A DNA stretch of 64,000 nucleotides from Octopus sinensis (lineage: Eukaryota), in assembly GCF_006345805.1 (NCBI RefSeq), contig NW_021832231.1:682001-746000 (forward strand), in the 5' to 3' direction. Position numbers and translations under genes: made by a program. Each line of letters begins with the position of its first letter. Position 1 is the stretch's first letter. The notes beneath the pieces are model-generated. The model made no database searches. It saw nothing but the letters and a program-made list of their open reading frames with translations, and had not been told where the DNA came from. Below, one piece after another: positions 1 to 64,000 of the stretch.

Positions 1-305
1 AAGAAAATTGTCGAATTGGTTTGTGCAATGGCAGCCTCGTCAGACAAGAACGAGTCATTGGTTAATTTGGCTTATCTATTTCTCAGAGAAATGGCATTTT
101 AGATCAGTTTAAGACTGTTTTGATGGTTGTCAAGTCGATGAGGTTGCTCTGTCGTCAGGAATCGGGTTCCGAATTGTTGGTCGAGACTGTGGAACGACTG
201 AGGCAACTTGCACCTGAGTTGGTGGGAGAGTTGACCGAGAAAGATGAGCCCAAGGAAGACCCTAAGGAAGAGTGTGTTCTATATCCTCCACTCCCAATTA
301 TATAA
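1..305 (+). CDS. 3' end of an unidentified spliced gene (partial)
   Basis: Frame 1-60 (KKIVELVCAMAASSDKNESL), then a 26-nt GT-AG intron at 61-86, then a continuous frame 87-305 that includes ORF 120..305 and ends at TAA. No family recognised. Confidence 0.55.
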
Positions 306-419
306 ACAATTTAACATATATTTATGTAATAAATATTGTACTCATAATGTCCTATTTATATTGAATACAGCGGCGTTACAGCAACTCTAGTCAGTTTGAA
401 AATGCGATAATTATCACTC

Positions 420-1855
420 CAATTTGCGCACGCTGTTGTTGTGGTGACCTTTTCTGTTTATTTGTTATTCAATTATCTGTTGTTTCTATGTAATATTTCT
501 GATCTATCTAATCCTTTCCTATCCATCTAATCTTTCTCTGTCTATTTCTTTCTATCCATTATTCGTTCTGTTCTCATTCTTTTATTTCCTTCATCTCATC
601 CCAATTTTAATCCCGTTTCCCCCTGCTCAATCTGCAACATGGTTAACAAAAGAAAGAAGGGCCGTCCCTGCTCATCGTGTTCTCTGTTCTTTCATCTTTC
701 TTGTGTCTTTCTTTCCCGCCGCACTTCGGAACGTATTCCAGCTTGGGTCTGTCCCGCTTGTCTTTCCGGCACTCCATTACTTTCACCCCCATCCGCCATT
801 GCCACTCTCGGCACTCGCTGCTCCGCAGATTCCTTTCCTTTCTCTGACCCTGTATTCGGGACCCATTCTAGCCCTTTTGTTCTCAAATCCATCAAACTCC
901 TCCGCCGCCTCCGGCAAATCCCGTACAGAATCCCAAAAGCTGCTCGTATCCTAGCTGCTTCCTCTTTGTCCACCTCAATTAATGACGCTGGCCTCCGACG
1001 GGCAATCTTATTGGCTTAGGTTGTTCTGCTTTGCCTCTTTCGGCCTCGGCTTTCTCCCATCCAGTAACAAAACCTCCCCCTCGCTTGCTACGACCGTCAA
1101 ACATGAACTGTCCTCGTACGACGGGAACTGTTTTTCTTCTGGCTGGCTCCAGGCCTATCTCGCCAATTCAGAGTCTCCCTTAATCCCCAAATCGGAATGC
1201 ACCTCCGTACGATGACGACTACCTCTACAGAAAAGTTAATTGCAAACTTATGGACGGCGATGTCCGCGGTACTGTCAGGCTTGTCGCCTCGTCGAGTTCC
1301 CTTTTGTCATCGACACCCGCAGTTCTGAAATCTCTCAGAGAAAAACATCCCTCTCAGCCCCACGACTTCAGACCTCAGCCGCCTCCTGCCACTCTCGCTT
1401 TCAATCCCTTCATGGTCTCGGAAGACCTCGTACTGAAAGGAATTTTTCCCCAGGAAGCAGCGGTGGAGTAGACGGCCTGAGGCCTGGTCACCTAAAAGAT
1501 CTGACTTCTCCCACCACCGCCGAAACTGGACGGAAGTTGTTACGCTCAATTACCAACTTGTGCAACCGTTTTATTTCCGGCTCTCTCCCTGACTTTGCAT
1601 GTGGAATTTTCTTTTCCGCCAACCTTACTGCCCTTGGGAAAAAGGACAACGGCGTGAGACTCATTGCCGTTGGGAATATCTTTCGGAGGCTCTCTGCCAA
1701 ACTTCTGTGCCACGCAATTGTCCCCTTTTTGTCTCAGGAGTTTTTCCCCGTCCAACTCGGGGTCGGTGTCCCAAACTGCTGCGAAGGCCGGCTGTTTCGT
1801 GAGGCCATTTATTAGCTTAGATATCTTTTTACTTTTATAAATTAACAAGTTTATT
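420..1855 (+). mobile_element. CRE-clade RLE non-LTR retrotransposon, copy 1, internally deleted
   Basis: Pyrimidine-rich 5' region; C4HC3 PHD at 624-761; PRIPKAARILAA and DGDVRGTVRL segments; pre-RT motifs SSGGVDGLRPGHL and KKDNGVR(L)IAVG. Near 1790 it jumps from LGVGVPNCCE to sequence matching the ORF end and 3' UTR of copy 2. Frameshifted; edges approximate. Confidence 0.85.
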
Positions 1856-1861
1856 TTCCAA

Positions 1862-2593
1862 AAAAAGCAGGCAGACTGTTGACCATCTAGCCACGCGGTG
1901 TGGTAGGATGCTAAACAGTGATTATCTCCGAAGACAAAACGAATGGTAAAGTATATTCATCTCCACTTGTGTCGAATGTATGGAATTAAACGAAGCAGGA
2001 AATTGAAAGGACATTCGGTTGTGTCAATAATGTCGACCCAAAATGTCGAAATCAGAGTTGACACGCCAATTATGACTGAAACGAAAGTCCAATTCAATAA
2101 ACCTGATATTTTCGTTTATGACAAGAGGAAAAGAGAAATTCATTTAATCGAAGTGGGAGTTACCTCGCAAGACCGTTTAAAGCAAGTTGAAGTGGAGAAA
2201 TTTAACAAATACGACCTCTTTGCAAACGAACTGTCAGTTCTCTATGAAGCAAAAGTGAAGATTATTCCAATTGTCTTGACATGGGATGGAGTTGTCTCAA
2301 AGTTCTTTAAAACTCATATGGACAAGTTATCCACTGAAGAAGGAACGAGGACATACATCCAGTCTGTTGTGCTGAAAAGGACGCTAGAGAGTATCTTTAT
2401 CGAGCACAGACATGGGATTAAGGTAGACAACGAGGAGTACGCCTCTGCCGCCAATCAACTTGCAGAGCTGGCATGTCGCGAGGACACTCAGTTGAACAAT
2501 TACTTTGACGCAGAAATGAAAAATGATGAGAATTTTGTTGCAAACTCTTCTTCCAAACGAAGAAGAGAAATCACTGACGATCTGGATTCTTAA
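1862..2593 (+). mobile_element. R4/Dong-like RLE retrotransposon, C-terminal fragment (zinc-knuckle remnant plus PD-(D/E)XK endonuclease)
   Basis: TVDHLATRC...DYLRR upstream of ORF 1943..2593, which contains KPDIFVYDK, IEVGVT, EKFNKY and IIPIVLTWDG, typical restriction-like endonuclease motifs. Confidence 0.8.
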
Positions 2594-2769
2594 ATAATTT
2601 AAGATAGAATTTACATAATTAATTCTTTAAAAAATGGTTGAACTTTGTGAAAGTTCGTAAATAATCAACACTAAAATAGCATGCTAAATACTGAATAAGA
2701 CTCATAAATCTTTTTGAATAACCACAAATAATTAACTCATTCTAAAATCCGTCGATTCACATTTTAAAA

Positions 2770-3830
2770 GTAATCTGCTTATTTCAGTAGCTAGGCTATT
2801 TAAATTCCTTGTCACCAGTACTTTTTGTGACAAATCTGGAAGCGCTCAGAAACTTCAGACTTATATATCCAGCAACGAGAAAACATTAAACCATATATGG
2901 ACAAAGATGCCAGATGTGTTGGAAAAATGGTTCATCCAAATTAATGTCGCGAAGACAGTGCCGACAAAATACGCCGAGAATTAACTCAAATTGATGAAAA
3001 TTGGAGATATTGTAAAAAAATGGGGTCGCTGCTTGGAGATCCTGTAGATATCATTAACAACAAATTGGCCGTCGCGGCCTTCAAAAAAATGGGAGCAGTC
3101 TGGGTTCATCGTAAACAAATCAGCACACAATTACATGTAAGACTATACGATGCCTTTGTAAAACGTACAATGCTGTAACTTGGGAAGTCTCGCAAGCCTT
3201 AATCATTAAGGCTTAATGGATAAACTAGAGTCCTTCTATTGTAAACCACTCCGTCTGTTGTTTGGCATCAACTGGTCAAAGAAAATAGCAAACGAGCATA
3301 TATACAAAATATTTGATACAAGACTACTGAGCCTGGTGGATATCACCGAATCAAGATGCGTCAATTTGGTCAAACCCTTTGATGGATCAGATGACACCTG
3401 GCAACATAGCAATGGAGAACTATTTCTGGCGAAAACTGAACAACTCAATCGTGAGGACCTCACTTACGTGTGCCAGAGGTGCTACCTGACCAATGTAAGA
3501 CAAAAGCTGAAAACGGGTGATAATTTGGATATGCTCAGAGAAATTTCAAAAAACCGTGGATCTTAGAGGATGTTAGTTAAAAGATTTGGGGAAGAAAGAA
3601 TAACCTCAAGTAAAGTACGACACAAACTGGACCTCAATTAAATAAATCACTTTTTTGCTCTTCCAAAATGCTAGTAATAATAAACTCCATTTTAAACTAA
3701 AAAGAAACATACTTACCCAGATTAAAAAAAATGTCTAACTTTTATGTGATTTCAAAGAGATTAATGAACAATATAAAAACACCACTTTAATGATCCATAT
3801 TAAATTCACTTTTTGACGTCAAGGAGGCAT
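2770..3830 (+). mobile_element. RTE-like LINE 3' remnant
   Basis: Degenerate RT-thumb/C-terminal sequence (AAFKKM; LRLLFGINWSKKIANEHIY in ORF 3216..3566). About 400 bp of the 3' end is shared with 46400-46765. Confidence 0.65.
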
Positions 3831-4788
3831 GTTATGTGACATGGGCAACCTTTTACATTTCCGCAAAGTTATCTGACATAATAAGTGGAGTGATTTGTCA
3901 ATCTTTTAGGCTTTTAAAATTTAAATCTCCGATATAAATGCATAATACACCTCATAATGCCATCTAGTGTAACTGAATGCATATTTTACGTCGCTTTGCA
4001 TCGTTTTAGTCAAAAATTTAAAATGCGAAAAGGTTCAAGCTTTGAGTGAAACCTTTTCTTTTTCCTATTCATCAAAAATAACTCTATTTCCAAGTATGCT
4101 TGTTTCATATTTAAAATACAAAAAAGCATTATTGTGGCCATATATGTTTTTTTTGTTTGGTCCATAAAATTGCTTCTTTCTTCAAAGAGATTATTTAATT
4201 AATTCAAATCAAACTGTCAAATTTTGAAAATCACATAATTAATTATTGATTCATTGGAATTTTGTTCTTCCGATTAAATATTTTTTAACAACAGCACGTC
4301 AGCGAAGCCAGAAGCACGTAAGTACTTAAGGTTTCACTTGTGACAATCACACAATTTTTTTCAAGAGCAAGAGAGAGAACAACAGAAAAATGAATAAGTT
4401 AGTTATTTTAATTAATTTTAAATGTGAGACATTAATGATTTTTCTAGTTTTTGCTTAATTGTGTGAATTATTTATATTAATCACAAAAATAACAAAATTT
4501 AACTAAGGCTACACTATTTAATTAAGGTTTTCACTCCATATTGTTGGAAATCGTTCTATTCTTTTTAAGAGAATTTGCTGCTAGTCCCTCGCTTTCCTCG
4601 CTCTCTATGTCTCCGCCGAGCAAAGTTGTCTTCCACATAAATATTCTTTATCTTTTAAATATTTTTAATTTTCTTGGCAGTTGGCTGGAAATTAGATTTT
4701 TGGGTTATTTAAAAGAAACTTTATTTTAATATATTTATTTTAACGCTAACTCCAAAAAAGTTAATTGCAAAGGTTTTATTAATAAATT

Positions 4789-7700
4789 TGAGAATAATCA
4801 CAAATAATAATCACAAATAATTTAATTTGAGAATAATCCATTTGTTTGCACGTTGTTGCACGTTGTTGTTGTTGTTCATTTCTTTCTTTTCATTTGTTCA
4901 TTTCTTATTCTATAATCCATTTTTGTAATTGTCATCTATCTAATAATCTCTCTCTTTCCATTTCTCTTTGTCATCCATTTTTTCATTGTTTCTATCTTGC
5001 TCTCTTTCTATGTCTTTCTGTTTCCAACCCACTTCTGTTCTATGCTCTACTTGCGAAGTTAGTAACAACCGCAAGAAAGGGAGAGTCTGTTCTAGTTGCG
5101 ACAGATTCTTCCACCTTTCTTGCGTGCGTCTTTCCAGGCGCGTTTCTGCCTCTCTCTTAATTTGGGACTGTCCTTCCTGCCGCTCTTGCCAGCGGTTCAG
5201 TGTTCCAGCCCGCAAGAACTCCCCGAAAAACCGCCATTCGCAACATCCCCGTCTGCCGAGGAAGTTCTCAAATCTATCAAGCTCTTCCGTCGTCTCCGGA
5301 AAATCCCATCCAGAATCCCAAAAACTGCGCGTATCTTTGCAGCCTCCTCCCTGTCCGCCGCAATCGATAAGGCTTTGCATCTGATGGCCATTCCGATTGG
5401 CTTAAGCTGTTTTGCTTCGCCTCTTTTGGTCTCGGTTTTGCCCCATTAAGAGCCCGTGTGAAAACCTCCTCCATTTCGCTGGCTACAACCGTCAAACAAG
5501 AATTGGCCTTGTACGATAAGAACTCTTTTTCCATCCGCTGGCTGCGGGACCACCTCGCTAGCTCCGAATTTCCCTCTGGTTCACCATCCCATAATGTGTC
5601 CTCTCACGCGAATGACGTCGACTACCTCAACAGAAAGATTAATAGTAAACTCTTGGACGGCGACGTTCGTGGTGCAGTTAGGCTGGTTGCCTCGACAAGT
5701 CCCCTTTTGCCCACGACCCTGCTGTTTTGAATTCCCTCAGGGAAAAACATCCCCCTCAGCCAAACGACTTCAGGCCTCAGCCGCCCTGACACCCTCGCTC
5801 TCAATCCTTTTGCTGTCTCGGAAACTCTTGTACTGAAAGCCCTGAGGGACTTTTCACCTGGAAGCAGTGGTGGTGTAGATGGTCTGAGACCAGGTCATCT
5901 GAAAGACCTGACGTCTCCCACTACCGCCGACGAGCTGGTCGAAAACTCCTACGCTCAATTACCAACCTGTGCAACCGCTTCATCTCCGGTTCCCTCCCGA
6001 TTTTGCTCGTGATATTTTCTTTTCCGCCAACCTTACTGCCCTTGGGAAAAAGGACAACGGCGTGAGACCCATTGCCGTTGGGAATATCTTTCGGAGGCTC
6101 TCTGCCAAACTTCTGTGCCACGCAATTGTCCCCTTTTTGTCTCAAGTGTTTCTCCCCGCCCAACTCGGGGTCGGTGTCCCAAACGGCTGCGAAGCGGCCG
6201 TTCATTCTCTCCGTGAACTCATCGAATCTTCCCAGTCGGCTATCATGGTCAAACTAGACGTCTCAAACGCTTTCAACTCCATCAGACGTGACCACCTGCT
6301 GGAGTGCTGTCGCGAACTGGTTCCGTTCGCTTATCCCCTTGTACATCTCTCATACGCTTTCCGAGTATCCTCATGTTCGACGATGTTCCCATCTCTTCGG
6401 CCACCGGGGTCCAGCAGGGAGATCCCCTGGGTCCTGTCCTTTTTGCCTTGGGCGTTAACAGTATCGCTCACTCTGTTCGATCCCCAGTTAACATATGGTA
6501 TCTGGATGACGCAACCATTTGCGGTCCCCCCGACGCTGTTTTCGACGACCTTCGTTCTATCCTCCCTTCCCTCTCGGACATCGGCCTATCTATAAACGCC
6601 AATAAATCCGAAATCGTGAACATTGCCTTAAATCCGAGTGACTTCACTGCTTCAATTTCCACGTACCGAGGCATTCTCTCAGACGTCCGGATTACGGACA
6701 AATCAAATCTTACGATTCCCCATGGGGCCTTCTGCCCTCGAATGCTCACTCTCTGGAAAAATTTCCCACTTATCCAAAATGATCGACAAGCTTAAAGTCA
6801 TCGAACCTCATGTGGCTTTTTTCCTCCTCCGAAACACTTCTCCGTCCGTAAAATCCTTTACACCCTAAGATGTGCACCCTGCTTTCAAAGAGGCGACCTT
6901 CTTTCCGACCTTGACAATATCCTCAGGCTCGGTACGAGCTCTCTTTGCAATCTGGCTTTCGACGATCCAGGCTGGATTCAGGCATCCCTGCCTGTGCGCT
7001 GGGGTGGCCTTGGCTTGAGATCCTATTCCGATCTTGCCCTCCCGGCATTCCTATCCGCTCATCACGCTTCTCGTACTCTCTCAGACATCGTTCTTAGAAA
7101 CCTCCCCGAACGGAAATTGTCTGAAGTTTACTCTGCAGCCCGTGGTCGGTGGGAGGCTCGGTTTGGTTCGAAGCTGCCCAACTCTCAATCTGTACAGCGC
7201 CAATGGGACGAAATCTCTTGTCAGGCAATCTTCGAAGGCCTGCTTCCTGTCCCCAATCAACACCGTGTCGCTTGCCTCCGTGCAGGTCGCTGTGAAAGCA
7301 GCGGTGTCTGGTTAAAGGCTCTCCCTCTCCCTTCCATCGGGAACCTGTTGGACAAGGAATGCCTAAGAATTGCAATCTCCCTCCGTGTCGGGCTGAAAAT
7401 CTGCCAGTCGCACAAATGCCGTTGTGGGGGAACTGTTGACGAGTACGGTTTGCATCCCCTCGCTTGCCGGCGGAGTGCCGGTCGTGCCCCCCGTCACAGT
7501 GAACTCAACTCAGTCGTACAGAGAGCCCTCGCCTCAGCAGGCATCCCGTCTATCCTTGAACCTGTTGGATTGGATAGAGGGGATGGCAAACGCCCTGACG
7601 GCATGTCCACCTTCCCTACGAGCAGGGGAAATCCCTTATTTGGGATTCTACCTGCTCGGACACGTTCTCGCTGGGAAATCTCGCGCTGTCCGCCGCCAAT

Positions 7701-8025
7701 CCTGGGCACGCTCCAGGCAGGCCGAGGAGCGAAAGATTCTCAAGTACGGCCACCTGCCCAACTCGCTGCTCTTTACTCCAATTGCCTTGGAGTCCTCCGG
7801 GATCTTCGGTCCCAAGACACTCCGCTTCCTTCGCTCGCTCGGTCGACGGATTTCAAGGACTAGTCACGATCCAAGAGAGTTTTCTTGGCTCCTGGAACGT
7901 CTGTCGATTGCTGTGATCCGAGGGAACGTCTTCGCCATTCGCGCGGCGGCTGGTCGGGTGTCGTGAGGCCTTTAACTAACTTAGCTATCTGTATTTTTGT
8001 CTTGTTTGTATAAATTAAATTTCCA
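4789..8025 (+). mobile_element. CRE-clade RLE non-LTR retrotransposon, copy 2, near full length (PHD-RT-CCHC-RLE), frameshifted
   Basis: PHD at 5043-5180; RT motifs KLDVSNAFNS, GVQQGDPLGP, WYLDD, RWGGLGL; C-terminal CRCG...HPLAC...RHSELN; RLE KRPDG...PIALESSG...LLERLSIAVIRGN; stop at 7964-7966. Possible 14-bp TSD TTTATTAA(T/C)AAATT at 4775-4788 and 8026-8039 with one mismatch. Confidence 0.9.
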
Positions 8026-8745
8026 TTTATTAACAAATTCACCGACATATCAAAGTAAGAATTTTTAAATCTAAATAGACCTGCGATGTTGCTCTTCAAA
8101 TCATAATCAGCATATATTTTTTATTCACACATTTTATGACCAATTTATATAAGCACGGCATGCAGGTTTAAAAGTAAAGTCAAGAGTGTTGCTCTCTTTT
8201 GGATTAAAAATGTGTAAAGACCATTCTCGTGGTTGACTGCCAACATTAATTTCTGATGTCTTGGAAATGTAATCTCTGGAGATCTTCAATATTGGCATGA
8301 ATTTTATTCAATGTTATCAATTACATATTGAAATGAAATTTTAATTCTTGTTTTCTTTTTAAATTCTGTTTTTATTGATTTTTTTGATTAATCTGAATTA
8401 ATAGTTTTTCAAAGATTAAATAAGAATATCGATTTGGCTTCCAGATTTAGAATAAAATTCTCCACCAGCTTCTCCTAGGTTCTCACTTGAGAAGATATTT
8501 TAAACACTACAAAAGAGACGACATCTACTCTCCTGGGTTGGACGAGTCAATAAACCACAAATAAGTAATTAAAACCCCAAAATATGTAAATTAGATTATA
8601 TTGACATTTTATGAATTATTCTGATCTAATGAATGAATAATGAATCATTCAGAATAAAATATTTAATTTAATATCAATTTAAATTGCAAATTTATAATAT
8701 CTACTTTAAATAAATAGATAATTCAAACTACGCTGTTGTAGTGTC

Positions 8746-10126
8746 ATGTCCACTGATGATATACAATGTCCCATTTGCATGGACAACATCGAACTTTTTG
8801 CATACGGCGAATGCAACCACTGCCTCTGCTACACCTGTGCTGCCAGACTACGAGTCCTATGCAACGACAACGCCTGTCCAGTCTGTCGTAACCAGAATGA
8901 CAAGGTTTACATTAATCCAACTCACATAAGCTAATAATCAAAAACGAATGGACAGAATTCAGTACAGTGGATACCTCAAAATATATAAATATCAAAGAAT
9001 CTTCTATATATGCAGAGGACGAGGACGCGTACTACGACTTGTGCGACCTGATCGACCACATGTGCGAGTTCTGTCAACACAGGGCTCGATTTCGGTTCTT
9101 TTCCAACTACGTTGTGCACATGGAGAAGTGCCATGGTCTCTATTACTGTGACCTGTGCACTGATAACTGCAAAGTTTGGTTTTTGTGTGTATTTAAGCTC
9201 TTTACGCACGAGAGGAGGAACTATACTCGGCAGGATTTGGCCAGACACCGGAGTGAGGGCTACGACTGTGCTGAACAGAATATTCCTCTGCATCCGTCGT
9301 GCAAAATATGCCACAAGCGCTTTTTTGACTCAAATGCTCTTTATTCGCATCAAAAATTGGATCACCACTACTGCCCACTATGTCCAGAAACATTTGTTTT
9401 TTTCAGGTTATTAATTTAAATAATTTACAATTTAAATAATTCAATTATAATATATGTATATTAATTAAATATAGAGATTTGCCTGATTTGGATAACCATT
9501 TGGATTCCACTCATTTCGTGTGCCGGATTGATATGTGCTACTACCAGAGACCTTTGAATGCCTTTAGCACTGAAGTGGAGCTGAATCTTCACATTGCATC
9601 ACAGCACTGCTCAGGGGACTGCACACGAAACTACGTCGACTTCATCACAACCCCACCAAATCCTAATTCTGGGGAAAACACAGAAGATCTTAGCGAATTT
9701 GCGTTTTTCTCAGAGCTGAGGGTCGATCCCCTGACTGTGTCTCGAAGGAATATGCCGCGTGGGTTTTGGGCTTCCCGACTTGGCAGAATCCCCAAGAAGA
9801 ATATTTATTCGAATGTTTTCGGCCCAACTCCCCCTCCTCCCCGTCCACGTGTCTCCGCAAATACACCGTCAACGGAAGAAGACGAGAAGGCTCAGTGGCC
9901 AGAAGTGATTAAACCAAAACCTGCCAAAGGTGTATGGGGAAAGCAGCGGACTAATGGGGAAAAGAAGGAGGAAAAGGAGACTGACAGTAATGTTCGGTCT
10001 GTTCTTGGTCTTGATGACGCACCTGCTGAGAGTAGGCCCAGGACGGTGTGGAACCGTGAGGGATACACTGGACCCAAAATATATCCAAAATCTGTTACAC
10101 CGTGGACCCGAAAACCTAAAAATTGA
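8746..10126 (+). CDS. ZNF598: E3 ubiquitin ligase ZNF598/Hel2 (RING plus C2H2 fingers), spliced
   Basis: N-terminal RING CPICM...CNHCLCYTCAARLRVLC...CPVCR; then YYCDLC, RQDLARH, HPSCKICHKRF, HQKLDHHYCPLC, HLDSTHFVC. Introns include 8905-8930 (26 nt) and a 24-nt intron near 9173. Confidence 0.88.
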
Positions 10127-10169
10127 TTTGATCTTAATTTAATCTCACTTCAAGCTTTCTTTGTCTCAG

Positions 10170-10830
10170 AATATTTGGCTTGTATTATTAGAATCACTTG
10201 TCTTTAAAGCATTTGGACGCCTAAAATGCCTCTTTCAGACACATTATCGGAGGAAATTAAACTTACTTCTATTCAATATCTACATTGCCAACATCCCAAG
10301 ACCAGTCGATTCCAGTAGTCATTTTATGACCTACGCGGACAACATACCAATAACGGATACTTCGTAGAGAAAAGACATCTCGTGGACGAAATTGAAAGAG
10401 TACGTGTCAAGAGTGGGAGAGTGGTGCATATCAAACGTATTGACACCCACAAAAGAAAAGTGCATCGCCACTTGGATTGTGAAATAGGAAGAAAAACGAA
10501 AACCACCGAGAAACCTCCATGGATTTACAGTAACCGAGAACCTAAAATACCTTGAAGTTGAAGTTTTAGTCAAGGGTTCTTACCTCAGATACATCGATTC
10601 GAGGAGGAGGAAATGCGCTCAAATTCTTGGGAGCATAATTCACTTCCACCTTAGCCCAGAAACATTTTTATTTGTTTATAAAACATGTGTAGAACCAGTT
10701 CTTACCTACGGGTTCGAGATATGGTACCCTACTGCTGAAAGGAATGGCTTTATCGCTAAACTCGAAAAGACGATATGCCATAAAATTGGCAAATGGGCTC
10801 AGGCTGGACCAACCCGTCCCTCAGGAGATA
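10170..10830 (+). mobile_element. Degenerate LINE reverse transcriptase remnant
   Basis: LLFNIYIANIP...MTYAD(N) RT motifs, LKYLE segment and IYKTC-EPVLTYG-like C-terminal motif, with stops and frameshifts. Confidence 0.55.
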
Positions 10831-13362
10831 AAAGACCCGGAATTAAACCAAAAAAGAGGGAAACAAAGAAAAGAGGCATATTTTCTCATTAATTGTTTCT
10901 CTCTTTTTTCGGCTTCTCCTTTTAAATAAATAATAATTCATTCAATTTATTCAATTAAACTTACTACTATTTAATGGATGGTTTTTATTAGCTCAATTGG
11001 AGGCTACTGCTGATCAGCACGGACAGTTCCTTCTTCTTTAGCTTCTTCATTCGATTAGTAAACATTCAGATTAAAACTTGCATGATTTCAGTTAATAATT
11101 TATAATTGTGTGTGCGAGCATTATCTATTATAAATAATGAATTTGGAATATTATAATTTTAATTGAAGTTTTTTTTAAGTTTGATCAAACAATGATTAAA
11201 AGTTTCCTCATGTAAGGAAAAATCGAAAATTTCATAAAAATGATTTCATATTTGTTCATTCCCGGAAAACAGGTATGTTTCTGTTTTTTATTTGAGACAC
11301 CGTCAAATAAGACAAATTCCCAGACTTTTCTCTTCCTTTTTTCTCGCACGTACAAACTAAAAATCATACTTTATCGTGAAAAATGATTTCAATTTGTTAA
11401 CGTCGAAAATTATTGATATATTTTTTCATTAGTTTAATAGTAGTACAGTAAAACCTCTCGAATCCGCCGATTTTATGGTCGGCAATTTAAATAATATTTT
11501 ATAGTTGAAACATGAACTTACAAAATAGATTAAATATTTCTTTTTATATACAAATGACTAAATACATAAAATTATTTATATTCAAAAAAATCAGAAATTT
11601 TATGTTTTTTAATTAATTTTCTTAACATTTCCCCAATTCTCATAATATTTTCTTTATCATCTATATCTGCATTTACCTGAGAAGCATAAGTTTTAATAAT
11701 CTCTAGAGCTCTGAAAGATTAACTCTTCTCATTTGATTCCTCCTCAATAATTGTTTCCTAAGTATAATTATTAGATAAAATCACTAACTGATTGAACTTT
11801 TTCTGACTCTAATGTATCAGTTTGTTCGGATTTTTCTAAAAATTCCATTAGCTCTTCATTTTCAGTATATCCATAATCAACAAATTCACTATAAGATATT
11901 GGATCGTCAATTTGAAATTTCTTAATTATTTCTTCATAATTATTTTCGTAGTTCTTAGATTCACTGTTGATTGTGATTGTTTCACATTTTATCCATTGTG
12001 CATGACGGAAATAATTTTTGATGGTCGTAGGATTAACTTTATTCTAAGCGAAGAATGTTAATGTCGCAGCAGTTTTAAGGGTGATTGTATTAATTGCATT
12101 CTGACAATTTTCCCTTGCCTTAACATTTTCGATTATATCGATTATATCATTTATTTTTAAATTGGTTTATAATTCCTTGATCCATTGGTTGCAAGACCGA
12201 GGAAGTTCTAGGAGGCAAAAAACAAATTTTAATATAATTTAACGTGACAATAATTTGATGAGATGGACATTGATCTATTGCAAGTAGAATTTGTCTTTTT
12301 TTCTTCGCAAGTTCACTATCAAAATCACTGAGTCACTTGTTAAAAATTTCACGGTTCATCCATCCCTTATTGCAGTGGTTCTCAAACTTTTTTCCTTGCG
12401 TACCCCTTGCCATCTAAATAATTTTTCGCGTACCCCTTATCGATTTTTAAAAATTAAGGAAAAAAAAATATTTAATTAATGAGATGGATGGTGTTGTTTA
12501 TCAATCACTAATCTATCGATTTCTGGATCCTTTGACGAAAGACACACCCGAATATCATGAACAACATTCAGCCTCGCACGATGAACTGATTTTAAATTAA
12601 ACAACGATGAAAATCCTTGTTCGCAGAGATATGTAGTCGGAAACAAAAGCAAAAAATCGATTATATAAAATCCAATATTGTGATATTTTGATGTCATTTT
12701 ACACCAAATTCAATTAATGGTGCAGATTCAAATAAGATTTTTGACTCGTAAGAATTTATTAATTCAATAACTTCTTCTTGAATATTTGAAGGCAAAACAT
12801 TAACTTTTACGGAAAAAGGATTGACAAAAAAACTTAAGATCTACTTCATTAATTTCAGGTATATATTTTTCAATTTCATTCTTCAATCCAAGTAAATGGG
12901 AAGTTATTTGATGTTTTAAATTTTCTATTTCATTTAATTTTAGATGGAAAATGTTTTCATTCAACTTATCAAACATAGTAAAATTAGAATTTGTTGTATT
13001 ATCTATCACAGTTGGAGCTTCATACGAAAAGACCTACAATATTGCATTATTTCGTAAAAACCTTGTTTTTTCTAAAAAGTAAACAATGGTAACTCCCTTA
13101 GTTTGTACCGATAAATTCAAAGCATTAATTCGCGAAAAAATGTCCGTTAAATAAGATAGCATACACCCCAATACATATTGATAACTTTGATAAATATAAA
13201 TTTTTATTTTCGCGAAGAAAATATTCATAAATTCATTCTTCAAACTGTGCACTCTGGAAAGAACATTTCCTTTGGATAACCATCGAACTTCTGTGTGATA
13301 TAGTAAAACCTTCTCATCTGAACCAAATTCTTCACAAATTGAATAAAAAATTCGCGAATTTA

Positions 13363-13503
<141 letters not shown>

Positions 13504-13881
13504 CTACCTCGGAAACCAGAGTTACATCAAGCATAGCTGGTGCTCCATCTGTGGTGCATGCACTAAGATTTTGCCACAATAGGCCTATCATAAGTAAAAA
13601 ATCAAAAAGGTACCTTCTGTTTCAAAAAAACAATTAACTGCATCGAAAATATCAGAACCTTTTGTGTTTAAGGTAAGGAATAGTTGAACAAAAAATTCTT
13701 CCTTAATATTTTCCATATAAATATATCGCAACATAAACGAGTAACTGAGAGCAATTTGCTACATCTGTTGATTCATCCAATGAATGAAAATTTTCAAAGC
13801 AGCACTTTTTATTTCAGTTAAGAACTAATAATAATAACCAGAAAATAACTTGTTCTTTTATGTTTTCGGATAGATCTCGTA

Positions 13882-15392
13882 CAGTACCGCTCAAATGTTT
13901 CGGACCACCCTATTTTTCTCAATTTCCAAGTCAATCCTAAATTATTTTTATACGGTTCTTTAGAGAAACTTATTAGATAAGCTTAAATACATTTATTCTA
14001 TTCTAAAATTTCTTTAAATATTTTTGTTTGGCGCCAATTGAATATAATTGATTTTTGACTCGATCATATGTTCCGGACCAGTTGCAATCATATGTTTCGA
14101 ACCAGTTAAATCTCTTTAATTTAAATAATTTTTGATTCAATAAAAACAAAAGACTAATAAATAACAAATGCCGCGTGTTTCACTGGTTGATCGGGTCGCT
14201 ATCATCACTTTTTTTAAAGATGGAGCTTCACAAAGAGAAATTGCCGAAAAATTAAAAATATCCAAAACTGCTGTTCAAAGAACAATTTCCAGATATTCAT
14301 CCGTTGGACTATATTCCGACAGACCCAAATCTGGTCGACCGAGATTGTTATCCCCAAGATCTGAACGCAAATTAGTGAGAATTTCGAAAGCAGACCCCAC
14401 AAAAACGGCAAATCAAATTAAATTTGATATGAAATTAAATTCTATTGTAAGCACAAATACAATTAAAAGATGCCTACAAAGAAATAATTTGAATGGGCGA
14501 AAGCAATGCCCAAAACCAAGTCTTTCCATATGCCATAAAAAGGCTAGAAAAAATTGGTGCATTGAGAAATTAACTTGGAGCCAAAATGATTGGGGTAAAA
14601 TTATTTTTAGTGATGAATGCAAAATAAATTTGCATTCAAACACAAAAAATTATGTTAGAAGGCCACCAAACTCTAGATTTGACTCAAAATATTGTTTAAA
14701 AACACGAAAATTTTCTCCTAGCATTATGGTCTGGGGAGCTATTGCTGCAAATGGATGGAGAAACATTGTCTTATGCATTAAAAATGTTGATTCCGCAGAG
14801 TATCAGAGAATTATAAATGTTGGACTCGAAAATTTTTATGATGAGACCATGTATCTCCAGCAAGACGGCGCTCCTTCCCATCGGTCCATGTCGACAATGA
14901 ATTTTTTCAAAGGTAAAAATCTTAGAAACTTGGCCGAGCCAGTCACCCGAACTGAATATTATTGAAAATATGTGGTCGGTACTAAAACAAAAACTTTATG
15001 ATCTGGAACCAAAAGATCTTCCAGAGCTCTGGAATTTGACCAAAAAAATTTGGTACGAGATTGATAATTCGTACATTGAAAAATTATACAATTCACTTCC
15101 AGAGCGAATAAATGCTGTTATAACGAACAACGGAGGAAATATTAATTATTAACTTTTTATAAGTTTAATAAATTTTCGGTTTTTTTTAAACTGGTCCGGA
15201 ACATATGATCGAGTATAAAATCGATAATTTTAAAATTGCGCCAAACATGAATATCTGTCCAAGTTTTTAAAATAGAATAAATGTGTTTAAGCTTATCTAA
15301 TAAGTTTCTCTAAAGAACCGTATAAAAATAATTTAGGATTGACTTGGAAATTGAGAAAAAATAGGGTGGTCCGAAACATTTGAGCGGTACTG
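13882..15392 (+). mobile_element. Tc1 DNA transposon with ~220-bp IR/DR-type inverted repeats
   Basis: TA TSD at 13880-13881 and 15393-15394; TIR starts CAGTACCGCTCAAATGTTTCGGACCACCC; outer and inner ATGTT(T/C)CGGACCA direct repeats within each IR. Confidence 0.95.
14168..15152 (+). pseudogene. Tc1 DD34E transposase with one frameshift
   Basis: Paired HTH, GRPR, FSDE, VWGAI, QQDGAPSH; then WPSQSPELNIIENMW continues in another frame after about 14930 (consistent with a 5-nt deletion). Confidence 0.9.
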
Positions 15393-16427
15393 TATTCTTC
15401 TATTGACAGGTATCATTTGAACATGGAATTTTTCGAACAATATGCTCCATTTATTGCAGGGAAACATTCAAACATGTCCTTAATGCACGGTTATAATAAG
15501 ATTCTCGCCAATTGTATGTGGTTTTTTGGCTTTTCCGATCCGATATGGAAATCATGTAAGAGAGTTTTGATAGTAAAAAATTAATGTCAAAATTGAAAGA
15601 ATCGTCTATTTTCCGAATATTATCTTTTTGTTCTTAAAAAAGTCATTGGTTTTCCGATAGTTTCGAAATGATTAGAAACTTGATGCCGAGAAAGTAATGA
15701 AGGTTTCATGGATTCAGGGCAAAGAATCTTTTGGCAAATAATACACTGCGGATGTGGCACACCGTTTTTAATCACAAAATAAAATCCATAGTTGAGATAA
15801 CTATCGTTGTATTTTCGAATCTTGTTAACAGGTAAACTCATAAGAAAAACTAGTAGCGTGGAGATTTATTTTATTATTAATTATTTAATTTAATTATGAT
15901 TTTTATTATAATAGAATTAATAACTTTTTATGTTGAAACGAAAATTAAATAGATTTTCAAAAAATTTTCGCGTACCCCCTACAGAATTTCGCGTACCCCT
16001 AGGGGTACGCGTACCCCAGTTTGAGAACCACTGCCTTATTGTAATGGGTGTAAATAACATATTTTCCAATGTTGAAATTTTTAAAACACCTTGGAATTTT
16101 GAATCTTCCTATCATTACAGGCCTTCTTTTATCAAACCAGAACAATTTGGTAATAATAGTAAAGAAAATCGATCCTTCGACAACTTTATCCCAGGCCTTG
16201 ATTTAGTGCACACACTTTTAGAAGGAATCGCCTTGTAAAAAACACCAGTTTCATCTGCATTATAAACATTGTCCAATCCATATTGTTCAATTTTTAAACT
16301 AATTGTTTCATTAAAATCAGCAATAGATTTTTCATCATGATTTACTGATCCACTGTCTCCATGAAATTTTCTTAACTTGATACCATTTCGTAATTTAAAC
16401 TTTTCTAGCCACCCACGACTTGCTTTA

Positions 16428-16650
16428 GGTAATCTACAATTTTAGTCAATGTATAAAAATTTCTGGGCATTGTTAATACTAATCTGCGGCAGAAAGAGAT
16501 ACTGCCGACGAAATCAAAGTCACGAAATCAAGGTCATCAGGAAATTTTTTTAGTCAAAAGGTTTATTGATCTAAATTAGTTACAAATGTTAAGTATTCAT
16601 GTGATCGATTCAAAAAATGATTTAAAAATTGAGTAAAATCGTAGATTACC
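16428..16650. mobile_element. 223-bp MITE with GG termini and 8-bp TSD (Merlin-like, family tentative)
   Basis: TIR GGTAATCTAC(A/G)ATTTT, 16 bp with one mismatch; TSD TTGCTTTA at 16420-16427 and 16651-16658. Excision restores the Tigger motif FKASRGW. Confidence 0.85.
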
Positions 16651-17399
16651 TTGCTTTAAATTTTGGATCATTTATTCTAAATTTAAGAGCTTTTGCAATT
16701 AACTTCCATTAAGTCAATTCATGTTATCATCGCTACATCAATTTCATTAAATTTGAGTTTTGGAATTCTCGTTATGTTTAATTTTTTGATATCAGTCCTA
16801 TTCAAAAGGTCCGATTTTGATTTAAGGTTCTTTATAGTTCTCGAAGAAATTTTCTTTTTTTAATCGTGGAGAAAAAATCCTGGAAATTTGAGGTGTCTGA
16901 AACAAATGGGTTGTCAGAAATATAACGTAGTATAAAAATTTTTTCTAATACTTGAGGAGCGGATTCGAAAAAAAGCGGATTCGAGAATCATTCATAGGAA
17001 ATTTCAAATTTTTGATTAAAACAAGCGGATTCGAGAGGTCTCACTGTATTAATATTTCGCCCTGCTGATATTTTTACAATTTGTTTAAATGTGTAGTGAA
17101 ACTTTTTAAGACATCTGTTAATAATAGTCCGACTGATATTTATCCGATATTCAGAAAAAAGCATGCCTTTTAACTTTGATAGTGTCAATAATGGATTATC
17201 ATCAATCAAACTAAGAATGTGGTTGAACCGATGACATGGTTCTTAAAGTTATGTCTTTTCACACGTTTCGAATAATCTGTTCACTTTGGAGTCATTCAAC
17301 GTTCGGAGCTTAAAAGAAAAACGAAAAAAGAAGGATCTAATAAATGATTTAACATCATATAAGGTCACCATATGCATTTTAAAACGAACGATGCAGTTG

Positions 17400-19600
17400 A
17401 GGAGAATTACGGAAAGTTTAGACTCCTACTTCTAAACTCCGAATGCAATTACTACTGACTTGGGTTTGTTATAGATCGTTGTCTTGATGGGAAAATCGAA
17501 TTAAAAGTCAGCAAAAATCCTACAAACTGGATTCATTCTACATGTTACTAACGAACATTATTTCTGACTTTAGAAGCTAGTGGATGACCTTTGTATGTGG
17601 ATATTGAACTGCAAAAGTTGGCCACTGTACTTGAAGAGAACCCCGTATGGGCAGGCATGCTAGAGGTTAAAGAAATATGTGAGGGTAGTCTCTCGTACAA
17701 TTCTGTAACGCGTTTGGTTACTTCATCTGCAACTCGGCATTTCATCATAATGCGAGACACAAGGCTACATGTACCGGGCTCAGAAAAGATGGAAATTACG
17801 TCCACGTATACAACCAGATATTACTATGTCGCGAGCACAGCGAGCGACCGAGCGCAGCGAGCGACCACTCAATTCTAGATCCGATCAATCAACAAATCTA
17901 TAAATTGACAAATACCCAGGCTGGTATTTGGGTTTAAATATATTCGATAACAAAATTTAAAATCGATGCCAAAGCAGAATGAGCTTTAAACCGATTTCAT
18001 AATAAAATAATATTTTAAAATTTATAATGGATATTTTAGAATAATGAGAAAAAATCTAAATGCTTCATAATTATTAAATGTCAAAAACAAGAATCTTCTG
18101 AAGGAGCAAGCTGTCTGCACAGTTCATTTTGATTAGAAGACCTAATTTTAGAGATTAAAACGAAAAAAGCAATGAGATCTGTTAAATTATTACCCCCCTC
18201 ACAACCTAAACCAAATTAGCGTTCAGTATTCATTGATTTACTTTTTCTATTAAGGTCTACTTATAAATTATTTTATGGATTCAATGGAAAACTTAAGTTA
18301 TTTAAATTTTAATTTTAAATCATGTTAAAATTTTAAATAATTTAATAAATATATTTGTTGATGACAGGCTTGTTAGCTGTCAAAGTCGCGTCTAGCGCTC
18401 GGTCGCGCGCTGCGCTCGCGACATACTACATACTATGCAAAAAACCTTTTTGTGCGCTATTAACAGACTCCCGCCGATATGATGGCAAGATCACCTACAG
18501 TTATTATAAACTGCTTGTTTCAAAATTCAGGATAGAAAGATATTTTGGAATAGATGGGGCTCGAAAGAAAAGAGCCAACCTGGACAGTTTTGGAAAAATT
18601 ATGCCTATGTGACAAGAAAAGTGAAAATTACTGTATGGAAATTAATAAGAAAATTATGAACATAATTATGGAAAATCCCTCTGCAGTGATTTGGGATGCT
18701 ACAGTTGAGGGAATAAAGAAAGCAAGTACCAATTTGCCTGGGAAAAAGGCTGGCTAGATTCAAAGGAGTGTTTGATCGCCGGATTGAACCATTATCAATT
18801 AAACAAAAAAATTACGAATCAAAATGAGATTGTGCACAAATCCTGATACTTATAACAAGTTAAGAAAAGAAAAAAATCGTGTTGTCAAAAAGATTACAAG
18901 AAAAAGGAATGAAATCTATTTCAAGAAAATTGACGAACGTGGGGTGACATCGAGAGACTGGGACACGGAACACAATTCACGACAGCCTAGGGAAAAATGT
19001 TTTGGACAATAAAGAAAACCGGACATTTTTTAAGAATCACCAGAAAGTCTGAATCTACTTAAAATCAACCATTTAAACAACAACAAGGCAGTTGGACCAG
19101 AAACTTAATGGTGGAATTTTAATTCCTTTGCATAAACCAGGAAAGAGCAAGGAACCGCTAAAAAATGTAAGACAAGTGATATTACTGCGAACATTGAGAA
19201 AAATACAATCTCTGATTATTCTCAGTCAGATATCTTCTGATGTTTATGATTTCTTGTCATCGGGATAGAGTGGATTCACGAGGGGTCGCTCGACCGCACT
19301 TGCCGTCTTTTCATACAAATGAATATGTTCCGTGTGTCAACGATACTAGAGTGATTTCAAAATACTGAGAATGGGCATGCTCAGTGCTTTTGATACTTTT
19401 AACAGGGAAAATTTTTGGATGCAATTGAGATCTTTTTCGATAAAGATAATACGAGGCTGATTTGTTTTCTATTGTCTAATACTGAATTAACTGTACGGGT
19501 TAGGAATATGACATCGATGCCTTTTGCAAAAACACCTGGGACTCTTATCTCCGGTTTTATTTATCATATACCTGGAGGCCTCTCTGAGAGCTCTCAGAAC
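17400..19600 (+). mobile_element. RTE-like LINE remnant (APE endonuclease end to RT start), interrupted by a MITE
   Basis: NQI-YILCKKPFCALLTDSRRYDG (end of APE domain, rejoined across the MITE); later LNNNKAVGP, MLSAFDTF and LLSNTELTVRV RT-like motifs, with many stops. Confidence 0.65.
17827..18423. mobile_element. 597-bp MITE with TGT...ACA ends and 5-bp TSD (Ginger-type termini)
   Basis: Imperfect IR of ~28 bp, TGTCGCGAGC(A/G)CAGCG(A/C)GCGACCGAGCGC; TSD TACTA at 17822-17826 and 18424-18428. Confidence 0.85.
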
Positions 19601-19699
19601 TAAATCTGTAGAATCAAAGTCAATGGAAATTATATATTAAAATGACAAAAATTAATAAATAGACATTTAATTGTTATTTTTTAAACGAGACATCAACAC

Positions 19700-20200
19700 C
19701 GATTTTTTCTTACCATTTAAAAATTCGACCTAAACATGAATTTTTGCCTATACCTCTACGCGTGAATTGGACAACATTGTAACTATTTCGCAAGTATCGG
19801 AATACCTGGATTCAAATTTATCCAACTAGATCCTTTGCAATTCGAACCTTAATGAGATTAAAAAATAATTTACTTTATCCCCTATGGAATAATTGTATTT
19901 ACTAAAATGCAAGCCCATTTTTCTATTCATCCTCTTGTATTGGATGTATATCGATTTTCAGCCAACCGGCTTTGGCCGGGGTATTCATTTTTTCTGAAAA
20001 TGCCCCGACTAACCCCTTCTTAATTTTTTTATTCGGAAATAGTTCTGACATGACCCTTATACCTAAACATATTCAAGTGTCAGAAACCACGCTGTTAAAA
20101 TTAATTTACTTTGATTTCTTTATTAGTGAACTTTTAATAATCAGTTTTTTTGTTGAAAATGATATTGGACACTAATGCTTTGGCTTTCGACGTTAAAGCT
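19700..20200 (-). mobile_element. Ginger/KRBA2-like integrase C-terminal remnant
   Basis: KMGLHFSKYNYSIGDKV...RFELQRI*LDKFESRY...EIVTMLSNSRVEV, homologous to the C-terminus of the integrase remnant at 46960-47725. Confidence 0.5.
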
Positions 20201-20426
20201 CAAAAAACTATAATAAACTAAAGAAAAAAATAAACAGTGAAAGAGATACTGTTGTACGGCAATCTAAAATAATTTTGGGAATAATTTTAAAGAGACATCA
20301 AATCAGGCAGCTAAAATGAGTTCTCTAAAGTTCAAAGGGTGGTTCGTATTACAAATTCAATTCTCTTCGCATTATTTTAATTAAAAAAGTGCTCAATAAA
20401 TATAACTACATTATTTGTAGTTAAAT

Positions 20427-20524
20427 CTAGTTGGGAGAATCGGTGAACTGATCTCCAGAAGACGTCGGGAGCCTCGGAAGAAGCAATAGCTGTTCTAAAG
20501 AATCTCCATTGCGATTCTGAGGAG
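20427..20524 (+). mobile_element. CRE retrotransposon extreme C-terminal coding fragment
   Basis: LVGRIGELISRRRREPRKKQ*LF*RISIAILR matches the CRE C-terminal WLFQRISIAILRGN motif. Confidence 0.65.
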
Positions 20525-21900
20525 TAAGTCATATGGACAAGTTATCGATTGAAGAAGGGAGTAAAACATACATTCAGTCGATTTTGCCAAAGATGACGTT
20601 CTAGAGCAGGGGTGCGCCGCATGCGGCCGAGAGTCGATGAATGTGCGGCCGTGGGCACAATTAGGTCATCGAGCAACTAATCTTAAATATAATGCTCATA
20701 GTGTTAATTAATCAAGAAAAACCCTAAATAATAATTAAAAATATTCATATTAAATAAAATTCTATTTTTATATAATGGTTAACCTCATTGCCGAACAAAC
20801 GCTGGAACACGATCTGAAACACGTGGGTAAAACCTTGAAAAAATGCGAGGACTTGGACGAACTGCGATGGCTTGCACAAAACCGCAGAGGATGGAAAACG
20901 ATGGTTAAGAAGATTGTATCGTGTGTGGCACGTGTGGGAATATAACTCTTTCCTTTCCTTGTTTATGTTCCTACGGGAAGTGCTAATAATAATGATAACC
21001 TCATTGATCTCATTGATGCCAAAATAATTAATTATGACGATCTTACACCAAATACATTTAATACTATATTCGATTATATTTTGAAACAATTTGAAGAGCG
21101 ATTTAACGAATTTAAAAAAATTGAACTCAAACTTCAATTAACTGCAGCACCACATACTGTTTCGATTGAGAATGCGCCATTGGAATTTCAAATTGAATTA
21201 TTGAAATTAAAAAATGATTTAATTTTGATAAATAAATTTAATGAAAGCGAAGATTTGTTGAATGTATGGAAATCAGCGACAGATTATTCAAATTTACGTG
21301 AAATGGCAAGAAATATTCTCGTTTTATTCGGAAGCACATATTTATGTGAGTCTACATTTTCCAAAATGAAATATTTAAAAAGTCAATATAGATCTCGGAT
21401 AACGGACGCAAACTTAGAGTCATGTTTGCGCATAATGATATCTACCCTACCAGTGGATTTCAATAAGCTCGCAAAAAATACCAAAGATCCTGGCCGTCAT
21501 TAGAATAACTTGTATAATACATTTCTTTTAATTAATTTTCCTTCTTTCTTATCTTTTTTGCATGAAATAAGTATTTATTTTAATAATATGACGTCCCTGA
21601 TGAACGAGAGCATTTCCTGTCCAAGAACTTATTCGGTCTCGATGACAATGGGGAACTTATGCGGTCACTTTTAATAATTAAAAAAATTACTATATTAATA
21701 TCGAAAAAATAATGCAGAAAATGTGCGGCCGTGGAAGAAAAGGAAAAAAATGCTATGCGGCCGCAAACCCAAAAAGCTTGCGCACCCCTGTTCTAGAGTA
21801 TGATCATTGAACACCGACACGAAGTGAAGGTAGACAACGCCTCTGCCAATAAACTTGCGGAGCTGGCATTCCGCGAGGACACTCAGTTGAACAAAAAAAT
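20525..21900 (+). mobile_element. R4-like RLE retrotransposon 3' fragment (paralogous to 2315-2500), split by a hAT element
   Basis: 20525-20606 and 21791-21900 align to 2315-2500 (CATATGGACAAGTTATC...; GAGCTGGCAT..CGCGAGGACACTCAGTTGAACAA). Confidence 0.8.
20607..21790 (+). mobile_element. Non-autonomous hAT (Buster/SPIN, GTF2IRD2-like) element
   Basis: 11-bp TIR CAGGGGTGCGC; 8-bp TSD TTCTAGAG at 20599-20606 and 21791-21798. ORF 21081..21503 has the hAT dimerisation motif LFGSTYLCESTFSKMKYLKSQYRSR. Confidence 0.93.
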
Positions 21901-22036
21901 TGACTTCGATTTACCAGGTTTCGGTATCATTCGAAGGATCGTACATTTCCATGTCGATAGTTAAATAGGTTATTTTTTTAATCAATAGTTAAATAAATTA
22001 TTTTTAAAACTGAGAAGTTAAACGTTTCACATCGAA

Positions 22037-22990
22037 ATGTCTAGGTGAGCTATTAATTGTTCAATATTTTTAAAAGAATTATCACATATGAAGATATTGT
22101 AATTATGAGTGATTATATCGCCAGCAAAATGATTGTCAAGCCAAAAATTGGAATAGTCTGTGGAACTGGTCTCGGAGATATAAACAGCATGATTACTAAC
22201 CCTCTTATTATAAAATTCGAAAATATCCCAAAACTACCAAGAACCACGGGTAAAGAAAAAAGTTTTAAAATAGTCGATTCCCATGCCGGACAATTCGTTA
22301 TAGGAAACCTGGCTTGTGGCACGCCAGTCATCTGTCAGCAGGGAAGATATCATCTTTACGAAGGCCATGATCAATCCACTGTATTAACAAATTAATAACC
22401 CAGATTGTTGCCCCAATTCGACTTATGAAATTCTTGGGTGTCGAAATTGTCATTTTAACGAATGCTGCGGGCGGGATCAATCAATCTTATTGTTGTGGAG
22501 ATATAATGGTGATAAAGGACCATCTCTACTTTCCCGGTTTGGTTGGAAACAGTCCTCTAATTGGACCGAATGATGCTCGATTTGGGGATAGATTTCCATC
22601 CTTGTATAACTTGTACGACAGGGATCTGAGGAGCAAGTTATTGGACTGTGCTCGGGAGTTGAATTTTGACTTTGTTAGAGAAGGAATTTACGCGTCGGTC
22701 GCCGGACCGCACTTTGAGACGAATTTTGAGATGAGGTTTTTGATGAAAAATGGTTGTGATGCAGTTGGTATTGGTTTGTTATATAAAATGAAGGAATGAG
22801 CACTTCTGGTGAAGCCATTACTGCAGTTCATTGTGGAATGAAAGTTGTGGCCTTGTCTACAATTTCTGATGTGTATAAAGATGATGAGAATTTTCAAAAT
22901 GTCGCGGATGTTAATGATATCACCGCTGTTCTTTCCAATAGTGTCGTTCATGTTAGAAGACTCATCGAGAAATTTGTTAGCAAGATTTAG
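22037..22990 (+). CDS. PNP: Purine nucleoside phosphorylase (trimeric PNP family), spliced
   Basis: TYED, PKIGIVCGTGLG, HAGQFVIG, GRYHLYEG, LTNAAGG, GPNDARFGDRF, REGIY...GPHFET, GCDAVG/MST, HCGMKV; several short introns. Confidence 0.93.
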
Positions 22991-23094
22991 AATCAATCTT
23001 TAATCATTTATTTGGTTTTTGGTATTAATAATTTTTAACGACATCGACTCGTCTTATTTTAAAATAGAATTTTAAAGCTTTGATTTTATCATTT

Positions 23095-23290
23095 CCTGAC
23101 CGAATTAATTTTCCGTTCAAGGGGGGACTCGCTCTCGTTTGGGACGTGACCTGTGTCGACTCGTTTTCCTCGTCATCTCTCATGGATTCTGCCTCCCGCC
23201 CTGGCTCAGCCTCCGCACATGCCGAAACAAAAAAAATAACAAAGTATGCCTCATTGGAGAACACCTGCCTTTTCGTCCCCCAGTTTGCTT
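23095..23290 (+). mobile_element. CRE retrotransposon RLE-domain fragment
   Basis: PD...FPFKGGLALVWDVTCVDSFS...AHAETKKITKY matches the RLE segment of copies 2 and 3. Confidence 0.75.
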
Positions 23291-23691
23291 TAAGGTCCAC
23301 TCTGCTTTTGGTGAGACCCACTTTAAACCTGAAATGGTATAGATCATTTTAATTACAAACGCGTATCTGGTTAAATTCAAGTATATATGGTGGAAGGGCC
23401 ACGTTATCCACAGTGATTTTAATATCCCATTTAATATGTAAGAGCTGAAGGAATGAAAGGTGTAAAAGACTAATATATCAAACCATTTCAAAGCAAAATG
23501 GCATATTTTGATTTCCAATGTGCAGCCTTAGAGCAATAATTTTAAACTTTTCAAGTTTTATTATAACTTTAAAAATATTAGTCCAGATTAAATGTTACTA
23601 CACAAATAAGGCATTCCTGTACAAAATCATAGTACAATAAACTAAAAAATAAAATGAACTCAGTATCTCAAAAAACGATAAGTTTAACAAA

Positions 23692-24074
23692 TTAAGCAGT
23701 TTCTCTTCCAACTAAATTATGTTCTCTGCAGTGCTGAGTGAACGTTTTATTTACTTCCTCGATCTGAGCTTTTAGTTTTTCCAATGTGGCCGTAATTTGG
23801 ACTGTTGTCTTCTGTAGAATAGGAATCACTTCTTCTGCAGTTTTCTCAACTAGTACAGCCCCAATGCGACGAAGACACCTCCTTTTACCATCCACCTGAC
23901 TGAGAGTTTCGATTATATTTCTAATTATGATATACACACCAAAACTCACTCATGCTCACGTTGTTCTATTTCAAGTTCTGCTACGTTAGAGTCCAGTGAT
24001 ATAAGTTGTTGTCTTAAATCATTATATTTCTTAATCGCCGCTTCTTTTGAAGGTGCACTTACATCAGTACTCAT
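23692..24074 (-). CDS. PFDN2: Prefoldin subunit 2, two exons
   Basis: MSTD...KYNDLRQQ...VAELEIEQREHE / IIETLSQVDGKRRCLRRIGAVLVEKTAEEVIPIL; one ~29-nt intron. Confidence 0.88.
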
Positions 24075-24362
24075 TTGAGAACCTCACAACAGGATACACT
24101 AAAACTTAAATAGCTAAGCATTTTTATATTATTTTTAATATAATACTTTTGTTATTTAACAAAATAAACATAATCTTAATCACTTTGGAAGAGACAGATT
24201 ATATAGTTTATTGTCACTTACTCTTGATGATGCTAACGTAGAGAATTGTGGTGTCTAAATATGTTTATTGGCAGGTAAATTGCCAACTATATTAATTTTA
24301 GACAAAGCGATTGCTTAAACCCAAATCAAAAATTGCGTTAATCATGATCCCAGAGGTCAATA

Positions 24363-25828
24363 CAGTGGGGCAAATAAGTCATGGCACACCTATCATTTTT
24401 TTAATTCAATATATTTTTACAATGATAACTTTTTCGATTTAGTTCATCATGCTACACAATAAAATCTTGCATTCTTTTGAACCCATTTCGTGCTAATTAT
24501 ATTCATGAATTTCAAATAAATATAATTGTTTTTGCTTCATATTTAGAAAAACGTCAAATTTGATGTGTAAAAAAGTGATGACACTATCAAAAAATATGGA
24601 TTTTTTTGACAATAAGATACAAATGATTATCTTTTGGTGCCTTGTTAAGTTATGGAGAGATTTCTAAATTGTTGATATTACCAAAAAGTACTGTTCGAAA
24701 TATTATTACTCGATGGAAGCAACGCGGAACTGTTATTAATAAACCAAGATCGGGTGCTCCAAAAAAGATATCTCTGCGTTCTTCTTCATTAATGAAAAGA
24801 TTAGTTACTTCAAACCCAAAAATAACTCGAAAAGAATTGGCCGATAATTTAAAAATCACAGGAACGTCAGTGTCCCTTCGTACAATCACTTCTATACTAC
24901 GCAAAGAAGGTATCAATAAGCGAAGGCCCCGTCGAGTTCCGTTATTACAGAAAATACACCTTTCAGCGCGAATCCAATATGCAAAAAATCTTTTGAACAA
25001 AGAAAATGAATTCATAAACAATATTTTGTGGTCGGACGAATCAAAAATACAACTTTTCGGACTGAACTATACGCTTTCAATTTGGCGCAAATCAAATCAG
25101 GCGTATATCCCAAAATGCACCATACCTACCGTAAAGCATGGGGGAGGTAGTATCATGTTGTGGGGTTGTTTTTCATCAACAGGTGTTGGTGAACTATTTG
25201 TAATTGATGGAATGATGAATTCTCTTAAATATTGCGAAATTTTGGAAAAATGTCTTTTACCTTCGGTCACGAACTTAAATTTGACACAACATTGGACATT
25301 CCAGCATGACAACGATCCTAAGCACAAGTCAAAAGTAACCGTTAAATGGTTAGAAAAAAACAAAATAAATGTTTTGGAATGGCCAAGTCAATCGCCAGAC
25401 CTGAATCCCATCAAAAACTTATGGAAAATATTAAAAATAAAAGTTGGCTTAAGAAAACCAACAAATATCCAGGAATTAAAAACAATTTGCTACGAAGAAT
25501 GGAAAAATATTTCTAAAGTAGAATGTCAAAAACTAATTTTTTCTTACAAAAAACGATTGGAAGCAGTTCTGCTAGCAAAAGGGAATCCAAATAAATATTA
25601 ATTGGATTTCGTGCCATTACTTTTTTCCCTCAAAAAATTGACTTTTAAAAATAAATCGTTAATTAGTGCACTATTAATAATTCCCTTTAAGATAGTTTTT
25701 TTAATAATTTATCTAAAAAGTTCTATATTACTAATTTATTTTTTAAAGTAATGTATTTAATCATTTTTTGCAAAGAATTGTTAAATTTAGTCAAAATTTG
25801 CAAAGGTGCCATGACTTTTGCCTTACTG
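24363..25828 (+). mobile_element. Tc1 DNA transposon
   Basis: TA TSD at 24361-24362 and 25829-25830; imperfect TIRs CAGTGGGGCAAATAAGTCATGGCAC and CAGTAAGGCAAAAGTCATGGCAC. Confidence 0.92.
24642..25601 (+). CDS. Tc1 transposase, open frame but third catalytic E changed to K and no ATG at the start
   Basis: WSDESK, TVKHGGGSIMLWGCF, FQHDNDPKH, WPSQSPDLNPIKNLW; AAA at 25413-25415 in place of GAA. Confidence 0.88.
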   Translation: MLSYGEISKLLILPKSTVRNIITRWKQRGTVINKPRSGAPKKISLRSSSLMKRLVTSNPKITRKELADNLKITGTSVSLRTITSILRKEGINKRRPRRVPLLQKIHLSARIQYAKNLLNKENEFINNILWSDESKIQLFGLNYTLSIWRKSNQAYIPKCTIPTVKHGGGSIMLWGCFSSTGVGELFVIDGMMNSLKYCEILEKCLLPSVTNLNLTQHWTFQHDNDPKHKSKVTVKWLEKNKINVLEWPSQSPDLNPIKNLWKILKIKVGLRKPTNIQELKTICYEEWKNISKVECQKLIFSYKKRLEAVLLAKGNPNKY

Positions 25829-26089
25829 TATATTGTCTATTTGTTGATTTACGTCGTTATTGTTCTTTGAGTGGAACCTATTTTTGGGTAATTTAGTTTG
25901 AAATATGATTAGTGTGGTGCTGATTGATTCATTTTTAAAATTTGGTGTAGTTGAAAGTTCACTTACCAAGCAAGTGAGATGTCAAGAATTGTAAATAATA
26001 TTTTTGTTTTATCGTACCAGCTATTATGCGGATAATTGAAAAAGATTTAGAAATCAGCACATACTGTACGGGAAATATTCCATCTCTTA

Positions 26090-26810
26090 AATTTTAAACA
26101 ACATCATTAGTATGTTTCACCATTTTCAGCTTCCATCAAGTTCATGTCATTTATTGATCTACCACAACATATTGGCTGGTAATCCATCGTCGTAACCTTC
26201 GAATATTGGTATTATTATTTTGTAAATTTATTAAAAAATTACCCGACTTTTATTGAATTTGCTTCACATTCCATCTTCTTTTCTCCACCGATAAGAAGTT
26301 TTGAATACGCTTCTTCACGTGAATCTACGATTGCACTGTCCACATCTCCTGATCATTTCCTGCTCCGTTATTGGATTCGGATTTTGAGCACCCATGAACA
26401 AATATAGAACGAAACCTTGTGGAATGTATGGTGAAATTGTACTCATAAACAATATATTAGATTATGTACAATATTGACCAAAATATTCACAAAAGAAACT
26501 TACTGAAGATATCCACAGTTTTATGCTTTGTTTGAACCTTAAAAAATCAAAACCATCAGGTAACCTTTCTACTTGACTTTGTATCGCTCGTGCCCTACCA
26601 CGCACATGCTTGATTGAATATTTTTCACATATTTCAGAATTCTACTTGGAGGATGATTGGTGGTCCGTTGTAATAAAAAAACATTTTGGAATAGATTAAC
26701 TATTTCTACAGCAGATTTCAACTTTAATAATGACAACTACTAATTCTGAATAGGAATCAACGATTATAAGAATCTTTATATTAATAATCAATTCCATTTT
26801 CAATAAAAAA
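26090..26810 (-). mobile_element. Ginger/KRBA2-like rve integrase remnant
   Basis: KILIIVDSYS, YNGPPIILQ, CEKYSIKHVRGRARAIQSQVERL, and a later KM...IKVG segment; multiple stops. Confidence 0.6.
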
Positions 26811-27801
26811 TACATTTCTATTTTCAAAGCATGTTTTTCGCAAGCTTTTTTAGTCTATATCGTTGTTTTCTATTAGGATTGTCGTCTAATGTGTTTTTTT
26901 TGTTTTTTGCGATCTTTTTGATTTTTTAAGAATTTCTTTGCTAAGCTCTAAAATATTTGAACTAATTGTTAATATTGATATATAAAGACTATTTTTATAT
27001 TTTTTAACATTTTTAAAACAACTGTCATTTAATCGACTGTGACATCATATATTAAAAAAGGTGAAAAATGAAAAAAATATGTAAGCTGGAAATACGACGA
27101 GATTGAATCACAAGACGAAATCTTACGCGTAATGTTGGGGATGCCAATGAGGATAATAAATGCTACCTATTCTATGACCAAGTTTCCACTAAAAAGTACA
27201 GCGTAAAGAATAAAGAAGGAAAAATAAATACATCTGTAAATGACATGACACAAACAATGAACATTTAAGTTGGGCTGAGAAATTTTAATTTTTTCAGTTT
27301 TTTAATATACATGTTATTTCAATTATTTTAATCCAAGAATAATTAAAAAATGGAAACTTGATAATTTTTTAAAGAAATTTCGGCTTATTTTAACACTAAA
27401 GACCAAAGTAATGATTATTTGTAATTTTAATTACTTTTGCTGAAAATAGTTTGGCAATCGATTTTTAACTTTATTTTAGGATAAAAAGTAATTCTTTATT
27501 TTCAAATCGATAAGTATGTTCAAAGATTATGGCTCATGTCGGTTTTTAAAAAATTCAGAGATTTAAAAAATGCTTAAAAAGTATTAATTTTAGATACATA
27601 ATGAAAAATTCACAAAAAATTTCAAGCAATCATGATCTCATTAAGGTCCTCTGAAACAAAACTTATGTCGCCTGTATGAAATTTTCTACCTGTACAACCG
27701 GCTTCCTAATTTATTTACAGGAATTTAATTTTAATTTATTTTAAAATATAAATAGTTTATTATTTTATAATATATTACCCACAATAAATTATAGTTCTTG
27801 T

Positions 27802-28466
27802 ATGTCTGATTCTCCCGGTGAGTATGAAGTCGAAAAAATCATCAACATGAAAGTTAGAAAAGGAAAAAAATTCTTTCTAGTAAAATGGCTCAACTACAGC
27901 GAGTATTCCATCATTTTCCCACTTTTTAGTACTGAAAATACGTGGGAACCCGAAGAAAATATCAGCTGCGGGATTCTCGTAGAACGGTTCATGGCTCTCA
28001 GAAATGAGTCCAACTCCAAGAAAATAAAATCCAAAACACCAAAGAATGCTCTAAAAGACCCAAAACCTGACAAAACAACCCCAAATTCTTCTTCTGTGTT
28101 CGATTTCGTTCCTTCCCCGGGAGAAGACCTTAACAAATCTGCAAAAAAATCCACAAAAAATGGAATACAAAAAAAGTCAAAAAAAGTCAACTCCTCATCA
28201 AAAAAAGTATAAATTTAAGACCGAATTACGCGAGTAGTCTTCAGTGGTCACACTCATTCCACACGTGAACAGGGAAACCGTGGAGAGGGTGGTGGGTGCC
28301 ACTAACGAGGGGGGAGCATTGCAGTATCTTGTTATATTGTACTCATTCTTGTGAGTGTGCTAGTAAGGGACGAGATACCTGCACGCTTGTGTCCTCGGCT
28401 GTTGCCAGAGATAAATTTTCTGAGAAGGTTGCCGAGTTTTTGGAGTCTTTTCTGGAATTTTCTTAA
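27802..28466 (+). CDS. HP1: Heterochromatin protein 1 (chromo plus chromoshadow), spliced
   Basis: Chromodomain EYEVEKII...FLVKW...NTWEPEENI with a 27-nt intron. Chromoshadow VERVVGATNEGGALQYLVIFK...LVSSAVARDKFSEKVAEFLE is recovered after removing a 25-nt intron near 28340. Confidence 0.88.
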
Positions 28467-28682
28467 TTTTGTATTCTTTTGACTTATTTTTGAGATATAT
28501 TTGTTCATGTTTTTATTTTCTGTATTTTGTTGTGACACAGACTAATTGTTTGTTTATATTAATAATGTTACTACTTCATTTAAAAAAGTTAATTTTTTAA
28601 TAAATATTTTTTTATAGATATAGTTTACTCTTATTAAAAAAATAAAATTTTTGACGTGAACGTACTTCGTTGTGACGACTAA

Positions 28683-29722
28683 ATGGTTTATTATATAACT
28701 AAATAGCTACATTTAGGCACGTAATGCAGAAAAGGCAATGTAAGTAAATAATTGTGACTCTCTTAAAGGACAACACTCGCCAGATGGCACGCTGTCCACG
28801 TTCAGAAAGTCATTTTGGTAGCATTCTGGTCCAACAAAATTGTAGGATCAAAAACCAGAAAGAGTCGCGGAATGCAAAGAACTGCCCAAAGCCCTCCATT
28901 TCCGTAGAAAAGTGATCCACGACATTGCCAAAAAAGTGACCGAGATTCAAAACGGTAAATCCCCACCACAAATCCGCAGCCGGTCTCGGAGATTTCAAAA
29001 TCAGAGACCTCAACGACGAGATCAACAAACTCCTCCGTGAAAAGAAAAAGTGGGAAGATCAGATAATTCTACTGGGAGGCCCCAACCAGCGAGTAATCAA
29101 CGCCAAACAAAACGTAAAGGACGGAATTGAAGTCCCCGGCACCCACGGATATCGGTTTCCCGCCAAAATGATCCTCAGGTATTTTGGAGCGGCCAAATTC
29201 CTTCCGGGAGTGAAAGAACTGTTGGAAAAGCCCGCGCCCCTGCCAGTATATAAGTCGCGGAGTCAGTTGATGAGGAACATTGACCACGACTATTTCGGGT
29301 TCCGCGACGAGGATGACGGAGAAATCGTCCCGTTGGAAAGGGAGGCTGAGCGGCAGAGTATTTATAATCGAAAACCGGAAATAGTAATCGCGGGAAAAGT
29401 CGAGAATTATAAATCCACTTCGCACGTGTTTGTTGAGAGTGGGAAAAAGGAGTTGAGTTTGGAGGAGTTGATTGAGCTGGCGGTAGTGTGATTCCGTGAT
29501 GTTTAGGGGGACTACGAGGCAGAGAAAGAGAAGGAGGCAGACCGAGAGGAACTGGTTGAGTCGATTCCGACCCAGGAAGAGGTGAGGGAGTGGGTAGACT
29601 GGTCGTAGGTAGAGAAGGCTCTCATTGATCGGAAGAAACGAGAATTGTTGACCAAATATGCCTCTGATTTGCTTATGGATGAGACCGACCAGGCCAGACA
29701 GATGCTTGGAAGGGATGATTAG
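28683..29722 (+). CDS. ISY1: Pre-mRNA splicing factor ISY1, spliced
   Basis: M/ARNAEKAM, AECKELPKA, KKVTEIQN/AGLGDFKIRDLNDEINKLLREKKKWE, GYRYFGAAKFLPGVKEL, DHDYFGFRDEDDG, KKRELLTKYAS. Confidence 0.93.
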
Positions 29723-29828
29723 ACATTTTATTATTTGATTCTTGTTGTTTTTTAAATTTGTTTTATTAAATTTTTGTTTGTTAAATCAATTAGTAGTTTT
29801 TAAAAGTTATATAAAGTGACTGTCTTAT

Positions 29829-32800
29829 ATGTTGTTCGATGTGGCAGTTAGTTTGCTTTCATTTGTGGTTCGTAAAACTCGCTGATTTATTTTTTAAGCG
29901 CGATTCGGCTCACAATGAATTTTTAAAAGATTATTTCATCATTTCAAAAATACCCAAAAAAGTGCAATTATGCAATAAAACCACCGCCTTTCTCCTTGAA
30001 CTGTTCTCTGACTCTGACCAAGTGCTATAAATTTGTCACTTTCTAGGAGACTTGCACGAATATTTATCGGCAGACTGTAAAATTCATTTGCCACATTCGA
30101 ACCCCCGACTGGGCACACATATTTTGTACGAGCATCAAAAATATAATCCCCCAAATAAAGATTCCCTCAAAGTATTAATTTTGACAGATTTAGTTCGATT
30201 CCTCTCATTTTGGTGCAGGAAATGTCATCCGGAGGTATATCACCGTCTGTCTGTGAGCCCCTCTTTGCCCTCCTGGACGAGACCTCCCACCTCCTCCACA
30301 GGAAGGTTTGTTCTCTTCATTATTCAGGCATTTCCCGACTTTGTGGCTGCTCTTATCAACATGGCCAATTCCCAGGACCTCACCCTCTCGGCTCAGTTTT
30401 CCAAAAAAGTTAATTTTAACAAAAATGTATTTTTAGCTTATTTTTAAGTTATATTCTCGCCTTGATCTTTCGACGTGTGTCTCCTGTGATTCTTTCGAGG
30501 CCATTCCTGCTGTAAGTTGTGTTGATGACCTCCCAAGGATATTCGAACTCACTTTCCTCTTCCAGTAAGAAGACGATTTAGCTTTGAGCATCTTTTTCCT
30601 GTCCCTGCCACTCCTTCGAGCTGTGGGATTGCCCAATGGAGGTACCTGAGTGACACGCACATTGCAAAAATAACTCGCTCGAATGATTTTGAAAAGGATT
30701 CGTCACAGTTGAACGAATTTCAAAGAAATGTTACAATTTCTCGTTTGTTCCGTCGTATTTTCCCAATGGGGGAATGTCGTATGCTGCTGTGCCCTCTATA
30801 GTCCAGCAAGTGAGGATATTAGTCACCATTTTTAGTCGATTAAAAACTTGGGAGTGTTTGAAGACCAATATGTAGATTGGCTAGTCTCTGTGGTTTGCAA
30901 TAAACAGATTAACCGGAGATTCCTTGACTCCTTGTTTGAAAGATTGGCAGTAAATTTGATGTATTACCTGCGAATCAAAGGCGTGGACCACATCAAATTA
31001 CTCTCAAAAATTAGAAACGAGGTCTTTAATATTACAATAATGCAGGTCGTGTCATTGCCAGTCTCTGGGATCTACCACAAAGAGCTACTTATTTATATTA
31101 TAAATCATTTCATTTCCCCCAAGTTAACTCCTGCGTCCATTCCGGTGTGTTATTTGGGTGATGTGTAGAGTGATTCCTATGCTCTAGTCGTTGAAATATT
31201 GAAGTATCTTTTCGAGAATGGGACGAGTGTTTGGTTTGTGCCATGTGCAGAGGATATAAATTACTGTCGTTATTTCTCGATAATCGAAGCACTGATATCA
31301 CTAAAATCCTGCCACCAGGGAGTTTCCATCGACTCCAATCTGCCTGCTTTCACGGGCATTAAAAAGTATTTCCACATTAAACTATGAAAGAGCAATGACA
31401 GAATTAATTCACAAAAAGGCTAACTTGAAAATAACTGACAGAGGAATGGCTGTTCTCCTCAACACTGGTATTCTCTGTCCTCACTGTAGAGTTGGTTGGT
31501 GACGATTCACTATCAAACAGTTATTACAATGCACTCACAGATTCATTTCATCACTCATCCGAGCTGGACAAGTCACTGGCCTCCCCGATTTCAGTCCAAT
31601 ACATCTCGGGTGGGCCACTCCCTGTGAGTTTTATCGATGATTTGAAGATAGGAAAGCATGTGTGGTAGGTTTAGGCAGTTGATTGTAGTCTCCTTGTTTT
31701 TTGCCACAATGTAATAAAATCATATTTCGACCAGTCTGGTTCCTCAGCCTTGCCCTCGATGTGTTTTATGGAGACTTATCAACGGCTGCTGAGTTTGTCC
31801 GAAATAGGAATTCTGGGCCCAAAGAGTGTGGTCAGTAAGTCCTCATGTTGATTCAGTTCAGACTTCCTCCACAAATTGAACACAGTCGGGGGGTGTCTTC
31901 CGTTGTCCCACGCCCTTGTCGAGTTGATGAGTTTCCGTCTCCACTTTGTGCTCCCTCAATATCGCTTGGTGTTCATTGGAGTGGAGCACTGTCAAAACAA
32001 CACGACATTCAATTTAACCAGAACATTGAACAGAGCATTCTGAGGGGGATTCTGGGACTTAAAAGTTGGGAAGTTCACCCCATTTTTGCACGTCTTTACG
32101 AGGAGTCCCATCAGATGGATGTTTCGTATATTCTGGGGACTGATTCCCCCGAGTTGAACAGTGTGGTGAGTCTTCAAATGTCGGCATTTATATCAATTAA
32201 TGGGGGGAATGTTGTCAAATTTAAATGGATTGCTCTCCTATCTAAGGATGTGGAAAATTGCAGGCATTTTCTTACTCGTCAATGTCGGCGTGGAATGCGG
32301 AGTGTGTTGTGTCAGAGTTTGGAGGTGTCCTCATCCCCGCCTTTGGACTTGTCCAGATTTGGGAGAGAGTTTTATTCTACGATCAGTGACTTTAACAGTA
32401 CATTGTGTGGCCTCACTTTAAGAATTGTCGAATGAGACCTCCATCCTCGAGTACTTTGCACTACCGCAGAATTCCCCCAACTTTATTTGGTATATAATTA
32501 TACAAATCATATTTAGTTATTGTTGGAAGAGTCTTCTAGGCAAGGTGGCCTTGGACTATCACAGGTTTTGTCACCGTTCTATGTCTAAGCCTAATTCTCA
32601 AAGTGTTGAGCAGACAGAAAGACTTTGAAGTATATAACTTGCAGGTGAGATGTCTTGCTGACTGGGTCATTTACTGTTTCCACCACCAGCCATTTCCAGA
32701 ATACTCCGAAGACTACGTGAGTGTTCTGAGTTATTCGTAGATGCTCGATTGCATAGAAAAACTGATTTGGGACATGCATGTGATCACCATTGAAAAATTT

Positions 32801-34477
32801 ATATTTTTCCTTGTCTGCTCACTTTTTTGTTATTTTGACAGGCTTTTCGACCAGTGGACGAAGAAGGCGAAATTAGAGTTCAGTTCTCTGTGGGAGTTAA
32901 CCTGCTGGTCCGGTCGAAGGCACTTCATCAGCGAATTGACTTTATTTTTACAAATGTTTATTTTTATCCTTAAAGTTAAGATTACTGGGTTTTACTGGCT
33001 GTCAGAGAGCCACGGTGACTTTCAGAAAAGATACTTCCAAGTTTGTGTTCTTTTTGTCCTTGTTAGGCCTTTGGGGAGTTTCTGTCTCCTGATTGTCACG
33101 ATTACTCCTCCAACTCAAAGAACTGTTCGTTTCCTCAATATTTTTCAAATTGTTGTCTACGACTAAACCCAGTAGTTGTGGCTGCACTTAATATTTGGTT
33201 GTGAATGCGATTATAGCCAAGATGCTGATTTTTGAGTGGTTTGATGACCTCATTTGTCTGTTGGTCGACTCTCTTAGCTCGATGCTTTCTCTTCAGGGTT
33301 TTCTGTTGCCATGACCCTCTGCAGAGCATCCAATTTCATTCATTTACATTATTCTGCACTCAAAGTATGCGTATATAGGTCACAAATTTGCAACAAAACG
33401 ATCTCTTGTTTCAAACTATCTGAGGAATGGAGGACCCCGATCTCGTCTCCGCAAGGACTGGTGTATCTCTGAGCTTGCCTTTGGGTATTTCTTTGAAGGC
33501 AGGTCTTGGGATTTTGACATTTGGTACTACACCTCGTTGATTGATCGACTTGTATGTGAAAATGTGTTTAGTCTAGTCGTCAGTGCTTAATTTCGAGGAC
33601 ATGGACTTGGTCAATTTAGTGGACTGGAGATTTTTCGAGTTTCCAAACGCTCAATCCCATTTCCTGCATTCTGTTTGTGTCGAGTTGATGGCACTTCCTG
33701 TTCTGTCTTCAGTGATTGTTCAGAATCTGGTCCAGGCCGTCCTCCATTCGCGGTATTATCCTGCACTTATTTTAGTGGGTCCTCGAGTTCTGTTGTTGAC
33801 AGAATCAACATTTTTGGACTGATTATGTCGTCACTCAGTGTTTGTGGAGAGTTGTCTCATTTTAATAGTCGGATTTTGCCAACTCGTTTTTTGGAGTGGT
33901 GGAAGAGATGATTTATTTCCCTGTTCTGGAGGACGAAGTGTTGGCGGATATCACGGAGAATTGTCTTTTTTCTGACCAGTCCTTGGATTCCCTGGATGGG
34001 CTGGGAAGTCATGTTTTGATTATGGCCTTGGCTCATTCATATTTCCAGCACTGCAATGACGAACAGTTGTTATGTTTCATCGAGTATTTGTGCATTATTT
34101 ATGATAGATTTGTGGATAACAGACTCGGTTCTCTCACAAGCGGACTTCAATTTTGTTTCTTGTTGCATTTGGTGGAGCCTTTTTTGAGGAGATTCGGCGC
34201 AATTTTCACGTGGGATGACACCAGGCCGGTTTGGTTGTGAATTTGAGATTTGGCAGATTATATTTAGATTGATCAAAGTCCTGACCAAAGTGTTGTTACC
34301 AATAAACCTGCAAGACAACTCTCAAATGCTGAATCGGATCTCTAATTTTTTGTTTTGTTTATTGATGATATTTGTAGTCTGTGTGTTAAGCAGAACCACT
34401 TTGAAGATGAGGGTGAGTTTGAAGTGCTGTTTTCCGATTTTCCTAATTATGTCAAGGAATCATTGCTTTTGCTGTAA
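29829..34477 (+). CDS. MED23: Mediator subunit MED23, multi-exon (start approximate)
   Basis: VDWRFFEFPNAQSHFLHSVCVELMALPV and LAHSYFQH...QFCFLLHLVEPFLRRF match the conserved MED23 segments DWRFNEFPNPAAHALHVTCVELMAL and YHLVGPFLQRF; the length is compatible. Confidence 0.82.
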
Positions 34478-34538
34478 TGTTTAATATTCTTTATTTTGTG
34501 TCCGATGGTCTAATTATTTGTTAATTAAAAAATTTCTC

Positions 34539-34667
34539 ATTAAATTGGGGAATCTGGCAAGCAGAAGGAAAAACGATCATCGAGAACGGACATGGCTTTT
34601 CCAACGCATATCAATAGCCATCTTGCGTGGGAATTGCCATTCCATCTTGTCCTCTGCCGATAATTAG
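34539..34667 (+). mobile_element. CRE retrotransposon, heavily 5'-truncated 3' end
   Basis: IKLGNLASRRKNDHRERTWLFQRISIAILRGNCHSILSSADN*. Confidence 0.8.
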
Positions 34668-35047
34668 TTACACAAAAATTAAAATTATAAAAATTCAGAT
34701 ATTTGTTAATTAACATAAATGATAATAGTAAATCATTTTTTGGGATTATAAGGAACATCGAGTACTCCCACGGATATCATAAAGGGACGGATATCGAGGA
34801 ATACTTTTAACACTCATTAGTCGTAAGAGATTAGGGATCCCTTTGGCTGAACCAGTCTCAAACCAGTATCAATAAATCACATATTTTTCTAAATATAGTA
34901 TGTAGGACATTTAGGATCGAAATTAATAAATTTAATTTTTTGTTATCTGCTATTTTATTTTTAGGGAATCTCTAATTAGAAACAAATAAAAAATTTTTGA
35001 ACTATTAACATTATTAACATTATTTTGGAGTTATATAATCTATTTCA

Positions 35048-37947
35048 ATGCAATATCCATTTTTTGACACTAAAAAACGAGAGGAGAACAGTGGAAGGAA
35101 TACTCCAGGCCCAAAGGATGTAAGAGACATTAAACAAAGCTTTAATCGTCATTTGCACAACTCTCGCCTCAAGGACCGCAATATTGCTACCAAACGTGAT
35201 TATTACATCTCTTTGGCTCACACGGTGTGCGACAAAATGGCTTCCCGGTGGATCAGAACGAGCCAATACCACCACAGACTAGACTCCAAGGTTTTCCTTG
35301 ATTTTATTTTCCCAGAGAATTTATTATTTGTCCATTGAATTCTACGTCGGTCGTCTTTTGATAAATTCCATGATCAACGTTGGAATAGACGGGCATTGCG
35401 AAGAAGCCGTTTATCAAGTATGTCCAACATGTTCTTATTTAACAAGCTGGGACTAGATTTGGAAGAATTAGAAAACATGGAGCCTGAAATTGGTTTAGGA
35501 AATGGTGGACTGGGAAGACTGGCTGCCTGTTATCTTGACTCGATGGCTACTTTGGGCATTGCAGGCATGGGTTATGGACTGCGCTATGAGTATGGCGTAT
35601 TTACTCAAGTAATTTACGATACCGACCATGTCTAAATTTTATTTAAATTAATTAAGAGAGAGGAGCTTGACAATTGGTTGAAGTATAGCAATCCCTGGGA
35701 GAGGTGCATCCAGGAATATATTGTTCCTGTCAATTTTTACGGGAAAACAATCAGAGTGGATGGACAAACACAGTGGATTGACACTGAAGTGACCTTTCTT
35801 TAATAAGTAGGTTGTGTATGCAATTCCCTACGACACACCTGTCCCCGGATATGGGAATAACCACGTCATAACTATGCGTTTGTGGGCTGCCAAACCCTCA
35901 GCCGTATTATTTCTGGATTGCTGTAAGTTATTAGTTTTCGTCACTGTCTAGTCCACTCAGGAAATTACGGCAAAGCTATGAGAGACCCATACCTTGCTGA
36001 AAGCATAACACGTGTTCTCTACCCAAATGACGAGGTATTCATGCCCTTTATTTCAAGAGATTTGAAGGTAAGGAACTCCGTCTCAAACAAGAGTACTTCC
36101 TGGCCTCAGCGACTCTCCAGGATATTATTCGGCGGTACAAGGACTCGAAAGAACCTAGGACTTCATTCGACCAGTTTCCAGAAAAGGCAATTGGTCATTA
36201 TAAATTAGTAGGTGGCCATTCAAATGAACGATACGAGTCCATCCTTGGCTGTTCCTGAATTGATGAGACTGTTGGTGGACGTCGAAGGTCTGGATTGGTC
36301 TTATTCTTGGGATATCTGCATAAGAACTTTCGGATATACCAACCACACTCTCCTTCCCGAGGCACTCGAGCGATGGCCACTAAAAATGTTGACTAAATTG
36401 TTGCCCAGAATAATGCAGATAATCCATAAAATAAATCGCAAGCATTTACAGGTTGAATGTGCAGTGATTTTGCAAGGCGGTCTCTGAGTTTTGGCCCAAT
36501 GACGAGGATGTCTTGGAGAGAATGAGTCTGATTGAAGAGGATCGTAATAAACGTGTCAACATGGCCTATCTTTGCATTGTGGGGTCACATTCCGTCAACG
36601 GAGTCGCCGAACTTCACTCAAAATTAGTAAAAACTGACGTGTATATATATTTTGTATAAATCACAAGATTTCCTGATTTTTATAAAATGACTCCTGCCAA
36701 GTTTCAAAACAAAACCAACGGAATCACTCCCAGGAGATGGCTAGTCTACTGCAATCCATCTTTGACAGATTTTATTCGCCGTGTACGTTTAAAGTATTAC
36801 TTTTAGCAAATTGGGGACGGATTCGTAACAGATTTGCGTGAGTTGAACAAACTGAGGCCACTTGTGTCAAATCAACAAATTATTGACGAGATTTGTTTGA
36901 TAAAACAGGTTCAGTGTCCTCAGTATGTCATAGAGTAATAAAAATAAATTCGCTTTGTATGTTAAAAAGTTGTTTGGATTCTTGATTGACCCCTCGACCA
37001 TGTTTGATGTGCATATCAAACCAATTCAAGAAAGTAAACGACACCTTCTGACCTGCCTTCATATAATAACGCTCTACAACCGCCTCAAACGGGTCAAGGC
37101 TGGTTTGGATGACTACACTGTCGTCCCCAGGACTGTCATAATTGGGGGGAAGGCTCCTCCCGGCTACAGAATTGCAAAACTCATCATCAAATTGATATGC
37201 AATGTGGCTGATGTGGTGAACAGTGATCCGGAGACCAATAAAGACCTGAGGGTGTTTGTCCTTCCGGATTATAAAATGTCGTTTGCAGAGAAAATGGTCC
37301 CTGCAGCTGATTTGAGTGAACAACTCTCACTCGCAGGAACTGAAGCGTCTGGAACTGGAAACATGAAATTTATGGTTGGTCAGTTGATTTATTGCCAGTT
37401 GAACGGGGCTGTCACTCTGGGGACGTTTGATGGGCCCAATGTAGAAATGGTTGAACAGGTTGGGATGGAAAATATATTTATATTCGGAATGACAAACCAC
37501 GAAGTTAAGGAAAATTACTCTTCTGGGTATTTTATAAGTAAAGAAGTGTAGATACAATCCTCGTTTTTATTATCCAAGGAGTCCTCAATTAATAGAATGT
37601 ATTGAACAAATAAGAGACGGATTTTTCAGCAGGGAGGAGCCTAATTTATTATGCGAAATATGTCAGACTATGCTCTCTGATGATCCTTTCATGGTCATGA
37701 GTGACTATGATGATTATATTCAGAAGCAGCTTTTGGTAGAGGCTGCTTACTTGGTATGTTGTGTGCCGTATTTTGATAGAATTCTAATGTGTGGAATACA
37801 ATGTGCTTGAACAACATCATTGCTGCTGGGTTCTTCTCTAGTGACCGTGCTGTGGCTCAGTATGCTTCCGATATTTGGAACGTTCCCTTGTCCAGGGATA
37901 TACTGCCTGTCTTAGATGAATCTCAAGAATTCTCTGGTTTGAATTAG
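35048..37947 (+). CDS. PYG: Glycogen phosphorylase, multi-exon, with divergent active-site motifs
   Basis: [93 protein letters not shown] (PLP Lys), GFFSSDR. Confidence 0.95.
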
Positions 37948-38681
37948 AGATACATTTTCACGATAATCCGTTTATTTCCATTTATATTTTTTGGTTACAT
38001 TACGCAATTTGAGGGTCCTAGAAGTATAGCCTTAATAATAATTAAGGGTAGTGACTAATACTAGTATGGCGACAAGATAATAACCGAGAATCGGCAAATT
38101 GTAAAAATTTAATTATCCATAAAAAGTTCGAATTCTAGAAAGAAAATTTTTGGTGTTTAAACAAAATACGTATCATATTCAAACCGATTTCTTCTGTGTG
38201 AATATGGCTCATCGTATCCGACACAGTCGCATTTTGGTAGCTGAACATTTTTTCTGTATACTGAAAAAAACATCGAGTTGGTCGCCAAAAATGACCACTT
38301 GCTTTATTTTCCAGCAAGAATAAATATGTAGATTTATCCATATCATTATTGGTCCATTCTTTGGAAACGTGTTGACAAAAATCTATTTTGAAATAAAAAA
38401 GTTAAAACATTTTCTTGTTAAACTGCACGAATAGAAAAATACAGAATATTTAATATCTTAAAATCCAAAACTTATCCGTGTTTTAGAGCTGATTTTGTAT
38501 GATTCAAACGTTCAGCAATGACAGGACTCTAGATACTAGTCATGCAAGTATTTAGTTAATTTAAATTCTTTACATAATTTTCGAATATATGAATTTGGAA
38601 ATTCTAATATACTGATGAGTGGAGATAGTTACTGGCACCGTGTTGACAAGGTTAACTATAACCAGATTACATGTATTAGTA

Positions 38682-40029
38682 CAGCGGTTCTCAACCGTGG
38701 TCCCCAGAAATTTTCGAAAAATAAAAATATATTAAAGTTAAAACTAATTGTACAATTAAGTATAAATCAAAAACATTGAAATTAATCAAGCGGTTCTCAA
38801 TCGTGGTCCCCAGAAAATTTTTAGTGGTCCCCAGGAATTTTCGAAAAATAACAATATATTAAATTTAAAACTAATTGTACAATTAAGTATAAATCAAAAC
38901 ATTGAAATTAATCTGATTTGATTAGCGTGGTTTATCATTCTAGTTATGGTTAACAAGAATCGTCGTCTTTGGTCGGATTCTTACGTACAATTTGGATTCA
39001 TTAAATTCATTGCCCCAAATAATGAAATAAAGGCAAAATGCATGATTTGCCACAAAATTTTGGGAAACAATTCACTGAAACCTTTTCAACTTAGGCGCCA
39101 CAAAGAGTCTGTACACCCAGAAATCCGATTTTTTCTGTAGCCGATTTTTTTAACATTTTAAATGAGTTTAATTTGTCAATGCAGGGTAAAATTTTTATTA
39201 ATTTATTTAAAGGTCTTTATATATCAATTGTCGAGGTCAATCAAATAATAATGCTTTTAAAAAAGTTATTATTGTGGATAATGAAAAAAAAAAGGAATAA
39301 CATCAATGTTCCCAATGCTTGAATATCATCTCGGACACAACCCACCGGATAATGTTCTTCTAAGTCTGATAATCAAACATCTGGAAAATCTCAAGACAAA
39401 ATTTGATGATTATTTTCCTGTTGAGACCCAATTCCAAACTGGATCGTTCAACCTTTCTTGACCTCATTTAAAGAATATCAGGAACTCAATTTTCAGCAGA
39501 GCTTGATTGAACTTCAATGTAATCAGTCTGCTCAGATTATTTTCAAATGTACTTCATTATTAGATTTTTGGTATTCTCATTAATAATTACTTTTTATTGT
39601 TAGGTGTCAGATGGCGAAAGAATTCCCCATTTTGAGTAAAACTGCATTGGAATCAATACTTGCATTCCCCACTACTTATCACTGTGAAATGGCGATGTCG
39701 TGTCTGACTTTTCTAAAAACAAAATATAGAAATAGACTACGGGTACAAGATGATATGCGAGTAGCTTTGTCGAACATAGAGCCTGATATAAGTAAAATTA
39801 TTCTGAGCAAACAAGATCAGAAATCTCACTAAATTACTATTAAATTTTCTGTTATTTTCATAATGTTCATGTTATTTTTATAATAAATATTCGAACATGT
39901 CTAAACCTGGCCCTGACGAGGCCAAAAATTGTGCGCTAATACCAAAAAATGTTTATTTTATTTAAGGTGGTCCCCACAAAATTTTATAGTGCAAAAGTGG
40001 TCCCCAGTCTAAAAAAATGAGAACCGCTG
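38682..40029 (+). mobile_element. Internally deleted hAT Buster/Charlie (ZBED8-like) element with duplicated left end
   Basis: 12-bp TIR CAGCGGTTCTCA; 8-bp TSD TATTAGTA at 38674-38681 and 40030-40037. BED ORF 38946..39140 and dimerisation ORF 39611..39832 (FPTTYHCE). Confidence 0.92.
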
Positions 40030-40199
40030 TATTAGTACATATTATATTTTACCTAAAACCTTTAAAAAATCAGCTTTATCGTGTTTCTTAATTCCTCAAA
40101 ATTTATTTAACTAATTTTTGATTAAAATAATGTTTTTATAGACCTGATTATCTAAAATTATATACAATCGATCCTTTTTTAAAAAACCAAAATTAATAA

Positions 40200-41703
40200 C
40201 TAAGAACAAAGAAATTTCCCCGTAAACTACGATATAAGTAAAGACCCACCTTTAAGTAATACTGGCAAATCTCCACTTCCTTCACAATCATAGAATATTC
40301 AGTCTGAGAACCCGTGTAGTCACAACTAGAATTACTAAAACGTGGCCACCCACAACATATCCACAGTAGTCGTTCGATTTTTTCCAGTTGACTCACAAAA
40401 GCTACCATTTGTGTAAATTTGTCGTCGAGGCCTGCCACTATTAAAACATGTGTAAATACTCTAAAAGATTATCACTTTGTTTATCGTTCAAATTTTCCAA
40501 CGGGTCGTACTGTCCCAGGGAATAAGTCTCTCGAGAACTCTCATTCTTAAAACAAGTGAACCACAATGTCCTACCAAACTAATTTGTTTGACATATTTCC
40601 CAAAGCAGAAAACAAAAGTCCACAACGAATTGTTCTAAAACATTAAAGTTTTCAATCACTCCGGACACACAGTTGTCTCCACTGTAGAACTCGTGAATGT
40701 CAGTCCCTTCGAAGCCTTTGTGGGTGTCCACCTTCCCTCCCTGAGGAATAACCCAAATAGACCCACAGTTAAATTGAGACTCGTTTCTATCAATTCCGTC
40801 AGTTCGGAGACCGTCATTTCATTTGGTGCGGGGATTTTTAAATTATCATTTTTGGGCAACTCATCTTGGTAACACGAAATTATATTCCGTTGCTGAGAAT
40901 TTCTGGAAAAATCGAGAAACACGGCAAAATACCGAACTTTCCTCTCATAAGAACAAAGTGTTTGTAATCCAATCGCAATTTGATAAACGCACGTACTGAC
41001 CTCAGATATAGAAATTATTGACGGTTCAAATTGATCAAAACAAACATAGTAGACCATAACGTGCCGAGGAACATTCGTGGACAAACAAATGTCCCCGTCA
41101 GTGTAATTGACTGCCACATAGGCATGGACTGAGTAATATCGGGTTGAAAGTGACTCGAGGAATTTGACGTCTTGGACAGTCACGTTCAAATCCTCGTCTT
41201 CTAAAATAGTGTCATTAACATATCCCATAAAGTTCATTTTCTCGTGTTTTTCTTTCTAAGGACATGGCGATAGGGGTACCTTGTCATTTCCGGAGTAGAA
41301 TTGATGGACGTACTTTCCGTGGCACACCTCATATGTCCAGTACCCCACGTTCTCAGTTTTTATTTGTGGATTACTATGGAATGGCAGTAGTGGGATCTGA
41401 GGATTGCCTCGATGGTAGATGGGCCGAGGTTAAGGAATTCGATGGAAGTGGGGACCTGAGGTGAGTAGAGTTGGGATTTACGATTTGATTAGGAGTTGAG
41501 TACCAGCGTTTATTTTCGAAAATAAGAAGTGAATTTTTTTCGTCGTTTTTTATCTAGAAATTTTATATTTTTATTGAAATTACAAAAAGATTAGTTTCGT
41601 TGAATTTAATGTCGGAAAATTGGAATTCGATCGAGTCGTCATAATTTGGATTATTGCTGCCCGTCAGGCAACAAAATAGTGATATAAACAAAATATCCAA
41701 CAT
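40200..41703 (-). CDS. ERLEC1: ER lectin with two MRH domains (erlectin/XTP3-B), spliced
   Basis: Signal-like N-terminus MLDILFISLFCCLTG. MRH1: GYWTYEVCHGKYVHQ...YTDGDIC...PRHVMVYYVC...EVSTCVY...LC. MRH2: WTFVFCFGKYVKQ...YTNGSFCESTGKNRTTTV...EVEICQY...FLC. Confidence 0.85.
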
Positions 41704-41849
41704 ATGAATATATTTAACGACCAACAATAACAAACTGACTTATACGTATATTAATTTATTTTTAAAAAATGTTAAAAATAATAAAGTTAAAATTGCTGAT
41801 ATTTTTGTTTTTCTAATCATCCGGGTTCCTTTAGGAAAAGAGTTCAAAA

Positions 41850-43120
41850 TTACTGATATGTGATATCTTCATGCAGCACGTCATAAAACCGGGACTAAAC
41901 AGACAAAGATGGCAAATACATCAACATCTACAACCAAATTGACATTGCAGACAACAAAAACATGACTGGTGGATCTCAGGACTTAGGGTAAGGCACTTAC
42001 ACTTAGGGATCACAAAGTCATTGTGACCCGATTAAAAGTGAAAAGACTTTTTGGACTCTCTGTTCTAGCAGAGAGTGAATCAAACCGGATGAAATATTCA
42101 GGCGAAAAACTGATTATATAAGATATTACGAGGGAAAAATACTCCTGAACAATTACCAAAAATTCACCAGCAACAAAGACGGGAAAGGCTTTAAATAAAA
42201 ATATATTAAAAGAACTTCTTCACAAGATTGTAGGGCCAATAAGTTGCGAGATCATTAGTTCATGTTGAAGACTTTTTGGACACGTCCTGAGGTTAGACCC
42301 GACATCTTTCGGAACATCGAAATGGAGGAATATTACCCGTCCTTTAATGTATTATACTTTCGTGGAAGACCGAGAACTACCCTCCCGATTGTTTTACAAA
42401 ACTATGAAGAAAACATTGGCATCTGGTGACAATATGGACTCTCTGGGGAACCTAGCTAAAAACAGAAGAGCTTGGAGCAATCTTTCTAATATCTTTTGCT
42501 GCACATTCGGAGTTATAAACTTGGTGAAAGTGCTAATAATAATACTGGGAAGGAATTTATTGGAACGATTGCATGAAAAAGCCACTAAAATATGCTGAAC
42601 CCAAATATTGCCGAAATGGCAAAAAAACAAAAGGCCATCCAATTGAAAATTGAAAACACCAATAACCAGGAAGGAAAAGAAAAACTAAACGTAGGAAAAT
42701 ACCGAAAACAATCAAGAAAGAAAATTTGAAATCCGTGGAAACTTTATTAAACCCTCGAATATCAGAAGTCGGAGATTTAAAGCAGATGTATGCAGCCATC
42801 AGCCTACTGCGTCGATAAAAAAACTAAGACAGTTAAGACTTTTTTTCGGCATCAACTGATTGAAACAAATCAAGAACTCCACTTTATATCGTACCTGCAA
42901 TAGTAGCCCCGTCAGGATGAACATTAACGAAGCTTGCAAGGGCCTATTTAAGCACATACTAAGGTTCTTATGCAAACTGGGCAATTTAATCATATTATAA
43001 AATAACAAATCGGCGTTCCGAAAACGTCCACGACTAACAATACCTACTGTTTTCTCAGCGCATTAAAAGACAGCTAAAAATGGAAACCACCTTGATAGTC
43101 TCAGGAATATACCACGCAAC
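41850..43120 (+). mobile_element. Scrambled RTE-like LINE remnants
   Basis: LRLFGHVLRLDP; LFFGIN*LKQIKNSTLY...LFKHILR; KQKAIQLKIEN. Same family as 2770-3830. Confidence 0.55.
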
Positions 43121-43411
43121 CTCGCATGTTGTAAAAATATGATCAAAAAAGTATTTGAGATATGTGGGAACTGAATTAGTTTTTCTTTACTTTATGTTCA
43201 TATAACAGTGCTAATAATTATCCAGGCTGACGTATTGGGGATAGAAAGGGGACAAACTGCAGAATGCACAATGACTAAACTCCCCTTTTATGACCAGAAA
43301 GTATCAGAATTAGCGTGTGTCTACAATTAGGTCTGAACATTAACAGTCAAGGAATCTTTTCCACAAAAATTATTTTTTATATTATATGATTTTTAATATA
43401 AATTTAAAACC

Positions 43412-43867
43412 ATGCTGTTACGTCCTAATGGTGCATTTCTACAACTGAGAAAGTTATTAAGAAATTATGTTTAATCATTAATAATATTCCAGTCATGTAT
43501 TGACAACTGTCGACCACTAGTCGGTCAGGAGAGAACAGAAATGTTAACCAAACTGGAGATTACAGGTTGGAAGGTCATCCAGTCAAAAACGTATCTGGCA
43601 ATTGAAAAAGGACTAAAATTCAAAACATTTCAAGAGGTACATAAATTTGACTAAAAATGAAGACATGGAATTTTTTGAACGACATTGCCCGGGAATCTGA
43701 CAGGAGGAATCACCACCCTCGACTCACCACGACATTCAACAGAGTCCTAAACCTCATTTTTATCGTAGGTCAAAATAACTTTGTACACTCACACCGCAAA
43801 GGACATTACATTTGCAGACATAACCTTAGCTCACTTTATCGACAGTCTATTTGATGAATATAAATAA
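43412..43867 (+). CDS. PCBD: Pterin-4-alpha-carbinolamine dehydratase with an N-terminal extension resembling a mitochondrial presequence
   Basis: GWKVI...IEKGLKFKTFQE/TWNFLNDIARESDRRNHHPRL...N/VKITLYTH...DITLAHFID; introns of 24, 26 and 25 nt. Confidence 0.88.
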
Positions 43868-43958
43868 AATCAAATTCTAATAAAAAACTTTTTGGATAAA
43901 AAATAATAATTTTTTAAAAACATTTATTATTAAAAACAAAATAAACTAAATTCACTAC

Positions 43959-44743
43959 CTACGTTCGTGGACTCTTCGTTTGTGTGTATGCGTTTGTTTG
44001 CCATTCCTGTAATCCCTTCCTAAAAATAATTAAATATAACAAAAACAGACTTTTATCGACCAATTCCAAACTAGTCATTGATGTCTTGAAATAACTACAA
44101 ATAATCACCTCATTTTCCTGTGTTGCTCTCAACTGCCTGTCCATTTCCGCGTTCTGTCGTTTCACTGAAGGGTTAAATATCACAGAATACAAATTTGGTC
44201 GTAGTAACACTCAGGAGGGTAGGCTGAGGGGTCGTACACGTCCTGGGGATATCAACAGCCAGCATACTTTGGGGAAATTAGAGCCATATTCGTCAATCTT
44301 GAGAAATTGAATCATTTTTTCATAAATACTAAACTGAAACAGTTTTGGCAGCACCATGGGTTCTTAAAGTCCTTCCTCGACATAATAATCTTGTTCAGGT
44401 CGTACCCATCAGCAGCATAGCAGTCAAATTTGTACTATTATTAGCTGGGGAGGTCCCTGACTTGTAATTCGGAAGGGAAAGGAGAGGAATGTTCTCTTTC
44501 TGGCAAATGGGCATTTTCTCGTCCAATTCCGAAGTATTTTAATAATTTATTTTCGTCTTTGAGTGGACATGATGAGTCAATAAGGACTATTTGTGGATCA
44601 TGGGGATTTGTAGGGGTGGGGATTGTTTCTTGGTGGTCTACTGATTTGTCCATTATTTGTATTGGGGGTCCTTCATTGGATGACTCATCGTCGCTTTTAT
44701 AGACCACTAGTGATGCATGGTTCATTATTTGTTTATTCTGCAT
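43959..44743 (-). CDS. SAP30BP: SAP30-binding protein (HCNGP family), spliced
   Basis: SLVVYKSDDES N-terminus; DLNKIIMSRKDFKNP/CIYEKMIQFLKIDEYGSNFPK...DP matches the HCNGP core. The 3' end is approximate. Confidence 0.82.
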
Positions 44744-44899
44744 ATCTATGGAAAGTCAATGTTTGGTGACTAGTCCACAACGTACGTTTTATTAGCAATT
44801 TATTACTTTTTGTAATAAAAAAATATTTGATAATAAATAGAGACATTGACAGGAATTTAGGATATAAATGCAATATAGACTATCAAAGCTTTCTTAATT

Positions 44900-45420
44900 C
44901 GTTCTGGATGTGTTCAACAAGAAGAGACTGCCAAAACGAACAGTCATAGCTGACATTGTTCCTCTATGTGGTCTCACCAACAAAATTTTACGACCGGCTT
45001 AAATTCAAACTACAAATCCTGGCTTACAAGCTTCTTAACGGGCTGCATAGGTTACGTCTCCATCATGGACATAGTTCCAAACAACGTAATCTTTCAAACG
45101 GGGAACCGGAGGGGTCTGTGCTGACTTTAACTCTGTTCAACCTTTATTTGTACGACCCAAATAACTTGTCACTATCTTACAGAGACGACATTATTATTGC
45201 CTCAAAGCAAAAAGATACCGCCTCTTTCAACATTCAGCAATAACTATACTCTGTTGAGAATTGGCGCATCATCGGACAAGGCAAACAGGCGTATAAACAT
45301 TCTAAAAGCAATAAATGGTTGCATCACTGATTCCCAGTTCAAACAAATCTACAAAAAATCATCCTCAAGTCCGAGTTGGCTCCCATGTCTATCTGCAAGC
45401 TCCATCGGGCGACTCCAATC
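44900..45420 (+). mobile_element. Degenerate LINE RT remnant
   Basis: NGEPEGSVLTLTLFNLY...YRDDI (degenerate PQG and YADD motifs); KANRRINILKAI. Confidence 0.5.
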
Positions 45421-45699
45421 AGGATAATTATAATTAAATCGGAAGAATTAAAATATAAAAATCAAATAAAAATTCTTTAATGAGAGAAAAAACCCGCTAA
45501 AAATCAAAGAAATTGGAGATCAAAACCAAAACATTAAAATTTAATAGCGTATGTTATATCACCATTATTAGATAATTCATAAGACCTATTCGGCGTTCTT
45601 TCAATTCATTTTTGAATATCTCTAATCTATAAGTGATTCTAAATTTTATTATTTCTACAAAATTTTGTTTATTTTTAAGAGGATCCAATTCCAATTTTT

Positions 45700-46765
45700 G
45701 TTTGATTGTCCTTCACACATTTTTCATAGTGTTCATTCGATAAGTTAAATATTATTTTTTTAATTGAAAGAAAAGAACCATTGAAATAAAGGAAAATAAA
45801 CTTGCTGGAATGGCTAAAAAAGTAGAAAGGCTCAAAAATGAAGCGCAGATGTTCAAGGTTGTTCACTTACATAGGAGCATGCAGTCATCAAAAATCACAG
45901 TACATAACCACCTTGGTAAGATTATGCTAAACAAAAACGAAATCGTATTAGCCTTGTTCCGCCACTATCAGTTGGCCTTCAATCAAAACCACCGGAAAAA
46001 CATCTAACAATTCAATGATGAAGCCTGAGAACTAAATATTCCGGTAACGATTCTGGAAACAGGACAAATTAAACAGAACTTTTCAAATATGGACCGACTG
46101 AGATCTCCGAGGTATTAACCAAGATATACAACAAAACATTCAAGTACATCTCACCACTAGACGTGGATAATGGCACATTAATTGCACTACAAAAACCGGG
46201 AAAAACTAAAGGCCTGTTAACAAATTTAAGACCCACCGTAGTGTTGACGACTCTCCGTAAGACACTATCACTTATAGTGTTGAATAGGATTGGACCTGAC
46301 ATTAAAAACTTCCTTACTCACGGTCAAAACGATCCAGGCCAGTCACATCCTTCGGATGAACGAAATGACACCCACCAACATAGCAATGAAGAACTAGTTC
46401 TGCCGAAAACTGAACAACTCGTTCCGTGAGACAAAAGCTGAAAACGGGTGATAATTTGGATATGTTCGGAGAAATTGCAAAAAACCGTGGATCTTGGAGA
46501 ATGTTGGTTAAAAGATTTGGGGAAGAAAAAATAGCCTGAAGTAAAGTACAACACAAACGGGACCTCAATTAAATAAATCACTTTTTGGTTCTTTCAAAAT
46601 GCAAATAATAAACTCAATTTTAAACTAAAAAGAAGAAACATACTTACCCAACTTGAAACCTTGAAACGAATGTGTAACTTTTATATGATTTTTCAAAAGA
46701 TCAATGAAAAATAGAAAAAATACCACTTTAATGACCCATATTAAATTCGCTTTTTTGACGTCAAT
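45700..46765 (+). mobile_element. RTE-like LINE remnant with internal deletion
   Basis: LIALQKPGKTKG...NLRPTVVLTTLRKTLSLIVLNRI (RT domain 0/1); the 3' end is near-identical to 3427-3830. Confidence 0.7.
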
Positions 46766-46959
46766 TAAACATAATATGGATATCCATAGAGAAACTGAAA
46801 AGAACTGTGGTTCTTGGAGGCAGTTAGTTAAGCGAATAGTTGAAAGAATAACATGAAGTTAGATAAATTACTTTTTGGTTCTTTGAAAGTGATAATAGTT
46901 CAAAAAATAATGTATTTTAACGAAAAATATTGAAATTAATTATTTTTAGTTTTGCAATT

Positions 46960-47725
46960 GGGACCGTCTATACCTTCCTTTAGCATATTTTATCTACTCA
47001 AAATGATTGATTTATCTCAACTCGATTATTTGATAAAATGTTGATTATTTCAGCAGCGGGATAGAATTGAGACTCAAATTTATCCAGCCGCATAATCTTT
47101 TGTAACTCGAACCTATCTATAATTTTTTTTATCTAAACTTTATCTCTGACACTAAATTTGTATTTACTATAGTGGAAATTCATTTTTATATTTACTACCT
47201 TAGTGTAGGCTGAGTTTCCATCAATGGGATATAAATTAAATTTGAATTTTTCGGACTCGGACAATTAAAATCGCATAAATATAAATTCAAGTTAAAATAA
47301 TTGAATTTTCAATTGAGTCTAAATTTGAACAAATCCCTGAATTTTCAATTTTTTTCAAAAAACATAATTTAATAATTATAACAAACGTGTTTATTATGGT
47401 TATCCCTCGGTATCTTTCGAAAAGACTGATTTGAAAATTAGCCAAAATCTTTAGGCACTATTTTTCATCTGTGTCTATTATTTTGGACATTTTTTGGGTG
47501 ATCATTTGATTAAAAAGTTCCACAATCCCTTGTGTACGGGAACTGTTTGGTCTACTATCTGAACTACGTTGAATTCTTCGCATAGATTTCTCAGAAACAC
47601 ATTCTTGAATTCTGAACCATTATCTGCCAGGTCCATATAGGTAGAAAAGCAATGTTAAGATGGCGCATACTTCTTTTGAAAATTTATGATAAAGATGTCT
47701 GACAAATGCATATGTGAATAAATTG
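46960..47725 (-). mobile_element. Ginger/KRBA2-like rve integrase remnant
   Basis: FTYAFVRHL...EVCAIL...YGP, ADNGSEFKN, RPNSSRTQGIVELFNQ (catalytic D and E); C-terminal SKYKFSVRDKV...EIINILSNNRVEI. Confidence 0.7.
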
Positions 47726-47726
47726 T

Positions 47727-47960
47727 TTAAGGATAAATTGTTCGAAAAAGCTTACAAAAAATCAACTGACAAATCGAAGTTATATCGGTCGATTCGTCGA
47801 ACTGGATGTTTATCGGAAAAGAACTGTTGTTAATACGATGAAAAATCTGAGACAAAATATCACCAGACATATCTTGAATTCTTTGAGAAATTGTATCATT
47901 TGACAAAAAGACCTCTTTGAATACAGAATCAGAGCCAAGCAAATTTCGGCAATTGAAATA
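47727..47960 (-). mobile_element. hAT Buster/Charlie transposase fragment
   Basis: LSNDTISQRIQDMS...IQFDESTDI (first catalytic D); no TIR found. Confidence 0.75.
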
Positions 47961-48837
47961 TTAGAAGGTTTTATTAAAATTTCGCCAGAATAATGAGGTA
48001 CCTTACCTTTAATTTAAAGAAAGAAAAAACCTCGTATGATCCGCGAACAGTAGGTTTGGTTTGAAAAAAAGAGGAAAAGAGGTTATTTTTGGCGTGGAAT
48101 GATAACTTTTTCGCTTAGCGTGCGGAACGGACGGGGAACAGTTTTCGTAAGGAATTGAAATAGGTTTATTATTATTAACCTTCAAGCTTGCTTAGCATAG
48201 CAAACCCGGCACAAACAGTCATAGCTAGCTAATCGAATGAAGAAGCCAAGGAAGAAGGTACTGTCCGTGCTGATCAACATTAGCCTCCAAATCTTCAATA
48301 CAGCTTAAATACATAAACAAAAACTAATTTGAATCTATACAAGGAATAATTGAAGTTTATTAGTTCATAGAAATAATATTTATGAGAAACTAGCTCGGCA
48401 GCTCGCTTCGCTCACCGCGACCTAGCTCCTGCGGAGGGCCTGTTTCATCAAACAACTATAAGTTTATGTAGATGTATAAAACTACCTGGTTTAATGTAAC
48501 CCTATTCTATCGCCTGTTGATAAACGATGTTTGTCGTCCGTCCTTCCTTGGCATATATGAATAAATTTTCTCTTCTGCCTACCCTCGAGCATCCCACATA
48601 CAGCTGTCCATGTGAAAAGCACTCACTCTCTAAAAATAACCCAACTACCTTTAAGACTGTCCCTGGGCCTTGTTTTATTGTCATTGCAAAACTCATTCCT
48701 CAAAGGAAATTGCAGCCTTTTAAATCTAAATGGTAATTCATCAGAATTATCGGAATTCGTGAATATAACATCCTCACCTCAATACTTACCTGTTAATATC
48801 GTCGCCTCTATTACGTTAGCCATCTTTCTTCAGCTTC

Positions 48838-49315
48838 ATTTTTCCTCATTCGTTCGTTATCTATTTAAAAAATTATTTTTGAATAATAAAAAATATTAGG
48901 AAAAAAGAGGCATACAGAAAATAAATTCTATCTTTACGAAAAACTCTTTTCTTAGGGTCTCGTCTTCCTCTTTCGGTTATCTATTGAAAAATTATTTTTG
49001 AATAATAAAAAAATTTAGGAAAAGAGGCATACCGAAAATAAATTCTATCTCACACGAAAACTTAACTAAATAGCTATATATTTTTACGCAAATTCTTCTG
49101 ATTGCGCTGTCAATTGGTGGTAAATTGTGTTAATGATTGTGCTAATGTGGTTTCAACTATCAAAGTGTTTTTCAAAATCAGTTAATTGCACACTCTATTC
49201 AAGGTCGTGCGTCAATTGGTGGTAAATTGTGTTAATGATTGTGCTAATCTGGTTTCAACTATCAAAGTGGTTTTTCAAAATCTGTTAATTGCACACTCTA
49301 TTCAAAGTCGTGCAA
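48838..49315. repeat. Two internal tandem duplications in the Helitron (~125 bp x2 and ~102 bp x2)
   Basis: 48838-48960 resembles 48965-49065; 49110-49212 resembles 49213-49315. Confidence 0.8.
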
Positions 49316-49519
49316 TCTGTGATTGCACATTCTGTCAAAGTCAAATATGATAATAGCTTTAATTTTGATTCATGGTCGATAATGATATATGCATTTAATT
49401 TAAAGAGAAAAACATAGGATGAATTGAATTTCTTTATCGCGAATAATTGGGAGTTCATCATTGTTAATATTCTCGCTGTCGTTTTCATCAGGATATTCTT
49501 AATACGTGAGATTTTTGCC

Positions 49520-50598
49520 TTGAAGGTTTTAATGGACCTCATCATGAATGTCGAGGACATTCGCGTTGTTCATTTTAATCAAAATGCAGAAAATATTTTT
49601 TTGATTTTTTGGGGGGGAGGTTTTAAGGACTTCATCATGTAAGTCGAGGACATTGTAGTTGTTCATTTTAACCAAAATGCAGAAAATTTTTTTTAATTTT
49701 TTTGGGGGGGAAGGTTTTAAGGACTTCATCATGTAAGTTGAGGACATTGTAGTTGTTCATTTTAACCAAAATGCAGAAATTTTTTTTTAATTTTTTTGGG
49801 GGGGAAGGTTTTAAGGACTTCATCATGTAAGTCGAGGACATTGTAGTTGTTCATTTTACCAAAATGCAGAAATTTTTTTTTAATTTTTTTGGGGGGGAAG
49901 GTTTTAAGGACTTCATCAGTAAGTCGAGGACATTGTAGTTGTTCATTTTAACCAAAATGCAGAAATTTTTTTTTAATTTTTTTTTTGGGGGGGAGGTTTT
50001 AAGGACTTCATCATGTAAGTCGAGGACATTGTATTGTTCATTTTAACCAAAATGCAAAAAAATTTTTTTTTAATTTTTTTTGGGGGGAAGGTTTTAAGGA
50101 CTTCATCATGTAAGTCGAGGACATTGTAGTTGTTCATTTTAACCAAAATGCAGAAAATTTTTTTTTAATTTTTTTGGGGGGAAGGTTTTAAGGACCTCAT
50201 CATGTAAGTCGAGGACATTGTATTGTTCATTTTAACCAAAATGCAGAAAATTTTTTTTTAATTTTTTTTGGGGGGGAAGGTTTTAAGGACTTCATCATGT
50301 AAGTCGAGACATTGTAGTTGTTCATTTTAACCAAAATGCAGAAAATTTTTTTTTAATTTTTTTTTTGGGGGGAAGGTTTTAAGGACCTCATCATGTAAGT
50401 CGAGGACATTGTAGTTGTTCATTTTAACCAAAATGCAGAAAATTTTTTTTTAATTTTTTTGGGGGGAAGGTTTTAAGGACTTCATCATGTAAGTCGAGGA
50501 CATGTAGTTGTTCATTTTAACCAAAATGCAGAAAATTTTTTTTTAATTTTTTTGGGGGGAAGGTTTTAAGGACCTCATCATGTAAGTCGAGGACATCG
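49520..50598. repeat. Tandem satellite, ~93-bp unit, about 11-12 copies, inside the Helitron
   Basis: Unit AAGTCGAGGACATTGTAGTTGTTCATTTTAACCAAAATGCAGAAAAT(n)AAT(n)G(n)AAGGTTTTAAGGACTTCATCATGT, varying mainly in homopolymer length. Confidence 0.95.
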
Positions 50599-50622
50599 TA
50601 TTGCCAATTTGAAGTTGGTGTG

Positions 50623-50687
50623 CACACACAGACAAGACAGACAGACAACCAGACACACAGACAGACAGACACACAGACAGACAGACA
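50623..50687. repeat. Imperfect (GACA)n microsatellite near the Helitron 5' end
   Basis: CACACACAGACAAGACAGACAGACAACCAGACACACAGACAGACAGAC... Confidence 0.9.
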
Positions 50688-50936
50688 ACCATACCATTTT
50701 ATATTAATAACACAAGGATTCAATTTTGACATTGAGAAGGTCAAAAAATGGAACCGGTTGCCCATGCGTAGCGCGTTGCCAATGTCACATATTACTTGCA
50801 AAGCAAAAAAGCATCTTCCACTGCTTGTCATGAAGCAAAAATGGTTCTTACGGTCCTGTCTTCTCACTATATTACAAACTCGAGATGTCGTTTCAAAAAA
50901 GTGCAAAAAGTTTCAATTAAAAATCAAGTAAAAATA

Positions 50937-53175
50937 TTAAGTCGATATCTGAGTCGTTTTAATCTCTCCGAGTACACGACTTGCCTTCCCAAGAGCCTAA
51001 GATGACACAAAACAATAAACCTCGATCATTCTCACTGCTTCGTGTCGCTTATCTTTGATAGCATCACTCTCTGAGAGCAGTTCGTCAATCTCGGCAGTGA
51101 CGTAGAGCTTATTAATCAGTTCGCTGTGGAGGTTCTCCACTGTGTGGTTCACAAGGAAGTTCATTATTGCCTTGGGGACACTATCCTGGATGTTATTCCG
51201 CACAATCTTGTAGTATGAAGTAATCAGTCTTTCTACAAATCACCAAAGAATAACAACCGATTAATATACAGTCACTTTTCTCCCGAGGGGATAGCTTGAG
51301 GGAATCAAACCGTTTCTACCAATGGAAAAACCAGCTTACATTCTCACTCTCCTCACTCTCCCGATTCAATTCTGTATTACTCAACATTTCCTGAGTATAT
51401 CCAAATACAACAAACCCGACGTGAGATCAAAGACTCCTGTGACCTCATCATACTGTGGACTTCTCGGAAGTAGGGATGTCGGGTGTTGATGTACGCAAGT
51501 TCAATCTGCACCAAATTTTTAACCATCGAAATGGTGGGACCCAAACAGTCTTCGAGCAAATCATGGACGACTGAGATTATGCACTTGGCAAGGACGGGAA
51601 ACCGAAGTGAGTCGAGCTAAGGCAATAATCCCCCAAGACTACCTCATTTACACACTGAAAGGCAATCCGCTTCATCTCCTCGTGCACTAAATCCACACAC
51701 TGCAAACACGGCTCTTCGAATTTACGAATTTGTCTTTTCACGAGCAATTCGAACGAAAAGTCTGGGACGAAGAGAGCATTCCGAGTGCCCTTCAATACAA
51801 CCAACACTCAAAACCGTCGCATTTCGAATGGAAGTGAGGATCTGTACAGCAGGGAGACCATCGAGGGAGTCAATCGCCTCGAGACAGCGAGCAAATGCAT
51901 CATTGAATATAAAATTTATCCGAGCCCCCCCACACCTACATAAAATAAAAAACCACATACAATTCGTTAATTGTGATGTTCGATGTGTTTCCGTTGATCA
52001 ACGAGCAATAGTCAGTCACAAAACGATTCAAAAACTGCAACAACAATTTCGCCTGAGAAATCAGACTATCACCTCACCTTGTCGTCTATGGCCTGTCCAA
52101 ATGACTTTTGGAGTGCTGTATATTTGGTGATTAAAAAACTTATTTTGTTCCGCAGTTCCGGCAGAGAGTCGTGAATATGCCCTATCAACAACTTTGCCTA
52201 AAATAAACAAATTCCAACTGATTGTAGACGCTTGGAAAGAAACAGCGTGCCATTTCTGGAGGCAATGGACGGGTAGTTCAAATCGAGGAATTCAGTCTCG
52301 TCCGAAAGTGCTTCCTTCATTCCCTAAGTAAATGAGAAGGTTGGACGACCTTGTTGTTGTTCAGATCGGTCTGACTCCGATTTACGACTCCCACAATTCC
52401 CAGTTTGACAGGAATCAACTTCCCGCGCAAAACATCTAAGAGATCGGTCCCTGGGTCGACCAGATCAAGCTTAGTGATGACAGCCAAAGTCCGCAGTCCA
52501 TCGGGATCGACTTCTCGGGCAATCTTCAAAGCGTCCGACGTGGCAAAATCCGCAGTGGCGGCTGAGACAGCGAGAATGATCGACTTTGGGTTTTTTATAT
52601 GTTTTAAATAAAGGTCTCGGACGAGTTCTTCCACGTCGGATGGCTGGTCTCCCACAGGAACCTTAGTCATCCCAGGAAGGTCCACAAGAGTCAGGTCCAC
52701 CACATTGGGGGAATATATTTTTAAATTTATTGGAATATCGCTAATTCCCTAAAAATAAATAATTAAATAACTTTATTTATTCCAGTGACCCGTTCTGTTT
52801 CGGAAACAATTTCTGCCTCAACTTCTTTGAAATTGTAAAACACACGTCGAGGCAAATGCAAAAAAACAGCCCACTCGTCACACAATTCGTCCACTTCATC
52901 AGTGGAAGGGGCAAGTCGCCTTTTACTGTCAGGAGAAATGTGGATAAGCTGAAGAATTAGCGGTCTCCGAGTGACAATTCCGTGACCACGGGGGAGAAAT
53001 CCTCGACCAACTAGACTTTCTAAGACAGAGCTTTTTCCACTGCTCTGAGATAATAAATTTGGATTTAATCAACTTGGGCTCCAATAACCACGATTTGTGG
53101 GAGATTTATGGAATCAGAGCCTGTTAGGGTAAATATGTCGTGTAGTTTATTGATTACTGGTATTAAACCGTCCAT
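50937..53175 (-). CDS. DNM1L: Dynamin-related protein Drp1, multi-exon
   Basis: [118 protein letters not shown] and [12 protein letters not shown]. Confidence 0.93.
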
Positions 53176-53366
53176 ACCACATCAACTATCACGAAGAATT
53201 TATTAAAATATTTTTTAAATTAAATATTATTAAAAATTGTTATAATAAATTTATTTATTTACAGTTGATAATAATTTATCAAAAATATCAGATTGAAAAA
53301 CTTATCATAAAAAAATAGAAAACAATTTCTTTTAATAAAATTTTTTTTTAAACAAGAAAATAAATT

Positions 53367-55632
53367 CAGCGCCAAGCACCCGCCTCGCTGGCGATGTCCC
53401 TGCCTTTTGTGCCCGGACCCCTGAGGAGGTCTCGATCGCCTCTTCATCTGTCCAACAACTTTTGTTTGCTTTGAAATCTTTCAGGGGGAACAGTAGTGGT
53501 GGTGTTGACGGTCTCCGTCCCATTCACTTAATGGACCTCATCTCCAATACTGCTGAGGCTGGAAACCGTCTTTCTCATCCATTGCCAAGCTTTGTAACCT
53601 ATTTCTCCGTGGGGACATATCCGAGCATGCCAGACTGCTCTTCTTCTCTGCGAACCTGTCTGCTTTGGGGAGAAAGACGGCGGCATCAGACCTATTGCCG
53701 TCGGAACGTTTTTCGTCGCTGTTTGCAAAGGTCGGATGCAGCTTGTAATTCCTTCTATTAGCGACCGAACTCCAGCCCATTCAGTTGGGTGTGGGGGTAC
53801 CTGGTGGGTGCGAGCCTCGTCCACGCTGCCCGGTGTTTCATTGAATCGGCTCGTCTCTCAGAGCGGCCCCAGTTATTATTAAAATTGGATGTGAAGAACG
53901 CTTTCAATTCGCTCAATAGAAAGCATCTTCTTGAGGTTTGCAAGGCCAGAATTCCTTCTCTGCTGCCCTTCATTTTTCTTTCTTATGGTAACCCGAGCCT
54001 CTTGGTTGCTGGCGATTCTTTCATTTCGTCTTCCTGTGGCGTACAGCAAGGCGATCCTTTGGGTCCTTTATTATTTGCCCCTCGGTGGACTTTGTCGCCC
54101 GCAGGATTGCGTCCCCTCTTAATATTTGGTATCTGGACGACTGTACTATTGGTGGTCCGCCCGACATTTTGCTAAACGACTTGCAATCTCTACTCCCGGC
54201 GTTGTCATCTATTGGTCTTGAAATCAATTCTCTAAAATCTGAAATCGTTAATCTTAACGTCGAAGACCTCACCTTCGAAGACTTTTTGCTTAGTTTCGTG
54301 GCCTCTTGCCCGATCTGAGGCAGACCTCTTATTCTGAACTTGAAATCCTGGGTGCCCCGATCCACCACCAATCGGTCTCTCGTATTCTCGATTCCAAGAG
54401 AAATGCTCTTGCTTCTCTTTGTGATAACTTGTGGACATCGATCCCCATCCCGCTTTTTTATCCTCAAAACTTTCTTTTGATTCCGAGGATCAATTATGTC
54501 CTAAGGAGTTCCTGTTGCTTTTCTGTTCCCTCTGCTTTGGAGTCTTTTGACGCTCTGGTGCGTTCTTCAGCCGAGATTATTTTTAACGTCAAGTTCGATG
54601 ATGTCGGTGGCGTCAGGCCAAACTTCCTGTTCCTTTTGGTGGGCTTGGGCTCCGCTCGGCTCTCGACATTTCTCTTCCCGCTTTCCTTTCATCGTCTTCA
54701 GGATTGTATCTTCTTGTCCATAAGATTCTTGAAAAATCGCCCGGATCTCGTTTGGACTCTGATATTAATTCTGCACTTTTTCTTTGGAAGGAAAAAGGGC
54801 TTGAGTTCCCTTCTGATAGGTCCCTCCAACGTGAATGGGATAAAATTCTAGTAAGCATCATGCGGACTCGTTGGAGGCTCTCCTGAACCAGCACGACTGG
54901 CTGTTTCACCGTGCCAGCCGCCAACCGCATTCTGCTCTTGGCTTAACTGCCTTCCTTCGACGCATTTGGACACCTGTCTTGACTCCGACGCCCTCCGTTT
55001 TGGCATTTGCCTCCCCTCGGACTTCCGATCTGTAGTCCCCACCCCTGCCGGCGGATCTACTATGGACGTATACGGGCTCCATGCCCTCTCCTGCAAGAAA
55101 AGCGCGGGTCGTATTCCACGCCATTCGGCGATTAACAGAATCATTCTCGACTCCCTCGAAAAGCCGGCTACCCTTCTGTCCTTGAGCCTAAGGGTCTCGA
55201 CCGTTGTGACGGGAAAAGGCCGGACGGCTCTACGTTGTTCTCGTTTTATTCTGGGAGACCTTTGGTCTGGGATTCCACTTGTGTGGATACCTTCTCAAAG
55301 TCTTTCATCAACGAATCGGCCTCTCTTGCTGGGTCTCGTGCTAATAAGGCTGAGCTTTCGAAGTGCCGGAAATATCAGTCTTTGATGGATGACTTTTGGT
55401 TTTGGCCAATCGTTGTCGAGACTTCCGGCGTCTTTGGCTCCGGGACCCTCACTTCCCTAAAGAAATTGGGACATCTTTGTTCTTCGCGGTCCAAGGACCC
55501 TAGGGAATTTACTTTCCTCATTCAGAGGATCCTGCTGGCTGTCATGCGTGGCAACAGCTGTTCCCTCCGTCTCGCTGGGAGAATTTATTAGTTTGTTGAC
55601 TTTACTTAGTAGTTTGACCCTAACAATAAAAC
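53367..55632 (+). mobile_element. CRE-clade retrotransposon, copy 3 (distinct subfamily), 5'-truncated with TSD
   Basis: Perfect 15-bp TSD ACAAGAAAATAAATT at 53352-53366 and 55633-55647. Motifs SSGGVDGLRP, KLDVKNAFNS, GVQQGDPLGP, WYLDD, HALSCKKSAGRIPRH, LVWDSTCVD, PIVVETSG, QRILLAVMRGN; frameshifted. Confidence 0.92.
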
Positions 55633-56065
55633 ACAAGAAAATAAATTATTTAAAGATAATTAAAATAATATTTATACCCAACTCGGTCACGTGGGATTAA
55701 TCTCAATTCTGTGCCATATTTAAGAAATATATTTCCCGCCGTTTCTTTCGGGTTTATTCCGAAGCCATCACTACTGATCACAGCGGACGTGGAGGGAGTA
55801 ACATTGAACTAGTTGGTCACATAGTGGTGTCACTTGTTTAGCAGCAAACGTGACCACGACACTAAATGGGGTCTCATCAGGCACAGACAACACACGATAT
55901 GGAAGATTTGGGTCAGATGCCAAAATTATCTTAAAATTTACTTTTCTGTGGAGTATATGAAATTAATAAAACCTGTCAGACTCAATTCTGAGAACACACA
56001 AGAAGAATTATTATAAATGTATTATTATAATAAATTAAAAGAAATTTATTATTTAATTAAATAAA

Positions 56066-56532
56066 CTATTCTCTTTTTTTCAGTAAAGGAAGCCATTTTT
56101 CGAACAAAGAACTTAAAGTCAGGACTCAGTCATACTTGGAATGGTCAATACAGCACTGGGCACCACAATATCCATCCCCCCATATCCCCACACGTGTCGG
56201 GAGCTCACAATTCATACAAATTGGCTTGGATGCCTAGGATATTTGTGTAGACAACTTCTCTGGCCATTTGGTCTGCTCTTCTCTTGTACTCCTTTTTTGC
56301 GGAAGGAGGGAGTTTGTCCCACAATGTGATTAGCATTTCCACGCAGGAATCGTCGTCTTTGTTCGACATTTTTGTGTTCATGGTTTCTTCCATGTCTCTA
56401 AAAAACAGAGCTAAAGGTTTCAGAGGTTTTTCAAGCTTTTTTGATTTTTCTAATGAACTATTATCCGGTTCATTGTTGTTATCCTATAATCCAAGTTCAA
56501 AAATACTAAACATCCACATGATCAGGATCCAT
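56066..56532 (-). CDS. TOX: Minimal TOX-family HMG-box protein, spliced
   Basis: HMG box KPLKPLALFFRD...MLITLWDKLPPSAKKEYKRR (the ALFFRD signature is TOX-like). A C-terminal Cys/His segment around 56100-56200 resembles the TOX tail EYCSNECVVKHC...FLAW. Confidence 0.68.
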
Positions 56533-56759
56533 TGAATATTTATTAAAAATATTTTATTATTCAATATTTAAATCTGGAATTGAATAAAATTGAATTTACA
56601 TTATAAAAACTTAATTAAGTAAGTATTAATTAAATAATCTTCTCCAGCTACTTCCTCTATTCGCACAGTGATTCAAATAGGCAAGCCCGACTTTTTCCTT
56701 GCTGAGGGCATGTTATAGTCACACTTCTTTGATTATAAATTTTTTATTCTTCTGTCCAG

Positions 56760-57560
56760 TTCAAGAGTCCTTTCCAATGGTTTTAGTTGTTCTTGTAAAA
56801 ACAATCATGCTCTCGAGGGTTTTCTTTATTGTAAGTGATTGTATGTATGCGTGAGTTTTCTCAGTATAGGAATTTATGAGTTACATGTCCATTCTATATT
56901 ATGAGTACTATTTTTACTCTTGTGTGATAAATTAATTTAAACTTTTGGAAAAAAGTTATATTTTCTCATTTTTTCAATCTTCACTTGCTTAAATTTTGGG
57001 GAGATGTTATCCCAACTTCAACCAAAAAAATTTGATTCCTTATTTTGTCGGAACAAACAAATCGGGTTTATTATGTCACTCTTTATAAATATATTCACTC
57101 TGATTTCAACCCGAATGTGTTTTGTGCTTTTTGTCATTCTTGAGCTCAAATTCTTGACACAAATAAAAGTGTATCCATCTCACTACTTTATCATGCCCAC
57201 TGAAATAATCCCCATGTAACATCTAATGCCACAGTAGTCGACGGTCTTCTTCCACCTCGTCCAGTAGGAACACATTAATTATGTCTGAAAAGAATAAATT
57301 TCTATTTGGCACAAGACAGAGTAAGCCTTCAAACCGTGGGGAGTGTTGCCTTTAGCTAGCAGTGACTAGAGTTTCTCACATTCAAAAAATCCTCAGTAGC
57401 ATTTTTATAAAATGGAATAAAGACATTTTGATTAACTCTTGTCCAGTGAGTAAATGTTCTGTGAACCGAACAGCAGATTTTTGTTGAGTAAAACTGATTT
57501 TTCAAGTAATATTTGTACTTCAAGTACTCTTCAATAGTGGACAGTTTTTTCCAGAACCGT
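56760..57560 (-). mobile_element. R4-like RLE retrotransposon remnant
   Basis: KGNT...EGLLCL, KTVDYCGIRC, HDKVVRWIHFYLCQEFELK, HNKPDLFV; same family as 1862-2593. Confidence 0.6.
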
Positions 57561-57753
57561 GGGTAGTAAATATTTATAAATAATATTTACAATTATGTTC
57601 TGTGGTCACATATTGTAAATTAAAAAATCATATTTGTATAACAAAGACTTATAAACCAGAAAAAATGTAAAAAATGCATCTTTATGTGTATTTTTGTTTA
57701 AAAAACTTAGTGATACTATTTGATAAAATATACCATTAATTCTCATTATTAAT

Positions 57754-58426
57754 TGTGACCGGTTCATAATGAGATACGGTTGAATACGAGCCTTAAAAGA
57801 TCGATAATTAATATACCGATTCAAAAGGCCAATTACAATAAAGGCAAACTTCCGAACTAATGATTGAACTTTAATTTTTGAAAAAATGATGTTTTATATT
57901 TGAACCATGTTTGCTTAAAATAGTAAAATTATTTACAACATTAGCAAATTATAATGTGAATTATTTTATTTTTGATATTATAAATTGCAACATTAGCAAA
58001 TTAAAAGTTTGTAACAACTTTAACTCTAATCTTAACTTAACTCTAACTCTAACTATAAATGATTTCAACGTTATTTATAAACATATTCATCATAAAAAAG
58101 ACACTAAAGAAAACAGACCCTAACCCTAATCCCTGACCCTGACGCTAACCCTGACGCTAACCCTGACGCTAACCCTGACCCTAACCCTGACCCTAACCCT
58201 GACCCTAACCCTGACCCTAACCCTGACCCTAACCCTGACCCTAACCCTGACCCTAACCCTGACCCTAACCCTGACCCTAACCCTGACGCTAACCCTGACC
58301 CTAACCCTGACCCTAATTCTAATATGATTTAACGGCATTCACGCCATTTAACGGCTCGTATAACGCCACTTTGACGGCTCGTTTAACGGCTCATATTCAA
58401 CCTGGGCTCGTATTCAACCGGTCACA
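57754..58426. mobile_element. 673-bp MITE with TGT...ACA ends, 5-bp TSD and internal telomere-like array
   Basis: Termini TGTGACCGGTT...AACCGGTCACA; TSD TTAAT at 57749-57753 and 58427-58431. Subterminal GGTTGAATA(C/T)GAGCC motif occurs once on the left and twice inverted on the right. Confidence 0.82.
58118..58316. repeat. Telomere-like array: 15 strict 12-mers CCCTGA-C(C/G)CTAA (58137-58316)
   Basis: 11 x CCCTGACCCTAA and 4 x CCCTGACGCTAA, preceded by CCCTAA x2, T and CCCTGA. Confidence 0.97.
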
Positions 58427-58510
58427 TTAATTAATATTTTAATTTTTTATACAGTATTCAAATAAAATAATCCGAGAAATAAAATAATTAATTCGTTTAA
58501 ATAAGTTATA

Positions 58511-61500
58511 ATGCCTAATTGGCAGTGCTCCGCTGAAGATTTAGCCAAATGGGAATCCACTTTCCTCCGTCTCAATTCAAATAACGGGCTTGTTTCAGGT
58601 AATCTTCAACCAATAACTACAAAATAAACAGGAAGAGTACTGGCCCCCATCTTTTCCCGTTCCAATCTGAATGAAATGGTCCTAGCCAAAATATGGTCCT
58701 TCTAATTAGTAAATTCCCTCAGGGACTTGGTGGACGAATCAAAGTGCGGAAGCCTTAACCAAAAGCAGTTTTTTTATGCCATGAAAATAATAACAAACAC
58801 CATTTCTGGGGAGAAGGTCCCTGAAAAGTTACCCGTCCAGCTCACTTATTCGCTTAATTCTCGAAATCCTTCTAAAAAGACCGAACTTAACCTCACCAAT
58901 CAACTTGAGGCTTTTTCTCTCACCGCCCCCTCCGTGAAACCAGAACCCGCCCCGCCCAAACAGCCCCCTCAGTGGCCCACAGCCTCACCCGATCCATTCC
59001 CAGAGGCCAGTCAGTCCCCTCAATGGGATCTCATTTCTCAGCCGAAATCAGTTTTTTTATTAAATAAACACAGGCTAATAAACCTGAACAATCTCAGTCT
59101 CCACTTTTGACTCAACAAAGTCTAGGAGATGCGGTAAAGTTGTGGTTTTACCTTTCAGTCCTCTCCGTGGGGTCCGCTCAGTTCAGAACAAACTGTAAGA
59201 CTTTTTTTTACTTATTTTTCAGACAGGGCCGTTCAACATTGAGCAAAATGTATAGATTCCATGTCTAATAAGCAGTTGCCTCAGTGGGGTTCAACAAAAC
59301 AACAACCACTGTCGGTTAGTTTTTATAATTAATGATTAGCCCTTCCAATGGGACCAATTGACTCAACCACAATCTGTATAATCTGTTTATACGAACATTG
59401 TTAGCGGCCTCAGTTGACTCACTGGGACCAGATGGGGCAACCACAACCAGCCCAGCCCATTTCAACTGCCTTTAAGGATACCAATTTGCCTCAGTGGAAT
59501 CAAAGGGGACAAGAAAAGACTGTAAAAATATGATTTAGGTATTATTCGTAGGAGTCCCATTCGCCTCAATGGGAACAATTTAACCAACCACAAACAGTAA
59601 TTATATTAGTAATTAATCATATTAACAGATTAGTAATCCCCCTTGGGAACAAAATGTACATTTTATATATTCAGACTCAGGATCCCTGGTCCCAGACGGC
59701 AACTCCCACTCTGCCCAACACTGATGCCTGGAACGTGGTCTCGACAACTCAAACTAGTCAAAATCCCTCATTTTTTCCTAATCCCATTTCTAATCAAATT
59801 CCTCCACAGTCAAACGACGATTTTGAACTGAGAAATTCAGAATATGAAGATTATTCTAAAGAATTCCTAAGGTTGACCAACAGTGGGGGATCTCCTCTTA
59901 ATTGTACTGTTTGGACTAGTCAATGTTTAGTAATACAACTTAACCAGTCATTGGGTCTGTCCAAAAATGTCATTTCTTCAATTTGGTATTTTAATTTCCT
60001 TATTTTGTGTCAGTTCACTAATGGGGATCCGGGAAGAGGAGTCTTTGAGTTTGGAGGAGTTTGTGGTGGCGAGGCTGTTGGCAGAGAGGGCTAGACGGGG
60101 ACAGAGTTTGCTGACAAAACTCCCAAACGTCCTACGGGCACTTCTTTCTCAGAAAACCAGCTTGGGGGATCCTGGATCAGGGAGGGTAGAGCAGTTAAAG
60201 AAGGAAATTGAACAAGTTTTGAAAGCCATAAATGCAGCCCGGCAACAATCTGAGCAAATTATTTCTCAGAAGTTTGAAATTGAGAGGGAACTTGTCATTC
60301 TTTCTAACGAGGAGAAGGTTTGTGGTAATTTTGATTGGCCAAGCGTGTCTGGGAAGAGCTGGCCAGTCAGGGATCAGTGGGGACCGACGAGGCAGAGCTA
60401 CAGCAAATATCTGATCGGATAATTTCAATTCAGAGGACTTTAAAACAGCCTCATTTCAAACGTTTTGGAAACGCAGGAAATTTCAAAATAGGGTCGGAAT
60501 GTTCTCAAAAAATGTATTTTTAATTTATATTTTTAGTCAACAAATTCCATTTGACCATTCGAGTACACTGGAAGCAGACCGGACTGTTCAGGGGGATGTT
60601 GTGTGGGGGGATATTAACTGGCTCTCTGGCACAGAATATGACGAGCCTCTAGTTTGGCCAGTCGAGCAACCCGTTGTGGAGTCTACTGCACCACAACAAC
60701 CCAGTTCTGAGGAGAGTGAGATCATGGTGGAAGCCAAAAAATCGTTCAAAGGGACAAAGCCTAATCATTTGTCCTTCTCTACTGGAAAAACGTTTCAATT
60801 AGTGGACAAAAGCAGTGAAGACTCCCCTTGGTGGGTTGGGAGGATAGATCAGCAAATCGGATGGTTTCCCAAATCCTTTGTGTCGGAGGTTCCTCAGATT
60901 TCCTTCGAATCTAAGTTTCCTCCTAATTCAGGTCAGAGGGATGCACATTTGCAGTGTTCTGTATGGCCGAATACAATTTTGTGGGGGAGGAAGACGGTGA
61001 CTTGGGTTTTCATGTGGGGGATGTAGTTCGGATTGTTTCAAAGTTGGACGATGATTGGAGTGAGGGAGAATTGGCTGGAAATATTGGCATATACCCAAAC
61101 AACTACGTCTGTGAAATGCCGGTATGGACGGTGTGGTTGACTCGCAGGTCGAAATGACAAACCAGTCGTACACAGTGACCAGTGCTCATTCCAGTAATTG
61201 TGCAAGTCACCTCAAGTTGAATTATGGTGACCGTGTTATCGCCCTTGCCCGTTCCAAGTCGTTCTGCTGGGGACATAAAGTCTCGGATTCTAATTGTGGA
61301 TGGTTTCCAGTCAGTTGTCTGAATTGTATTAACTAAATTATTACAATAATAAATTAGTAATTTCATATTTTGATTGATTAATACATTAATTATTTTCCTT
61401 CGCTTTAAAAGCTTACTAAATGTCGATTAGGTTTCTCGGTTGTCGAAAACTTTGTAAAGGGAGAAGAGCACCTCTTGACGGTTTTGAAGGAGATTGACGA

Positions 61501-62977
61501 GGTTTTTTGCTTGTTCCTTTCACAATAAGAAACTTGGGAGACTTTGCGAGCACGTGAATGATAGCGAATTAGGCATACTTTTATCAAATATGGACGACCT
61601 TTATAACCTTCATTCTTCGTTTGTGACGTATAGGGGATTAATTCACGTTTCGATAGTGAAATGCGTAATAGACTGTTCTTGGGGTCCTCCGATATTGGGG
61701 ACATTCTCCTTGACATTGTACAACCAGTTTATTGACATCCAGTTTCCTAGATTTTGCATATACAAAAAATACGTGATCGACTCAGCTGCCTGTTCCCGAC
61801 TGCTTAATTCGAGTTTGTTGGACAAAACTTTCTGTCAGCATCTCAAAGTGATTTTTTCCTTAATTTTAGAAAGCTACTAAAATGGATGTCAAACAATTTG
61901 AAATTCTCCTGCTTAAGCCAATCCAGAGATTGTGTCGGTATCCTCTGTGCATTGATGAGGTTGTGGTGTCCCTATACTTTGAGATTGTCAAAATTCTTGG
62001 CAATACTACCAGCTTTACAGAGGCAAGGACGACTATTAATTCGATAAATGTCAAAGTTAACCAAGTTCTTAGCAATTCAAACAATACTTTTAAACTTGAT
62101 TGGCTCGGAAAACGAATCACAGTGCCCAGCCACGTCAAAAGAGAGGAATTTAAAATTACGTCGTTGACTAATTTCATGGGCCCTCGTGTGCTCGTTCACT
62201 ACTCAGTCTTTAAATATAAGCATAACAAAATGATGGCATTTCTCCTTTTTAATGACATGGTCATTCTTGCTACTTTTGCAGGAAAGGCTTCTGACATGTT
62301 TAATGTCAACCATGAGGGACTCCTCACTTTGAAAGTTCCGGTTTTCCACTGTTTCTAATGTTTATTTAAAGGCAGTTCTTCTGCCAAAATTCCGATGTTA
62401 TATTCACAATTTGAATGACTTATTTATCGCTGATTTGTCAGGAAAACAAATTATGCTTCAACCTGTCAATCCTGATGAAGGGTCCTTTCCTTGTGTCTAA
62501 TTTTAGTGTCATATGTGTAGAGAAATACTCTCAAGCATTATCTAACTATATTTCTTTCAGTACCCCACATTGTTCAGTCTCCTCCAATTTAGTCTTAATC
62601 ATTTCACTAAATATAATTCAATTTGTAACTATGCCAGTTTCCAAGGAAGATGGAATGTATCACTGCTCTCTCACTGTTAATGGACTCACTCGTAATGCCA
62701 TTCATGGCTCGTTGGTGGACAAGATTATTGTGTGGGCTGATAGTCCGTTTGAGTTTGTAATTCAGGCAGAAGAGTGTCCCGAAATAGAATTAGTTCTTTC
62801 TCACCCTCGTTCATTTCGTCCAAACCGTTTTAAATGTCCAAATATTTTATAGGCGCCATTGCTCATACCAAAATTAAATGGGACTTGCCACAAAAAGGCT
62901 ACATCCACGATTTTTTAACATTTGAGGGGCATCAAGTTTTTGTAGACTTGGATTTGTCGTTTGGAGAGGTCATTTAA
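58511..62977 (+). CDS. ITSN: Intersectin-like endocytic scaffold, long form (EH-EH-coiled coil-SH3s-DH-PH-C2), multi-exon
   Basis: EH1 LAKIW/DLVD...LNQKQFFYAMKII; EH2 near 59830-60080; coiled coil; SH3s (AKKSF...WWVGRIDQQIGWFPKSFV; YNFVGEEDGDLGF...WSEGE...GIYPNNYV; LARSK...GWFP); DH LLLKPIQRLCRYPL; PH MMAFLLFNDMVIL; C2-like C-terminus. Confidence 0.88.
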
Positions 62978-64000
62978 AGGAAATTATTAACTAATGCAAC
63001 TTTGTATTTAAATAAATTATAATTCTGTGTCAATTTTTGTTTATTTGAAAAATAGTTGTCAATCATTAAATTATTGACCATGGCTAATTACTTTGTCAGG
63101 GCAATAACTCTGTGAATAGAATGGTCATCACATTTAGGAACAGTCTTTTGTCTAGTCTTCACGATCTAACAATACTTGGCTATGATTGAGTTGATCCAAG
63201 TCGCAATACTTTAAGTCGATCGCAATACTTTATCCAAGTAGAGTGTTCCTATCACTTGTTAGCATCCCCATCCAGGACTGCACGTCTATTTATGTTCCTG
63301 ATAACGTCGTGCTTGAATACACTGATTGGGGGAAAGACATAATTTAAAGCCGAAAGCAAGTTTCTCGACAAGCTAGCGGTTTTTAAAGAAAGAGGCCAAG
63401 AACTAGACATATACAATAAGTTTTACTCTGCATCATTTTAAAAACATTGTGGTATGGGACGTGATTATTTTGACGTGGATTATTATTTTGTGGCGAATTA
63501 TTACTAATATTGTTCTCAACTAAGATAAAATTAGTGTCCCGAAAATTGTTTTAATTAGAATAAATTTGTAAGATCGATTGTTTATTAAATAGTTTTTTAT
63601 TGCTATATTAACAATAGATAAGTTTTGTCGTTACTTAGGTTTGCCCTAATTGTTGTTGAAATAAATCTTTTACTTTCAATAATAGACAACGAACACAAGA
63701 AATCTTTATTTTATGTCATAATAGATATAGTTATGTGCATGCTTAATAGTTGCGAGTTTCATTTTCTAATTTTCAGTTTTTTTATTCAATTGATAATGAT
63801 GAAGGAGATTCAAAATTAGACTACAAATCAATTACTCTGTACTATTGAACTAAATTGAAAATTTTTCCGTGTTATAATCCCTGTCCAAGTAGAGTGTATT
63901 CCTAGTTATTATTCAGCAATTACTTGTGCACAGAATTGAAGCGATGACTTAATTTTCTGATTTGGCTTACTTGAATTTGCCGGATTTATGTCAAAATTTT

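Follow-up and report, generated by a model that had tools for sequence, protein, structure and literature searches.

The 64,000-nt window analysed here carries the gene of a dicyemid mesozoan, a parasite of the octopus kidney, for a purine-nucleoside phosphorylase (PNP) in which aspartate occupies the position of human Asn243. Textbooks attribute the 6-oxopurine specificity of trimeric animal-type PNPs to that asparagine. The encoded protein is a new, uncharacterised Asp-type PNP, and the natural variant that it represents is already known and recurrent. The explanation that we favour as a whole, and regard as probable by a modest measure, is that of an intact dicyemid PNP whose switch to Asp243 has made it a broad-specificity enzyme that accepts adenosine.

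The ORF in which the substitution had been noticed (22796-22990, plus strand) is real and in frame, but it represents only the final exon of a larger gene of five exons, the tiny introns having been missed in the original prediction (Table 1). Joining the exons across four GT-AG introns yields a CDS of 849 nt without stop or frameshift, which would be expressed as a protein of 282 aa. Splicing of exon 1 to position 22077 gives the N-terminus MSRIITYED, matching MSKKIVYED in the PNP of Dicyema japonicum. The residues on which the prediction was built, Asp243 (GAT), Val257 (GTT) and a Glu201 kept within GPHFET, all read as it had stated. The best database match, an NCBI octopus protein model (P0001), consists of exons 1-4 with the introns translated. 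Because this model, the only protein annotated for the gene, stops inside intron 4 it is devoid of exon 5, and hence of residues 243 and 257.

Table 1. Positions within the window of the PNP gene, its exons, introns and key codons, and of the gene next door
Feature	Position	Strand	Details
PNP gene	22037..22990	+	five exons
PNP exon 1	22037..22044	+	ATG TCT AG, encoding Met-Ser and bases 1-2 of codon 3; GTGAG follows
PNP intron 1	22045..22076	+	32 nt, GT..AG
PNP exon 2	22077..22249	+	residues 3-61; CGTGLG phosphate loop including Thr33
PNP intron 2	22250..22273	+	24 nt, GT..AG; translated as GKEKSFKI in the NCBI octopus model
PNP exon 3	22274..22380	+	His64; GRYHLYEG, with the equivalents of human Arg84, His86 and Tyr88
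PNP intron 3	22381..22403	+	23 nt, GT..AG
PNP exon 4	22404..22767	+	TNAAGG, Phe159 equivalent, GPHFET (Phe200, Glu201), DAV
PNP intron 4	22768..22793	+	26 nt, GT..AG; entered by the NCBI model, which ends ...GIGLLYKMKE*
PNP exon 5	22794..22990	+	Gly218-Ile282 and TAG; Met219, Ser220, Asp243, Val257, Ile260
PNP codon 243	22868..22870	+	GAT (Asp)
PNP codon 257	22910..22912	+	GTT (Val)
Prefoldin-2 gene	23692..24074	-	

The window corresponds to positions 682001-746000 of contig VCDQ01002408.1 (1,033,805 bp) of GCA_006345805.1, to which it was identical over the 20,763 bases compared. We identify this contig as dicyemid contamination in the Octopus sinensis assembly because the PNP introns measure 23-32 nt, the adjacent prefoldin-2 gene has an intron of 29 nt, and the window PNP and that of D. 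japonicum (UniProt B9ZYX1; P0002) were placed as sisters in a neighbour-joining tree. The two proteins share 64% identity without gaps over 282 residues, all other homologues reaching 48% at most. Among animals, introns below 30 bp are known from dicyemids and myxobolid myxozoans only (PMC13644364). D. japonicum inhabits the renal sac of O. sinensis and has a genome of 36.7% GC and 49% repeats with very short introns (PMC6736024), and the composition of the window, together with its remnants of Tc1/mariner, hAT and reverse-transcriptase elements, is in line with that genome. An octopus origin and horizontal transfer were both rejected, since two neighbouring genes have tiny introns and the PNP groups with that of Dicyema as its sister; the enzyme had been attributed to a parasite from the outset, and a dicyemid is what these data indicate. 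At 64% identity to B9ZYX1, the window PNP may correspond to it as an orthologue in a different dicyemid species, or else be a paralogue. A contig of about 1 Mb in the O. sinensis assembly hence derives from a dicyemid, a circumstance that the original prediction had missed, and introns of only 23-32 nt have led to faulty models of its genes.

Copies of the gene were sought in several ways. Exact look-ups of the exon 4 and exon 5 ORF products found no second copy on other contigs, and a tblastn search of the 64-kb window with the PNP revealed no further PNP and no MTAP-like sequence. A search with the exon 4 ORF returned distant bacterial fragments only and no further dicyemid copies. A search with the exon 5 peptide gave zero candidates, missing even the D. 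japonicum protein with which it has GMSTSGEAI in common, as the index used is evidently insensitive to short queries. The lack of an exon 5 copy elsewhere in the searched collections, and the presence of contaminant DNA in a long-read assembly, are what one would expect if GAT had been introduced by faulty assembly or consensus calling of a thinly covered contaminant contig, or if the locus were a pseudogene. We consider either very improbable: the CDS is open over its full length and interrupted by four canonical introns, long-read consensus errors are mostly indels, and the adjoining residues also differ from those of D. japonicum (K244V, F245Y), so that no lone base change is involved.

The predicted assignment to a PNP scaffold was borne out by family models. 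The protein passed Pfam PF01048 (2.7e-45; 155 bits against a cutoff of 25.1), NCBIfam PRK08202 for purine-nucleoside phosphorylase (271.7 against 218) and TIGR01697, the PNPH-PUNA-XAPA subfamily of inosine/guanosine/xanthosine phosphorylases (268.6 against 197.1), and just missed TIGR01700, the PNPH equivalog specific for inosine and guanosine (269.3 bits against 293.35). In contrast, it failed the MTAP model TIGR01694 (70.6 bits against 274.85), other MTAP and MTIP models being likewise far out of reach. The top HMMER matches in the PDB were isoform 2 of Schistosoma mansoni PNP (5cxs, 2.7e-67) and human PNP (~1e-66), whereas MTAP chains reached only ~1e-8 to 1e-11. By its sequence, the protein belongs to the PNP clade of trimeric-type NP-I enzymes, and MTAP is excluded. 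The protein conforms to every one of the 27 invariant columns in an alignment of 68 sequences, and both the phosphate site (Thr33, His64, Arg84, His86, Ala116, Ser220) and the ribose site (Tyr88, Phe159', Phe200, Met219) were complete. Further active-site residues retained were Ala116-Ala117-Gly118, Glu201 and Val217. Thr33 replaces Ser33 of human PNP and was also present in 22 of 121 homologues. In human PNP, Phe159 is contributed by the adjoining subunit, and its conservation is the sole hint that the dicyemid protein may likewise assemble as a homotrimer.

From residue 184 onwards, including the segment 201-282, the numbering coincides with that of human PNP, an extra residue near position 75 being balanced by a missing one near position 183. 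Asp243 was placed opposite human Asn243 by three methods, namely HMMER comparison with PNPs in the PDB, a MAFFT alignment of 119 homologues and human PNP, and a family-HMM alignment of 284 domains; the HMMER posterior at this residue was only ~0.6 because a gap was opened directly after it. An AlphaFold2 model of D. japonicum PNP (pLDDT 93.2, pTM 0.92) superposed on human PNP with a TM score of 0.96 and an rmsd of 1.3-1.6 Å over 281-283 columns. In this model a strand spanning residues 234-244 ends near residue 243, and the C-terminal helix starts at residue 257. With this model as a proxy, which also supports a PNP fold for the window protein, and with the gap-free alignment of the two dicyemid proteins over 282 residues, the equivalence of Asp243 and Asn243 appears secure. 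Val257 lay opposite His257 in the ungapped, MAFFT and family-HMM alignments, but one HMMER pairwise alignment displaced position 257 by one residue, and this second equivalence is therefore less certain than the first.

If protonated, Asp243 would hydrogen-bond to purine N7 as a donor and to the 6-amino group as an acceptor, the same pair of roles that Asp204 plays in E. coli PNP and Asp220 in MTAP. We take Asp220 of human MTAP to occupy the position of PNP Asn243. The predicted reaction is the phosphorolysis of adenosine to adenine and ribose-1-phosphate; inosine and guanosine would probably still be used, less efficiently, in keeping with a broad-specificity PNP. By analogy with characterised variants, we judge it moderately probable that the enzyme prefers, or at least accepts, adenosine. 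The prediction is made because, in three independent mutagenesis studies, Asn-to-Asp mutants of the same scaffold gain adenosine activity with Glu201 kept: the same change confers adenosine phosphorolysis on human, calf and Kluyveromyces lactis PNP (PMC6128611, PMC6274182, PMC5074518). For human N243D, a rise in adenosine kcat of ~5000-fold is among the results cited in PMC6128611, and the calf and human N243D enzymes accept adenosine for phosphorolysis in addition to guanosine and inosine (PMC6274182). The wild-type K. lactis enzyme has undetectable adenosine activity, whilst its N256D mutant, with the glutamate retained, displays a kcat/Km of 2.2e6 M-1 s-1 for adenosine versus 1.6e5 M-1 s-1 for inosine (PMC5074518). 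The mutants thus gain efficient adenosine phosphorolysis whilst their 6-oxopurine activity persists at a reduced level. These mutants resemble the window PNP in scaffold, in the single change at the base site and in the retention of Glu201, but they are laboratory-made and keep His257, whereas the dicyemid variant is natural and carries Val257. Residue 243 is not the sole determinant of adenosine use, since S. mansoni PNP isoform 2 (SmPNP2) uses adenosine with the asparagine retained (PMC6128611).

Natural Asp-type enzymes are also represented among solved structures, at least four of which have Asp at the 243 position (4m1e, 4lna, 8swt and 6tk9). All four belong, like the window PNP, to the PNPH-PUNA-XAPA family, but they are bacterial and no more than ~45% identical to it. 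The structures 4m1e, from Planctomyces limnophilus (PMC10900210), 4lna and 8swt share with the window PNP the retention of Glu201, and the first two also share the absence of His257. The chain in 6tk9 is Thermus-like, 271 aa long, and has Ala at 201; from its size and sequence it is probably Thermus thermophilus PNP II. Literature searches with the PDB codes 6TK9 and 8SWT returned nothing usable. T. thermophilus PNP II acts on 6-aminopurines only (PMC11430614), with 200 U/mg on adenosine, and is reported to be a hexamer of ~30-kDa subunits (PMC8073115).

Comparison of the two dicyemid PNPs separated the histories of the two substitutions. Both proteins are 282 aa long and share Thr33, Ser242, the GHDQS insert region and the lack of His257; they differ in that the window PNP has Phe200, Asp243-Val244 and Val257 where that of D. 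japonicum has Tyr200, Asn243-Lys244 and Gly257. The Asn-to-Asp change is best explained as an event inside the dicyemids that postdates the divergence from the Asn-keeping D. japonicum sequence. The loss of His257 in dicyemids, in turn, appears older than this change and unconnected with it, because the Asn243-bearing D. japonicum protein already has Gly257. The original prediction had coupled the two substitutions as an MTAP-like design, a link contradicted by the D. japonicum residues and by the absence of His257 in ~15% of Asn243 family members. Over the 42 C-terminal residues (241-282), which hold both positions, the two dicyemid PNPs are 33% identical versus 70% elsewhere, and constraint in this segment may possibly be relaxed.

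Replacement of His257 by Val would remove a hydrogen bond to the 5'-OH and render the pocket more hydrophobic. With Val257 and Ile260 both hydrophobic at the 5' pocket and Asp at the base site, the enzyme could be envisaged as a functional substitute for MTAP that cleaves 5'-methylthioadenosine (MTA) in methionine and adenine salvage; MTAP reportedly has Val233 and Val236 at its 5' pocket, where residues 257 and 260 of PNP sit. A literature search on the equivalence of MTAP Val233 and PNP His257 returned nothing usable. Like the window PNP, human MTAP belongs to the trimeric NP-I superfamily, carries an Asp where the base is recognised and has a hydrophobic residue close to the 5' group, but the similarity amounts to ~1e-8 only and every MTAP family model fails by the wide margin noted above. 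MTAP has the motif T-D-Y-D, the second Asp of which is missing from the corresponding S-D-V-Y of the window PNP, and the Phe159' cap over the 5' end, a feature of PNP, is kept. Together with the evidence that His257 was lost in Asn243-bearing proteins as well, these features make a role as MTAP substitute improbable.

Natural Asp243 proved far less rare than the original prediction had implied. In a pooled sample of 260 family members with a residue at this column, 227 had Asn and 23 (~9%) had Asp. The 120 closest clusters at 90% identity included six other proteins with Asp243, five from heterobranch gastropods (Biomphalaria, Lymnaea, Aplysia, Plakobranchus and Bradybaena) and the sixth within the same clade; all six have His257 and either Ser or Ala at 201. 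In a library of 1.84 billion proteins, sampled as the best 150 cluster representatives at 50% identity, Asp was present in 17 of ~143 domains covering the site. Carriers of Asp243 also included the whipworms Trichuris suis, T. trichiura and T. muris (representative), with Ala201 and His257, and the beetle Onthophagus, with Asp201 and His257. Glu201 and His257 accompanied Asp243 in the beetle Callosobruchus, the fungus Smittium and Bacteroidales, whilst Thermoguttaceae combined Glu201 with Ile257. The gastropod, Trichuris and beetle variants are likely to have arisen independently of that in the window PNP, as the gastropod Asp243 clade, a group of paralogues, stands apart in the tree. Literature searches found no characterisation of the gastropod, Trichuris or beetle homologues, and nothing usable on an adenosine phosphorylase from snails or other molluscs.

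This distribution bears on the main rival to adenosine use, namely that the window PNP is still essentially an inosine/guanosine phosphorylase and Asp243 reflects near-neutral or slightly harmful drift in a reduced parasite genome. Where the column does not hold Asn, it holds Asp in 23 of 33 cases and in many lineages, suggestive of a functional alternative state rather than drift. The change gave adenosine activity in all three of the trimeric PNPs cited (human, calf and K. lactis), and all other catalytic residues of the window PNP are evidently constrained. Drift would, on the other hand, sit well with the retention of Glu201, the partner of N1-H in 6-oxopurines, with the low identity of the two dicyemid PNPs across the C-terminal segment, and with the substantial inosine activity that K. 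lactis N256D retains. On these grounds we regard retained 6-oxopurine specificity as unlikely, with MTA phosphorolysis and sequencing error less likely still, and continue to favour a broad-specificity enzyme that accepts adenosine.

The occurrence of Asp243 in a dicyemid, snails, whipworms, beetles, a fungus and many bacteria indicates that nature often flips the Asn243 switch, and adenosine phosphorylase activity may be commoner among animal PNPs than assumed. This matters for reconstructions of purine salvage in reduced parasites and for the assumption that animal-type PNPs leave adenosine-analogue prodrugs uncleaved. A more far-reaching scenario would have one dicyemid lineage, with a genome of ~5,000 genes, re-tune its only PNP to an adenosine (perhaps MTA) phosphorylase and so offset the loss of ADA and/or MTAP, the enzyme forming with the Asp243 PNPs of Trichuris, gastropods and beetles an unrecognised, repeatedly evolved class of animal adenosine phosphorylases. 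We consider this scenario a long shot, and use of MTA or replacement of MTAP or ADA by the window PNP is speculation. Published work on the D. japonicum genome yielded nothing usable on purine salvage, ADA or MTAP.

Across the sampled family, Asp243 was associated with a second change in the active site. Glu201 was lost in 10 of 21 Asp243 proteins versus 1 of 226 Asn243 proteins (Fisher p = 2e-11, uncorrected for phylogeny). The gastropod, Trichuris and beetle homologues resemble the window PNP as metazoan trimeric-type PNPs with a natural Asp243, but differ from it in keeping His257 and in having Glu201 mostly replaced; the window PNP is among the Asp243 proteins that keep Glu201. Because about half of the natural Asp243 proteins have lost this glutamate, its retention here may mean that the shift toward 6-aminopurines is only partial. 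Residue 244 displayed no convincing pattern of co-variation with Asp243 among the sampled family members. As by-products of this analysis, the recurrence of Asp243 in animal PNPs and its coupling to Glu201 loss are arguably of more use than the dicyemid gene itself.

Comparison of the two dicyemid purine nucleoside phosphorylases (PNPs), that of the window and that of Dicyema japonicum (B9ZYX1), indicates that residues 241–282 (window 22862–22987) are evolving much faster than the remaining protein. The two sequences are 33 % identical across this segment versus 70 % across residues 1–240, and positions 243 and 257 both lie within these C-terminal 42 residues. Asp243 was also identified in homologues from outside the window. 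A monophyletic PNP paralogue of heterobranch gastropods, found in Lymnaea, Bradybaena, Biomphalaria, Plakobranchus and Aplysia (database homologues P0023, P0049, P0069, P0082, P0083 and P0084), combines Asp243 with Ser or Ala at position 201 and with His257. This paralogue is a naturally occurring analogue of the human enzyme engineered to carry E201Q/N243D, and a literature search found no description of the gastropod form. Further natural Asp243 proteins (P0141, P0227, P0122, P0143, P0150 and P0254) derived from Trichuris (with Ala201), the beetles Onthophagus (with Asp201) and Callosobruchus, the fungus Smittium, and the bacterial groups Thermoguttaceae and Bacteroidales. Among 250 sampled sequences, Glu201 was lost in 10 of the 21 carrying Asp243 versus 1 of the 226 carrying Asn243, these being raw counts that ignore phylogeny.

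The contig carrying the window, about 1 Mb in length, looks like parasite contamination of the Octopus sinensis assembly, a reading suggested by its sequence because the window contains dicyemid-type genes with introns of 23–32 nt and a PNP whose sister is that of Dicyema. In the NCBI octopus protein model (LOW QUALITY PROTEIN, PNP 1-like), the tiny PNP introns are read through and the last exon is missing.

Features annotated in the window around PNP
Feature	Position	Strand	Details
Whole window	GCA_006345805.1 VCDQ01002408.1:682001-746000		Contig of Octopus sinensis assembly
GC-rich blocks	5969-7966; 53789-55591		Up to 54 % GC vs about 33 % in surroundings
Tc1/mariner transposase, second copy	14168-14965	+	Truncated
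Repeat remnants	20526-21964; 23080-23352		Upstream and downstream of PNP, respectively
hAT dimerisation-domain fragment	21081-21503		Upstream of PNP
Prefoldin subunit 2-like gene	23692-24074	-	Two exons, 29-nt GT-AG intron between
Tc1/mariner transposase ORF	24642-25601	+	319 aa, apparently intact; HTH_Tnp_Tc3_2 and DDE_3 domains
Chromodomain (HP1-like) protein exon	27802-28212	+	
Glycogen phosphorylase exon	36955-37551	+	
Dynamin exon	52317-52703	-	
RhoGEF/PH (intersectin-like) protein exon	61882-62358	+	

PNP and the prefoldin subunit 2-like gene, which lies about 700 bp downstream, are convergent. The chromodomain, glycogen phosphorylase, dynamin and RhoGEF/PH exons represent other host-type genes in the window. 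Upstream of PNP there is also a stretch approximately 76 % identical to window 2311–2499, whilst the translation of a downstream fragment is 49 % identical to an ORF at 55235–55591 that adjoins reverse-transcriptase fragments. Both GC-rich blocks are probably LINE remnants, since at least one ORF within the first is a reverse-transcriptase fragment. That reading fits the 49 % repeat content of the D. japonicum genome (PMC6736024).

Follow-up and report, generated by a model that had tools for sequence, protein, structure and literature searches.

Telomere-type hexamers can come to lie at internal chromosomal positions by several routes, namely insertion during the repair of a break, birth of a microsatellite followed by slippage, and carriage by a mobile element (PMC6410037, PMC9693754). 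Molluscs provide well-described cases of MITEs that carry internal tandem repeats together with a microsatellite (PMC3879986). Among DNA transposons, the Ginger2/TDD elements are defined by TGTNR termini and AT-rich targets, with a 5-bp target-site duplication in TDD-4/5 (PMC2836005, PMC10045372); the duplication measures 4 or 5 bp in Ginger2 and 3-6 bp in LTR elements (PMC10045372). Here we describe a 673-bp element (positions 57754-58426) in a 64-kb stretch of DNA, hereafter the window, which comes from a public assembly labelled Octopus sinensis. The element encloses a strictly alternating array of TTAGGG and TCAGGG hexamers and lies immediately upstream of an intersectin-like gene. On balance, we consider it to be a repeat-bearing, non-autonomous transposon of an integrase-type group, residing in the genome of a dicyemid and carrying a telomere-derived 12-bp minisatellite as a passenger.

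Origin of the analysed sequence

The window very probably represents DNA of a dicyemid, a parasite of the octopus kidney. This assignment is based on tiny introns, GC and repeat content, and a phosphorylase whose close relatives are limited to contigs annotated as 'Octopus sinensis'. The window has 37.0% GC, introns of 19-35 bp and many transposons. In Dicyema japonicum, GC amounts to 36.7%, repeats make up 48.9% of the genome and introns average 38 bp (PMC6736024), and among animals introns of less than 30 bp are known only in myxobolid myxozoans and Dicyema (PMC13644364). Three short proteins annotated as Octopus sinensis match the window's phosphorylase ORF with 93% identity; all other phosphorylases, whether from animals or bacteria, reach only ~58%, and no other cephalopod is among the matches. 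These 'Octopus sinensis' phosphorylase fragments led us to three contigs of GCA_006345805.1, namely, VCDQ01004456.1, VCDQ01002408.1 and VCDQ01013216.1 (L001-L003), which have only transposon fragments and duplicated phosphorylase pieces in common with the window. From sequence comparison we conclude that the three contigs most probably are mislabelled dicyemid contamination as well.

Rfam and tRNA scans of the window returned no matches, and exact look-ups of the products of two window transposon ORFs and of an array-derived ORF found none of them on record. When the window transposon proteins were concatenated and used as a query, only Tc1 proteins of fish and frogs were retrieved, at ~50% identity.

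The identity of the host matters because chromatin elimination and the formation of extrachromosomal circles have been reported from somatic cells of dicyemids (Noto 2003 and Awata 2006, cited in PMC6543705). A reading of the locus made earlier from its sequence alone (hereafter, the sequence-only reading) had proposed that the array could act in chromosome breakage or healing, an idea relevant if the species undergoes programmed DNA elimination. That proviso probably applies, since the window is most likely dicyemid and elimination is reported in this group.

Structure of the element and its ends

The element possesses all the structural details with which it was first described, including the termini, the TTAAT target-site duplication and the subterminal repeats (Table 1). 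Its perfect 11-bp termini, TGTGACCGGTT, have no further occurrence in the 64 kb: one is at 57754-57764 on the plus strand and the other at 58416-58426 on the minus strand, both facing outward. A second inverted block, CGGTTGAATACGAGCC, pairs perfectly over 16 bp between 57777-57792 and 58405-58420. An ungapped comparison of the two ends shows agreement at positions 1-11 and ~25-39 of 39 nt, with 27 matched inverted-repeat bases within these first 39 nt, and the similarity fades beyond ~39 nt. TTAAT abuts both ends as a 5-bp target-site duplication; by our estimate, the chance of a 5-nt flank match in the local AT-rich DNA is ~0.005. The terminal sequences, TGTGA...TCACA, agree with the 5'-TGTNR...YNACA-3' pattern of Ginger2/TDD.

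Subterminal GGCTCGT/GGCTCAT motifs are present four times near the right end (58347-58420) and once near the left end. Two GGTTGAATAYGAGCC units stand in tandem at the right end; at the left end, the first unit is replaced by an aberrant 13-nt stretch. Nine bases of this stretch (ATAATGAGA, 57765-57773) match, as inverted complement, the flank sequence TCTCATTAT at 57741-57749. The element carries no transposase, its only ORFs being of low complexity and 35-72 aa long.

The classification as a MITE, proposed in the sequence-only reading, is supported by structure (inverted termini, duplication, short length and lack of coding capacity) but not by copy number, and nothing in the sequences covered here points to a family that spreads the array, as that reading had suggested. 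Outside the array, no second copy of the element was found in the 64-kb window or in 53 kb of related contigs, and the related contigs contained no empty site. The 22-nt terminus had 0 matches in metagenome and viral collections. Matches of a 16-mer to prokaryotic genomes were at chance level, came from unrelated bacteria and are uninformative.

Table 1. Positions of the element, its parts and the compared features in the window
Feature	Position	Strand	Basis
Second element with TGTCGCGAGC...GCTCGCGACA ends, ~35-bp inverted repeats and 5-bp duplication TACTA; comparison material	17827-18423		Blind scan
Left target-site duplication TTAAT	57749-57753		Identical to 58427-58431
Left terminal inverted repeat: TGTGACCGGTT, 13-nt aberrant stretch (CATAATGAGATAC) and GGTTGAATACGAGCC	57754-57792	+	Inverted-repeat comparison
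AT-rich internal region with 27-nt direct repeat (57928-57954 / 57980-58006), no coding capacity	57793-58015		Repeat and ORF analysis
Decayed telomere-like tract, ~7 units of TTAGAG/TTAAG type, oriented as the main array	58016-58058	-	TRF, period 6, 7.3 copies
Non-alternating array edge, G strand ...TCAGGG TCAGGG A TTAGGG TTAGGG	58116-58136	-	Pattern matches
Array of 15 uninterrupted TTAGGG-TCAGGG 12-mers, four with TTAGCG	58137-58316	- (G-rich)	TRF, repeat and pattern searches
Right subterminal repeats (GGCTCGT/GGCTCAT, four, including two tandem GGTTGAATAYGAGCC) and right terminal inverted repeat ending in ...AACCGGTCACA	58347-58426	-	Repeat comparison
Right target-site duplication TTAAT	58427-58431		Identical to the left copy
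Intersectin-like gene: EH, P/Q-rich and coiled-coil regions, two SH3, RhoGEF, PH; 3' end of the model uncertain	58511-63111	+	Gene model, Pfam

Transposon class

Scanning the window blindly for inverted 10-mers with direct repeats on either side, we identified a second element (17827-18423), which has no telomere-like repeats. Its terminus recurs on L001 (10233-10273) with 97.6% identity and a different AT-rich flank (TAATA), from which we conclude that elements with TGT...ACA ends and a 5-bp duplication are mobile in this lineage. Judging from its ends and its duplication, the 673-bp element fits the same class. These two features also point to a possible membership in the integrase-type (Ginger2/TDD-like) group, yet the membership is unproven because the inverted repeats are too short and no integrase-type ORF was found. 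Pfam scans covered selected long ORFs from the window and from L001-L003 (117 kb in total) and detected no integrase-type domain; what they did detect were reverse transcriptases, Tc1-type DDE domains and an endonuclease.

Several other classes were considered for the 673-bp element and rejected. PiggyBac would require TTAA and asymmetric ends, Transib would require 5'-CAC termini, hAT, Mutator, Merlin and P elements require duplications of 7-10 bp, and Tc1/mariner requires a TA duplication.

Organization of the telomere-like array

The array consists of 15 consecutive 12-mers spanning 180 bp, the G-rich strand being the minus strand. Eleven of them are exact copies of TTAGGGTCAGGG (minus strand), whereas the other four, at 58137, 58149, 58161 and 58281, are TTAGCGTCAGGG. 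The uninterrupted alternation and the four variant units noticed in the sequence-only reading were thus reproduced. The 12-mer pattern has 17 matches in the window against 0.14 expected, and TRF reports a period of 12, 16.7 copies and 94% matches. Under random ordering, a strict alternation of 15+15 hexamers has P ~1e-8.

Three of the four TTAGCG units are adjacent and have a common G>C change. Both edges of the array are non-alternating, one of them reading TCAGGG-TCAGGG-A-TTAGGG-TTAGGG and the other TTAGAA-TTAGGG. In addition, a decayed (TTAGAG)n tract is located 57 bp from the array in the same orientation. Taken together, the non-alternating edges, the three adjacent variant units and the nearby (TTAGAG)n tract argue for turnover in place rather than for a 12-nt telomerase template. 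The array thus looks like a telomere-derived minisatellite that was homogenised in place in 12-bp units. Its position is internal, with unique sequence and an element end on either side and a gene adjacent; it starts 110 bp inside the right end.

The array together with its edge contains six of the seven canonical G-quadruplex motifs of the 64-kb window, all six non-overlapping and on the G strand, as well as 12 RGGTCA half-sites, mostly spaced at 12 bp. The unusual purity, the strict periodicity and the concentration of G-quadruplex motifs beside a gene start fit recent expansion, and are also compatible with selection. No comparable array accompanies any other gene in the 64-kb window, which has at least six genes.

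Related arrays in other sequences

L002 contains an interstitial array, (TTAGGG-TTTGGG-TGAAGG)x6, which has an 18-nt higher-order unit and degenerate TTAGGG-like edges; no inverted repeats were found around it. The two arrays differ and have the TTAGGG core in common, which suggests that telomere-like arrays arise repeatedly from such a core. As the only unit common to both, TTAGGG is also the better guess for the canonical unit of this lineage. In the literature searched, we found no report of a dicyemid telomere sequence.

The 24-mer (TTAGGGTCAGGG)2 is present in at least 120 unrelated GC-rich marine metagenome contigs, always at internal positions and in mixed arrays with at most seven strict dimers. 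Mixtures and alternations of the two hexamers therefore arise independently elsewhere. A transposon common to the surroundings of these metagenome arrays was rejected, as the large cluster of flanks turned out to be made of continuing telomere-like hexamers.

The adjacent intersectin-like gene

The initiation codon of the gene (58511-58513) is located 84 nt past the end of the element, just as the sequence-only reading had placed it, with an in-frame TAA lying 9 nt upstream of the codon. The distance between the array and the ATG is 195 nt, and the array is on the template strand side. Of the introns, the first measures 33 bp and the second 27 bp, and both have to be spliced out to obtain the EH match (residues 9-92). 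In the spliced model Pfam identified EH (5e-15), two SH3 (2e-19), RhoGEF (5e-12) and PH (6e-06) domains, and no C2 domain. This set of domains, obtained after removal of introns of 19-35 bp, justifies the name 'intersectin-like' and supports the identity proposed for the gene at the outset. With the 602-aa spliced protein as a query, no ortholog was found among 5.8 billion proteins; one distant EH protein was retrieved, with 30% identity.

Origin of the element and of the array

The scenario that we favour begins with a non-autonomous cut-and-paste transposon (MITE-like), which would have inserted into AT-rich intergenic DNA upstream of the intersectin-like gene. An old TTAGGG-type tract inside this element may have gained a TCAGGG variant unit. 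Replication slippage or unequal exchange would then have multiplied the resulting 12-bp dimer and homogenised its copies in place. The array would accordingly be a passenger, neither a product of telomerase at a chromosome end nor a dedicated telomere or promoter device. The anatomy of the element, the logic of its ends and the signs of turnover in place are directly visible in the DNA. From these we infer the mobility of this particular family, its superfamily and its neutrality. Counting against the favoured scenario are the single visible copy, the 13-nt aberrant stretch at the left end, the shortness of the inverted repeats and the lack of an integrase ORF in 117 kb.

Other explanations concern either the source of the repeats or the role of the element. 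The telomere-like tract might have been added by telomerase, or copied from a telomere, at the repair of a double-strand break inside the transposon, such as one left by attempted excision, and later have mutated and expanded. We regard this as rather unlikely, although canonical TTAGGG-TTAGGG is present at one array edge and the left-end scar looks templated, ATAATGAGA being the inverted complement of the adjacent flank. Both repair insertions and a class flanked on both sides by one repetitive element are described in the literature (PMC9693754, PMC6410037). Against such an origin, no junction signature was identified at the array borders; moreover, the (TTAGAG)n tract and the 12-mer array, 57 bp apart and co-oriented, are more easily explained by one old tract than by one recent addition, and a single copy cannot tell break repair from microsatellite birth. 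A tract of this origin would count as a 'short interstitial telomeric sequence' embedded within a single repeat element; its origin by break repair and its carriage by a transposon are not mutually exclusive. It is very improbable that TTAGGGTCAGGG is the real telomere repeat of the species, specified by a 12-nt telomerase template, and that the element has captured a piece of telomere. The exactness of 11 of the 15 dodecamers and the strict period would be expected in this case, but the array is internal and enclosed by the element ends, its edges do not alternate, and the mutation common to three adjacent units indicates duplication in place. Furthermore, the 18-nt array of L002 shares only TTAGGG with it, and alternating arrays are internal in unrelated organisms too. 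On these grounds the telomerase-template idea of the sequence-only reading is disfavoured. An assembly or base-calling artefact in a telomere-like region is highly unlikely. Telomeric repeats are indeed prone to systematic nanopore miscalls, but the documented ones are TTAAAA, CTTCTT and CCCTGG, not a strict CCCTAA/CCCTGA alternation (PMC9414165), and the array is framed by inverted ends and by a duplication whose copies match, an arrangement that would not result from a chimeric join.

As for the element, TG...CA ends, a 5-bp duplication and a length of 673 bp, which is within the LTR range, could also describe a solo LTR or a remnant of a terminal-repeat retrotransposon, which could then supply the promoter of the gene. 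This is improbable, given that 27 matched inverted bases over 39 nt and reiterated subterminal motifs typify transposase binding sites rather than LTRs, that the window contains a sister-type element (17827-18423) with ~35-bp inverted repeats, and that there is no gag/pol or integrase ORF nearby. It is likewise improbable that the array was co-opted as a cis-regulator of the intersectin-like gene, acting either through a G-quadruplex block on the template strand or as a putative array of GGGTCA half-sites. Its closeness to the ATG, the six canonical G-quadruplex motifs and the 12 RGGTCA half-sites would suit such a role, and in human ALT cells NR2C/F receptors bind to TCAGGG repeats (PMC6410037), but the other genes of the window lack arrays of this kind and the GGG run is lost in four units. 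A further proposal is that the element marks a candidate site of programmed somatic breakage, healing or excision during dicyemid chromatin elimination, with either excision of a circle or chromosome breakage beside the array and a new telomere seeded by it. Elimination and circles are reported for dicyemids (PMC6543705), and the G strand of the array points away from the gene, so that, after a break on the left side of the array, the fragment with the gene would carry a correctly oriented cap. Ciliate transposons that bear telomere repeats offer a precedent for a link between transposons, such repeats and elimination (PMC4724952). By analogy, the TGT...ACA elements might be programmed excision units and the array a site of de novo telomere addition, together an animal counterpart of those ciliate transposons. 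We consider this proposal, like the breakage site itself, highly improbable: there is one array in these 64 kb with at least six genes, its repeats are internal and not terminal as in the ciliate elements, and the second TGT...ACA element lacks telomere-like repeats. Functional and elimination roles are thus individually improbable, and the reading of the array as a passenger of a non-autonomous transposon is the one that we retain.

Significance of the locus

If the locus is what it appears to be, it provides a small example of two known themes, that transposons carry tandem repeats and serve as their nurseries, and that interstitial telomere-like tracts gain a higher-order periodicity. The added value lies in the host, since dicyemid repeats, telomeres and elimination-linked sequences are essentially uncharacterised. 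The analysis also flags megabase-scale contigs, very probably of dicyemid origin, inside a public octopus assembly. It supplies probes usable on existing dicyemid and octopus reads, namely, the 22-nt terminus and the dodecamer, along with a second type of element whose ends are the same. The probes bear on the telomere repeat of dicyemids, on a possible active integrase-type family and on how soma and germline treat such elements.

Comparison with known systems

The closest structural parallels are the mollusc MITEs, DTC84 of Donax trunculus and the oyster 'pearl' elements (PMC3879986). In both cases, a short non-coding cassette with inverted ends surrounds a tandem array, a microsatellite-like segment is present, the copy number of the array changes in place and the hosts are spiralian. 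The mollusc elements differ in that their core repeats are ~160 bp long and have no relation to telomeres, AA is their putative duplication, and their high copy number is demonstrated, as opposed to one copy seen here. With Ginger2/TDD the present element shares 5'-TGTNR ends (here TGTGA), a duplication of 4-5 bp and AT-rich targets (PMC2836005, PMC10045372). However, the inverted repeats of metazoan Ginger2 measure 50-180 bp, compared to 27-39 nt here, and the metazoan Ginger2 duplication is 4 bp, compared to 5 bp here.

Short interstitial telomeric sequences, in the Azzalin 2001 scheme as summarised in PMC9693754, resemble the array in being internal hexamer tracts inside a repeat element, and they can be explained by break repair or by microsatellite birth and slippage, as can the array. 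Typical tracts of this kind are shorter and less ordered than the present one, in which half of the units are TCAGGG, the 12-bp period is strict and the length is 180-200 bp.

The TBE elements of Oxytricha are likewise DNA transposons with telomere-type repeats, in a host that eliminates germline DNA (PMC4724952). Their repeats, however, form the tips of the inverted repeats, and they are autonomous Tc1/mariner elements with ANT targets (PMC4724952), whereas the tips here are TGTGACC. Ciliate telomere-bearing transposons are a functional analogy only, their repeats forming the element tips. Tel-1 of Tetrahymena, from the work of Cherry and Blackburn in 1985, is reportedly another telomere-bearing element suited to such a comparison.

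Finally, the TCAGGG variants of human proximal and ALT telomeres consist of the same hexamer, with GGGTCA half-sites interspersed with TTAGGG (PMC6410037). The human variants lie within true telomeres in irregular order, whereas here, in a very distant animal, the repeats are interstitial and strictly alternating and the half-sites are predicted.

Origin of the window

Introns in the window are only 19−35 bp long, its GC content is 37%, and its proteins share ~58% identity with those of other animals. Taken together, these sequence properties suggest that the window very probably comes from a dicyemid mesozoan. Its only close relatives belong to GCA_006345805.1, an assembly of Octopus sinensis; they are the contigs VCDQ01004456.1 (959 kb), VCDQ01002408.1 (1.03 Mb) and VCDQ01013216.1, which carry the related loci L001, L002 and L003, respectively. 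Given the dicyemid assignment and this restricted set of relatives, the octopus assembly appears to contain parasite contamination at megabase scale, extending to RefSeq proteins such as P0001−P0003, three short proteins 93% identical to the phosphorylase ORF of the window.

Repeats and mobile elements

Repeats, mobile elements and related features of the window, the related loci and marine metagenome contigs
Feature	Location	Details
Non-LTR retrotransposon, three copies	window 639−2600, 4968−7966, 53462−55591	
Tc1/mariner-like elements, two more	window 13888−15386, 38683−40028	inverted ends
Second MITE-like element	window 17827−18423	ends TGTCGCGAGC...GCTCGCGACA
5-bp duplication of second MITE-like element	window 17822−17826, 18424−18428	TACTA
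hAT-like element	window 20607−21790	8-bp duplication TTCTAGAG, ends CAGGGGTGCG, remnant ORF
Tc1-type transposase ORF	window 24642−25601	319 aa, intact reading frame
Glycogen phosphorylase gene pieces	window 34721−37630; L001:10479−11954; L003:10001−10575	
Satellite	window 49522−50600	93−94-bp unit, 11.4 copies, 94% identity
Microsatellite	window 50624−50687	(ACAG)16, after the satellite
Interstitial telomere-like array	L002:1800−2010	18-nt higher-order unit, (TTAGGG TTTGGG TGAAGG)x6
Example array-bearing marine contigs	L095:1062−1145; L006; L012	

In all three non-LTR copies, a cysteine-rich (PHD-like) motif at the N terminus is accompanied by a reverse transcriptase, and the C-terminal region looks like that of restriction-like endonuclease elements. 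Both L001 and L002 carry diverged relatives (66−77%). The nearest database relatives of the Tc1-type transposase are Sleeping Beauty-like Tc1 transposases of fish and frogs (~50% identity), with nothing closer retrieved in the database search. Every satellite unit holds A/T runs and G runs.

The phosphorylase pieces on L001 and L003 are 95−97% identical to the window, rearranged and partly inverted, and the L001 piece immediately adjoins a terminus of the TGTCGCGAGC type. Two origins are considered for these recurring pieces: segmental duplication, or carriage of parts of the gene by a transposon.

Telomere-like arrays elsewhere

The array on L002 has degenerate edges and a T(40) run 100 bp downstream; inverted repeats were sought around it and not found. 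Internal mixed arrays, combining TTAGGG with TCAGGG, CTAGGG, CCAGGG or TGAGGG, occur in at least 120 marine metagenome contigs (L004−L123), which are GC-rich (~60−70%). In some of them, 16−22 nt of unique sequence preceding the array occur again after it. Because (GGTTAG)n supplies GT...AG, the marine arrays might be telomere-repeat insertions acting as introns in some protist.

Ends of the two MITE-like elements

The left terminus of the 673-bp MITE-like element bearing the TTAGGG−TCAGGG array falls within a loop closed by a perfect 9-bp stem (window 57741−57774). One arm of the stem is TCTCATTAT in the flank; the other, ATAATGAGA, belongs to the aberrant 13 nt within the left inverted repeat. 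The stem looks like a templated repair scar. The second MITE-like element has GC-rich inverted repeats of ~35 bp, and its terminus is found again at L001:10233−10273, adjoining a different AT-rich pentamer. The two elements are alike in the logic of their ends; unlike the 673-bp element, however, the second one is devoid of telomere-like repeats.
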